From NCBI GenBank assembly GCA_964016885.1, contig OZ024742.1, positions 216,132,001 to 216,196,000 of the forward strand: 64,000 nucleotides of DNA, in the 5' to 3' direction. The stretch comes from Eledone cirrhosa (Eukaryota). The translations under genes and the position numbers were made by a program. Positions 1-64,000 of this stretch are shown here, piece after piece; within the stretch, counting starts at the first letter, position 1; every line of letters starts with the position of its first letter. The notes beneath the pieces were generated by a model, which was not told the DNA's origin, did not search any database, and saw only the letters and a list, made by a program, of their open reading frames with translations.

Positions 1-344
1 TTCGGTTCCATAATAAATGTTGGTTGATCCAAGCAAAAAAAAAAACTATGGTGTAATTAAGCATTAGCTCTAGAATTGATAGGCACCCATAATGTATTAC
101 TTATATGTTATCAGATGGAGTATCAATAATAAGTACGAAGATTAACGGTTTTATATCTTCCACTACACTTTATTGCCATGCTCGCCGCGTAATGTACAAT
201 TCAAACGCATTAAAATGTATTACATAATAGTTATTTAATCCAGATGTTGAAAATATAAACAATATTCTTGATTCTGGTCTTGAATATACTATCTGTGGAT
301 GGATTTTTGTTCATCCGATTAATGTAAAACATTGTCTGTTCTCT

Positions 345-903
<559 letters not shown>

Positions 904-2784
904 TGGTTCAGATACTCAAGTTCACAAATAGACCGTAAATATATCTCACTATGTACGAAACAAGGTTATTTGTTTCAAATTAGCGTTATCTTCTTTCTTT
1001 ATGAGATCAATATATTTTGGTGATTACAATTTGGTATGTAGGTGTTACTGGAGTATACTTTCTGCAATGACAGATTCCTCACATCAAGCATTTCTGAGGC
1101 AGGTGTTTTTTTTCCATGCATTAGTAACACAAGGTAACTTTCTATTGAAAAATGCTTGTAGATGATATTAGACATATGTGGTTACTATAACAAATAACAT
1201 TGGATAAGACATTAGGTTCAGTATAGAAATAAAACAAAGATAATGGAAAGCGGAAACCTCCTCACAGCTATTCGCTCATTCTATTTTATTATTCTGAGTG
1301 TTTGCTTTTCCTGATTATTTACCTCAACATCCTACGTATATAGAATTATTTTACACTCGACGAACATCATAAATGAATAAAGGACAGGCAACTCAAATGG
1401 TTCACAGTGAGAGTTCAGAAGTGGCCAACAAAAAATTCCCTCGCAAGCGACTTGTAAGCCTGACGTTTATGTTTTATTGCTACATGACATAAAATATATT
1501 GTACTAATATACACAAATTGGGAATTTGAAAGCATAAGAAAAGTTTAGGTTATAAGATTACAAATGTAAGATTATCTATTAACTATTATGTACAGCCTAC
1601 ACCATCTAACGATGCTCCAATTTATTATTTTTATCGGTTACATTTATTGGTCAAAATATCGTAAAAACTAAGACGAGCAGAAAAGACAAAAGTTCGATAT
1701 TGTGTTATATAGGCCATCAATATGTCGTATCGAATATGAGTAAAACAACTGCCTTCTACATAGGAGAATTAACTGAAAGTTCTTCGTATAACTATTTGCC
1801 TATGATATATGATAACACCAGGGGAATTAACGTCTTCAACCACGTAAAGTATAATCTTCTTACTGTCTAGGACATTATCTAAATCGGTATATTGCTGGTC
1901 ATTTGACAAGCCAGTGAAGATACTTGAAATGTTAAATCCATTGTGCTTAATAAGATAATAAAATTTAAATATTTGAATGCTATTCTAACATAAACTAATT
2001 ACCAAGTTTTATTGAAAATTAACAGTAAGATTGCACGATATTCGTACCCCCGCTAATGATATTTGAAACATGAACAAGACTGACATGTTTTCAACAATGA
2101 ATTGAAAGCAGTTTCTAGATGAAGCGTTCTTACTACTTTTACATTCACACATATATCTACGTAACGTCACGCATTTCTATTTCATTTCCAGTCCAGGTTC
2201 GATTGTAACAAACAATTTATTATCTGTCGGGTGGTATTACGATTGTGGTAACAGACTTATTATGTCAGCTGGATTAATAACACCAATTTATATTTGAATA
2301 AATTTAACAAGGACCGATCTCCTACAAACATTCGAACAGTTTTCTGCTCTACGATTTTCACAATATCGCCACACACTGCTTCATACAGTAGCAACCCGTT
2401 ATTGGATTCCTTCATTACTTCCCAATACCAATCTCGCTATCCTCCTCTCTTTAACAAAGCCATATGAGAAATCCCCAAACTTCCATTAACAAAGTTCGTC
2501 TTCGATAAGTGATGAAAAGGTCACCTAATCAGGCATCAATATTTGATTGGGCCATACATCAAGTTCGATTCATTCGACATTTGTATTTGAATTCTGAAAC
2601 GAAATACTTATTGAGAGTCATTAAAGCACTAACATTAACTGATTTACAAAGTTACAAATTTCTATTTAAGAAGATGTTAATATTCTGCATGTATAACATG
2701 TGGAGTTGCAGAGATTTAAGAGAATCCTTTAAAATGTATTGCAGTTTAACCTACTGTAAGCGATAGGTAAGTGGAATTAGAGAC

Positions 2785-2825
<41 letters not shown>

Positions 2826-2833
<8 letters not shown>

Positions 2834-2911
2834 TGAAAATACCTTTCTGTTTGATGTATATATATATATATATATATATACATCAAAGAGAACTGTATTT
2901 TCATTAATATA
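2826..2911. repeat. Short inverted repeat with a (TA)n loop
   Basis: taatgaaaatacctttctgtttgatg (2831-2856) is the near reverse complement of catcaaagagaactgtattttcatta (2881-2906). Confidence 0.85.
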
Positions 2912-3744
2912 CGTTGCCACCTCAATGAAGAGATAAATAGCCAATCGGAGAACCATTTAAACATATTTTAACTTATGTCAACCTTTCCATTGGGTAGGAA
3001 TACTAGCGAAACGAACTAATATAAGAAAATGTTGCTAGTCTCATGTCACGCCAATTAAGATTTTGGCAAGAGTTAATCTATTTTTAAATGCTTCTTCGAT
3101 TTTATATTTATCATTCAATTGTGACATAGTGACAAATAATTCCTGCATGATATATTTGGTGAATTGCTCTAGGTGGGTTTTATCGGTGCGATTTCTAGCG
3201 TCATTACGAGACTGATATATTGTCCTGATATGCAGAAATTTCGTTTCGGTTTACTGTTAGGTAAGTTAATGGAAAAGTTTGGAGATAGTATCTTTGAAAG
3301 TTTGGCAGTAACCTTGTTTGATGCTATTTTGCATGTATCGGCTGGTGAAGCAAGAAAGTTTATTTCAGTTTATTTCGCTGTGTGTATCAGATCATCTCTG
3401 GTGGTTTTTCTATATTTGTGTGGATGCACTATCGATTATGTAATGGAGCATTGGTCGCTACAGGAAAGTATAGAAACCACGTAGTGCTATGATGGAATTA
3501 TGATAGCGTATATCACACCCGTACCTGTAATTTCTTTCACCTAATTGTTGATATGATTGAGCTTTTTGAGGTATAGTTTTAAGGACGTCATTGATTTTAC
3601 TTTGTGTTGTGTGCTATATGTCTAGTGAGGGCGTTTCTGTGCATTTTCTTAGATTTCGTTTTCTTGAGTTCGTGGATAGTGTTTTTTGTGTCAATTTTAT
3701 TGAGTTTATATTTAGGCAATTTATGGGTTTACACACGCACACAT

Positions 3745-3776
<32 letters not shown>

Positions 3777-4307
3777 CGTGTGTGGGTGTGAGTGTGTGTG
3801 TGTGTTTGTATGTATGTATATATTAGCAGGTGTTTACGGTTAATACTTTTAGTATTCTCTTTACACCCTCTGTTACATATACACAGGGATCTTCTATACA
3901 GGCTCTGTTGTGTACTGGCATGATCTAAATATACTTCAAGTGTCACCGAGATTTATGTTTTCATCGCCAATCTAAATATTCTAAATTAGATAACTTGTTA
4001 AACACTCTTAATACAAATAACACGGCAAGAAAGTAATTAACCTTTATTTTCTCTCTAAAGAATCTAGTCAAAAGCTTATATGTTTACTTTGATGCCAAGT
4101 ATATAAAATGTGTTTTTATTTGTAATAATTGATTGGGGTGGGTTTCTCTAAAGTAAACAGGGAACCTGACAAAAGTAACAATGACGTAGAAGTTAACATG
4201 TTGCTATTATGTCTCTCTTGTTTCTCCTTTCTCTGCGTCAAATATAGACACGCAAATTTGATAGCAATTATAGACGGTTGGATTGTTTATATCGTTTATT
4301 AGAAGAA

Positions 4308-4356
4308 ATAATTGTTTCTACTTTAGGCACAAGGCCAGCAATTACCCAGTGCATTA
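4308..4356 (-). mobile_element. tRNA-derived SINE family A, 3' fragment
   Basis: Matches the 3' end (TAATGCACTGGGTAATTGCTGGCCTTGTGCCTAAAGTAGAAACAATTAT) of the full copies in the window. Confidence 0.85.
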
Positions 4357-5363
4357 ATGTAATAACACCTATCTTACAGGCTGTCCCAGACTTGTAAGGA
4401 CACTGTGATTGATGTTTAGTTTCAAATAATAAGGATGTTTATCGGAGAATCATTGGCGAGAAACAAGTCTAAAGGTATGCCTGTTCTATGTACCCGAAAA
4501 CTCTTTTCCTTTTTTACCTTTTCCTTTTCTGAATCACAACATACATATCTGTAGGTTGAATTGTTAATACAAATGTACGTGTGCGGTTTTATTAGTAGTA
4601 TGAGAATCAATTTTGTTTCTTGTATCAATACGGTGATTGCAATCTTCTTTAAAATATATAAATGTTTGCGAATAATAAATCTTATTTCAATATAAATCGT
4701 CTATTCTTAATAGAGAAAGCGGGAAACATTGTTACGTACCATATTTCACTCATATACATTTTTATCTTTAACATTATATACTCTGGAGTAATTTCCAAGA
4801 GTTGCAACTATTGTGAGCGACAATGTGCCACGAATTGTAACTTGTTACTACGCCAATTAATTGGATGGTCAGTACGTTAATATGCAATATGAATTGTTTA
4901 CATACATCACATACTTCCAGCAGGTTTCAATGTATGACATAATTATGATAGATATCACCAAAGTTTTTCCCACACTCCAATTTGGCCCATGTCCTATGCC
5001 TGAATCCAGAAAAAATAAAAAAGTATATATTTCAATTCTCAAAATTCCATTGTTTTTTCTCCTTAAATGAAATGAATATTAATTGTTTCTTTAAATGCAG
5101 TAGTCTAGTCGAATTATGAAAGCCTCCCATAAAACGCCTTGCGGTATTTAGTTACTCATCATTTCGAATCCTTTCATCGTCAACGTTTCTTCTCTTTACC
5201 CAGGCTCGATAAAATAATTGCTAATCAAGAATTGGGATGAGACAATTCATTAAATGTCGTGGGCCTGTGCTAATGTTAGAAAAAAATATTAATTATTTAT
5301 ATTCATAGTTTACTAAAGATCCCTATACCTTGTTGGATTAACAAATTGAGAGAAGACAAATAA

Positions 5364-5555
5364 ATAATTGTTTCTACTTTTGGTACAAGGCCAGCAATTA
5401 TCCCAGTGCATTACTAGCACTTCATTTTATCGACCCCGTAAGGAGGAAAGGCAAAGTTAGCCTCGGTGTGATTTGAACTCAGACCGTAAAAGGGCGTAAC
5501 TCTATGCTGCAAGGCATGGCGTCCGACCTTCTACTGATACTGACAATCCACTGCC
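5364..5555 (-). mobile_element. tRNA-derived SINE family A, full length, imperfect TSD
   Basis: Pol III A-box and B-box (GAGTTCAAATC), the CCTTTC.TCCTTACGGGGTCGATAAAAT core and an ATT tail; flanks gacaaataaataatt / gacaaatataatt. Confidence 0.9.
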
Positions 5556-6101
5556 TGACAAATATAATTTCAGCAGTGTGAGGAAATTGAAATGGCGAAG
5601 AGTTGTAATGAAAACTGAATCGTACATTACGCCACGGACTAGTTCGTTTATACACCGCTTAACGCATACATGCTACTGATTAATTAGAGCTAAGGTACTT
5701 CAACTGGTTGTTTTTGGAAAATTCGACGAATCGTTGACATTTCGTTACGAATAACACAGTGGATTTCTTTTAACTTGACAAACACATCTATATAATTAAA
5801 TTTGAATAATTCATGGGCAGCCAAAGTGAGCTCCATTTAACACACCGTTGTATGATATACATACAAGCTAGAAGAGCTTATAACTATAACAGGTTTAAAC
5901 AAGTAATTTGAAAACTGTATTATCCATAGTGCCCTATAAATCCCAACTCGACAATGGAAAGAAATACGTTCTCCGGTCTCGTTTTAAAGGCCAGTGAGAC
6001 AGCATGATTTTAACAAGGGTGGCAAGGTTACTTTACATTTTATCAATTGCTTCCTTTTCAATTATGCTTATGCAGTTCAATATACTGAATATATATACTG
6101 A

Positions 6102-6174
<73 letters not shown>

Positions 6175-6300
6175 TGTGTTTGATGGGAAGGGGTGTAATT
6201 ATCTATCCAGCATTACAGCATGTTGTTTTGTTGTATTTGATTATTAATTGAATTTTTAAGACAAGCCGAGACAAAAATATGTAAACATTACCGTCGCCAC

Positions 6301-6487
6301 TGGTGGATTGGCAGTATCGCTAGAGGGTCGGATGTCATGCTTTTACGAATAGAGTTACGGCCCTTTCCATTCTGAGTTCAAATCCCGCCGAGGTCAACTT
6401 TGCTTTTCATCCTTATGGGGTCGATAAAATAAAATACCAGTAATGTACTGGGTATTGGCTGGCCTTGTGTCAAAAGTAGAAACAATT
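6301..6487 (+). mobile_element. tRNA-derived SINE family A
   Basis: TGGATTGGCAGTATCG...GAGTTCAAATCCCGCCGAGG...GGGGTCGATAAAATAAA...GTAGAAACAATT, collinear with the other copies. Confidence 0.9.
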
Positions 6488-7699
6488 TTGTCCATTATTT
6501 CTCCAGTGAGCTCGAAATCCGAAAATATAAGTCCATAATATTTGAATACCATTTAATCTTATGTTTATTTCGTTTACATTATGAATTGTTAATCTTTGTC
6601 ATCGCCATTTGTCTGTATTGCAATAAATACACAGGTAATACATATATCATACATGACACTTATACAACTTTGGTTATTGGTTTCTTCCATTTTTTCTTTG
6701 ATCTCATACTTGTCAAACTTCCTTGATTCTGCATTTTCTATTCCCCGCTCGTCACACAATTCCTCATACTCGTTCCAACAATTGGTATTTAGATAATGCT
6801 GCATTTTAATTTTACGTTCGCAGAATTTAAAAGATCGTGCTTTCTGTGATCTAGTTTACTGACGTAGAAACAAATGCACAATATCTTGCACGAGTTTCCT
6901 TGACATTTTGAATATCATATTTTATTCGTTAGAGTCTTTCTTCATTTTATGGAAACATAGCTGATGCATCCATTGTTACCTGCTATTGAATCAGCGAGCT
7001 CTTTTTTTATTTTATTCACGTTATCATGTGTGGTGAGTGATGTACATATGATATGGTGTACGCCCTTCTGCACGCGTTCGCGTGAGTATATTCAATATTG
7101 TTTTTAGATAAAAGATCAAGGACAGAGAGTAATATTAATGGAGAAAAGTTAAAAAGTCAAGTTTCCTAGCTTTTGCAAGCATTTAAACTAAATAAATGAA
7201 ACGAAACGAATACAACAATTGAACCCTCACTCCCATGTCCTTCGCTTACGTGGGAGTCACTTTTGCCCTATAGGATTCTCTACCTGAAACCATTATTGAG
7301 TTACTTTTCTCTGCTATAGCACAAAACATTTCTTTTGTTGTTGTAATTTCTGTATATGATTTTAGAAAGTAGAGTAATGTAGTTTGATTTCAGAACTAAT
7401 TGGCAGCACTCACGGTATCATTGACCATTGCACGACGTTACATTTTTTAGAAAGAACCATTTGTGTTGCATGCAATGTGTAATTGTCGCTGGAGGTTATA
7501 CATAGAGATGGCACTTTGGTTTGTGTAGATGGAAATATGAAGATCAGCAAATTGATCTGAGAAAAGAAATAATACTGGCCCGATGAGAGGTAGATCTAAT
7601 TGCTAGTTAACTTCATACGCCACCAATTCTTATGTTTTATTTGATTGCCTTAGGTTGTTTGTGTGATTGCTTTATGATCGTGCTCTGCTGGAAAACCTG

Positions 7700-8110
7700 C
7701 TTCCCTCTACTACTAAACTATTTTCGCGAGGAAGTGAGACAATGGATGTGTTGTATACTGGGCCTAGTATAGCGTTGTGGTATCTAATATATATCTCAAT
7801 GTTTATATATTATATAGGAATGTAGTCATATTTACAAGGAGATTTCTATATACTGTTAATAGTATTTTTATACACCATTTGGAAAATGGGTTTGCGTGTG
7901 CTGTTGGTTTGGAGGTATTTTTATCTTTACCCTTGCTACATATGTATTCTTAGGACAGTTTTATTGTCCATTTAACGTATGATCAGATCTAGGACAACTT
8001 CTTTTGTGTTGTCCCAAATGATGTGGCCAGGTACCTGGTACTTAAATTACACCATACCTTCTCCCGCATATTTGCATAAATTTCCTTATGGATATAGAGG
8101 AAAATCATTT
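7700..8110 (-). mobile_element. Possible highly decayed LINE (CR1/L2/Jockey-like) post-RT fragment
   Basis: Manual translation gives only weak YLG-like and YIRxxLEY-like traces, with many stops. Confidence 0.25.
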
Positions 8111-8432
8111 GTATTTTTCATTTCAGTATATTAGATAGAAAGTTAGGTCATTTTATGATTCTGTATTCGTTAAAAATTTAACAGAAAGGTTTACACGACG
8201 TACCTATAAATGAATATGTATGTTATATATATTATAATACAAACACACGCACACATAAAGACACACATACACACTACACAGATGCATTCACACACACCCA
8301 CACATATATATATATACATATATATATATATACATATACATATATAAATATTAAACATACAAACACATATATACACACACACACACACACACATTCATAT
8401 ATATATATATATATATAAATATATATAAATAA

Positions 8433-8516
<84 letters not shown>

Positions 8517-8630
8517 ATATATGAATTAGAACCCTGTAACCATTAAGCTCTAAGTATAAAGTACAAATAAATACAGAGCCGATTAACAATATATAGTAAG
8601 AGACACAGTAAACCGTGTGTCTAAAATTAC

Positions 8631-8947
8631 AAGGGTTGAAAAACCACATATGTTTGAAATATTTAACCAAGAAACAGACAGGATGACAAAATGAAAATAA
8701 AAATATATTATCATAATACAAACCGCCTCAATAACCATTATATCTCTCGGACAGATCTCTCGCTGATGAAGCCCAGGATTATCTGTTACAAACACACTCA
8801 GGGCGAAACAGATTAGGGATAATCTGTCCGAGAGATATAATGGTTATTGAGGCGGTTTGTATTATGATAATATATTTTTATTTTCATTTTGTCATCCTGT
8901 CTGATTCTTGGTTAAATATTTCAAACATATGTGGTTTTTCAACCCTT
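8631..8947. repeat. 126-bp inverted repeat (8631-8756 / 8822-8947) around a hammerhead core; Penelope pLTR-like fold-back in (TA)n
   Basis: The arms are near-perfect reverse complements (about 1 mismatch); the insert is bounded by (TA)n tracts. Confidence 0.9.
8755..8836 (+). ncRNA. Type I hammerhead ribozyme with a canonical core
   Basis: Stem I ATCTCTCG/CGAGAGAT; CTGATGA 8763-8769 plus A; stem II GCCC/GGGC; GAAA 8805-8808; stem III ACAGATTA-GGGA-TAATCTGT; GUC triplet with predicted cleavage after 8828. Confidence 0.9.
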
Positions 8948-8948
8948 A

Positions 8949-9623
<675 letters not shown>

Positions 9624-9628
9624 TCTAC

Positions 9629-9828
9629 AGTGTAAGAGGTAATAGGGACGTAAACAAAAGAAGAAAAGTAGCCCTTCGTCAGCTGTTTACTACGGATCAT
9701 AATCCAGAGGCGGTCCGTTACGGATCGATGTCTTGTTTTAAGCGCCGAAACATCTATGATCCAAAGTAAACAGCTGAGGAATGTCTACTTTTCTTCTCGT
9801 GTTTACGTCCCTATTAGCTTCTTACACT
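9629..9828. repeat. Diverged inverted repeat (9629-9701 / 9755-9828), probable Penelope pLTR fold-back
   Basis: agtgtaagaggtaatagggacgtaaac...ggatcata mirrors tatgatcc...gtttacgtccctattagcttcttacact; flanked by (TA)n. Confidence 0.8.
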
Positions 9829-9862
9829 TCGTTTTCAGTAACCACACAGCCTGCCTCTTTAC

Positions 9863-9898
<36 letters not shown>

Positions 9899-9901
9899 GT
9901 A

Positions 9902-10242
9902 TACTACGCATTCACGATTCCGGTTATTCGCGGGAATTTCCTTAGAACCTAACTAGTAATTGCTCGTGGAAACCACCGCATATTCGCGGAATCGTAAATA
10001 TCTACTGCGATATTTTAAATGGGTTTTGTAGTGGCATTATATACTCTTTTAACGCTAAATTATTCATAACAATATGCCGCATTTGCCAATCTATTGCACT
10101 CCCCTTTGCATAAGGCGATCGTTCTTTTTTTATTATTATATTTTGATGTTTATAGGCAGACAACGTCCAATATTCGCAGTTTTTTTATTCTTCGTCAGTG
10201 CACTAGGAACGTGACCACCGTGAATACCGGGGGATAACTGTA
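9902..10242. mobile_element. Decayed Tc1/pogo (Tigger-like) MITE
   Basis: Repeated TATTCGCGG / CCGTGAATA subterminal motifs and a right end ...ggataactg|ta; the left TIR is degraded. Confidence 0.45.
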
Positions 10243-10392
10243 AAAACTGTACATATATATATATATGTAGGAGGTGAGTTTTATTGTAGTACAATAAAGC
10301 AATACAGATATCGGATAAGAAGCACTCTACAGTTTGTAGGACTGGAGTATAAATAATATATAAGATCAAAAGATGGTTAAAAGAGTACTATG

Positions 10393-10463
10393 TATTTTAT
10401 TATGCGCATTTCAAAAACAAATATCATCATGCAATAACATTTGCGTTTTCGTCAGATAAAATA
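10393..10463 (-). ncRNA. Type I hammerhead ribozyme (left-arm copy)
   Basis: Exact reverse complement of the motif at 10636-10706. Confidence 0.8.
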
Positions 10464-10635
10464 GGGAGACATGATATGAAGGTTAAAATACACTTGTGAA
10501 TAGTGCAGTTTTAAATCAACATATCATATGTTGATTTAAAACATATCATATGATTTAAAACATATCAACATATGATATGTTGATTTAAAACTGTACTATT
10601 CATAAGTGTATTTTAACCTTCATATCATGTCTCCC

Positions 10636-10706
10636 TATTTTATCTGACGAAAACGCAAATGTTATTGCATGATGATATTTGTTTTTGAAATGCGCATAAT
10701 AAAATA
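10636..10706 (+). ncRNA. Type I hammerhead ribozyme with palindromic stem III (PLE-type)
   Basis: Stem I TATTTTAT/ATAAAATA; CTGACGA 10644-10650; about 16-bp stem II with G-U pairs and one mismatch; GAAA 10687-10690; ATGCGCAT palindrome; AUA triplet. Confidence 0.8.
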
Positions 10707-11726
10707 CATAGTACTCTTTTAACCATCTTTTGATATTATATATTATTTATATATATATATATATATAAAATATATGAAGAGGATTGGCTGTGTAGTTGCT
10801 GGATAAGGTAGGCTTAAACATGAGAATAAGAAGAAAGCAAGAAATAAGTTTTCCTCATCAGTTGCCTGCCAGGGGTCTCGGATATGTCAATGCATTAAAG
10901 ACTATATATCTACCCCCAGTGTGTTCAATAACTAGGTAAGTTATTGGGAAAACGGTGGAGGGAGGTAATGAAAATATAGGATAACAGAAGGTAAAAGGGA
11001 AAAAAGAGAGAAAAGAGAAAAACTGCGAAAAATAACGAAGAAAACGGGAAACAACAAATCGAAGAGTGCGCGAGCAATTTGAAGAAAGAAAAAAATATAT
11101 ATAAGGTGGAAGCTCGTGACGGGATGAGAGGAGATGAATGGATCATCAGTAGAACTCCAATCAAGCTAATGTCTCGTCACTTGTATCCGCCTCTACGCTC
11201 AAAGGGAAGCTGGCCCACCTACTTCATGACTTTTGTTTTGAAGTCTGTTGTAAAAATACATGAAATGTCCATATATGGAATATTTATAATCATAGGCGAT
11301 GCACATCAAGGATGACTCGTTCTGCAACTAAAACACAATATATATATTTCTAAAATGTGGACGAAAAAAGATACGTATGTATTATGATATGCATCACTTT
11401 GGATTGGGTCGTCAGATAATTTAATGGCAGAAAACTTAGTGCCACACCTACGTAGTGAAAATCATGAATTCCAGTATCGGCAATTCGAAACGATTATTCA
11501 TTACGATTTTTAATTTGATGTAACTGTGAATATAACACGATTGATTTCAGACCAGCTGAATACTTCTTCCACAAATGATAATTAACTTCAGTCAAGATCA
11601 AATTTCTCTCAAGAACAATATATAAATTGTTTTAACACTGTTTTAGTAAATCCAGGATTAGATTTTGGATTTAGATTAAGCAATTGTGTAATCAAGATTG
11701 AGCAGTCAACGTAGTGTAGATCCACC

Positions 11727-11824
11727 GTTACTTTGCCTTTCATCCTTACGGGGTCGATAAAATAAAGTACCAGTAATGCACTGGGTAATTGCTGGCCTTG
11801 TGCCTGAAGTAGAAACAATTATAA
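11727..11824 (+). mobile_element. SINE family A, 5'-truncated
   Basis: CTTTGCCTTTCATCCTTACGGGGTCGATAAAATAAAGTACCAG through to the tail. Confidence 0.9.
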
Positions 11825-11980
11825 TATCACGTAGGTGCGTGTATGACGACAGCAGTATGTGGATTCCTCCATATTCTATTTATCACTTAAAAAGTATAAT
11901 GTGGTGAAATTCAAACACAAAGCCTCTTAATAATTTTACATATATATGATTGGTTGGCATGGATGTTATATATAAATCTC

Positions 11981-11996
11981 CTCTCTCTCACACACA

Positions 11997-12073
<77 letters not shown>

Positions 12074-12107
12074 TCTCTGTCCCTCTCTCTTTCCATCTCT
12101 CTCACCA

Positions 12108-12164
<57 letters not shown>

Positions 12165-12165
12165 G

Positions 12166-12208
<43 letters not shown>

Positions 12209-12210
12209 GT
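11981..12210. repeat. Compound (CT)n-(TA)n-(TG)n microsatellite
   Basis: Directly visible. Confidence 0.95.
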
Positions 12211-12612
12211 ATGAGCAGAAGATTGAGCATGATTTATGAAATCTCTCACCTACACAGTTTGTTTCGCTACTTCTGTATTATGTTGGTGTTTTTCTGTATT
12301 CATGCCCTACTATTTGACTGACGAGACCAGCTATCTCCGAAAAGCTCAATTTACAGTAGCCTTTATTTGAGTTCTTTTTACGCAATTTCCCATTCATAAT
12401 TAGTTCAAAGTATTTCTCAAAAAAGCAAAAGCAAAACAGTTCAGTTATTGAAAGATGACACCACCAAAGCAAACTGCACGCTCTGACACAACTATTTAAA
12501 CTGAACCGAACGAGTGTGTGTAAAGGAAATAATGATACGGTGAAATATTGTTTCCAAGTCACTCACTGAAGGTTCAGAATTTTAAAAATATCTTCCTACT
12601 CTAACATCATCA

Positions 12613-12801
12613 CGGTGAATTGTCAGTATCGGTAGAGGGTTGGACGCCATGCTTTTTTAGCATAGTTACGTCCCTTTACGGTCTGAGTTCAAATCCCGTA
12701 GAGGTTAACTTTGCCTCTCATCCTTACAGGGTCGGTACAATAAAGTAGTAGTAATGTATTGGGTAAGTGCTGGCCTTGTACCAAAAGTAGAAACAATAAT
12801 T
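12613..12801 (+). mobile_element. SINE family A, near full length
   Basis: A-box, B-box (GAGTTCAAATCC), core and tail are collinear with the other copies. Confidence 0.9.
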
Positions 12802-13366
12802 AAACAATGATGAAATGGATGTTCCTGTTAATCTTTGATAACTTTAAAAAGCGAAATGTAAAAATGGATCCTGAATGTTAGTTATTCCATCACGCGATAC
12901 ATATGAAATATTACTAGAGTAATGCTAACACATTTAGATTAGTAAGCATCAACAATTTAATGATAAATATTTATGCAAACTGGAGTAGATAACAGCAATT
13001 CAATGACTGGTATCATGTTAAACATTTCTCCAATAATGAGAGATGCAGTGACGAGTTTTCAGTATATACTCACGCTAGACAGTAGTTATTAAAAAAAGCA
13101 AGTCTACAAAATGCAGTTTCACTGCGACGGTATATACATAAATATTTATATATAAAATCAGGAATTTCTCATGAAATTACAAGTCACAAATTACAAATGA
13201 GCAATATGAGAATTAAGCCAGCTTCACTTACGTTGGATAAGCATGAATATAATGAGAATAATACTTTCTGAAACATAAAATATTTGAACACCTCGTAAGA
13301 AAGTTGTAAATGTATATGTAAAATGATGCTTCTGGTGGTAACATCATGTCACAAAATAAATATATA

Positions 13367-13413
<47 letters not shown>

Positions 13414-13573
13414 AACAACGGAAACAGTAATGGATAAGCGGACAGAACATCTCTTAAGTCAACCTTTGGAATTTACTACAGGTTCTGTGTTTTTACATTG
13501 ATACTGTCCATTTTAGTGCACATTGGAACACAATATAACAGTGACAAATACAAATATACATGTGTGTGTGTGT

Positions 13574-13674
<101 letters not shown>

Positions 13675-14343
13675 GTGTGCGCGTGTACGTTTGTATGTAT
13701 GTATGAAAAAGGCAAATAGAAATAACAAAGAAAACAACTCAGCACAATTAAGAAATACATTATCAGCTTTTCGCTTGATATAGTAAAAAAAGAGTCTTAA
13801 CATTTCGGACGCCTGGCCTTCGTCATAAAATAGAATGAGAAATTAAAGAATAGAAAGATTAAAGAGACGGACAGTGGCAGAAACGAAAGAATAATTTTAG
13901 AGAAAAACAGATCTATTCACGTCTCCAGTGTGTGTGTGTACGTGCGTGTGTGAGTGCGTGTGTGTGTGTTTGTTTGTGTGTGTGTGTATGTGTGTGTGAG
14001 TGTGTGTGTATGCATGTGTGTGTAATTTATTGTGCGTATCTATGTGTACGCGTGTGTTTATGTGCTCTAATATATACATGGGCAAGATTTTTTTTAATCG
14101 GCCTTGCAATATTTGATAAGTTTTAGAGATATTCGAAGGTTTTACCTACTCACAATGCGGTACTCAGTTTGAATGTGATAATTTCTTTTGATTTCCTTTA
14201 AATAATTTCTAAATATTCAATCATCTAACAATCATACGAATAACGGTAGGGAGTAATTCGAAGTAACGATTTCATGTATCAAATAAAATATAATATATAA
14301 CAGAATTGTAGTATTGAAAAGACAACATTTTTGTGCATAGATG

Positions 14344-14439
<96 letters not shown>

Positions 14440-14706
14440 TATATATATATATATATATAAATATATATATATATATTAGTCCAGAATTAGCCGTCGAAAC
14501 GGCTTGAGCTCAGCCGTCGGGGTTTTACTCGTTCCTATATATATATTTATATATATATATATATGGTAACAATAATAGTATATTATAGTATACTTATATA
14601 TGTTTAATATACAATTATAATTAAGGAGGGTAGTACTAGTACTAGCCATTTACTGGTAGGATAAAAGGTTCAATGTAAATTATCAAGTGTATTACAGAGC
14701 CCAGAT

Positions 14707-15607
14707 ACAAAATATTAAAACAATCAAATCTTAGTTTAATACATTTATTTGCTGACAATTGTTTTTTCAAGAGGGATGTCTGGAATCATCGGAGTATAGG
14801 GGATGTTTAAACAGGTGATTAAAACCCTAGTCTTCAGAACATTTAGGTATATACATAACTGTTGTCAGTGTCATAGTATAATATACTTACTATAACAACA
14901 TGGCCAGTAATTCAGTGGAATTTATCTTTACCAAACACATATCTATAAACTATACACATCTCAAAACAATTACACCTAAAACTAAGAAGATTCCATGGTT
15001 TATACATTTGAGTCACTCCCAATATATACAACTATATACGAACTCAAATATAACAATTCTTGAATGAAAATTACCTATCTAATTCACTCACGTGCTTCGC
15101 ATTACATCTCACATAACATATACCCCTTTTATCACAACATGTCTCTCTACCATATACCACGCCATTTTTTTTAAATTTAAACATTTCTAACTCTTGTAAC
15201 ATGCTTTTACATTCTACATGAAATATGCTTGTTTCAGCTCTCATATAACTCTTACCTCATAAATGCCTTATTGATTGTATTGACTCTTGCATTATATACC
15301 CTTTACATTATCTGATTTCCAATGCTATGATATCTTCTATCTATCCGATCTTACATTATTTTCTTGCTTGTACCTTTTGCACATGTATTACCTTAAACAA
15401 TACCTTTATACATAATATGCTTATTTTTCACTTTTCACCATTGCTCTTTGTAATTTCTAAAACATAACATTCTTTTAACCTAAATGTTCTGAAGACTAGC
15501 ATTTTAACCGCATGTTTAAACATTCACTATGCACCGATGATACTGGAAGAAATAATTGTCAGCAAATAAATGTATTAAACTAAGATTTGATTGTTATAAT
15601 ATTTTGT
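14707..15607. mobile_element. Penelope-like pLTR remnant with inverted ends (14707-14848 / 15478-15607) and decayed hammerheads
   Basis: The ends are diverged reverse complements; the right arm has CCGATGA..GAAA-TAATTG-TC-AGCA at 15530-15564; the whole insert lies between (TA)n tracts. Confidence 0.65.
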
Positions 15608-15624
15608 GTATATATATATATATA

Positions 15625-15940
15625 TATATTTGAAAAAAAGGAAAACAATGAGTTCAATTGTAGTGTTAAAAGATTTCATTTAATTTTATAATATTATAAT
15701 ATTATGAGTTCGTAGATACAGTAAGTTCTTTGTTAACTTCGGTGGGAAGAATTTTAAAAATTCCTGGTTAACTTGGGCTGGAGAATTTCCTCGCATTCGT
15801 CTGTGGCGATTGTCAAACTGAGATCAAGTTGTGTTGAGATGTGCGACTATATATAAGAGAGATTTGGATGTGCCTGGGGTGTGGCGTGTGGTATTAATGA
15901 TGATGAAGGTCCGGAGAAATTAAAGCATACACACACACAC

Positions 15941-15972
<32 letters not shown>

Positions 15973-16378
15973 GTACACACACATACATACACAAGCACAC
16001 ATATATACACTCAGAAAATGGTGAGGTTGCAAGATATCTTGCAACCTCACCATTTTCTGAGTGTATATATGTATGTATGTGTATGTGTGTGTGTGTACGT
16101 GTGTGTATGTATGCTTTAATTCCTCCAGACCTTCATCTTCATTAATACCACACCCACACTCCAGGCACATCCAAAATCTCTCTTATATATAGTCACACAT
16201 CTCAACACAAGAGAAAGTTCTCCAACCCAAGTAAACCAAGAATCTTTAAAATTCTTCCCACCGAAGTTAACAAAGAACTTACTAGATCTACCAACTCTTA
16301 ATGTTATAATAATATAAAATTAAATCAAACCTTTTAAAACTACAAATGAAGTCATTCTTTTCCTTTTTTTCAAATATA
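15625..16378. repeat. About 750-bp inverted duplication with a perfect 74-bp central palindrome (15999-16072)
   Basis: The outer arms mirror each other, including mirrored (CA)n/(TG)n; the centre ...gttgcaagat|atcttgcaac... has no spacer. Confidence 0.9.
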
Positions 16379-16407
16379 CCTAACTGTACCAAGGATCTCA
16401 CTCATTT

Positions 16408-16551
<144 letters not shown>

Positions 16552-17020
16552 TGTTATAATAACAATTTTGAAACGAGTAGGACCGATAAACTTTCGATCG
16601 CTTTCACAATCTGTCAGTATCCTTAAGATATCAATCAATTGGAAACAGTGTGTACAACAATATGTTAAATAGTGAGAAAAACCATTTCGTGTCGGTAGAA
16701 ACTTTCAGGCCCCGGACTAATACAATAGTTTCTGTCATTTCATCTGCTGGTGATAGTCCATATAGAAGTGGCGTGCACACAAATTAGGTAAGGATATTAA
16801 GCATAACGTAATTAGCTAAGAGCAAATCCATCATTGGGGAATTAGCCTATGTGTAACGCTGCAACAGGTCAGCTACGGACGTACTTCCCTGGTGTGAATT
16901 CACAGTAGTGAACACAACTTTCGGTGTCACGTGACAGTAAAGGGGAGGTAAGCTAGTTCTGCCTATTCTCAGAGAACAGTTAGGCATATTTCAAATTGAA
17001 AAGAAAAATGAAAACGGGCC

Positions 17021-17068
<48 letters not shown>

Positions 17069-17476
17069 ATGGTAGTTAAGACTGGATTAAATCTTTATAA
17101 TTGTTTATTGCATTATATATATTTCTCTTACATGGTTATGCATGTGACTTCGTCTGATCTTTACGCAATCATTGGTACAGTTATGCATTCATATGCAATC
17201 ACAAATATATATTGGGGGGGGGGGTATGTTTTGCATCTATGATTGCATGTATGTATTTATGTATGTATTTATGTATATGCATATGTATATATTTCATAGA
17301 ATTTAAGGGAATTCGAACGCAGAAATAAAAATAAAACACCCGGCTACTATGATGATCGTAGCAATGAATCAGATTAGACAAAAACCCTTAATGTACATAA
17401 GAGCAATAAGAGATGACACATAGATAGACAATAAGAGAGAGATGGAGGAGCAGAGAAGGAAAAAAAGAGAGATACG

Positions 17477-17582
<106 letters not shown>

Positions 17583-19895
17583 GCATTTTCATCGGATGCA
17601 CTATTTATATTTTTATTCAATCTTATATTTATATCGACAGCTGTGCATTTTTCATGAGACATTAGAATAATGTAATGGTCTCGCGTTTACATTCTTTATA
17701 ATCGTTATCTGTAAGACAAATGAGAAGCGAAATACAACAATTATTCTTATTGCATCACATGAGGAACTACAAAGATGTCCTTTTTCATACAGTTTCTTAT
17801 CCATATTCATTATCTGATTCGAGTTAATATTCCTTTCAAACGAAATATTACTTCGAGCGTAAGAATTTCTTCGATATCAATTCTACAGTATTTGCTCTGA
17901 GTGCACAAGTAAGTGAGTTTTGGAGGTGAATAAATGTGTTCTGTGCAATAATATCTATTGTCAAATTAATGAATCTTTGGCTAAGATAAACAGCTTTTCC
18001 ATGTAGATTTATAGCGCTGGAAACAAGCTTTCTACTGAACCGTATATTATTCCATATAAAGCTCTGCAGAATGTATTATCAACCACATGTTATGATAAAT
18101 AGGAAATACAACCTTCAATTATACTCCTCCATCGAAAACATATCTATAAAACATGCATAAACAAACACTTACACACTGCTTGTTTGTGTTTTATGGGCGT
18201 GTGAGTGTGTGTGAGTGTGTGTGTGTCAGTAATTTGTCTTGTTCCTAAGCACTTATAATATGGCGTCAATGTATTACACAAAGTTGAAATTGCCAATACA
18301 TTATTGTATTTTAAATTAAAATACAGCCAGTCAGTTAAATCCTTTCACATAATATTCAATTAGAAATAGTTCAATGACATCATCGTATGTAACCTCCATT
18401 TATTTCGTTTTCGGTTTCTTTTTTTTCCCCAGCGTTATTTTTTTCCTCACTAATATTGCCAGTTTGTTCATTGTTCTTAATATAATCTATTATTTAAGTA
18501 TTGGGAAACCAATGCTACACGATCTATGCAAGTGCAGATCGAACAACACAACTTCAACAATTGTAAAAAAAGGTTAAATACTCATTCTCTATAAATATAA
18601 GTCATTACTTAAATTGTTTTCGAGAAACGTGTATCTGAACAAGGTGGAGTAGAAATTGAGAATATAACAATCAAAAACAAAAGCAGCAAATGTTTTGCCT
18701 ATTCAACGAATCAGGATAATGTTTGTGGAGGATATGAAATATAGTCGTTTGTATGAACCTAGTGCACTAGTTTATCGATCGAGAATGTATAAACAGCACA
18801 TGAGACATCAGCTAGATTTGAACTCTCTCCTATGTTTTTCATGGCCTTCTCATTAGAAAAACGATTACGATAGCGCCCACGAACCTGCTCCCAAATTGAC
18901 TGAACGGATGTATTTATCCTCTGTACATAGACCTATTCTAAATAGGTGTATCAAGGCACATGTCATTGAATGTACAGAAACGCCAGGTTGTGCTGCCCAT
19001 CGCGTGGTGATTTAGATCTATTCAAACAAAACAAACTTTCTCACATAGTTTGAGTCAGACAACTATTACAACATATTGCTTTGGCTATCTAATGGCTATG
19101 GCAGACAACAGATGACAATGAGATTGAGACCAAAATTACCTAGTTGTGAAACGACATCTTTAGCCATACGGCTTTGTCAGAAAATGTAAGCGGATAAAGA
19201 AATGTTAGTTCAGTAATGTTAATGTTAAGTTTCAGAAATCATCTCGTAGTTTTTGATTGGCAAAACGTTTATCAAAAGCATTCTAGACATGGGCATATCC
19301 AATGTTGATATTATTTGATGCACATTTGTGTTTACAAATATGGTACGATTTAAGGGATATTTGGTCCTTATATCTAGTAGGCCGATAAAATCTCCATGAG
19401 TACCTGGCTTGAAAATTTACTACGTCATCTATTAAGGCTAAGTAGGAGCATCTACATGAATATTCAAACTCTTACAAGTTAAATGATTTTTCATTCAAAT
19501 CAATACATAACATTTTAGAAAGGAAAACGTTGTCTAGTGAGATTCTAAGAAAGGTTTTATACAAAAAACGGTAGGAGGTTCAAGCATGAAAGCAGTTTTT
19601 ATAAGAAATACCTTCGGTTTCATGGGGTGTCGTATTAAAGGCATTAAATTACAATTAATCAAATACATTCCGATTCAACTACTCCGAAAAAAGCCAATCT
19701 AGAGTGACTTAGATTATATTGTAACATGTTTTATAATATATATCGCTCCCCACTTTTCTGACACACTATTCTCCTACTCTTCTAAGATGCTTAGTAATAC
19801 CATGCATGGAAACTGGGATGTTCATATGCATATATATATATGTATCAGATGCATACACACACATACACACATACACACACACACACATACGCACA

Positions 19896-19999
<104 letters not shown>

Positions 20000-20394
20000 A
20001 AATTATATACATATAAATAAATATATATATTCATATACACATATACATATATATATTCATATACATATATACATATATATATATGTGTGTGTCTGTCGGT
20101 TTGTGTATGTAATATAATATAATATAAATGAATTATGTGTATATGCCTTGTCTATTTGTCGGTAAAGGTATAAGATTTTCGATATATTTGACAGGCGAAT
20201 AAAAGATAAACCTACGAATCTTTTGCTTTCGTCTCAAGCATAACGGCTCACACTATTGATAAATTTATATCATGCTTCATCAAGCCTGTAAACAAAACAT
20301 AAATGATATATAAAAAGAATTTTGAAATATATCTTCCAGTCTTACCCACTTCGCCCCTCTCTATCTATCTATCTATCTCTTTCTCTCTCTCTCC

Positions 20395-22392
<1,998 letters not shown>

Positions 22393-22408
22393 TCATTTTG
22401 TGTACATA

Positions 22409-22524
<116 letters not shown>

Positions 22525-22614
22525 GGTCTGAGTGTGTGTGCGCGTGCATGCGTGCGTGTACGTGTGTGTGTGCCTGTCTGCGTGTGTTTGTTTCTGTATA
22601 CAAACACATATGTA

Positions 22615-22692
<78 letters not shown>

Positions 22693-22738
22693 AATGAGAA
22701 GTATAGAAATTATTGTAGCAAGAAGCCAACAGTATTCC

Positions 22739-22773
<35 letters not shown>

Positions 22774-22893
22774 CGTTTCTGAATTTGTTTAGCAAGATTC
22801 TTTATCTGAAAACGTGTGTTGAAACCCACACAAAAACAAGATGGCGTAGGACAGAAAAAAGAAGAGGCACAAAAACAAAGAAAAGAATCCCCA

Positions 22894-22936
22894 GTCACTG
22901 AAGAGGTCAAATAATGTGTAACGAAAGAACTTTGAC
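22894..22936 (+). ncRNA. Decayed hammerhead motif, same family as 56661-56703
   Basis: GTCA-CTGAAGA-G..AC-GAAA-GAAC-TT-TGAC; stem I GTCA/TGAC; stem II partly broken. Confidence 0.5.
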
Positions 22937-23092
22937 AATATATGAACAATCGTCTGGTTGTAGAACCAACCCACCAACCCGAAATTTATAAATTCCTAAA
23001 TTTATAAATTTAATTTATAATAAATTGAAGTGAAAGCAACTGGAGCGTGTGTTTCTTATTGGCAACATGATCCTCCCAAAGCATAACAATAT

Positions 23093-23208
<116 letters not shown>

Positions 23209-24324
23209 ATATGTAAGTATATACATACAAACATATTATGTATGAGATATCGAAGTTATTCCATAAATGATATTATTCCATAGTGAATGTGACATATGTT
23301 TCATAGATGATTGGTTCGAGGTGTTTATTAATGCTATTGTTCTTAACCCCTGTAACGATATGCTCATCAGGCACGTACACTTCGGATTATAAACATACGA
23401 CACAGACACCGAAATAAAATCTTCCATAGAAGTACCATGTTAAAGAAGTAGCATCGTGTGCATATTGATCCCACCTCCAGTAATCACTACGATTACTGAA
23501 AAAACTACTTCTCTAGCCGATATAACAAATGTCAATGAAGTTTTACATTTCCTTTTTTAATTTAATTAAATATATTTTTTCACAATTTTCATTATATATT
23601 TATAAGATCTGGAACAAATGCCGGGTACTCTAGGTAACTGCATAATTTACCGATACTTTCAACGGGGTCTGAGAAACAGACCTATTTGCACACAGGTCAA
23701 TGATCAGAGTAGTAGATCGCAATATCTCTTATTATCCTCTTATTATCCTCTTACCCATTCCAGTAAGGAAATATGCATGTGCATGCGATGATACGACTAA
23801 ATGATTCTATGGAGGTTATATGCATACGCGTTGGAAAATATCTTGAAGTACATGAAAATTCTTTCAAATAGATTATTCTACTCACTAGAATGCGGAAATG
23901 ATAAATGTACAAATCATGATACTTTCATTTTACTTTAGGAACATTGATTCGTTGTGTATGATACGTGGTTTATGTTACATTCAGATCTGAAGCAGAAAGA
24001 TTTCAAATAAACGAGTTTGAAGAGAACGTGCTGATTAAAATCACCATTTATGGAACACAGTAGCAAACGTATTCCTTTATTTGGAGTTGAGATCGCAGCA
24101 TTTATATATGAACTACACGGTATCCCTTTAAAGATTGACACAAATAGAACGTCTGTAAAATATATTAATGGTCTTTTATCCGAAGGATAAAATACAATGA
24201 GATATTCAAATGATATCGTCTACTTTGTTCTTCACTGAATCTTCGGTGTCACATTGTTGGTTAATATTTACATCTTGCATTAAATCTTACACATATAAAC
24301 ACTTTGTGCGTATATATATTAATA

Positions 24325-24371
<47 letters not shown>

Positions 24372-24392
24372 TAAACACATATATATATATAA

Positions 24393-24490
<98 letters not shown>

Positions 24491-24517
24491 TATCTTACTC
24501 ATATAAACACTTTGTGC

Positions 24518-24613
<96 letters not shown>

Positions 24614-24650
24614 ATATGTGTGTGTGTATGTGTCTGTGTGTGTAAATATT

Positions 24651-24932
24651 CTAGGGCGGGTAAAATTCCCGAGATCCATAGACGAGTTCTCTCCAGCGGT
24701 CTCTGTCCCGCAATATCGCTGCCATGTCCTGCGTCTCCAACAGACCAGAGTCTGTGCTTAGGGCATCAACATACGTTAACCTTGGTCCTCCTCTTCCTGT
24801 GTGTCCATGTAGCGGCTCCCACAGGACCACTGAGTGCAATGTCAACTGGATGTTGGTGAGCATGTCCGGCTAACCTCAGTCTCCTCTGTGTCACTTTTGA
24901 GATGACATTTAGGAGGCTCCCATACAGCTCTG
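24651..24932 (-). mobile_element. RTE-group LINE 3' fragment
   Basis: [43 protein letters not shown] is a typical RTE-type C-terminus; frameshifted and bounded by microsatellites. Confidence 0.8.
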
Positions 24933-24974
24933 AGTGTGTAAATATATGTATATATATATACATACATACACACA

Positions 24975-25024
<50 letters not shown>

Positions 25025-25570
25025 CGTGTGTGTGTGTGTGTACAATCTGTGTCTCCTCTCTGATATGCGGGTGGAGATGTTTACTGATTGTATGAAGGTA
25101 ACATAACATCCTGTATACAAGAACATAGAATTTGAGCCTAAACGATAGCGGTTTATGCAAACGTTTAAAATATATTTTGAAATTCAACGCCCGACACTAG
25201 AGCCTACTTTACGTATCTACGGGGCAAGACAAAACATATAATTAATTTTAAATTCATTCATATAATAGGACGACTGCAGGCTACAAATTCACCAATAATA
25301 CCCAGCTATCCTACCACCATTATCAGTGATTCTATTGACATTAATGACAAATTTGATTGGAAACAAAATGTTTCACCAAAATTAAAACGGAACTGACTGT
25401 ATAGGACTACGTATTGAAAATATGGTTTCTTTTAGATATCTGCTACTCACTCAGTGTTATTGTAGTATACTTGACAGAAGAGAGAAGAATATCTATGTAA
25501 ATTTGATGAGAAACTTGCAGAGGTATATCAAAATTTCAACTTCATACCTATTATTATTCGAGGTACGTCA

Positions 25571-26417
25571 TCTATATATATAAAGCTGTGGTTGTCTGTC
25601 TGTCTATCGACTTTTGGCACACATCTCCTCTTAGAATCTCTGACGGAATTGCACCGAAATTGCTATACTTGTACATTGAGCCCTAGCGAAGACATCAGAA
25701 AAAGAAAAATCAAATTGACCCACCCTATGTGACGAAATCGAATCTAATGTATCGATTTTTGAGCGTAAGTGACGAGTTATTTCCCGTTGTTCTATATATA
25801 TAAAGCTGTGGTTGTCTGTCTGTCTATCGATTTTTGGCACACATCTCCTCTTAGAATCTCTGACGGAATTGCACCGAAATTGCTATACTTGTACATTGAG
25901 CCCTAGCGAAGACATCGGAAAAAAGATATTTCAAATTGACCCACCCTATGTGACGAAATCGAATCTAATGTATCGATTTTTGAGCGTAAGTGACGAGTTA
26001 TTTCCCTTTGTTCTGTTTACATTGAGCGTCTTAAAAAAATTACGCTGGCTTTCTCAGCGTTTAAAATGACATTAACACAATACACGAACAGTTGTCGAGC
26101 CAGCAACATTTTGACCTGCAAAATTCATCAGTTCGAACACTAAGCTTCCGTTTTGCTTCATTTCCATTTAAAAGCCTTTTAAAACAATATTTTTACTTGA
26201 AAAAAAGTCTATTTAAAGACTACGTAAAACAAGCAAATATTTCGTAAAAAAAAGCAAAAATTATATAAGTTTATTTAAAATATATGTATCTGTAAATTTC
26301 GTTAGGCGTGCAGACAGACAGTCGTGCAGACAGACTTTAAGCCAAAAAAGAAACTTAACATTGTAACTTTAACACAGCTACTGAGCGACCCCGAGCAACG
26401 CCGGGCGTTACTGCTAG
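25571..26417 (+). mobile_element. Non-autonomous Helitron with a duplicated 220-bp 5' end
   Basis: A|TC start at 25571, repeated at 25791; 3' hairpin CCCGAGCAACGCCGGG followed by CTAG at 26414-26417. Confidence 0.8.
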
Positions 26418-27334
26418 TCTCTACATAAAACTGACGTTGTCTGTCTGTCTGTCTACTAAAACGGTCGGCACACATCTCCTCCTAAACCGGACATTCAAAT
26501 TTCGGTGAAATTGCTACACTTACAGATGAAGGTGCGGCGGAGACATCGGTCAAACAGATTTTCAAATTGACCCACACCAAGTGCAAACATCGAATTTGTA
26601 ATGTATTGATTTTTCAGTTCAAATGTATAAATAGAGATGAGAGACGAGTTATTTCCCTTTTATGGCGTCATACCGTCTATCTATTTACGTTACGAATATA
26701 CAACGCGTGCAAAAGTACAAAAATACGCGAACAGTTTTCGGACCAGCAAAATTCTAACCTGCAAAATTCATGCGTTTGAAGTTTCAACATTAAGCTTCCA
26801 TTTTGCTTCATTTCAATTTAAAAGTCTTTTAAAACAATATTTTTACTTGAAAACAAGCCTATTTGAATACACCGTAAAACAAGCAAATATTTTGTAAGAA
26901 AAAAGCATTTATCTCGAATAAAGCCTTATGAGATTTTCATTTAGAAGCAATGATTTTAAACCACAGACAGATAACGTTTTTTTTTTTGTTTTTCACGTCT
27001 ATCCAATTTCTTTGTTTCAAAATAACTGATAGTTTGGTTACGCTGATGTTTTTCTCTGAGACAAGTGTTGCAGTGTTTACATTTTCGATTTGTATTAATA
27101 GATTACAAGTGCAGTTTTTATCCCCAGCATCCTCTTTTGTTTTAACGTTCAGGTTATGGTTATGTTTTCTTAACTTCATAAGGCATACTGTTGGTTGAGG
27201 GAATATTAATCAAAAGTACCACATGAAAGTCTACACTGTAGACTCTACAGTTTTTAAGCCAAGAAAGGAACTTAACATTGTAACTTTAACACAGCTACTA
27301 AGCAGCCCCGAGCAACGCCAGTCTTTACTGCTAG
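26418..27334 (+). mobile_element. Second related non-autonomous Helitron, head-to-tail with the first
   Basis: Starts TC immediately after the CTAG, is homologous to the first unit, and ends ccccgagcaacgccag..CTAG|T at 27334. Confidence 0.8.
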
Positions 27335-27887
27335 TATACAATAAACTCCATGTACAGCAGCGTGGTCGAACTTGGAGAAAAATGAGAGTTCCTTAATTCA
27401 AATAACCACGTTATTCAAGGTTTGTCAAATATTCTAAAGTCTCAAAGAATGAATGATTACGCAGAGGCCAACGGGAACGTATATTTACTTACAATATTTT
27501 GGCCGGGATGGTGGCAGGCTTAACACAAATCCACAAAATTAAGTAAAACAGACTATATACATATATATATTTATACATGCATATATACATAAAATGTTCC
27601 AAACATTCTACATGTAATAACTGCATATACACATATATTGATACAAAACATATGAACATGTACATATATAACACAAAGCATACATTTTGACACATACAAT
27701 CACATACATACATGCACACGCACACACCGATATATATACATACACACACTCACGCATACACACATGCACATACCCACACACAAGCAAGCATATATATTTA
27801 CCTAGTTGATGTTGTCTAAATCCCAATGAAAGAGCTATGAGTGTATGTTAGAAACCGGCTAACAATCTATTAGTAAACATTTGTAAA

Positions 27888-28077
27888 ATAATTGTTTCTA
27901 CGTTAGGCACAAGGCCAGCAAATTCACCAGTGTATTACTGGTACTTTATTTTATCGACCCCGTAAGGATGAAAGGCAAAGTTAACCTCGGCGGGATTTAA
28001 ACTCAGAATGGCAAGGGCCGTAACTCTATGCGTCAAAGCATGGCGTCCGACCCTCTACCAATACTGCCAATCCACTG
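27888..28077 (-). mobile_element. SINE family A, full length (same subfamily as the 5S-fused copy)
   Basis: Nearly identical to 45321-45505, including the diagnostic ctacgttagg and ggcaagggccgtaactctatgcgtcaaagc. Confidence 0.92.
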
Positions 28078-28112
28078 AAACAAGAAGAACATACATACAT
28101 ACATATATTCAT

Positions 28113-28199
<87 letters not shown>

Positions 28200-28273
28200 T
28201 ATATAAATATATATATATAAAATTAGAATAGGTGCTCTGAAATAGCTATATATATATGAATGTATATATATAG

Positions 28274-28493
28274 TGTATTTTGCAATACACTGTATGCTTA
28301 ATTAAAAGCATTTCGAAGACCTTATGCTATTGTTTTAGAGTAGTGACAGTCTCACTTACTTTAAATTTCAGCAAACAGGAGATTTCTCCTGTTTGCTGAA
28401 AATTAAAGTAAGTGAGACTGTCACTACTCTAAAACAATAGCATAAGGTCTTCGAAATGCTTTTAATTAAGCATACAGTGTATTGCAAAATACA
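28274..28493. repeat. Near-perfect palindrome with 109-bp arms and a 2-nt loop, carrying the 3' half of a hammerhead
   Basis: 28274-28382 and 28385-28493 differ by 1 mismatch, and symmetry continues into the flanking (TA)n; GAAA-TGCTT-ttaatt-AAGCA-TA at 28453-28474. Confidence 0.92.
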
Positions 28494-30145
28494 TTATATA
28501 TACATTCATATATATATATATATATACAAGCATACATATGTCCGTCTGCCTGTGAGTGGGTGGATTCGAATTCCTTATTTATTGACCCCTCATGTTATTC
28601 ATCACATGGGTGAGCATTTTCGCCTATAGTAGCTATTATGTATTATTTTTTCCAAGAATTACTTCTATAAATATTTTGTATACCGTATATATTCTTCAAA
28701 TTTACGATACTGATTAAAATTCCCATTACTCAGGAATCCTTGTACCTTCCCAAATAAATTGATTCGTTATCGTTTCTAGAATATACTTCTGAGATGCTGA
28801 TATCCGTGGGAAGAGGAGATAAAATAATCTATATACCAGGGAAATGTTCGTATCCTAACAGGTGAAACTCTGCTAAAGGCTCCATGAAATAAATTGTGCA
28901 AAGGAGCTAGACAATTGCTGTAAGACATTAATACTGAGGAAGTAAAATATTCAATAATCCATCACACTGAACATATTTGTATTCTAATGACCTAGAAATG
29001 GAGAAAGGGTAGTTTCCTCCAACAGGAATTTAAACCCAGATTGCAAGGAACCGGGTAGATATCGCATATCATTCTATTTCAGGCTCTAAAAATTCCATCA
29101 ATTTTTCCCCTGGGCAATTCACTTGCAAATTATTTCCCTAATAAATAACAGTATACCATAGTATCCTCTCCCCTATTGGTTATTTCTACCAATTCAAATA
29201 TTGTAGAAACAGGAGACGTTTTCATGACATTGTCAACTTTTTACCTACCCACCACCGAAACTATTACCTTGGATAGCAACCAAATGTCTATGGTGAATAT
29301 TATATTTTTCGTTTGATTTAAGAGTCATGTCTAATATTTGAGAGGAAACGGGGATATAGAATAGTATTCAGACATGTCATTTAGATTTTGTAGCACTGCT
29401 AATATTACTTTCGACGAGGATCATTAATCTTTTAGTAGACGCACCGCCACCCCACCCGTGCGGACTAAAGCTGTGAAAATTAGGATAGAACTTTGCAAAC
29501 AGATATTAATTTAAGGAAATAGGTTTTACTCATATTTCCAGGATGCATATTTCATCTACATTTTCACAAGTCATTTATACGTCTTCTCTCATCGAACCTT
29601 AAGACATTTTTATTTCACAAGATGATTGCTCTAACGAACTAGAATATTTTCATTCGTAAGGTTGCACTCCAATCTTTTGCAAATTACCTGGCTCTACTAA
29701 TGGAAATGATGTCTTATTTCTCTCGGCAAAACATCAGAGACGTACAGAGTGAGACAAATCAAAAAGAATATAAATAGAGAAGGAAAGAAAGATTAACCGC
29801 AGCAGACATACATTTGATAGATCTCAAATCTATATCTCTGACATGTCTTGCACCATGCTATTTACTTTCATTACACATTGTCGTTTTTTGAAGTAGAGGA
29901 GATATATATAATACGTGCTTTAAATGCTTACAACAATTTTATCAGTTTAACAAAGAGAATATTTACGCATTTCACTAACAGTATATTACTTATTACCAGA
30001 AAACTTACACCATTTTTACACTTTAATTCTCGCATATATAAATATACTACTGGCCCGTCCGGCTGGCGCTCGGTAGGTATACCTGCCCCCAGCACTCCAC
30101 TGCAAAGATACCTACACACCCTCCAGTGTCACATTGTCCTTTCGA

Positions 30146-30218
<73 letters not shown>

Positions 30219-30535
30219 ATATTAAGGGAGATATGGAAACTAAAACAGTGTTGTCATATACAGAGTGAAGAGCGACAGAGAGATTAAAGCAGTTAAATTA
30301 TAGAGAGGGGGAATGATCTTACATAAAATACATACATATAAAGTATAGATATGTGTATGTGTGTGTTTGTGTATATGTATGTGTGTTTGTGTATGTGTGT
30401 ATGTGTATGTGTGTGTCTGTGTTTTGTTTTGATGTCATATTATGTGTGTGTATATGTGTGTGTGATTGTTACTTATGCGAGACGACAGAAAGTATGTGTA
30501 TTTCTGCGTGTGTGTGTGTGTGTGTGTCTGAGCGT

Positions 30536-30571
<36 letters not shown>

Positions 30572-30698
30572 TATGCGAGCGACGACAGAAAAACAGAGGA
30601 GGGGAAAAGAGAGAGATAGGCCGTTAGACAGAGAGAGATACAATTAAAACGAAAAGTAAAAGAGTGTTGTCATATAGAGAGTGAAGAGGGAAAATAAA

Positions 30699-30787
<89 letters not shown>

Positions 30788-30987
30788 NNNNNNNNNNNNN
30801 NNNNNNNNNNNNNNNNNNNNNNNNNNNNNNNNNNNNNNNNNNNNNNNNNNNNNNNNNNNNNNNNNNNNNNNNNNNNNNNNNNNNNNNNNNNNNNNNNNNN
30901 NNNNNNNNNNNNNNNNNNNNNNNNNNNNNNNNNNNNNNNNNNNNNNNNNNNNNNNNNNNNNNNNNNNNNNNNNNNNNNNNNNNNNNN
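30788..30987. other. Assembly gap (200 N) preceded by (AAT)n
   Basis: Run of N. Confidence 0.99.
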
Positions 30988-33900
30988 TGGTGATACTTTT
31001 GTGTACATATTTATGTAATAATGAACACTTGGAAAAAATTGCAAATTCAGTTCTTCACTTTGCATCAGTTATAAATGTCTCATTCATTAGTGGCCGTTTT
31101 TTTTCTTCTTTATAATCAATAATGTAAAATAATCGATTTGAACATCACCTTCATCGAAATTTCTGGCTGATTCTAAGTTATCGTCTATGTTTATAAATGA
31201 TGATTTAGAAAGAGAAAATGCATATAAGCATCAATGAAATAAGCTCAAGTCATTTATCATTTATCATTTGACTTCCGTTTTAATAAATACTAGTAATAAG
31301 AGAATGTTTGAATTAATAGACTATGACACGCTACCTCACGCTATGTTTCTTTTGAATACCTCCATCATATAACTTATGAATAAACCAAAGTATAAATCAA
31401 AGTCAATGTTAATATTAGAATTGAAGAGAATAAAATATATTTCAAAGGAAATGTTCAGTTAAAAACTAACTACACTGCTTCATAACATCATTATTTCTGA
31501 TGAAGATGCCAACAATTGGAAATCATATCATATGAATATATATGAATATATAGACGGACATTTTTGCAAAAATGCATTTAACCTGTTATTGTTAAATTGG
31601 TGTTATTCTTCCGATATTATTTGATTAGAACTTCTTAAGAGGAAATATACTAATGAAACATTTACGATGGACACCTGTCCTGAATAGAAATGCAGAGAAG
31701 ATAGTTAGACAACAGACGGAAGACTTAAAAATCGTGTTTGTTACTTTGGAATTACATTTGTTTTTCAAATCGATATTGTTAGTGAATCTTTTTCTTTAAT
31801 TTCTTATTTTTCTTCGATGAATTTAGACTATCTATTTCAAAGTCGACATTTCGTGAAGATTTATCAACAAGAACTATCAGTAATATTTAAAGCCATGTTG
31901 TTTTGGTATGTCTGGTCTCACGTTAAACATTCTAGAGCAGGCCGAAGACTATAGTCATTCCCGCTATGGCAATCTAGCGTTTTTAGTAGCATGCTGGTCT
32001 ACATTATATAATTAGTCGACTATTTAAGACTGTATGTCAGCGCAATTTCACTGATAATTGTACTAGGTTATGTGACTATGTAGCAGAACACACGTGCAAT
32101 CTGGTATTACAATATTGTGATGTTATTTATTTTATCGTATTCGAATTATGTATTGCTAAGTGACTTCATATAATTCAAACAAAACGACCAAAAGCTAATA
32201 AACGGATCATCAATCTGGCACGAGATCTTAAACGTACGTTTATGCATTCTGTTATCTGAATCTGGTATTTCCACGGTCTGAGTTTAAACTCCCATTTCAG
32301 TTGTTTATTTTAAATAAAATAGTCTCAATAATGCACTGAACTCAATCCAATGGATATCATTCTTTTGTTGACTTGAAAAACGTTCGTACGTTTATAATGC
32401 TTTCTTGAATTCTGTTAAAATGCTGGATAAAAGAAGAAATGAACGCCATCTATCTTTTGGAACATCAAATAATTGTTTGCATTCAAGTGAGTATGTGATA
32501 GCAAAGGAAAATCTATAAATTTGCTGGAAATGACAAATAAATATTCGCAAGTCACATATTTCTATTTTAAATTATTTTATTGGACAACTTAAACTCTGAT
32601 ATACGTATCAGTTGCATATCGAATACATTTTAAAATAAACGTGTTCAATCAGATTTGTCCAATAGCGAAACAACAATTTAAACCGGTATAGTCGATTTCA
32701 AATGTGTTGACCTAAGTCAATTTGTTTACGTTTGATTAACTCTAATTTTAAATCTAATTTTTTAGTCGAGCTATTTTATATCTTTCTTAATATATTCGAA
32801 GTAGTAACACTAATATAACTAAAACAGGCTCCGAAAATAGCTAACGATAAATGTCGACCACGCTCTGCTTATCCCAGCGCCATCGACACCAATAATGACT
32901 TGAAATACGGTCTTCGACTTCAATTATTCATTGACATATATAAATTTTATTACGATAAAATTTGCTGTGTAATTCGGAAATAAAATATAGCACTTTGACT
33001 GACTGTCGCCAAAGGTTCACTATCGATAACAATTATGTTGTGCATTGTGGTGTAAGCTTTTGGAAACAATCCCTATGAAACTTAATAGGTTTCTATGTTT
33101 CGAGGAACAAAGGTTTTTTTTTTCTTTTTGCTTTGGTTTTTTTTTCACTTATTTATTTAATCATTGTCTTTTGGTTTTCGAAAACTAATATCTATTAAAC
33201 ATCGTTTTGGGTTATTTATAACTTTGTTTCAGAACATAAGCACTTACTGTACTACAAGTTTAACAATGCAAAACTATTGAGGTTCCATTTTACGCTCTTA
33301 TACATAGTTTCCTTTTCTAAGTTCCACGTTTTTCTTCACCCGACAGACTCTGTATGGATGTTGAATGCATTTCATGTATTTAAACATCATGCGCGAAGTT
33401 CAGCATTGCCGACGTTTAACTTCTCCTGCTCTTCTTCTCGGAAGAAACATATTAACAAAGAATTTAATAAGTTAACTCTTTCACCAAAATACCAAATTAC
33501 TTTTTACACGTAAAATCAGAAATCGTTATAGAAGCTAGAAATGTCCGAGTCTTTGATGTGCTGTGTTCAGAGGTTTCAACCGTTTCCTATCCTCTTATCC
33601 TCTACCGAACGAAAACTCAGAATTCTGCTCAATCAAGCTGCTGCTAAATATTAATAACATATATTTTACATTGTTGAGACCTAGAGAGAATATAGTGGGT
33701 GCCTACGTGTTTCGTTTTAGACAAAAAATAAACCATAATCCATTCATGAGTTCTCTTCAACGTAAAAGTATTTGTAAAGTATATCTTTGGATGAAAACTT
33801 TAATTTCTTGTTAACCTATTTTCCACGTTTCATGTTTCTTGGTTTTTATATTATTTATTCTGTACTTCATTAGAATCTTCTTCAATATTTCATAATTCCA

Positions 33901-34220
33901 TAGCACTTAATTGCTGTCAAGTGTGTTGAAAATATCTTCATAAAAATTATGTTATCGGTTATTAAATTCCATCATATTTTAACTAGAGGAACATTTGAAT
34001 GAAAATAGTTAAAATATTTAAAAGAATTAAAGTTTTATCAGATTGTATTGACTAAAATATTAGTTTGTGTTGACTACAGAAGCATTTTATTAAACGCTGG
34101 AGACCCCTGTATTGAGTTCTAATCAGAATTTGCTATATGTGTAACTCAGTATATGTGGCTCAATGCAGGTAGAAACAATTGTTAGTGTATAAATGCTTTA
34201 GCTCTTGGAGCTCCGATTGG

Positions 34221-34791
34221 TATTCTATAAGAATCTTGCTTCTAAAGCGCACTGCAAAAACAAAGGGATATATGGCCTTCATAACCGCTAAACAGTGAAC
34301 AATGATCATCGGTTATTTCCCTTTGTTTTTGCTGAGTCTAGGTATGTGACTATAGTTACTACAGTAAATTCATAGCAAACGGCCTTCAAACATACAGCAT
34401 ATCATTTAATATACAATACAGACATTCAAACATACATCGCTATTTCAGAGCTCCAACACAAATTTCGAATTGTTGCTGAGTCGGCAAACGCTCTGTATGT
34501 TAATGAGTTTAAACAGCTCATAAACATAATAGATATTCTATAAGAATCCAGCTTCTACAGCTCACAGAAAGAACGGAAGGTATATAGCCTTGATAAACGC
34601 TAAACAGTGAGAAACTATCGTCGGTTATTTCCCTTCGTTTTTGCTGAAGTTAGGTATGTGACCATAGTCAGTAACATAAATTCATAGCGAAAGGCCTTCA
34701 AAATGTTTTTAAATAACATACTGTATGTTACTTTAATATATAATACGTACATTTATATATACATCGCTACATCAGAGCTCCAACACAAATT
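34221..34791 (+). repeat. Diverged tandem duplication (34221-34463 / 34534-34791) of an element related to 54022-54235
   Basis: Both units run from tattctataagaatc to cagagctccaacacaaatt; they share the gtatgt.ac.atagt and cttcaaaatgtttttaaataa segments with the 54 kb copy. Confidence 0.75.
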
Positions 34792-37700
34792 ACAAATAAT
34801 GTAATTATATTAATAATCTTATTACATTCGATATACAATAAATCCATCTATTTTTCAGGAAGTTTGCGGTTATATGTCAGAAACTGGTGACCTTCCTCTG
34901 TATCTCCCAGTTCAGGATAGGAAACTCCGCCTAAGCAATAATTTAATTTCACCATCTATATTACCTATATTTTAATTGAATCCAGGATTTCTGAACAAAC
35001 AACCGTTATGTTACTGTTATCTCTTTTCAACGGGGATTATACGAAATAAACGGCATTCATAATTTAAATATTTTTATATTTTTAATCTGAAGACAATGTG
35101 ATAAATTCCTCCTTATCTAAATTTCTCAGGTCAAACTTTTAAGTTAACTCTTCAAAAATATAGAACAGATTTCATAAACAAATAGTCTAAGTTAAATATA
35201 GCAAAACCTTCATTCATAAATCACCATATTAATTTAAATTCATAGAGGTCATGCAGCAATCTTTACTTGTAATAAATTTAAAATTCACAGTAATTTTCTA
35301 TTCCAAAATATCCGAAACATCTACTTCAAATCAGTCGATGAGATTTAATCTGTCAACAAGCCTTCATTTATATAGAGTTTTCCATAACGCAAAACCGTAA
35401 GCATCCGTGTAATCGGTGAGAACTTATAAGAAGCTGTCTGGATTTATGACCTCACAAGTAAATTTATCAAATCAAATAAACATGATTAATTCTGCTGCTT
35501 CTAAATCAACATAGTTTACATTTGAGCTCTCTATGTCAATTCTCTTACATACACACAAGCATATGTAAACAGAAGCATACATACATATATATGCATATAT
35601 ATATATATACATACACAAACATACATACATGCACACATGCATCCATACATATGTACATACATACATACATACATACATACATTCATATATACATACAACT
35701 ACTGAGTGTAATATGCGTGTGCAAAGTGGAGTGTGTGTTTATACAAATATAAATACATATACTGTGATTATTATTCTATAAATTACTCTTAAAATAAGAA
35801 CTTCAGATATAAAATATTTTGAAAACTTTCAAATATATTTATATTCGCATAAATTGTAGGCTAGCATTGTTTTAATGTTTTGTTTAATGTTCATTGTCTT
35901 TATTTTTTTAGCCGCTGATTTGTTGTTTTTTCTATCCTTTTAAAAACGTTTCTACTACATAAAGGTCTCAGTTGTATATAATAGAATAGCGCATTTTATT
36001 GTTCTCACCTAATGATGAATGACGTCCGCTGTAAAACGAGTATTATACCCTAGTTTGTCGAGGCCCTTTTCGCTTAATACACGGTTACTATTCCCTCTAT
36101 ACACGCTCTAATGCCTTTAAGAATGACATTCTCTTGGCAAATACTGAGTTATTGATTTGGTGTCTCGTTTCTTTATTTCCTTCCAAGTATCACGAAACGG
36201 AGACTACAAATTATTTTTTTTCTATTTCTGTATTTAGTATCCCCTTTAATCTTAAATGACACTAGGACAGAAATATATAGGGTTTCACATAAATATTGCT
36301 GGTATGAATTCGGTCAACCTAAAATAATTTTACGGGGAGTAAATTAGATGGAAAATGAATGACTATCTAATGGAGCTTTACAGACATTGTTAACTGACAG
36401 ATATTTTATTAACTAATACTATTATATCCAATTCTGACTGATTCTGTCTTAATGTAATAACTACTCTACAAGTTAATCAATGATAGAGCAGCAAATGATC
36501 TCCACCTAGAACGTAATTGCGCCTTTCTACCCAGATATACGTATGTCCAGAAGTATGTAGTTATTGTCATTGTGTCTGTCTCACCTTAATAGAATAACGT
36601 GTATTATACACCCAGTATAACGTGTGGTCATCAGTGTGATAGGTACCGAAATTTAATATCAAATTGCCAAGGAATTTAAACAAAATTCATATATATAGCT
36701 GCCTAGGATGTTATACAGAGAAGATTTCGACAAATTGAATTGAATATTTTCTTAAAGGAAATATGCGAAATATCTCAGGCGTTTCATAATTTGTTTTCCT
36801 TTTCTCGAGGCACACATTCACGTTATTCTTTTGAAAATTGAACGTGAGCTGTAAGTTTGTATTATGAAACAAATGTAGCGTTATGTAACATATATTCGTG
36901 AACAAATTTCATTTTATTGTACAATGCACGAATTGATTTTATAAAGTTAACTCTTTTGTTATGAATAAGTTTTATTTTTAACATTTTCATTTGGATGTAA
37001 TGGCAAATGGAGCACTGTCCGGTTTTCTTGCAAATTACGGCGATTTAAAATGTAAAATATCGGCCTTCATAGTAAAAGTTGGAAGTAAAGGAAGTATCTC
37101 AATCAAATTCCCAGGATATAGGAAATAACTCTGTTAAGAGCTCCATTTGAATAAAACACATCTTCATGTTGACTGCTTAGAACGTCTAGAATGTATTCTA
37201 AAATGTAGGCAATAATTTGATAATTTACTGTGTAAAGGCTAACTGGTCTAAAATAGAATGAATTGCTAAAGAACATATATGATGTGGAATTCTTTACCTA
37301 CCCATATCCCACAGAAAAACAAAATACAAAAATGATTTATACAATGTGACATTTCTTCATACTTGTAAAAATATCATATTTGATACAATGATTGCATCGC
37401 AAAAAGCTAAACTATACATTCTGTTTACAAACAAGTGATTTAGAAGTTAAGACCTGCAAAACTGCTAAGCGTCTGTAAGAGTGAATAGGCCATTTCCAAA
37501 TCTAATGTTATGAAGAAATGGATACGTCCACATATATATATAAAATTACTACGCGCAGTCAAACAAAGATGGCAACGATACAAGTCATAAATTCGTGTGA
37601 GTAATCCTCTTCTTCTTTCACCTGTTCATCATGATCATCATTACCATATACATAATTCTCACACTCATCATTATCACAATCGTTACCATAATTATCCTTA

Positions 37701-38742
37701 CATCCGCCTTCTCCCTCTTCATGATTATGAGGATTCTAATAATTACCATTACACCATCAACATCATCGTCAACGGAAAAATAATCAGCATTTCCCCCGCA
37801 ATTTTCTTGTTAATTCTGTTTTAGTTTTTGCAATTTTATATCGAGTCTTTTAACATAGTGTTTATTATTCCTTTTCAACAGTTTTTTTATGGCTTCATTT
37901 GTGTGAAGTTTTGTGTTTTCAAGTAAAATCACTTTACAAGAAATTCAGTAGCCCCTCCGTCTCTCATCTGAGATTCGGAAAATGTTGATCAATCAAACGT
38001 CAAATACGATGTCCTTTGAACTGGGTTATTACTTCTTTAGAATTAAAATAAATAAACAGAAACAGAAAGACAATTTTGAAGGTCTCAAAGTGAGATCTGC
38101 TTTGTTGTGAAAATGTTTCGGTTTTCGATCCCTTACAACGATTTTCAACAAATGAGAGGAGGCTACAAGAAAATGAAAGAACATTTCAGCTACAAGGAAA
38201 ATTGAGACTTTTAAAGAATAGTTTTTTGTTTATTTTTATTATAAGGACTTATTCATATGCTGTTGATTTTTGTTGTCATCAGATGTCTAACAGTTTGTTT
38301 TCAACAATAAATACAGTTTCACGTTATAAATATTATCATTCGTTTTAGTCAGGGTTTTAGGATCACAACAAGAGTTTTGTATATGAAATAATAATTAGAT
38401 AAATCTTAAATAATATGCATAGAAATTTTGAATGTTAACAAGAATGCCCATGTTTTTTAAAAACTGTTAATATAATTGAACACTAAATGAACTCCTATAC
38501 TCGTTAAAAATAGCTTTTAAATGTGTTTTGAAACATATATTATACATTTTTGTTGTAGATCTGAAGTTAATATAGAGTTCGATATAATCTATCGTGCTCC
38601 CTAATCAGTTAATTATCTGACACAGATTTATAGAATTTACATTCATCCAATCACAAAAGTAAACGGGAGATTATTGTTCCCGGTGCTGGTCGTATTTGAA
38701 TATTTTAGTGACATTCCCTCAATGATTCTGCTGAGAGACGTT

Positions 38743-39235
38743 TTAGAAAGTGTATTTGGTGGTCGCAGGCTGGAAAGCCAAATCCTTTACGTGTTTGCGA
38801 AGATACCGCTTATGAAGATGACTACGAAGAAATGCTCTCTTAAATATAACAATATTCACATAACCACAAACAAACAAAAAGAAGTTCAAACATATATGAA
38901 CAACTTTCGAAAAGAATATACTGAGAGTAAAAACAAAATATTCGGAGAAATTGCATGAAATGCAGGCATAAAAAGCTAAATATTTGTGGCAGGTGGAATT
39001 AGGAGAACATTTGTATAAACAATTGCTGTTGGAACGAATCAAATTTGTTTTGTCTATAAAGTCAGGTACGTTCTCGAAATGAGGTGTTATTTTCATGTAA
39101 ACAACGAGCTTCTTAATTGTTCCATACCAGGTGGTCATATACCTCTTCCGCCTTTCAGGAATTACATGATGTTTTTTCTGCAAGTGCCCAATAATACTGT
39201 TGTATGATACCTTGGAGAGCAGTGTATAAAAATGG
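38743..39235 (-). CDS. Tentative terminal coding exon of an unknown protein (Cys-rich EGF-like segment plus hydrophobic stretch)
   Basis: About 490-nt open frame in AT-rich non-repeat DNA; branch-like CTTAAC and TTTGCCAG acceptor in phase with the upstream exon; no family recognised. Confidence 0.3.
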
Positions 39236-39328
39236 CTGGCAAATGACGGTGCAGTAGTTAAGTAGTTCCTCTATTGGTCTTTAGCTAATTATCATTGATG
39301 TCATAACACTTAAGGAGCGTCAACTTAC

Positions 39329-39535
39329 TTGATCTGGATTGAGTGAATGTGATGAAGGCAGACACTATCTAGGATTGACAGTTTCCAATTTCTAGAATGT
39401 TTCAAGGTTCCGAAATAGTTTAAGGTTAATCTGAAGTTCGAACACTCTGTAATTCTTTGGAAAATTCTTTTACCCATTGTTGCCACATACTCTTTTATTT
39501 CTGTTATATTCAGATAACGTATATGCATGGTTTTT
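39329..39535 (-). CDS. Tentative 207-nt coding exon
   Basis: TTTAATTCAG acceptor, one frame open throughout, GTAAGT donor at 39328-39323. Confidence 0.3.
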
Positions 39536-40879
39536 CTGAATTAAATATTTATGTTTTTGTACAGATTCTATCAAATGTTATGATGTACGATGTGCCTTCC
39601 TATACATTATTTGCCTATTGTTTCAAAGGCATTTAATTATTGGTATACGATTTTAATCTCTTTTAATGCGAATGCTTCATTTAAAAAAATTCAAGTGTTT
39701 ACATTTGTGCTTCATTACTGTGGATATCTTAATTAATTACCGTATGCGATGGATATATTTTAAACTTTCTGGAAGTAATATTAATTGCCCTCTTATTTCG
39801 CATGTATATTCTATATTCTAATTTTTTTTATATATTAATATTGATGAGTTTTATCTTGTGTAAGAGAAAAAGGCATTGCATTTCCCCCATCGTTGCCAGT
39901 TCGCTATTAAATAAACATCACCAAAATCACCTTCACCTTTGTGTATTATAATTTTGAATATCTTCATATTTTTTATATGCTATATAGTCTTCATTTGCCA
40001 ATAGTTGTATGTACGAATGTGTGCTCTAAATCACTGTCTATTGTACATATTATATACATTAGGTTTCCCCGGGCAACTACATACTTTATTGTTGATACTT
40101 GTAGCCTAAGGTTCGTGTTACAATCTGTACAGAATTCAGGGGAATTCTAGCAACCACAGAGTTTACATGACTCACCGCTTGTAAAATATAGTACAACAAT
40201 GTAACACGATGTCCAGTATTAATACTATCTATACTGTTAACATTGTAATTATGTTCCTCACTAAAAGTAATATATCTGTCACTGTTAATATTATCACTGT
40301 TAAGTTTATTCAAAATAACTTCATTTGTCGACAACATTACACAATACGTTATTATCTCCCCTTTTTGCACACTCAGTAATTGGTCAATTAATGTCCACTA
40401 TTGATATTTGTGTCGCTAGTGTCCACATGTGACGATATTTGTGTTTCGTTATGCTCAGATATTTCTTTTTCTGCACAAGTAATATCTAAGTATAATTGTT
40501 TCCCTGGCCTATGTATTACTGATCTGTATGATGTGGGAATATTTATAATGATCGTTTAGTCGCATAGACATTTCTTTCGTTCATATTGTTGTTTGTTTTC
40601 TCTGACGCACACACGTATCTTTAGAAAACAACCAGATTTCAATTACCATAAGCAATGTTGGTGTTGACAGCAAGTATCCAAGTAAAATATCCTTATAATA
40701 AATATAAAAAATATTCAATTAACTTTATATATCTTCAGGTCGATTCTATGTCAAACACGTCCGTCTTGCAGGGTAGTATTTTTTAATTTTATTTTCTAGT
40801 ATTTTGTATTGCGTGCTTTCACCGCAAAATCATGAGCATCTCTAAGGGCCTTGAGTATGAACAGGATTTTGTTTTGGAA

Positions 40880-41600
40880 TAGTATTGTCTATTATAATGA
40901 TATTCATCTACTTAATATGCGTGCAGTGCCTAGAATTGTTATTACATGAACTTTTTTGCACATTGTTAAATCCCGAGTTTCTTGTTAAGTATTTGTGTAA
41001 ATGATTTTTAATCATGCCATTGTACCTGTTACTATAGAGATTGTCTCTGAATTAACTCGATTACCCATCTTTATATTTTCATAAATTCTCCATTTTCTAA
41101 AGAAACTTTATTGACGTTTGTTAGTACTGATACTTCAATTAAAATCCACTTCTTTTCGTGATAGTCATTCTAAACATCATGCTGTCGATTTGCGTCGAAC
41201 AGTCAATTTGTGTAGATTGACATAACGGTCACTCTGTCTTCTTTAAACATTCTATATAGTATGTTTATACCACCTCTTTTCATGTGGTAGTTTATAAAAC
41301 TGCTATACTACAGATGACAGTGATGGGAATTAAGGATTCGGAAATAGATGTGTAGTACGTTTCTGACTATGATGGAAATAGATGTGTAGTACGTTTCTGA
41401 CTAGAAACAATGGGATTAATTGTTTCTTCTCGGCCACCAGATATTCTACTGTAAATTAATTTATTTTATTTTATTACATACTTTTATTGGGTTCTAGAAA
41501 GAATAATTTTGCTCATGCACCATAACAGCAATTCATTAATCCCAGCCTTGAATTCTGAGTTTCCTGTCGGTGTCATAATTTGTGTTTCTCTATTTCAATC
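40880..41600 (-). mobile_element. Decayed R4/Dong-like LINE (restriction-like endonuclease C-terminus)
   Basis: Traces of ETI.HIVS, WYKH, KK.ILIEVS, ETI.IVTG and the terminal ITILGTARILSR (cf. LLGTAHILR); contains a 30-bp tandem duplication at 41340-41403. Confidence 0.6.
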
Positions 41601-42294
41601 AAGTTTAAGTTGATTGTTTAGTTTCAAGTTTAGATTTTCCTTTGTCTTATATTTTTAAATAATATTCTGTTTGTTAAATTGTCAGCATTTTCTTAATTTC
41701 TGTTTCACCTCATAGATTGAATATTCCATAATATTGTCCTCATTGCATAAGCCCTCTGCTTTATTCTATTCGTAGTAAATATACCATCGAACTATGTTCG
41801 GTTTCGGGTGTTACATTCTAAATGTAGTAATTATTTTAGTTTATTTCTTTTTTGTATATTTGTTTATATATTTAACGTTGAGTTGAGAATAATATAACTA
41901 ACACTGATACATATTACCTTTCTTTTTCCAGTTATGTTTAAAGTTTTCACATTTCACCATTAGGTAATGGATTGTTGCCATATTCAGAACCTTGCTCTTC
42001 TTTCGGCAGCCTTGAGTTATGGATTTGTTGATAAGTAATTCATCTGTATAACCATATGAAATTCATAGGATCTCCTTGCTCGTATTGATGCCAAATTGCC
42101 AGATTCATCAGCGCATTGCACACAACGCCTTATGGTATTTGTTCCAGATTTAAAAAAAAGTCGTGCTTCCATGATCGATGTATAAAAGTACCATTCCACT
42201 ACTGAGGGCAATTTAACTAGTTTTTGCTACCCATAAACTGCAAGGCTTAGATATGTGCCAATATTAGAAATCATTAGTATTATTATTCCTAATC

Positions 42295-43541
42295 TGTTCA
42301 GTGGTTTGAATGAACGACTTCCTCTCAGGACCTTTCAACATTATTCGCTCGGTTCGCCAGGGTCGTACACTATACAGATGAGAGACGTTGAGGTACATCC
42401 CATGCGAACTACGATGTGGAATATCTGTATCAGCATATGCCAATGTTGTCACCGTAGTTGTGTCAAGCAGCAGCATATTGAGTTGATCGACTCTACTCTC
42501 GCAGAATACGGACCGATAACAGAAGCAAAAATGGGCCGAGATAATTATATCGCTGGAAGGTCGGGCAGAGGCGGCTAACGCGTACATGGCATCCGTCATC
42601 TACTAGTGACTGACCGTTATGATTCGTCCTGGTCCATGACTGGAACGCTTGCAAGACGCTGTTTTCCACAGTTCGTATCCTTGACAGAGTTGCAGTCCTA
42701 GGTCAAGCAAAGACCGAGAGGGAGAGTTTGGAAAATGAAATGTTATCACGCTCTCACAGGCTTCAGGGAATCGGGCAGTGCGATTTGCAGAAACTCCACT
42801 TTGGCGCTCAATAGAGGTTTAGGTGCGGGTAAAAACGACCACGCTCTTGAGGAATATCTAGGGGTCGACGAACATCAACTAGCCACTCTTTTTCCAGGGA
42901 CTTTCAGTCCACGACCCATGGATAGTTTCCAGAAATTTCTGGCCTAGCAGTGCTACCGAAGAGATTTGCCAGTGCAAAATAATCTCTACAAGTATGGAAT
43001 ACCCTTAAGCCGGGCCTGCGCGAGATGTGCGCAAGACGTCTAAACAGTCCGCCACGCACGCTACGTTTGTCCGAGAATTGCTGAGTTGTGGATTTATGTC
43101 AAACACCTACCCCGCCGCCTTCCTTTAGCCGGTAAGGAGAGGCAGTGTTTAACTACCTGCTCACCATGGCAAAAGAGGTCGTGTAGTGGACACGTTTGAA
43201 AGGGCTGAAGACAAGCAACTATCTATTCAGCGAAGCCCTGATTAACGTTTTCTAATTTCATTTGAAAGGAAAAATCAGGGTGAAGAGAGATGTGCGCCTG
43301 TAGATTGGAGTTCGAGAAATGGGAGAAGGAACTTTTTCTGGTGGTCAGAGTCACCGTAGCTTTTTGTGCGCTTTCTGCACGTATGACCCTCGGAAGTCTC
43401 CCACATTTTGAGGAATGTTCCTTTGTTTCCTTTGTTTTCGTTTTTTGTTTTGTTTTTACACTCAGAAACACCTGTGTGTAACATTCTGTGCTGTCGTTAA
43501 TGAAATATTTTGTGTAAACCCCTGTGGTTAATAAAGAAAAC
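42295..43541 (+). mobile_element. L1/Tx1-clade LINE, 5'-truncated and internally deleted; same family as 60331-64000
   Basis: RSVRQG, ISAYANVVTVVVS and PMDSFQKFLA*QCYR motifs; the 3' end tgtaaacccctgtggttaataaagaaaa plus ATT tail is shared with the 60 kb copy. Confidence 0.88.
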
Positions 43542-43558
43542 ATTATTACTATTATTGT

Positions 43559-44046
43559 GGCGGTGGATTGGTAGTATCGATAGAGGGTCGGACGCCTTGC
43601 TTTCCAGCATAGTTACGTCCTTTTACGATCTGAGTTCAAATCCCGCCGAGGTTGACTTTGCCTTTCATCCTTACGGGGTCGATAAAATAAAGTACCAGTA
43701 ATGCACTGGGTATTTGCTGGCCTTGTGCCTAAAGTAGAAACAATTATTACTATTATTGTGGATTAGCAGTATCGGTAGAGGGTCGGATGCCATGCTTTGA
43801 CGTATAGAGTTACGGCCCTTGCCCTTCTGAGTTCAAATCCCGCCGAGATTAACTTTGCCTTTCATCCTTCCGAGGTCGATAAAATAAAGTACCAGTAATG
43901 CCCTGGGTAATTGCTGGCCTTGTGCCAAAAGTAGAAACAATTATTATCAGACGGTGGATTGGCAGAGTCATCAGAGTGTCGGACAAAGGCTTTGTGTATT
44001 TGATGAGTTCAAATCCCACCGAGGTTGATCTTGCCTTCCATTCTTC
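43559..44046 (+). mobile_element. Head-to-tail array of three SINEs (43559-43742, 43758-43947, older 43952-44046)
   Basis: Three successive A-box/B-box heads; the first is flanked by duplicated attattactattattgt (43542-43558 / 43743-43759). Confidence 0.9.
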
Positions 44047-44127
44047 CAGTAAAGGAGAAGGATCGATATAACCTTCTAACACCACCAGAAAATGCGTGAG
44101 CTTCAAGCTATGTTAGAATTTCTTGTG

Positions 44128-44408
44128 GAGGGTCGGACGCCATGCTTTACAGCATAGTTAATGAAATATTTTGTGTAAACCCCTGTGGTTAATAAAGAAA
44201 ACATTATTACTATTATTGTGGCGGTGGATTGGTAGTATCGATAGAGGGTCGGACGCCTTGCTTTCCAGCATAGTTACGTCCTTTTACGATCTGAGTTCAA
44301 ATCCCGCCGAGGTTGACTTTGCCTTTCATCCTTACGGGGTCGATAAAATAAAGTACCAGTAATGCACTGGGAATTGCTGGCCTTGTGCCTAAAGTAGAAA
44401 GAATTATT
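44128..44408 (+). mobile_element. SINE fragment fused to a near-identical copy of 43496-43750 (LINE 3' end plus SINE)
   Basis: 44157-44408 duplicates 43496-43750, with GTTA microhomology at the junction. Confidence 0.9.
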
Positions 44409-45320
44409 GATAAAAGTGCGTGTGCGTGTATCAGGGAGACAGTGAGTGTGACAGTTTTTTTTTAGTTTTTGGCATACATGAGAGACAGAGATTGTGGATA
44501 CATGCGTGTTTGTGTTTCTGTGTGTGTATTTATATGTGTGTGCGTGCGTGTGTGGGTGTGTGTTTGAATGTGTGTGTGAACGTGTGTGAGTGTGTGTGTG
44601 CGTGTATGGGTGTGTGTGAACGTTTCTATTTTACACTATATATATGGAATGACTTCATCCACGCTTCACTAAATATTTCTTGGAAAGTTACCGAAGGAAA
44701 CAGATAGTGCATCCTTTAGAACATCAGGAAGAATATCGGGGATATCTATTTTCTAATCTCTTTAAAGTACAACCCTTCATTCCTTATAGCTTGTGTATTT
44801 CATATTACCTGTATCGTTAATGTACAGGAAGGAAGATGGTGGAAGGCTGAAAATGGCCAATGAGATAGAAAGATACTAAAGATTGCACCTCTTGCCAGAT
44901 TTTACGGTCTATCTAGTCTATAAAATATGTTTAAGTATATACATACATATATATATATATAAATGCGTTTGTGTGTATTTTTTTGTGTGTATATGTGCGT
45001 GTATTTGTAGGTGCCTGTGTAGATAGATATAACTATATTCACCTTATATACATTTTGTAACCTGTAGCATGCTTTCACTAATCATTTTAGGAGGCTATTG
45101 CAGTCACCTGTAGACACAGACGCCATCTTTGTCCCTCATTAACTTCTCGCAATTTATGCGACATCTTCGATATGATAGATCGACATTGAGATGTCTGTCC
45201 TAGCATATGTGTGATATTTTTTTTATTAACCCCGAAAGGTTGAACTGGGAATAACTTAATTTTACAGCGTGGAGACGTAATAAATTTCTCTACTCTCTCT
45301 GTAAATAGTTATATAATAAT

Positions 45321-45505
45321 TGTTTCTACGTTAGGCACAAGGCCAGCAATTACTCAGTGTATTACTGGTACTTTATTTTATCGACCCCGTAAGGATGAAA
45401 AGCAAAGTTAACCTCGGCGGGATTTGAACTCAGAATGGCAAGGGCCGTAACTCTATGCGTCAAAGCATGGCGTCCGACCCTCTACCGATACTGCCATCCA
45501 ACGCC
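45321..45505 (-). mobile_element. SINE family A, 3' moiety of the 5S-SINE chimera
   Basis: Full head (GGCGTTGGATGGCAGTATCGG...GAGTTCAAATCC), core and tail. Confidence 0.92.
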
Positions 45506-45516
45506 ATTTTTTTTAG

Positions 45517-45635
45517 CGCTTACGGCACCTAGTGTTCCCAATCAGTCACCCATCTAAGTACTAACTAGGCTCGACGTTGCTTAACTTCGGTGATCGCACG
45601 AGAACCGGTGTTTTCAGCGTGATACGGCCGTAAAC
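45517..45635 (-). rRNA. Full-length 5S rRNA sequence, a retroposed copy and probably a pseudogene
   Basis: GTTTACGGCCGTATCACGCTGAAAACACCGGTTCTCGTGCGATCACCGAAGTTAAGCAACGTCGAGCCTAGTTAGTACTTAGATGGGTGACTGATTGGGAACACTAGGTGCCGTAAGC; about 119 nt, helix I closes, box A and box C present; followed by A8 rather than an oligo-T terminator. Confidence 0.95.
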
Positions 45636-48193
45636 AAATAGTTATATAATAATGAGATATCCATATATCCTTAAAACGTTATAATCCTATCCTGTATATT
45701 AACTACTATCATGTTAACTATATGAATCTACCGTGTGTATAACATTGTCTTTATGAAAATACTGGCACATTCCTATGTCTTAAAATGCTATTAATATGCA
45801 AAATCTCTCGTAAACGTAAATATCCTTTAATGAAAAAAAAGAAAAGAAACAATATAACAGACAGGAGCACATATGTAATGTGTAATACTTTGATATCGGT
45901 TCTTTAGTTGATATCTCGAAGCACATCAAATATATTTCTAATAACCGTGTAGATTAAAAATAAATTAGTAATTCTGAGAATCAATAGGTCTCTCAGTAGT
46001 TGGACGATGACATCTAAATTAAATATGTCAAACAATCTTGATACTGCCTTGATTGTTTTAATAAACTATATACTACTCCTATGATCAGAAATAGTTTCTC
46101 TCTCCCCCTCTTTCTCTCCCCTTCTTTTCTCCCTCGCAAACTCTCTAACTCTTCACTCAACCTCTATCTAACAAGAGCTCGCTATCTATCTCTTTCTTAA
46201 CAACCTTTATACATAAAGAAAATACAAGAGTTGAACATTTCGTTTATCAATCTGGTTGTGCTGTCAAAAGTGACAACTATTTTAATCATATTCATTAAAT
46301 GATATTTTTTCATTCATATTTTCTTTGGGGGTTTTGGAATCTTTAATCTGAGCTTTCTATAAATTCTTTGAATGAAAAAAAAATGTGGAAATTGTGTGGA
46401 AACAGCGGATAAAGGGATTTCTATTTAACACGCTTATATTTAAGGATTATAATATTTAGTTTTATTTTAATTTTACTGAAATAAAAACTATAAAAAACAC
46501 TAATTGCGATTTCTTTAATACTAGATGAAAAATTATCTTGTATAGTTGTGTTTTTTGTTTCTTTGTTTTTTCTTTGGTATAGTTAGTCAGGGGCTGGTAG
46601 GTGACGGAGGAACAAACCTTTTCGCGTGGTATACTGCAGTAATATCAAGATATCGAGTTATTCTCAAAGCGGAAACCACATCTGATTGCTTGTAATAGAG
46701 TGGACTCCACTAACGGCGTCAAAATCTCAGGTAGTGTTGTTAAAATGAGCGATTGATTCGATTTAACAAGAACCGATAAAGTTTTCGTCTACGCAATTTC
46801 ACTCATAAGGCCTCGTTTGACCCGCCACTCTGGTAAAAGACAATTGCCCAAGGTTACAAATAGAAATAAAAAGAGATAGGTGGCTATAACGTTTCATATT
46901 ATTGAATTATTATAGCATTATTTCCCAAATTGCATCACATTCCTTTATTTTCTCTGCCTGTACCCTTTTCGTACTTTCTTGTATGTTTGTAATTACTTTA
47001 TTATTCTACTTCTCTCGTCTCTTTCCTATTATAGTTTAGTATAACTAGTTACATATTTTATTCAAAATCATCTCGTCGCCAATAAATTTATCAACTTTTG
47101 CATTGTCAATTACCTTCCCCTTTCTTTATCACTTCTACTAAACTTCATTCCATATAGTCTCTCTCACCGGAATCAATTTCTCTTTCTTTCTTTCTCTCTA
47201 TCTCTCATGCCATCTCTCTTTACTCTAAATCTTTCTCTCTCTTCTTTTCACTTTCTCAAAACTATATTTCAGGTTTCAAATCTGCATTTCTTTTTAGTTG
47301 AGGCTACTATTCGCCATAAATGAACTAAAGCTAAAACAAAATTAACAAAAATAAATAAAAACAAATTCTTTAATATCCGTTTCGTCTAATTCTTTCACTC
47401 TTCATATTTCCCTGAATTAATCGAATATTAATCATAGAACCATCATCAAGTTTCCAATATAATGTCTACAAACCACTTCAATAAATTTAGAAGACAAAGA
47501 CAAAATATTTTATCTACCGATATTAAATATAATTTGTTTCTTCTATAAAACGATATATTGAATTTTATTTTCAAAAATTCGTGAAAATTAATTATATTGA
47601 TTTCTTTCAATAGTGTGCTTTAGTTACTGACCTCCGTTGCGATGTCTTTGTTAAAAGCGTTTGAACTTAGGACCGTAGGGTTTTGACCTACATATCATAA
47701 AGCACAATTCATGTGACTGAATATTCAAAGTTTTGTTTACCTTGCGTATATGAAAACTGATTGAGCCAACTACTCAATGTATAAATGATCCTAAATTGTA
47801 GAGTAATTTTCATGACATGCTCAGCGAGAGATAAAATGCTAAAGATGTTGCTTTAAATATGCACATACCTATAAGTTGTCAGGAGAAGTTATTAGATTGA
47901 CAGTTTCATACCAGGCATATACACCGATTCAACAGATTCAAGGGTTACAGGGAGGTTAGCATGGGTTAAATGTACGACCGATTTGGATGTTTTCAATATA
48001 TCATCTTTGGCTGATATTCCGCTTCCCCAAAATTGTTGGCCTTTTGCCGCTAAATTAGAAACCAATATTATACAAATATGATCAATTGTTGAAGCATCTA
48101 ATACTACAATGTCAAGTAGTTATTGCATTATAGAAAGATTACGAGATCAGAATAAACGTTATGAAACGTCATCAATGATGATACTGAATATGC

Positions 48194-48233
<40 letters not shown>

Positions 48234-48826
48234 AATATGATAATAATGGAGCTGCGGCGCTGCAAATGGATTACATATGAAAAAGTTTGTCCTCATCAGT
48301 GGCCTTCGAACCGTCGTAGGCATTTCGTCGCATTAAAGGCCATATACCTCAAGTTGGTGCAAGCAACGGCAAAAAAAAGTCGTTGGGACACGTAAATAAA
48401 GGGGACGCTAGGGTAAACAAGCAAAATGGTTTAAGCAACAGCACGTGATGAAGAAGAAAGACACAAGTCCCAGATTTCTATGAATATAAATTCGGTGGAA
48501 TCGTGAACGAGAGAATAAAGACCATCAAACCTGGTTGAAATGTGAGCAAGGAAGGAATTTCGCACAGGTCTAACGGGAGGAAGAAGGGGTCTGGTCTGCG
48601 AATTCGGTTCTGTGAAGTCGCAGACGAGAGAGAGAGAAAAAAAATTCATACCGGCTTGGCGAAGTGCCCGCGAGAAAAGGATTACGGACAGGTCAAACAG
48701 GAAGAAAGGGGAGGAGGAGAGGTAGTGACAGAGAGTGAGTGAGTGAATGGTGAGGAAGAGGCTAACAGAGAGAGAGAGACTGCTAGAAAGGGTATACATG
48801 CATATATATATACATACATATATATA

Positions 48827-49019
48827 ATAATTATTTCTATTTTTGGCACAAGGCCAGCAATTATCCCAGTGTATTACTGGCACTTTATTTTATCGACCTC
48901 GTAAGTTGAATGGCAAAATTAACCTCGGCGGGATTTGAACTCAGACAATAAAGAGCGGTAACTCTTTGGTGCAAAGCATGACCTCCGACCCTCTTCCGTT
49001 ACTGTACTGCCAATCCACC
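48827..49019 (-). mobile_element. SINE family A, full length and diverged
   Basis: Collinear with the other copies. Confidence 0.88.
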
Positions 49020-49041
49020 ATTATAACCATTATAATAATTG

Positions 49042-49200
<159 letters not shown>

Positions 49201-49240
49201 TACAAATATTAATAAAATAGATGTTCTTTTGATCAATAAA

Positions 49241-49293
49241 ATTTTATTATACATAATTCAGAGGTACAACAGTATGTCCTCATCAGACAAAAT
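49241..49293 (-). ncRNA. Hammerhead motif in the 3' pLTR, core mutated (GAAT)
   Basis: ATTTTGT-CTGATGA-GG..CT-GAAT-TATGTA-TA-ATAAAAT. Confidence 0.6.
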
Positions 49294-50003
49294 ATAATGA
49301 TACATGACATACCCTGAGATGTTAAATGGTTAAGATTTAATCAAGGTAGTGATTAACCTATGAGAAAACTCAACATTTATACCCTAATAATGAGAAAATG
49401 CGAAAACGTAATAAATTCAATAGAGAAGCTATGAGTAAGAAAAACGTTGCTTTAATGTAACAGTTATAGAGATTTTAAAATGTAGGATACTACAAATTAT
49501 GATTATCGAGGAAGGCGTCTCTGGAATTATAATTTTATTACAGTTTATGAAGGCAACTGATAGACGATTAAAGAGAAGGAGAGATAAAGGGGAGTAATTT
49601 ATGTAGACATTTTTTTTTCTTCCCTTAAGGTCTAAGCGGTTAAGTTTACAAATATTTAATTTATGTTATTTTAGGGTGAAGAATCAAAATTTTAAGTTTT
49701 TAAAAGTTGATGGTTATTTATATTTATTAATTTTATAAATTTTATAAATTTTTTAAATGTGTTACATTTCTAAAATTCTGAATTTTATGAAAACAAAATT
49801 AAAGGATTTATTAGGCCCGCGAAAGAAAAATATACACTATTAAATAAACTCTTAAATGTAATCTTTAACACAAATTACCTATAACGGTGTCAACATTTTC
49901 GGTATGTAAAATTTATGAAGTACTTATTGCTAGAAATATCGAAAAATGTATTGTCAAGTAGATACATTGTCTAACGTATAATTATTAACGCAGATTTGTC
50001 AGC

Positions 50004-50036
<33 letters not shown>

Positions 50037-50393
50037 ATGCATTTATCGTAATAAATTAATATTTATTATATTATATTAAATCACTATATTAGTTCTACCT
50101 TCATGGGCGGAATGAACTCTATATAATGAATATGTTATTGTACAATATATCTATATTTGCACAAACTATATATAGCGTTAAACCAAAACGCTAATTATGA
50201 TTAAGTTATTATACATTATAAATATAGATGGAAATAACCAAATTCAGAGATATACGTAACTAATAATATGATTATGTTATTATACAATATACACATATTT
50301 GCCAAAAATTAGGTATAGATAGATATACTAAGTATTAATGAGACAGTATACTTTTGGTAAATGATAACGATTATAATCTTATATAATAGATTC

Positions 50394-50685
50394 AAACATG
50401 CAAAATACATACATACATATAAGAGTGTAAACGCATGAATGATTCACAGTTCAAAATAAGGTCCGTAAAGTTTGCAGGTTGGATATTTGAACTATATTTA
50501 AAACATAGAAAGAAAAATAAAGATAGGTATACTTAAAAACATGCAAAATTTAAATGCATACATATATATATAAATAAAGGAGTGTAAACGCATGACTGAT
50601 TCACAGTTCAAACTAAGGTCCGTAAAAATTTACAGGTTGGATATTTGAACTATATTTAATACATACATAGAAAAATAAAGATAGA
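50394..50685. repeat. Tandem duplication of about 140 bp inside the PLE 3' region
   Basis: aaacatgcaaaat...gagtgtaaacgcatga.tgattcacagttcaaa...ggttggatatttgaactatatttaa occurs twice. Confidence 0.85.
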
Positions 50686-50869
50686 GAAATAATGGTATGG
50701 ATCAAAGTTAATAATATTATGTTATGTATATCAACGTGTCAGCATGTCATTAAACAAGTGTAATTCATTCAAACGTTATTTCTTTTATAGATAGTTATAT
50801 GATAAAGCAATATTAAAGGCCATTAAGGTTTTCAACTGTTGATTATGTACGTCCAAAAACCAAGTTTAG

Positions 50870-51960
50870 TTGCTTAGTGTTTTTCCTGGTCTTATGGGAG
50901 GCTTGAAATGTAGACAAACCTTTATGAAGGCAATTAGAGAATAATTCACTTTTTTTGTTAATTAAGGTCTCATAATTATTAATAATCAACAGGGTCTCCA
51001 TTGTACGAAGCGCGCAGTTACTTGATATACTTGAGTTGCGGTAAACTCCACTATTCCGAATTTCGTCCAAAAAATGGAGTATTTTAAATTCTTTTCTTTT
51101 AATGACCATATAAGCTGTGATAAGGAAGTGGATGATTTCTTCTTGGAGTTCGAAAATGAGCACCTATGGTTCGCAAATCTGGCTTTAAATGTAGAAGAAT
51201 TCGATCCTATGTAGTTGTATGTGTTGTGATCAGTTTTTACGGTGCATTTATACACCAAATTACTATCTAAACAATTATTTTGCAGGGGGCAATCAATTTT
51301 ATTTCTACAATTACATTTTGGTTTATTATCATTTATGTTAACGCTATTATTAAGATCATTATGCCGATTCTGCTTTAGAATTTTTGTGTTTAATTTAGCA
51401 ATGTTTTGAGCCATATTCATAGTTGTAGAATAATGGTGTGTGTCTATTAAAAATGGAATGGTATTTATGTTGAGTAGGGAAAGAGGTGTCCAAAGCATTA
51501 AAGAATAATTTTGCAATTGGTGTTCTAACTGCTACCGAAGCAGGGGGGGGGGGACCATATGACTGATTTAGTTCTAGTTCTTTTCCTCAATTTGTTTGGC
51601 GTATGGGTGTTTGAATTATAATTATTAGAGTTTCGTTTATATATGCCATTATTTTTATCAGTATTAAAACTTGGATTATTATTATCTACATATTCTATAC
51701 TATTCTCATATCCTGCTCTTTTTAACGCATTATTGTAGTATGCTGCATTATCCTCAAATATAGCTTTATTGGCTGATATTCTATTAATGCGTTTTTGGAC
51801 ACTATTTACTATAGCTTTTTTTTTATAGATTTAGGGTGATTGGAATGGTTACTAACATAGTTTAAGTTTTCATTGGGCTTATTTATGAAAAGGGTAATAA
51901 AAGCCAGAGTTTAAGTTAAACGTAACGTCTAGGAAATTAACTATTTTTGGACCATTTGTG
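50870..51960 (-). pseudogene. Penelope-like ORF remnant: RT C-terminus/thumb, Cys linker and GIY-YIG endonuclease
   Basis: VNFLDVTFNL, KPN..YV...SNHPKSI, YNNALKRAGY, CNCRNKIDCPLQNNC, LVYKC..YIG..FKARFANH..SF and frameshifted E.LLI..LINKKSELFSNCLH. Confidence 0.9.
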
Positions 51961-52712
51961 TTTTTTTTGTTTTTTTCTTTTGATAAACGCATATATGTAA
52001 TTTAAAATTCAGACCTTTTTAAGTTTAATTATAAGGCATGTTGATGCTTTAGGCACTCAAATTGATAATCATAAATTCGTTAAAAGTCATAACTGTAATT
52101 ATTTTCTAAATTATATTATATAAACTGTTGTCAATATTATATAATAAATTTGGTAAAGCTTACCTTCGTGAGGTTGTAAAAACATTATGTTTTCTTTCTC
52201 GTGTTTGTAAATCCTTTAAATTTGATTTCATAAAATTTGATTTTAGAAATTAAACTTGATAGTATACTTTAATATTAATACAAATACTTATTAACTTTTA
52301 AAACCTAAAATATTATTCATTACTTTGAACTAAATTAAATTAAATATTTTGAATGTTAACGGTGAACCAGATTTGTTTAGATATATATTGTTATTCCTCT
52401 TTATCTCTCTCTGTAATCAACTCTCCTTTGTTTTCCTAGGCTCCTACTAACTATATTATCCCCTCATCTGTTTCTTCCTCTATACTTTTCTTTTCTTTCC
52501 TCTTTCTTCAGTAATTTAAATTATTTATCAGTTATATTGCTGCCATGTATTTTTTAAGCTTTTTCACACGCACCCTCTCTATGGTATGTATTATATATTT
52601 TTCTAATGTTCTCAATATTAAGGTATATAAATACTGAGTTTTGTCATATATTACTCACTACCATGACTTAATCTTAACCATCTACTACGTGAGGGTATGT
52701 CATGCATCATCT

Positions 52713-52779
52713 TATTTTATCTGATGAGGAAGTACTCTTGAAGTTAACTCAGTACCTCTGAAATATGTATAATAAAATA
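52713..52779 (+). ncRNA. Type I hammerhead ribozyme in the inverted pLTR
   Basis: Stem I TATTTTAT/ATAAAATA; CTGATGA 52721-52727; stem II GGAAGTACT/AGTACCTCT; GAAA 52760-52763; ATATGTAT quasi-palindrome; AUA triplet. Confidence 0.8.
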
Positions 52780-52826
52780 TACTTGATCACAAGAATATCT
52801 ATTTTGTTAATATTTTGAATTAATAT

Positions 52827-52889
<63 letters not shown>

Positions 52890-52930
52890 TTGGCAAGCTA
52901 TTTAGAACACTGGTTTAACCGCTTTATTTC

Positions 52931-52965
52931 CCTCCGAAGAAGAGATATTATCTCGAAAATTAAGG
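52931..52965 (+). ncRNA. Minimal hammerhead-like motif (U4C core variant)
   Basis: CCT-CCGAAGA-A-GAGAT/ATCTC-GAAA-AT-TA-AGG in a roughly 185-bp island between (TA)n tracts. Confidence 0.5.
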
Positions 52966-53071
52966 ACATTTAAATAAATCTAAGGTTAAAGACTAATTGT
53001 CAACAATATCTTTTGCATTTGCATTCTTTATTCTATGTCCATTGTTTTGGCTTTATTATACATATACAAAC

Positions 53072-53148
<77 letters not shown>

Positions 53149-53550
53149 AAGAGGATATAGATAAGTTTGTGTATACATACACGCACTCGCACACATACAT
53201 ACCGTATATACTCGAATATATGACCAAAAGGTCGTTGGTAAAATGTGTCGTCGACTAATATTCGGGGTCATATTTTAATAATGTTTACCAACTTCAAATT
53301 CTGCGTAAATAAGGTGCCAAAATATGTTATTATTTCACAAGGAAACACTGTTATTTTACATTTACTACAACACCATAAGTTTTGCATTCCCAACAAATTT
53401 TCGTTAGTTGATCTTTTCCATATATAAATTACTCCTATACATATAAGAACACACACACACGTACACGTGCGCCGATTGTTTTTTTGTTTGAAACTATTTC
53501 TTGTATTTTTTTATTTCGCCCTCCCCACCCCCCACTCTCTCTCTTTATAT

Positions 53551-53720
53551 ATGGACACACTAGAAGAGGAAGACCAAGGTTAACATATGTTGATGCCCTA
53601 AGGACAGACACTGGTCTGTTGGAGATGCAGGATATGGCAGCGATAATGAGGGACAGAGACCGCTGGAGAGAACTCGTCCATGGATATCGGGAATTTTACC
53701 CGCCTTAGATAGATAGATAT
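53551..53720 (+). mobile_element. RTE-group LINE 3' fragment, same family as 24651-24932
   Basis: [51 protein letters not shown] followed by (TAGA)n. Confidence 0.85.
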
Positions 53721-54021
53721 ATATTTCTCTTTCTGTCACTATCTCTCCCGTTCTCCTGCTCTCGCTTTCTCTTTTTGCTGTCTCTTTCTTCCTCTTCTAC
53801 ACTCAATCGTTATATAGTGTTCTCGTAGTTGATCTCTTTCGAATATTCATTATTCATTTCGCCCCCCACCCCCCCACCCCTTGCCGCATATATTTTTAAT
53901 TATCTTTATGACAGTTAAAACAAATATTTTTTATTATACTTTTAAATAATGCCTTAAACTAAAAGATATGTCTTCATTTTTTAAAATCATTTCTTATAAA
54001 TTATTATAGCTGCTGTGAAAT

Positions 54022-54235
54022 AACTCTCGGCAAAAGGGAAGGGGTATGTAGTATTGACAACCACTTACAAGTGAGAAATGGTACTTCCGTCGATTACTCC
54101 GCTTTGCTTTTGCCGAGATTAAGTATGTAACGTAGTCACTACGCTAAAATTGGTCTTCAAAATACTATTCAAAATGGTCTTCAAAATGTTTTTAAATAAA
54201 CATACAGTATATTATCAAACATACTATACGTACAA
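54022..54235 (+). mobile_element. Possible HINE/DINE-1-like (Helentron-associated) element
   Basis: Closely spaced 5' inverted repeat tctcggcaaaag (54025-54036) / cttttgccgaga (54107-54118); homologous to the units at 34.2-34.8 kb. Confidence 0.4.
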
Positions 54236-54583
54236 TTTCTTATAAGTTTTACATATATTTTATTTTATAATTTAATAGAATTGCCAACAATAAATATAAA
54301 TTCACTGTTGTATCAATAGCATTGCAAATATTGATGTACATAGGAAAGAAAAAGAAACCAGAGGAAAAAGTGGATTTGTGAACCAAAAAAACTCTAAAAG
54401 ACACTTATAATATTTTAAATAACAAAATATTTAACCTTCTAAAATATTTTCTCCACTGATAAGAATTTCAAAACCACACCATACCGGAGCTGCCTCGGCT
54501 GATAAACGGGATTATGATTTTGCCCATTCTTTAGACATAAGATAGGGTTCGACTTTAATTCGAGTCTTATATTTGAGTATTTA

Positions 54584-54619
<36 letters not shown>

Positions 54620-54809
54620 GGAAAATAATATTAAACATTTGACGATGCACCTAATAGTTTTATTTTATGCAAATTTACATTAGAGAACAAAAAGAAATAA
54701 CTTCATACAAATTAAGTGTTAGATATAATCCACACAAGCATAAATTAAAATGAGACTTTGAAAAGGTGTGTATACATCGAATCCAGTTAGTAAAAAACTA
54801 TTTAGATAA

Positions 54810-55217
54810 TCTATATATTAATACGCTTATACCTACGAGCCGTACGTCTGACCGTGATCAGTAATATAAATAAAAGTTGAATGACATCCGGGAGACGTGC
54901 TAAAACAATGGAAGTGTTGTGGTAATTAATCTACGAAAATCTACGGCGAAAGAAAATCAACGTTTGGAAAGGAGAGAGAGAGGCTGTTGTAATATATTTA
55001 GAGAGAGGGGGTTATAATATAGAGAAAGGGATGGGTTGTAATATATAGAGAGAAGGGGGTTATAATATATAGAGAGGGCGTTATAATATAGAGAAAGGAG
55101 GGTTAAAATATATATAGAGAGAGGGGGTTAAATATATAAATAGAGAGAGGGGAGTTTTAATATATTTAGAGAGAGGGGTTATAAGATAGACAGAGGGGAT
55201 TATCCGGGTCCAGCTAG
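54810..55217 (+). mobile_element. Non-autonomous Helitron-like element with an internal minisatellite
   Basis: A|TCTATATATTAATAC start, ..CCGGGTCCAGCTAG|T end, and about 23-bp gagagagggggttataatata repeats at 54972-55200. Confidence 0.65.
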
Positions 55218-55373
55218 TTATAATAATTTCTCCAAACTTACCTTTTTTAAACGAAATTATAATTTAGTTCGTGTAGATTAATTTCTTCTGGTCCTCTACA
55301 TTTGCAGCTTTCGATACTACAAGTACATTATGTGCATTTACAAAGCCTTATTATTATTTTGACTACACAAATT

Positions 55374-55482
<109 letters not shown>

Positions 55483-55510
55483 GTATATATATATATATAT
55501 ATATATAGAT

Positions 55511-55563
55511 GAGATTCTACAGGACTAGAACTGTTTCATTCATTAGAAATCATCAGGAATCCC
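55511..55563 (-). ncRNA. Stand-alone type I hammerhead ribozyme between two (TA)n tracts
   Basis: GGGATTC-CTGATGA-T-TTC/GAA-T-GAAA-CAG-ttctagtc-CTG-TA-GAATCTC; GUA triplet; the first stem II pair is a U-U mismatch. Confidence 0.75.
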
Positions 55564-55627
55564 TGATATATATATATATATACGTATATATATATATACG
55601 TATATATATATACGTATATATATATAC

Positions 55628-55812
<185 letters not shown>

Positions 55813-55840
55813 AAGAGTGAAGAATAACATGGTCAACAGT

Positions 55841-56029
55841 ACAAAAAGTGTTTTATTTACAGTATTAACAATTGTTTCATTGATTACGGTGTCTAAAGAT
55901 TGCTAATCACTTGAAGTTAGTCCGATGATTTGATTAGGCATACATGTATTTAAGATTGGGTGACACAATTTCAAGTGATTAGCAATCAATTAAACAATTG
56001 TTAATACTGTAAATAGAACCATTTTTGTA
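55841..56029. repeat. Diverged inverted repeat enclosing a decayed hammerhead
   Basis: tatttacagtattaacaattgttt..gctaatcacttgaa mirrors ttcaagtgattagc..aaacaattgttaatactgtaaata; CCGATGA at 55922-55928 and the ACAATTGT palindrome. Confidence 0.75.
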
Positions 56030-56031
56030 GT

Positions 56032-56230
56032 GGTGAAGGCGTGTGGCTGAGTGGTTAGAGAATTATATTCGCAATCCTGAGGTTGTGAGTTCGATTCCCG
56101 GACCGGGCGATGCGTTATGTCCTTGAACAAGACACTTTATTTCACGTTGCTCATTCTACCTGGAGTTGCGACCGATAGATAGTATTAGCAATTGGAAAGA
56201 CCAATGGAAACGTTGTTTCCTCGGTCCGAT
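56032..56230 (+). mobile_element. tRNA-derived SINE family B (different central domain)
   Basis: A-box TGGCTGAGTGG and B-box GAGTTCGATTCC, then TGTCCTTGAACAAGACACTTTATTTCACGTTGCTC (CORE/V-like domain); 3' limit approximate. Confidence 0.8.
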
Positions 56231-56482
56231 TTGACGAAAGTCGATCGTAAAAAAAAAGATGTGTGTGTGTGTGTGTGTGTGTGTGTGAACACGCCAGACA
56301 AAGACATTCCGGTAATATAGACAACATATAAATTAAAATAATATCAAAGCATAGAAATGAGGGGTAGGCAAATCAGAGAAGCAACTGAGATAGAATTAAG
56401 AAAAGCAAAGTTAAACAGAAAGAACAAATGGAATAACCACAACTATGCCCAAACAAACAATGCTGACGAAAGGGAAATATAA

Positions 56483-56523
<41 letters not shown>

Positions 56524-56580
56524 AGTACAAGCACCTATAAACACACACTAGTGAACAACAATAGAATACAGAGACAAGAA

Positions 56581-56611
<31 letters not shown>

Positions 56612-56660
56612 AATAAAAATGGCGTAGGCATTACAATACAACGGGAGGAAACATAATAGT

Positions 56661-56703
56661 ACCACTGATGATGTCACAGATGTGTGACGAATGAACTTTG
56701 ATA
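56661..56703 (+). ncRNA. Hammerhead motif with a perfect stem II and a GAAT core variant
   Basis: ACCA-CTGATGA-T-GTCACA-gatg-TGTGAC-GAAT-GAAC-TT-TGATA, followed by (TA)n. Confidence 0.55.
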
Positions 56704-59700
56704 GTATATATATATAGAGATAGATTTATATCTGTATTTTTAACTGTTGGTCAATCAATGATAAACATTGATTGCCAGATAAATTAACTACGGAGATATA
56801 AAAGACACAGATGCGAAAAATCAACCCAGACCAAACAGAGCGTGTGTTCTATTATTATTTCTGGCAATATTATAACAATATGACCCTCACCAAATATAAC
56901 AATTTATATATATATATATATATATCCCATTGACATAGGCGGACGGGAGAATGATTACGCAATTGCGAAATAGAGTATGAATATTCTTTATTATGGCTAT
57001 ACGCTGAGTCATTTACTTTGGAATTTCACATGTGCAATCACACCATCATCAGACAAGTTTGTTACTGATGTTCCCGTGGGTGTACAGCTAAATCTCCACA
57101 GTAACATGACTCAACTCTTAGCTATAATACAGAATATATATATGTGTGTGTGTGTGTCTATATGTTAACGCTACTTTCATATTGAGCACATTTTATTCTT
57201 GTTTGCAAGAATGTATGCGTATATATTTAGTTGGTTGATTGGCCGGTTGTTTCGTTTGATATTGTATTTCAAAAATAAATTTTAAATACTATTATTTCAA
57301 TTGTTAGTGTTTTTCAAGATTGAACAGATGTAAAATAATGCAATGTGTAGTATAACAATTGATTATAAGTATCTTCAGCTGTACGACACTCAATATTATT
57401 CATAAGAAACATACGAGAATCTTATAATGACATGAGTTTCACACTGACAGAACAAACATCACTAACAGTTCATGTTAACGTCTTGTTTAATTAGTAATGT
57501 ATATAAGAAAATAGCTGACCATTTCATTTCCGGTTGTCCGTTTATCCCAAAGATAGTATATTTCTACAGACATGATCAAATAATTAGTTGTAACGCTCAA
57601 TCAATATACAAACGGCTTGACGTGAAATTAAATTGAAAATAAATTGTAAGACCACGTGTGTGGGAATGACATGGCTGGAATACATCAATTTAGAGTGACA
57701 TAAATTGATCAAACTGAATATCATAGTGAAGGAAAATATTCAATAGGGAAGATGAAACTCTATCAAAAGCAATTGATTGGCAGACTCATTAATGTGCAAT
57801 TCAAAATGCCTTTTAGTATTAGTTTCAGCTACTGTGCACTGCAACCATATAGAGGAAATAAACTACATGGCCTGATTTTTGCCTTGATCTCCGTTTGGAT
57901 TATTACAAATATTGTTCTATATTATCTTTCTTGGCCATAAGATCGCATGCAGATCTAATCAATGTTTGGAATTATACATATGGCAGACCTCTTACACTTT
58001 CGAAACACAAAGAAAGTTTTTGGTGTTTTCCATATATAGATATATTTTATTGTGTTTCTTACTTCCTGGATGAAAAGGGACTTACTTATGGGTGCACCTT
58101 CCCTTGTCATGCAACTGTGCCAGACAGGCTTTTTTTCTCCACCAGATAATTCACATGTAGGGGCTAGTTTGGCTAATATATCTCCCAGGAAGGGTGGGAA
58201 GCAGGACTCTGTTTAACTGTTTCTCAGCAAAAACTCGCAACTTATTTTCTCACCTCGTGAAGCAGACATGTAATATTTCAGCTGATTATGTAATAATATC
58301 ATGACAGAAAATCATTATTTGTTACTTGTTGTCAAATAAATGTACTCTGTTCAGGAAAGTGTTTCCTTTAATTTTGGAAACCGTCTACCAAATTGTTTGT
58401 TTGTTTGTTTGTTTTTGGCTTTTCTGTGGGCTGGGGCTGTAAATGGCTGCGAAGATTTCGTTTGTTTATATCTTGTAAGGGAAAATTCGTAAATTAAAGT
58501 AGATTTTACTCTAAATTTGAAAGAAATTATGCAAACAATTAAATCAATTCTAGTCTAATTAGAATGGAAGATATACATTAGAAAAGTATAGTTTTTTTGC
58601 GATGTGGGATAACTAAACGAAATACGTTTGACTACATTAATACACAACAATAACATCAATAACAATAATGACAACAACATGAATATGCCAGAGCCCTCAT
58701 TAATCCAACACGTGTATTTCCTTACTTACAAAAAACACACTTCAAGCTATAATAAAAATTATTTACAAAGGAAGAAATCATCTACAATAACTAGAACTAC
58801 TTTAAAAAAACATGTTGCGCTCAGGCAATGAAGCTAAATGGTATGGAGGTGTTCAATTCTTCGAAACGCGTGACAAATGTGTCGAGATCCCACGTGTACT
58901 TAACAACAGTTTACTGGACGGAAAAATGTAATATTAAACCGTGTGGAGGATAGCATTGAACAATACAAAGTAATACAAATATCCTCATGCTACTCACTAA
59001 GTAACTTGACCAATTTTTATGAAAGAAATAATATCAGAAGTGTCATTTCAAAGTAATTGGAGTCTGTAGTTTGAGACTTGCTTTGACAAGATTCACCAAA
59101 TGGAAACCCCCTGGTATTAATAACATCGAAAATTATTGGCGGCTGTCATTTACAAAATGTTGCCAGATAATGCCAGCTTCCAGTTGAGCAACATGGAACA
59201 AGTACTAAGATTGATTCTTGCTGTGATGATGTTTTCTCATTGAATGATACTAGAATAGACTAGTAGGTGACCAATTTAGTAAGAGGGCTATCACTGGCCT
59301 ATACCACTTTACATGTATATATAAAACCCAATGATTTCTAATATTTACACAATACTACAAATTAAGTCCTTGACGGGATAAAGCTGAAAATCAACAACGT
59401 TTGGATTTGATTGTAAAGGGATGTAAACGCAAAACTGTTGTTGTAACTAGAAGAGTAATTTTATTGTGTGTGTTTGTGTCTCGCTGTATCTGTATGTATA
59501 TGCTTGAGTGTGTATGCAGCTTTCACCGTTTTTGTATCTGCTTACTATGAACGTTTTGTCCAAAACGCTGACAACACCATTGCTTTCAAACAATGTTACA
59601 CACGTGCAAGAACACAGACACATACATACAAGCATACACACACTGTTGTCATTCTTCATAAATGCATTGAACAAGTGATTAGCCCGCTGGAAACTTATAG

Positions 59701-59824
59701 CCAGTGACGTAATTTGTCACAGTGAATCTGAAAAAACATATAAATATATAATATATATATATATATATACACACGCACACACACGCACGCACACATAGAC
59801 ATACACACACATATATATACACAT

Positions 59825-59900
<76 letters not shown>

Positions 59901-60115
59901 CCTCCCCTCCAAAAAACCATCTGCTTTCAGGAAGAAGTGACTCTAAACAAGCGAATTATAAATGACATTTATGTGAAACAATGCGTCACGGTTTTGTTAT
60001 GTACAGCAGATAACAACAATATACCAATCACTGGACACTCGTTATATGAAGATTTATAACAGGCTGCTTTGACAAGGAAAACTACTAAATAGCAATAACA
60101 CAAGTATGTGTTCTT

Positions 60116-60116
<1 letters not shown>

Positions 60117-60160
<44 letters not shown>

Positions 60161-60184
60161 ATAATAATAATAATAATAATAATG

Positions 60185-60252
<68 letters not shown>

Positions 60253-60330
60253 TTTACTACTAGTACTACTACTACTAATGCTGGTGATGGTGCTGCTGCT
60301 GCTATATTATTACTACAACTACTAATAATA
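60117..60330. repeat. Mixed (ACT)n/(AAT)n trinucleotide array at the LINE 3' end
   Basis: Directly visible. Confidence 0.95.
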
Positions 60331-63300
60331 TTTTCTTTATTAACCACAAGGGTTTACATAAAGTAGACATTAAGGACAGTACAGGAGAATAGAGGACGGT
60401 ACAATTTGGCATTTCTGCGTGTAAAAAAACGATAACAGAGGATGTAACAAAAAATAACAACGAAAAATTCCCCAATAGGGGGGAGACTTCCGAGGGACAT
60501 TTGTGGAGAAAGCCCATTAAAAGGCCACACTGACCCTGCCTACCAGGGTAAGAGCCCTCTCCCAGTTTTCCACCTTTAATTTACAGACACATACTTAGAG
60601 TAGGCCCATTCACTCGGGCCATACTTGCTTCTCTCACCCATCTTTCAACAAAATGCTGGGAAGAGAGCACTTCCCTCTCTACCCTGATTTTCCTTTTAAA
60701 ATGAAATTTAAAAAAGTTAATCAGGGCATCACCGAAGAGGTAAGTGCTCGTCTTCAGCCCTTTCAAAAGTGTCCACCATACTATCTCTTTCGCCATGGCC
60801 ACCAGGCAGATAAAAACTGCCTGCCCTTCCCGGTTAAAGGAAGAAGGCGGGGCAATCCTCACGATGGACTCAGTTGATAGCCGGATCCGTCCTACACGCG
60901 ACAGCAGGTGTTCGACATAAACCCACAAGTCAGCAATGCTCGGACATTGGACTAGTGTATGCAGGACGGTTTCGTCGCCCTGCGCGCATCTCGGACATGC
61001 CCGCCTGACGGCACCTCCATGCCTGTATAGTTTATCCCGAACTGGCAAAGCTCCTCGGTAGCACTGCCAGGCCAGGGATTTCTGGAAGTTGTCCATAGGC
61101 CCCGGCCCGAAAGTTCTTCTGAAGAGATTGGCTAGTTAATTTTCGTCGACGCCTAGGGTTTCCCCAAGTACGTCGCCGCTCTTCCTCTCCACTAATCCTC
61201 TATAGAACGCTGAGGTTGAGTTTCCACCGATCACATTGCCCAATTGGTCGAGGGCTGTGAGCACCTGAAGACATTCCAGTCCCCAAATGCTCCCTCTCGG
61301 TCTTCGCTTGACCCAGGACTGCAGCTCCGTCAAGGAGACAAGCTGGGGAAAGACGCGTCTAGAAAACGGCGACCACGCCTGATCCCCATCGAGGAAGAGG
61401 TGGAGATATCGTAGCCTGAGCGCGTGTCTGCGCATCATCAGCCACGACATGCCCAGCCCTCCATGTAGCGGGTGTTGGCAGCAGATGGACTGCCTGACCT
61501 TCGGAACGCGTCCCTTCCACAAAAAGCGAAAGAGGAAACGCTCCAACGCAGTCAGCCGGGGCTTAGGACAAGGTACGACGGTCAGGCTGTAGTAGATGAC
61601 GGACGCGATGTACACGTTAGCCACCTCCACCCGACCTTTCAGGGATAGCTTCCCCTCCGCCCATTTCTGGGTGAGAGAAGCCACCCTGCTCGTCACCTCG
61701 TCCCAGTTTTTGTCCGTCTGGAGGTCCGGACCGAACCAAACCCATAGCAATTTAACCGGTCCGTCCGTCCAACGCCCCACGACGCTGTTGGACGGCATGG
61801 ACCTGCCTCTCAAGGCGCCGAGCTGCAGGCCCACTGACTTGTCCTGGTTGATCATTGCTCCTGTCACCGCTTCGTATTCTCTTAGTGTAGTGCCGATCGC
61901 CTCGATGTGTTTGGCGTTCGACACCACTACGGTGACATCTTCCGCATATGCTGACACGGATCTTCCGCATCCTACTTCGCGCGGGACCCCCCTCAACGTC
62001 TCCAATCTGTGCAATAATGGCTCGAGAGTCAATACGCAAAAGAGGGACGAGAGGGAACATCCTTGGCAGACTGAGCGCATGAAGTTGACCGTTCACTCTC
62101 ACCACAGAGCAGATGTCGCTGTGCATGGCAGCGATCCAGCCTCTGAAGACGGGCCCAAAGCCAGCCGCCTTCAGGACTGCCGCTAAGTAACGATGGTCAA
62201 CCATATCGAAAGCATTCTACTGATCTAAATTGATCAAGGACCCACCTGGCCAGGTTCCCTAGCTACCCTCTCTACGATATATCGCATGAGGTGGAGGTTG
62301 TCGTGGATGGATCTGTCGGGAATGGCGCATGTCTGCGCCTCTCCCACCAGACCACCAACGAGAAATGCCAACCTCTTTGCTAGCACCTTGGCCAAAATCT
62401 TGAACTCTGTGTTTAGCAGAGTTATGGGCCTGAAATTATCTATGTTATCCCCTTGTTCGCTTCCTTTCTTAGCAGCGCCACCGCTCATCGGCTCACAGTT
62501 CTGTGAAATTCTCCCGTTCTGTTGCCAGTTGCAGTAGATGTCCGCCAAGAGGCCTCCGAACAAGTCTGGCCTCTGTACGTAAAGTTCATAGGGTAGACCA
62601 TCCAAACCAGGCGATTTACCGCTTGCGCAGCCAGTCGTTGCCTCCCGTACATCAGCGGCTTTTATCGGCTTTTCGCAACACTCCGTCTCAGTGGCCGAGA
62701 GCCGCGGCAGTCCGTCGAGGTAGAAACTAAAGTCCATCTCTCGATCCGGCCCGCCGCTGCCCCCTAACAGCTGAGCGAAATGTTGCTGAAAAGTTTCGCA
62801 CATTTACCGGGGATCGAGTAACATGCGACCGTCGTAGTCCACCAAAGACCGGATCGTGGCTTTGTTGCCACGATGCGCCTCCGCCACTCGGGCCCATTGA
62901 ACGGCTTTCGTCCCCTCGTGTCTGACAGCACGCAGCCTAGCTCTGACAACGCAGCCTCCCAGCTTTTCATTGAAGAATTGGCCAAGGGCCAATTTCGCAG
63001 CAAGTACGTCGGTGGCGATGCCTTTGCTAAGCGCCTCGTCTAATTTTCTAACTAATTCTCCCTCTACTCTATTTTTCTCTATTGCTAAAGCCTTACTAAA
63101 CCTAATGGACTCTATTCTAATCGCCCTTTTCAGAGCAAACCACCACTTGATGTTGACGATGACCCCGTCAACGCTCGTTTAACTAGTTCGCTAATCCGGT
63201 CTCTGTAGACCTTGCGCGCTGGTAAGGACGCGTTTAGCTTCCAGTAGCCGGGTCCTCGTCTATGAAGCCTATCTAAGTCAAGTACACAGATCACGAATTT

Positions 63301-64000
63301 GTTGTCCGTGTAGCTGACTATATTGAATTGTAGACAGCGTATGATAGACCTATCTATTTCCATACAAAATACTCTATCTAGATATGATCTGGATGACCCT
63401 ATGCGATTTGTCCATGTCCACATTGGCACATTCGGAAAATCCAATCGGTAACTGTCAGACAGTTCATAACGCCTGAGCAGGTTGGTGAGGCTCTTGCACC
63501 CTCCTCCCCTATCCGCTAATCCCACACAGTCCCAGCGAGCATCTAAGATCCCGTTCCAGTCGCTCACTAACATTAAAGAGCGGGACGTTCCTAGAAAGGT
63601 CTCCAGACGCCGGAAGAAATCAGGCCGCCCTGCTCCTGTTGGGGCATAGACGGCCACTAGCCTGAAAGATTGCCCGTCTCAGCTGGTCACGTCCAGCACC
63701 ACCAACTTACCTTCTGGGTCCAGGAAGATGGCCCGTATGGCGAGATAAAAACCTCTCCAAAAAGCACAGCAACTCCACCACCCGATCCAGGACGGCTGGG
63801 AGATGCGTACACATCGTAGCCGCCGAAGATCGGTGCGAAGGCCCGTGCTTCGGAGATTCTGGATCCGCTGATGGCCACTACATCTATGTTTAGTGACCTG
63901 ATTTCGTTGAGCAGGTGGCCCTGCTTCCATGATGACCCCAACCCACGCGCATTTATGCTGCCTATTCTGAGTGAGGTCATGTTGAAATGGAGTGGAAAAG
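60331..64000 (-). mobile_element. L1/Tx1-clade LINE, continuing beyond the window
   Basis: GC-richer block with ORF2 remnants and a 3' UTR ending AATAAAGAAAA plus ATT-type tail. Confidence 0.93.
60581..63980 (-). pseudogene. LINE ORF2 (APE endonuclease, reverse transcriptase, CCHC/zf-RVT), broken by frameshifts and stops
   Basis: MTSLRIGSINARGL, AVYAP, DWN, SYLDR and GYWKLN (APE); KSPGLDGLPYE, FRPITLLNTEFKILAKVLAKRL, QGC.LS and SAYAEDV (RT); CPRC..ETVLHTLVQC. Confidence 0.93.

Follow-up and report, generated by a model that had tools for sequence, protein, structure and literature searches.

What is a hammerhead ribozyme doing beside an antisense copy of part of itself? In the 64,000-nt stretch of Eledone cirrhosa DNA that we analysed (hereafter the window), two inverted arms of 126 nt each, at positions 8631–8756 and 8822–8947, differ at a single site (8674/8904) and enclose a 65-nt spacer. 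The left arm is antisense to the 3′ strand of helix III, the cleavage site and the 3′ strand of helix I of a hammerhead sequence, and it does not include the catalytic core; apart from the one mismatch, it has the complementarity to the cleavage site and helix I that an earlier note had described. That note took the arrangement for a possible folding switch. Our analysis points to insertion instead: very probably, 8596–8947 is one insertion of a multi-copy hammerhead repeat, likely the 5′-truncated 3′ end either of a Penelope-like element (PLE) or of a non-coding element moved by one, in which the inverted copy would silence the ribozyme. In either case, the inverted, truncated copy likely arose during insertion.

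The plus strand of 8755–8836 is an intact-looking type I hammerhead sequence. Helix I has 8 bp (8755–8762 with 8829–8836, from sequence and fold) and leads into the core motif CTGATGA (C3–A9; 8763–8769), which is followed at 8770 by an extra base between positions 9 and 10.1 that the earlier description lacked and that is A here but often T in the family. Helix II, of 4 bp in the fold (8771–8774 with 8801–8804) and predicted to extend, closes a 26-nt loop; GAAA (8805–8808), with G12, A13 and A14, is placed by both sequence and fold. Helix III has 8 bp in the fold (8808–8815 with 8820–8827) and is closed by a 4-nt loop, which is variable among family members. Cleavage is predicted between 8828 and 8829, directly after the GUC triplet (GTC at 8826–8828, in the segment 8826–8829). 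All core nucleotides in the list that we used, which follows part of PMC3088659 (C3 U4 G5 A6 N7 G8 A9, G12 A13 A14, A15.1–U16.1 and H17), are present, and three helices are predicted, with helix I open and helices II and III closed. The GUC hammerhead with a full core, three stems and an 8-bp helix III that the earlier note had drawn is therefore there to be found.

For 8755–8836, the minimum-energy and centroid predictions both give the hammerhead, with a z score of −2.54 (2 of 200 shuffles fold as well) and a predicted pair probability of 0.98 for helix III. A descriptor scan found 5 hammerhead-like motifs in the window, compared with 28 in all 200 block-shuffled windows together, none of which held a motif as strong as the hammerhead at 8755–8836. 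The Rfam hammerhead covariance models gave no match, either at the gathering score or at E values up to 10; our guess is that the models miss it owing to the extra base and the length of loop II. Rfam did return hairpin-type microRNA matches at the locus, below the cut-offs, which we rejected as caused by the long stem. We also rejected by inspection an alternative hammerhead that would use loop II as its substrate, as the bases that follow cannot form helix I. The ribozyme of the parent family was likely functional and probably capable of monomeric cleavage; with its long helix III, it would count among the animal PLE-type hammerheads that are simpler to assay as monomers.

We then asked what the antisense arm would do to such a ribozyme, using constrained partition functions, models outside of which pseudoknots, tertiary contacts and kinetics fall. 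Transcripts starting at 8751–8756, free of the upstream arm, are predicted to adopt the hammerhead in a fraction of about 0.6, in line with the monomer fold that had been suggested. This fraction falls to 0.05 or less for a start at 8749, to between 1e-7 and 1e-6 at 8745, and to between 2e-13 and 5e-16 when the whole arm is present, so the idea that read-through double-stranded RNA blocks the ribozyme holds up in prediction. In a growing transcript, the arm is predicted to have captured the cleavage site once position 8832 is reached, when helix I is still incomplete. Read-through RNA of this copy is thus predicted to be a 126-bp hairpin that is unable to cleave. The permissive starts are predicted to span about 10 nt (8750–8759) and to lie mostly outside the spacer; the proposal that a transcript starting inside the spacer would cleave survives only for starts at the very beginning of the 65-nt spacer, beyond which helix I is lost.

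A second element of the proposed switch was a pairing between the loop II segment ATCTGTT (8781–8787) and AACAGAT at the junction of the core and helix III (8807–8813). Both segments are present and complementary, but the pairing is weak and close to chance: a loop II complement of at least 7 nt arises in 844 of 20,000 loop shuffles (4%), the predicted probability of the pairing is about 0.01, and we rejected it as a switch because it lies 3.8 kcal/mol above the hammerhead fold. The same loop segment is also complementary to 8750–8756, in the 5′ flank, which, should loop II pair at all, is an equally good partner (−6.1 versus −5.7 kcal/mol for the isolated duplexes), and the CAGAT portion of that strand is native to the family. 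The possible pairing between loop II and the 5′ flank comprises 5–7 bp, with no covariation seen. Eleven loop positions (8777–8787) carry no substitution among those listed, a run that is not significant by itself (about 0.1). According to the survey reported in part of PMC3088659, pseudoknots between helix I and the helix II region stabilise about 40% of hammerheads; an activating contact between loop II and the 5′ flank, with 8781–8787 as a possible pseudoknot partner, is therefore at least as plausible as a switch pairing.

To place the locus in its family, we aligned 4 of 11 listed public runs to 8755–8947 at 82% likeness, a threshold that favours conserved parts. Run X1 may share its source with the window, X9 comes from another sample and study, and X5 comes from another organism. 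In total, 149 contigs of X1, 11 of X4, 4 of X5 and 274 reads of X9 aligned. The hammerhead repeat is a dispersed multi-copy family. Substitutions are listed mainly for loops II and III, the extra base and the 3′ flank. Among those listed, 1 of 51 core and helix positions is variable, compared with 30 of 142 others (Fisher p 0.0006), a contrast that would vanish if the ten less-supported variants beyond those listed all fell in the core and helices. The sole listed core or helix variant changes a C–G pair to U–G and keeps the pair; no double compensatory change was seen. We take this conservation to reflect selection in active ancestors, where the ribozyme would have had a stable helix III, rather than selection on the copy at 8596–8947. 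Searches of the literature, covering part of it and main texts, found no description of this particular family; short ribozyme motifs searched in paper texts returned unrelated papers only, and a degenerate ribozyme-motif scan of metagenome and viral contigs gave 0 matches.

Upstream of the ribozyme, the family differs from this locus. Non-antisense upstream sequence was found in 36 reads of X9 (mean depth about 61) and in 9 contigs of X1, 1 of X4 and 1 of X5, and the family's upstream loose ends share their last 13 letters. These upstream letters are visible for loose ends, 30 letters each, and not for reads that cross the left end; among the joints listed for the 4 runs, none changes strand. 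Contig 9 of X4 matches 8755–8862 exactly and extends 125 letters further left, which is neutral with regard to the hairpin. Judged by these upstream sequences, the antisense arm is a feature of this insertion and not of the family. The family's upstream sequence ends in a splice-acceptor-like stretch (T-rich, then CAG) at the 5′ end of helix I. In Drosophila virilis Penelope, a splice-acceptor-like sequence has reportedly been noted at the equivalent place.

These results bear directly on the switch, in which the arm would have been retained for its effect of shielding read-through RNA and leaving RNA with an internal start free to cleave. The folding models do predict two states, and the core is intact. 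However, other family copies carry upstream sequence that is not antisense, the permissive start window is narrow, no host gene was found nearby among the 147 of 304 open stretches compared with Pfam, and the neighbourhood contains similar fold-backs whose hammerheads are decayed or minimal. The arms differ at 1 of 126 sites, which indicates a young locus with little time for selection to show. We therefore hold the switch to be very improbable. The arm is specific to this insertion and comes with a PLE-type one-sided tail and TA flanks, and it is most likely an ordinary PLE-type insertion scar rather than an evolved on/off switch. The locus is not evidence of a new regulatory switch.

Could the hairpin instead be a fold-back artefact of assembly or library preparation? 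The strand-changing junction appears in no listed read or contig, and the flanks are long microsatellites, as an artefact might have it; but a junction of this kind would not be expected to be crossed by short-read contigs or RAD-seq. The left arm holds family sequence that is absent from the right arm and that copying of the right arm cannot supply, its letter at the mismatch is a known family letter, and the other fold-backs of the window range from about 89% to 99% in arm identity. An artefact is on this evidence hard to credit.

The ends of the insertion show how it is built. On the left, it meets a short TA run (8590–8595), which may be a remnant of the target, and on the right a long (TA)n microsatellite (8950–9624). 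Between the left TA run and the left arm lies a tail of 35 nt (8596–8630, minus strand) that continues the 3′ end of the element, contains an AC-rich stem-loop and has no counterpart in the right arm, so that both ends meet (TA)n and only the left one carries a tail; its final 6 nt are assigned solely from the TA boundary. Compared by eye, the minus strand from 8631 to 8602 matches the X9 loose ends in 26 of 30 letters, and the loose end behind 8946 is displayed by 22 reads of that run. The earlier coordinates, 8631–8947, had the arms right and missed these roughly 35 nt on the left. Next comes the inverted, 5′-truncated copy of the element's 3′ end (8631–8756, minus strand, 126 nt), delimited by comparison of the arms. 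At its junction with the plus-strand element stands a 5-nt microhomology, CAGAT (8752–8756), which agrees with the inverted arm and equally with what the family itself has 5′ of helix I; in 4 of 4 runs, the loose ends before 8756 end in CAGAT. Beyond the hammerhead, the remainder of the element's 3′ end, without the tail, occupies 8837–8947 on the plus strand, the right arm having begun at 8822. Letters that are rare in the family are common to both arms, for example at 8891, 8896 and 8928, which fits a single source element.

Long inverted repeats between TA dinucleotides resemble Tc1/mariner MITEs, and the locus has this appearance, as if a foldback or MITE-type DNA transposon had enclosed a hammerhead by chance between its terminal inverted repeats. 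The family's upstream side, however, is not the inverse of its downstream side; moreover, one end of the insertion is 35 nt longer than the other, and the boundary of the arm falls within the ribozyme. We regard a transposon of this type as the least credible account of the locus, with next to no weight.

A PLE insertion would account for the same features. Passages of PMC8557442 (Craig and colleagues) describe PLE insertions with an inverted, 5′-truncated copy adjacent at the 5′ end and a 30–40-bp tail, often at one end only, and PLEs with hammerheads in their pLTRs and (TA)n targets; part of PMC4209133 gives the extra base between positions 9 and 10.1 as a feature of PLE hammerheads. The locus has a hammerhead near its 3′ end with an extra base after A9, an inverted, 5′-truncated copy directly upstream, a tail in the 30–40-bp range (35 nt) at one end only, and a position in TA-rich or (TA)n DNA, in a window in which TA runs are common. 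On this architecture, a link to a PLE protein is the most likely one. No PLE reverse transcriptase or GIY-YIG domain was found in 147 of 304 open stretches compared with Pfam, which yielded a LINE-type reverse transcriptase about 52 kb away and three low-complexity matches below the cut-off. The long helix III, unlike that of the animal PLE hammerheads described, and the missing Rfam match likewise count against a PLE. Broken LINE-type reverse transcriptase frames lie on the minus strand at 60584–62803, in a GC-rich stretch (RVT_1 below the cut-off, zf-RVT above it), and are unrelated to the hammerhead locus.

How might a PLE have produced the hairpin? In vitro, as reported in parts of PMC11167929, the protein of an Anolis PLE nicks and extends both strands of AT-rich DNA, with two start sites of reverse transcription that bound the tail and with uncleaved RNA as the main template. 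By analogy, a PLE protein may have made a nick in each strand of TA-rich DNA and primed a pair of cDNAs. The first, begun at the far start site and including the tail, would have become the left arm; the other would have started about 35 nt further in, without the tail, and run through the ribozyme. The two cDNAs would then have annealed at CAGAT, and the gaps would have been filled in. This two-cDNA model, which we infer from one junction, resembles the twin priming of L1 as described in part of PMC2837659. The left arm covers the scissile bond and at least 2 nt beyond it, up to 7 with the microhomology, and the parent's upstream sequence cannot supply those 2. Because the left cDNA passes the scissile bond, its template was likely uncleaved RNA, in agreement with the in vitro finding. 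The locus is probably an instance of the inverted-plus-tail PLE insertions already known, a clean and young one whose two breakpoints can be read to the base, and as such it is useful for the problem, as yet unsolved, of how inverted copies of PLEs come about.

In this genome, such fold-backs are nothing unusual. We examined 8 local fold-backs in the window, leaving aside inverted pairs taken for dispersed SINE copies and pure microsatellites. A one-sided stretch of 27–37 nt between arm and TA run is present in 4 of the 8 (8596–8947, 9629–9828, 15625–16378 and 28247–28518); of the other four, two have extensions of 81 and 105 nt and two have no TA run on one side. TA runs as such are common in the window. 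The neighbour at 9629–9828, with 65 of 73 aligned letters alike, lies between TA runs, has a 37-nt one-sided tail to about 9865 and holds in its 53-nt spacer a decayed hammerhead-like core, the loop of which contains a short complement of the bases after GAAA. The next, at 10348–10751, is a near-perfect palindrome (185 of 188) that ends in a TA run and carries in each arm a minimal hammerhead with a palindromic helix III (10644 on the plus strand and 10455 on the minus strand). Further fold-backs lie beside TA runs at 2826–2911, 14707–15607, 15625–16378 (one-sided extension of 33 nt), 28247–28518 (27 nt; GAAA and then a hairpin, perhaps a decayed hammerhead) and 55833–56036.

The window also contains hammerhead-like sequences outside fold-backs. 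A minimal type I hammerhead at 52721 (plus strand, about 52713–52780) lies about 50 nt before a TA run and shares its helix I sequence with the one at 10644. At about 55505–55563, on the minus strand, an insert of roughly 60 nt that is little more than a hammerhead-like motif sits inside a long TA microsatellite. Among the dispersed repeats, a SINE-like one at 45313–45506, with more copies at 43558–44408, adjoins a full 5S rRNA match (45517–45635, minus strand, 102 bits).

A different origin for the family would be a non-autonomous tandem retrozyme, a short repeat with a type I hammerhead and circular RNA, of which this locus would be a lone, folded-back monomer bearing a PLE-made scar. The locus has no coding frame with a Pfam match, a deep 287-nt contig in X4 spans the whole stretch, and a 2026 preprint (10.64898/2026.07.22.740005), in the part that bears on this point, traces animal retrozymes back to PLE pLTRs and also records solo monomers. 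Against this stand the single unit at the locus, with no head-to-tail repeat, and the fact that no joint going back was found among those listed, although at 30 letters per loose end a longer unit is possible. In addition, a reading frame without stops extends from loop II across the tail (as in 710 of 20,000 shuffles), weakly like the start of a PLE open reading frame. The T that is common in the family at 8770 creates an ATG at the start of helix II. We consider a retrozyme family possible but unlikely.

Returning to the PLE insertion, one extension of it deserves mention as a doubtful proposal, for which our expectation is low. In a monomer-competent animal PLE-type family, loop II and the CAGAU immediately 5′ of helix I might form a pseudoknot, and the short CAGAT/ATCTG repeats might steer cDNA joining into the ribozyme, giving rise to self-silencing hairpins. 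If this were true, inverted insertions would repeatedly break inside the ribozyme, and the family would contain a built-in source of long double-stranded RNA against itself. In its favour, CAGAT ends the upstream loose ends in 4 of 4 runs, the loop segment has no listed change, and the neighbouring fold-back at 9629–9828 likewise breaks within a hammerhead-like core. Against it, there is no covariation, no inversion joint occurs among those listed, and the fold-back at 10348–10751 breaks about 80 nt upstream of its hammerhead.

We finally compared the locus with known systems, using the relevant parts of the published accounts. With the PLE insertions of PMC8557442 it shares the inverted, truncated copy upstream, the 35-nt tail at one end, the TA target and the 3′ hammerhead; it differs in having no open reading frame and in that both halves are shorter than 200 nt. 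Naiads are without canonical hammerheads, which makes a canonical PLE clade (Penelope/Poseidon, Neptune, Nematis or Hydra) more likely. With the PLE type I hammerheads described in PMC4209133, the ribozyme has in common its topology, full core, extra base between positions 9 and 10.1 and the G10.1–C11.1 pair, and differs from them in a helix I of 7–8 bp and a loop II of 26 nt; passages of the same source note motif pairs 100–700 bp apart on opposite strands. The minimal hammerhead class has an absent or short palindromic helix III and depends on dimers, and an 8-bp helix III places this ribozyme outside it. The earlier remark that it is unlike minimal PLE hammerheads is borne out for animals, in which, as far as PMC4209133 describes them, helix III is minimal or palindromic rather than a full 8-bp stem with a variable loop; from fungi and protists, the same source describes PLE hammerheads with a large helix III like the one here.

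The Anolis Poseidon element PAc, as described in parts of PMC11167929, likewise has a tail beyond its main 3′ end with an AC-rich stem-loop, and its open reading frame starts at the beginning of helix II, where the family T at 8770 would make an ATG. Uncleaved RNA serves as its template, as is likely here; the PAc ribozyme needed protein to cleave, whereas the ribozyme at this locus is predicted to fold alone. Animal non-LTR retrozymes (PMC7229834; 10.64898/2026.07.22.740005), in the portions that treat their structure, are similarly non-coding and multi-copy with a type I hammerhead, but the locus is inverted and tailed rather than tandem. Like the pseudoknotted hammerheads of PMC3088659, in the part that covers them, it might allow loop II to form 5–7 base pairs with the strand beside helix I; no covariation was seen in its family. 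All of the PLE structural features that we tested are present, and, judged from its sequence, the locus most likely corresponds to what a truncated, inverted insertion leaves of a canonical PLE's 3′ end.

Follow-up and report, generated by a model that had tools for sequence, protein, structure and literature searches.

A 5S rRNA–SINE chimera of Eledone cirrhosa, likely one of dozens of independent fusions in its genome

In the 64,000-nucleotide stretch of Eledone cirrhosa DNA analyzed here (the window), a copy of 5S rRNA stands upstream of a SINE on the minus strand, within positions 45303–45653. A sequence-only reading of this DNA had offered two choices for such an element, either a one-off event or the founder or member of a dimeric SINE. 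The locus raises the question of how a 5S RNA came to head a SINE, and whether the product stands alone, belongs to a family, or is something else. The features of the element, in their order on the minus strand, are the following.

45636–45653, minus strand: 5′ copy of the 18-bp target-site duplication (TSD), without a match in 68 5S-array loci
45517–45635, minus strand: whole 5S rRNA copy, nt 1–119 (Rfam RF00001, model positions 1–120, 102.3 bits)
45506–45516, minus strand: linker of CT (45516–45515), A8 (45514–45507), and T (45506), from reading of the sequence and the linker survey
45321–45505, minus strand: near-full SINE-A, starting at most about 3 nt from the 5′ end of the family, of the same subfamily as the solo copy at 27888–28077
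45485–45496, minus strand: imperfect A-box-like stretch in the SINE head, read from the sequence
45420–45429, minus strand: B-box match in the SINE head, read from the sequence
45398–45401, minus strand: T4 run resulting from a C-to-T change, which may act as a Pol III terminator ahead of the SINE tail
45303–45320, minus strand: 3′ copy of the 18-bp TSD, its first 6 nt overlapping the ATT tail of the SINE

The element thus reads, on the minus strand, as 18-bp repeat, 5S, CT-A8-T, SINE-A, and 18-bp repeat, with the 5S copy and the SINE-A part in the same orientation and the 5S at the 5′ side. The earlier description of a complete 5S from its +1, followed by CT-A8-T and a SINE, is confirmed, with the 5S assigned by Rfam and the SINE near-full. 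The head of the element is a whole 5S that includes the type 1 promoter region. The perfect 18-bp TSD claimed for it is exact, with flanks that are identical, cannot be extended, and occur only twice in the window. It had been proposed that the reading would fail if the 18-mer were part of the normal 5S spacer; it was found in none of the 68 5S-array loci searched, and the flanks of this copy show no likeness to the array spacer. On the element strand the TSD starts with ATTATT, which is also the tail of SINE-A itself, so the duplicated target proper is 12–18 bp; the same overlap of the first six bases with the ATT tail is seen in most SINE-A TSDs. The junction of the 5S with the right flank shows no differences in contigs from public runs, although these runs may come from the assembly's own sample and would then not be independent. 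Two assemblies of public reads around the site yielded no contig from another individual or species that spans it, and no empty allele was seen.

The 5S part differs from the three present-day array types at 7–8 of 119 positions, which answers the comparison with the functional arrays that had been suggested. It carries A at nt 81 and T at nt 95, and departs from the commonest dispersed sequence by five changes (nt 11, 39, 92, 94, and 103), two of which, nt 92 and nt 94, presumably lie within the box C region. In the linker, CT is a 2-nt remnant of the 5S trailer, and we infer that A8 is a post-transcriptional tail.

The SINE part was described as almost identical to the 5S-free copy at 27888–28077, and 174 of 182 positions (96%) indeed agree, leaving 8 differences. 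The caveat of a T4 run is also real (45401–45398); such a run is present in 3 of 82 near-full SINE-A copies. Because a 5S-driven transcript would likely stop at T4, before the tail needed for mobilization, this copy is probably an inert dead end. The tRNA origin of the SINE-A head is unconfirmed. A search with the Rfam tRNA model at E ≤ 10 gave no matches in this copy and three other SINE-A chimeras, and ARAGORN found no tRNA in the 64-kb window; SINE-C heads matched the same model in two of two cases (31.3 and 28.1 bits). The B-box match and the A-box-like stretch were found by eye, by comparison with the consensus of these boxes. SINE-A is represented by 47,293 exact head 16-mers genome-wide, satellite units included. 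Its insertions stack in AT-rich tails.

The sequence-only reading had proposed that identical junctions with different TSDs would mean a family and variable junctions recurrent switching. A junction-spanning query of the whole 3.0-Gb genome found at least 40 places; the junctions are variable, which by this measure means recurrent switching. Among the first 30 loci examined, linkers range from T-rich stretches to A-runs, most copies have a TSD of their own, and the SINE halves belong to several subfamilies. The non-array loci examined contain 40 distinct 5S–SINE-A junctions with an intact SINE 3′ end, and 7 exact junction patterns stand against the 47,293 exact SINE-A heads, the partner being much commoner on its own.

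A wider census of partners was based on nt 81 of the 5S, which is A in most dispersed copies and G in the arrays. There are 174 exact cores with A81, of which nearly all among the 100 matches listed are dispersed, and 790 with G81, of which 91 of the 100 matches listed sit on the C4 array. The census covers 100 listed of the 174 A81 places, which lie on contigs from C1 as far as the first part of C9, together with 9 listed G81 places that are dispersed. The partners of the 100 listed A81 copies are the SINE-C group (28), SINE-A (21), and a CR1-like LINE end (18), together 67 of 100; the remainder comprises (TA)n only (5), rDNA spacer (4), and 24 places with no automatic partner call, about 10 of which by eye have short or diverged partner tails. 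The 9 G81 copies are joined to the CR1-like end (5), SINE-C (2), and spacer (1), with one left without a call. About 0.3 SINE-A neighbors would be expected by chance among 96. SINE-C here denotes several related SINEs with a tRNA head. The third partner ("B") consists of the terminal ~60 nt of a young LINE that has a reverse transcriptase (RT) ORF; for this LINE Pfam gives only RVT_1, and we tentatively class it as CR1-like from its motifs. Being a LINE 3′ end with an RT ORF, it was ruled out as a mini-SINE or a SINE3 tail. Exact 5S cores are kept by 19 of 30 chimeras, and scaling the counts by this fraction suggests, as an extrapolation, a genome-wide total of about 200 5S chimeras, of which roughly 60 would be with SINE-A.

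A second small RNA, U6, takes part as well. By eye, the 16 non-array U6 loci include three with a whole SINE-A, one with a truncated SINE-A, three with the CR1-like end, and one with SINE-C, so that U6 is joined to the same three partner types as 5S in 8 of 16; four others lie on two other repeated tails, two are gene-like, and two were not classed. For U2, taken as a Pol II control, all 48 matches lie in clusters and are uninformative on dispersed copies.

We consider it probable that the element arose as a retrocopy in which a whole 5S is joined to a near-full SINE within one TSD, one of dozens of independent fusions of this kind, made when the RT of a LINE jumped from the SINE RNA to the 3′ end of an A-tailed 5S. 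A LINE enzyme, probably of a Tx1/L1-clade element that also ends in ATT repeats, would prime at an ATT-rich target on the SINE tail, and the RT would copy the SINE RNA to its 5′ end. It would then jump to a trimmed, oligoadenylated 5S RNA and copy it to nt +1, with second-strand synthesis leaving the TSD. The clade of the partner is weakly suggested by a broken LINE at 60581–64000 of the window, which ends, like SINE-A, in a short motif and an ATT tail. Full-length partners are found in 15 of 20 chimeras compared with 44 of 108 solos (p = 0.007), where the "truncated" solos include diverged heads. Jumping between templates by non-LTR RTs is known in vitro (PMC8857657, PMC10830420), although one of these reports argues that it may not be physiological (PMC8857657).

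A comparison across partners, made on 95 copies in which the 3′ end of the 5S is intact, places A-runs in 10 of 20 SINE-A chimeras and in 2 of 47 chimeras that have another partner (Fisher p = 3.5e-5). In near-full 5S–SINE-A chimeras, some of which were selected because they resemble this element, A-runs precede the SINE head in 18 of 35, compared with none of 44 solos and none of 3 U6 chimeras. An RT moving from the SINE onto an oligoadenylated 5S, as had been suggested, is the best explanation of the element. The trailer before the A-run measures 0–4 nt in all 17 parsed cases, chimeras that lack an A-run mostly keep 7–14 nt of trailer (by eye), and in L025 the A-run follows a 5S cut off near nt 90. 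Short trailers and L025 make the A-run fit a tail added to a trimmed or broken 5S RNA. Alternatively, the RT could have synthesized it without a template while jumping. For the R2 enzyme, the nucleotide added to cDNA is mainly A (PMC8857657); an addition of this type would read as T on the element strand and would suit U-ended acceptors. Since in human cells oligo(A) tails are described mainly on snoRNAs, and Pol III RNAs mostly receive a single A (PMC12811392), the A-tailed 5S of this genome is something that we infer.

The trailers of the array 5S genes end in long T-runs, and several chimeras (for example L003, L018, and L026) retain the trailer up to the terminator. Two pools of acceptors may be envisaged, nascent 5S with its full U-rich trailer, which would be taken by all partners, and trimmed A-tailed 5S, which would be taken almost only in SINE-A events. 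We can speculate that true end-to-end jumping takes place in vivo and is enzyme-specific, the RT serving SINE-A (probably Tx1/L1) taking oligoadenylated trimmed or broken 5S, and the CR1-like and SINE-C machineries taking U-ended precursors; this is a tentative proposal that we would not rate as probable. If true, the genome would be a germline record of 5S 3′-end processing and of extinct 5S gene types, and would hold a lasting reserve of 5S-headed SINE prototypes, of which none went on to amplify.

DNA sequence alone cannot separate a jump of the RT from an earlier joining of the RNAs, in which 5S would be ligated to SINE RNA by RtcB or another ligase and the chimeric RNA then retrotransposed. 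In human cells, U6/L1 chimeras have been shown to originate by ligation (PMC6789731), and a cyclic phosphate can be present on mature human 5S (PMC4005677). The same partners are also joined to U6 in this genome, and the CR1-like partners begin at nearly one position, as a cleavage site could give, although many truncated solo copies, by eye, begin there too. The enrichment for full-length partners speaks against ligation, and the restriction of A-tails to one partner is not easily accounted for by a ligase acting before reverse transcription. Oligo(A) added by a polymerase would be expected to end in a 3′-OH, and a full-length Pol III SINE RNA to carry a 5′-phosphate. Such ends would make poor substrates for RtcB, which needs a cyclic phosphate and a 5′-OH and is described as dropping sharply in activity with a 3′-OH or a 5′-triphosphate (PMC6789731). 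Ligation is a possible route to chimeras with truncated partners but accords poorly with a whole SINE headed by an A-tailed 5S, and for the element described here we regard it as unlikely.

A real 5S-headed dimeric family, or several, amplifying from master chimeras would be expected to leave a mark in the relationships of the copies. Such families are known, with 5S on a tRNA-derived SINE, as HaSE3 (PMC3272025) and Deu/AmnSINE1 (cited in PMC4758252). In a tree that sets the SINE halves of chimeras (32 with 5S and 3 with U6) beside 44 solo copies (with L208, a 5S on a tail stub, L022, with array-type sequence upstream, and L020, shorter than 150 nt, kept out), the 5S chimeras scatter among the solos. 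The 5S label requires 25 changes, compared with a shuffled mean of 25.0, and forcing the 32 5S chimeras into one clade is rejected (p-AU 1.45e-10), the tree itself being poorly resolved with 6 of 76 branches strongly supported. The linkers vary in length and type and give no uniform structure. Some linkers do occur more than once, but these are 5S gene trailers common to different partners; the trailer of type TTTACTGC is found with SINE-A (5), SINE-C (5), (TA)n (4), and once with no partner call, and some chimera trailers match living arrays or orphan genes. Only 4 pairs among 82 near-whole 5S copies have at least two rare changes in common, none of them with the same linker and one with the same partner class. 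L008 and L018 have a common 7-nt duplication in the 5S that is found nowhere else in the genome, yet their linkers and SINE subfamilies are not the same, so that two captures of one variant 5S are the simplest account.

The predominance of A81 in dispersed copies, with G81 in the arrays (two types on C4, whose units measure ~870 bp and ~1380 bp, and a third on C14 that consists of inverted pairs), could likewise point to a master chimera. A81 is present, however, in gene-like copies with array spacer (L068 and L123), and it is almost the sole allele in a run of another organism with this SINE, where G accounts for 35.7 of 153,152 in summed contig depth (a rough measure). For these reasons A81 is best read as an older allele of the 5S gene and is ruled out as the mark of a master chimera. 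The A81 units L190 and L191 inside the C4 array were not counted as ancestral, as they carry C95 and seem to be units of the modern type with a single change each. Thus a dimeric 5S-headed family is largely refuted for the sample and seems to us very improbable. Neither choice of the sequence-only reading holds, as junctions vary, several partners are used, and U6 is captured too; by these comparisons of sequences, the element is likely one of dozens of independent fusions and not a new SINE family.

Two independent insertions (a poly(A) 5S retrocopy followed by a SINE landing in its tail, or the reverse) or 5S/SINE recombination at the DNA level would draw on the abundance of SINE-A and its stacking in AT-rich tails, but can be given very little credence, as one TSD (≥10 bp) encloses the 5S together with the SINE in this copy and in 23 of 35 chimeras, a separate one surrounds the SINE alone in 1 of 35 (compared with 22 of 44 solos), SINE-A targets start with ATTA and are not A-runs, and the flanks of this copy are unlike array spacer. 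That the 5S and the SINE were inserted as one unit, as first claimed, is in agreement with these counts, and its origin in a single retrotransposition event is supported.

The element is ordinary in its genome, and the weight lies in the genome-wide set. With regard to RT jumping and RNA ligation, an A-tailed 5S on a whole SINE is a kind of product that the known ligase would be expected to make with difficulty, and the bias of A-tails toward one partner offers a direct in vitro test of the two. The set bears also on the birth of SINE3, for which template switching is often invoked as a single ancient event and of which the step is seen here repeated. The chimeras are the predicted raw material of 5S-headed SINE families, not a family, and because the extrapolated ~60 SINE-A chimeras show no sign of amplification, they point to transcription or termination, and not fusion, as the bottleneck.

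By class, the element belongs to the known chimeras of small RNAs with retroelements (U6–L1 type); the set in this genome stands apart in that the 5S is whole and in sense, most SINE partners are of full length, and A-tailed joints occur almost exclusively with SINE-A. Chimeric retrocopies of U6 with SINEs and LINEs have been described in platypus (Mon-1, L2) and anole (AnolisSINE2, L1, L2, RTE) (Doucet et al. 2015, PMC4476161). They resemble those of Eledone cirrhosa in having a small Pol III RNA at the 5′ side, a SINE or LINE 3′ part, and a TSD, as well as in the use of several LINE clades in one genome and in the scarcity of solo poly(A) copies where LINEs are stringent. They differ in the passenger, which here is 5S as well as U6 (the main text of that report does not contain the term "5S rRNA"), in the state of the 5S, here mostly whole from near +1 and often with a terminator trailer or oligo(A), in the SINE partner, here mostly of full length, and in the host, here a mollusc. 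Human U6/L1 chimeras (Moldovan et al. 2019, PMC6789731) similarly join a whole sense Pol III RNA ending in a U-run to the 3′ part of a retroelement. In those the L1 is variably 5′-truncated, whereas here the partner is in many cases a whole SINE and the 5S often ends in an A-tail, a poor fit to RtcB chemistry.

HaSE3 (PMC3272025) and Deu/AmnSINE1 also have 5S placed 5′ of a pre-existing SINE, with template switching as their proposed origin, but they are described as amplified and uniform, with the tRNA head lost, whereas the chimeras here are non-uniform, keep the SINE head, and are not amplified. Uniform structure is a stated criterion for a SINE family (PMC7245038, PMC5786205, PMC4494074). 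A literature search weighted to freely accessible work (further context in PMC4758252, PMC10830420, PMC5753468, and PMC10498592) found no publication on cephalopod 5S chimeras. In human 5S/L1 chimeras (bioRxiv 10.1101/2025.02.02.635956), 5S was likewise captured in retrotransposition with a TSD; there the 5S is reported to be antisense in most cases, with cuts at nt 46 or 90, whereas the 5S here is sense and whole. One antisense case was noticed in Eledone cirrhosa, L186, in which the 5S is cut near nt 91.

At one locus (G000:C692:24307-24523, L022/L068), about 230 bp of the intergenic spacer typical of the head-to-tail 5S rRNA gene arrays on contig C4 is followed by a whole 5S sequence, to which SINE-A, the SINE family of the 5S-SINE chimera in the window, is directly attached. 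Neither a terminator nor a TSD was detected at this fusion, and its junction is absent from all other sampled copies. Since the upstream sequence typical of a real 5S gene is present here, this locus is the leading candidate for a 5S-SINE that is transcribed. A different arrangement is found in L186 (G000:C4:42122155-42124155), where SINE-A is joined head to head to antisense 5S (nt ~11–91), and a flanking repeat was recognized by eye. This twin-priming-like layout is also that of human 5S/L1 chimeras in which the 5S is antisense and cut at nt 90 (bioRxiv 10.1101/2025.02.02.635956).

The 5S arrays on C4 are arranged head to tail, whereas the 5S genes on C14 (42.77 Mb, L037–L047) form alternating inverted pairs. 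At nt 81 and 95, old 5S copies carry A81/T95, and present-day arrays carry G81/T95 and G81/C95. Given the presumed pairing of nt 81 with nt 95, these alleles look like a compensatory series passing through a G-U step. Tandem arrays were also observed for U6 (C19, 31.78–31.84 Mb, unit ~1.8 kb) and U2 (C3, 307.35–307.45 Mb, unit ~2.2 kb).

A young CR1-like LINE on C1 (L217–L246) shows similarity of up to 99% among its copies, and its solo copies, located within (TA)n, are often reduced to the same last ~60 nt. This start point is found again in 5S and U6 chimeras. Two further features lie in the window:

60581–64000, minus strand: broken L1/Tx1-type LINE with RVT_1 and zf-RVT pieces, its 3′ end an ATT-rich tail
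50986–51531, minus strand: 181-aa frame, presumably resembling the endonuclease end (GIY-YIG) of Penelope-type elements

Between 43500 and 44400 of the window, SINE-A copies are stacked in a Tx1-like 3′ end, within its ATT tail. Because the copies at 43559 and 44220 have their upstream flank in common, this is a local duplication of ~660 bp. On C1 (10.32–10.35 Mb), SINE-A head motifs are densely repeated at multiples of ~45 bp, apparently forming a satellite derived from the SINE-A head.
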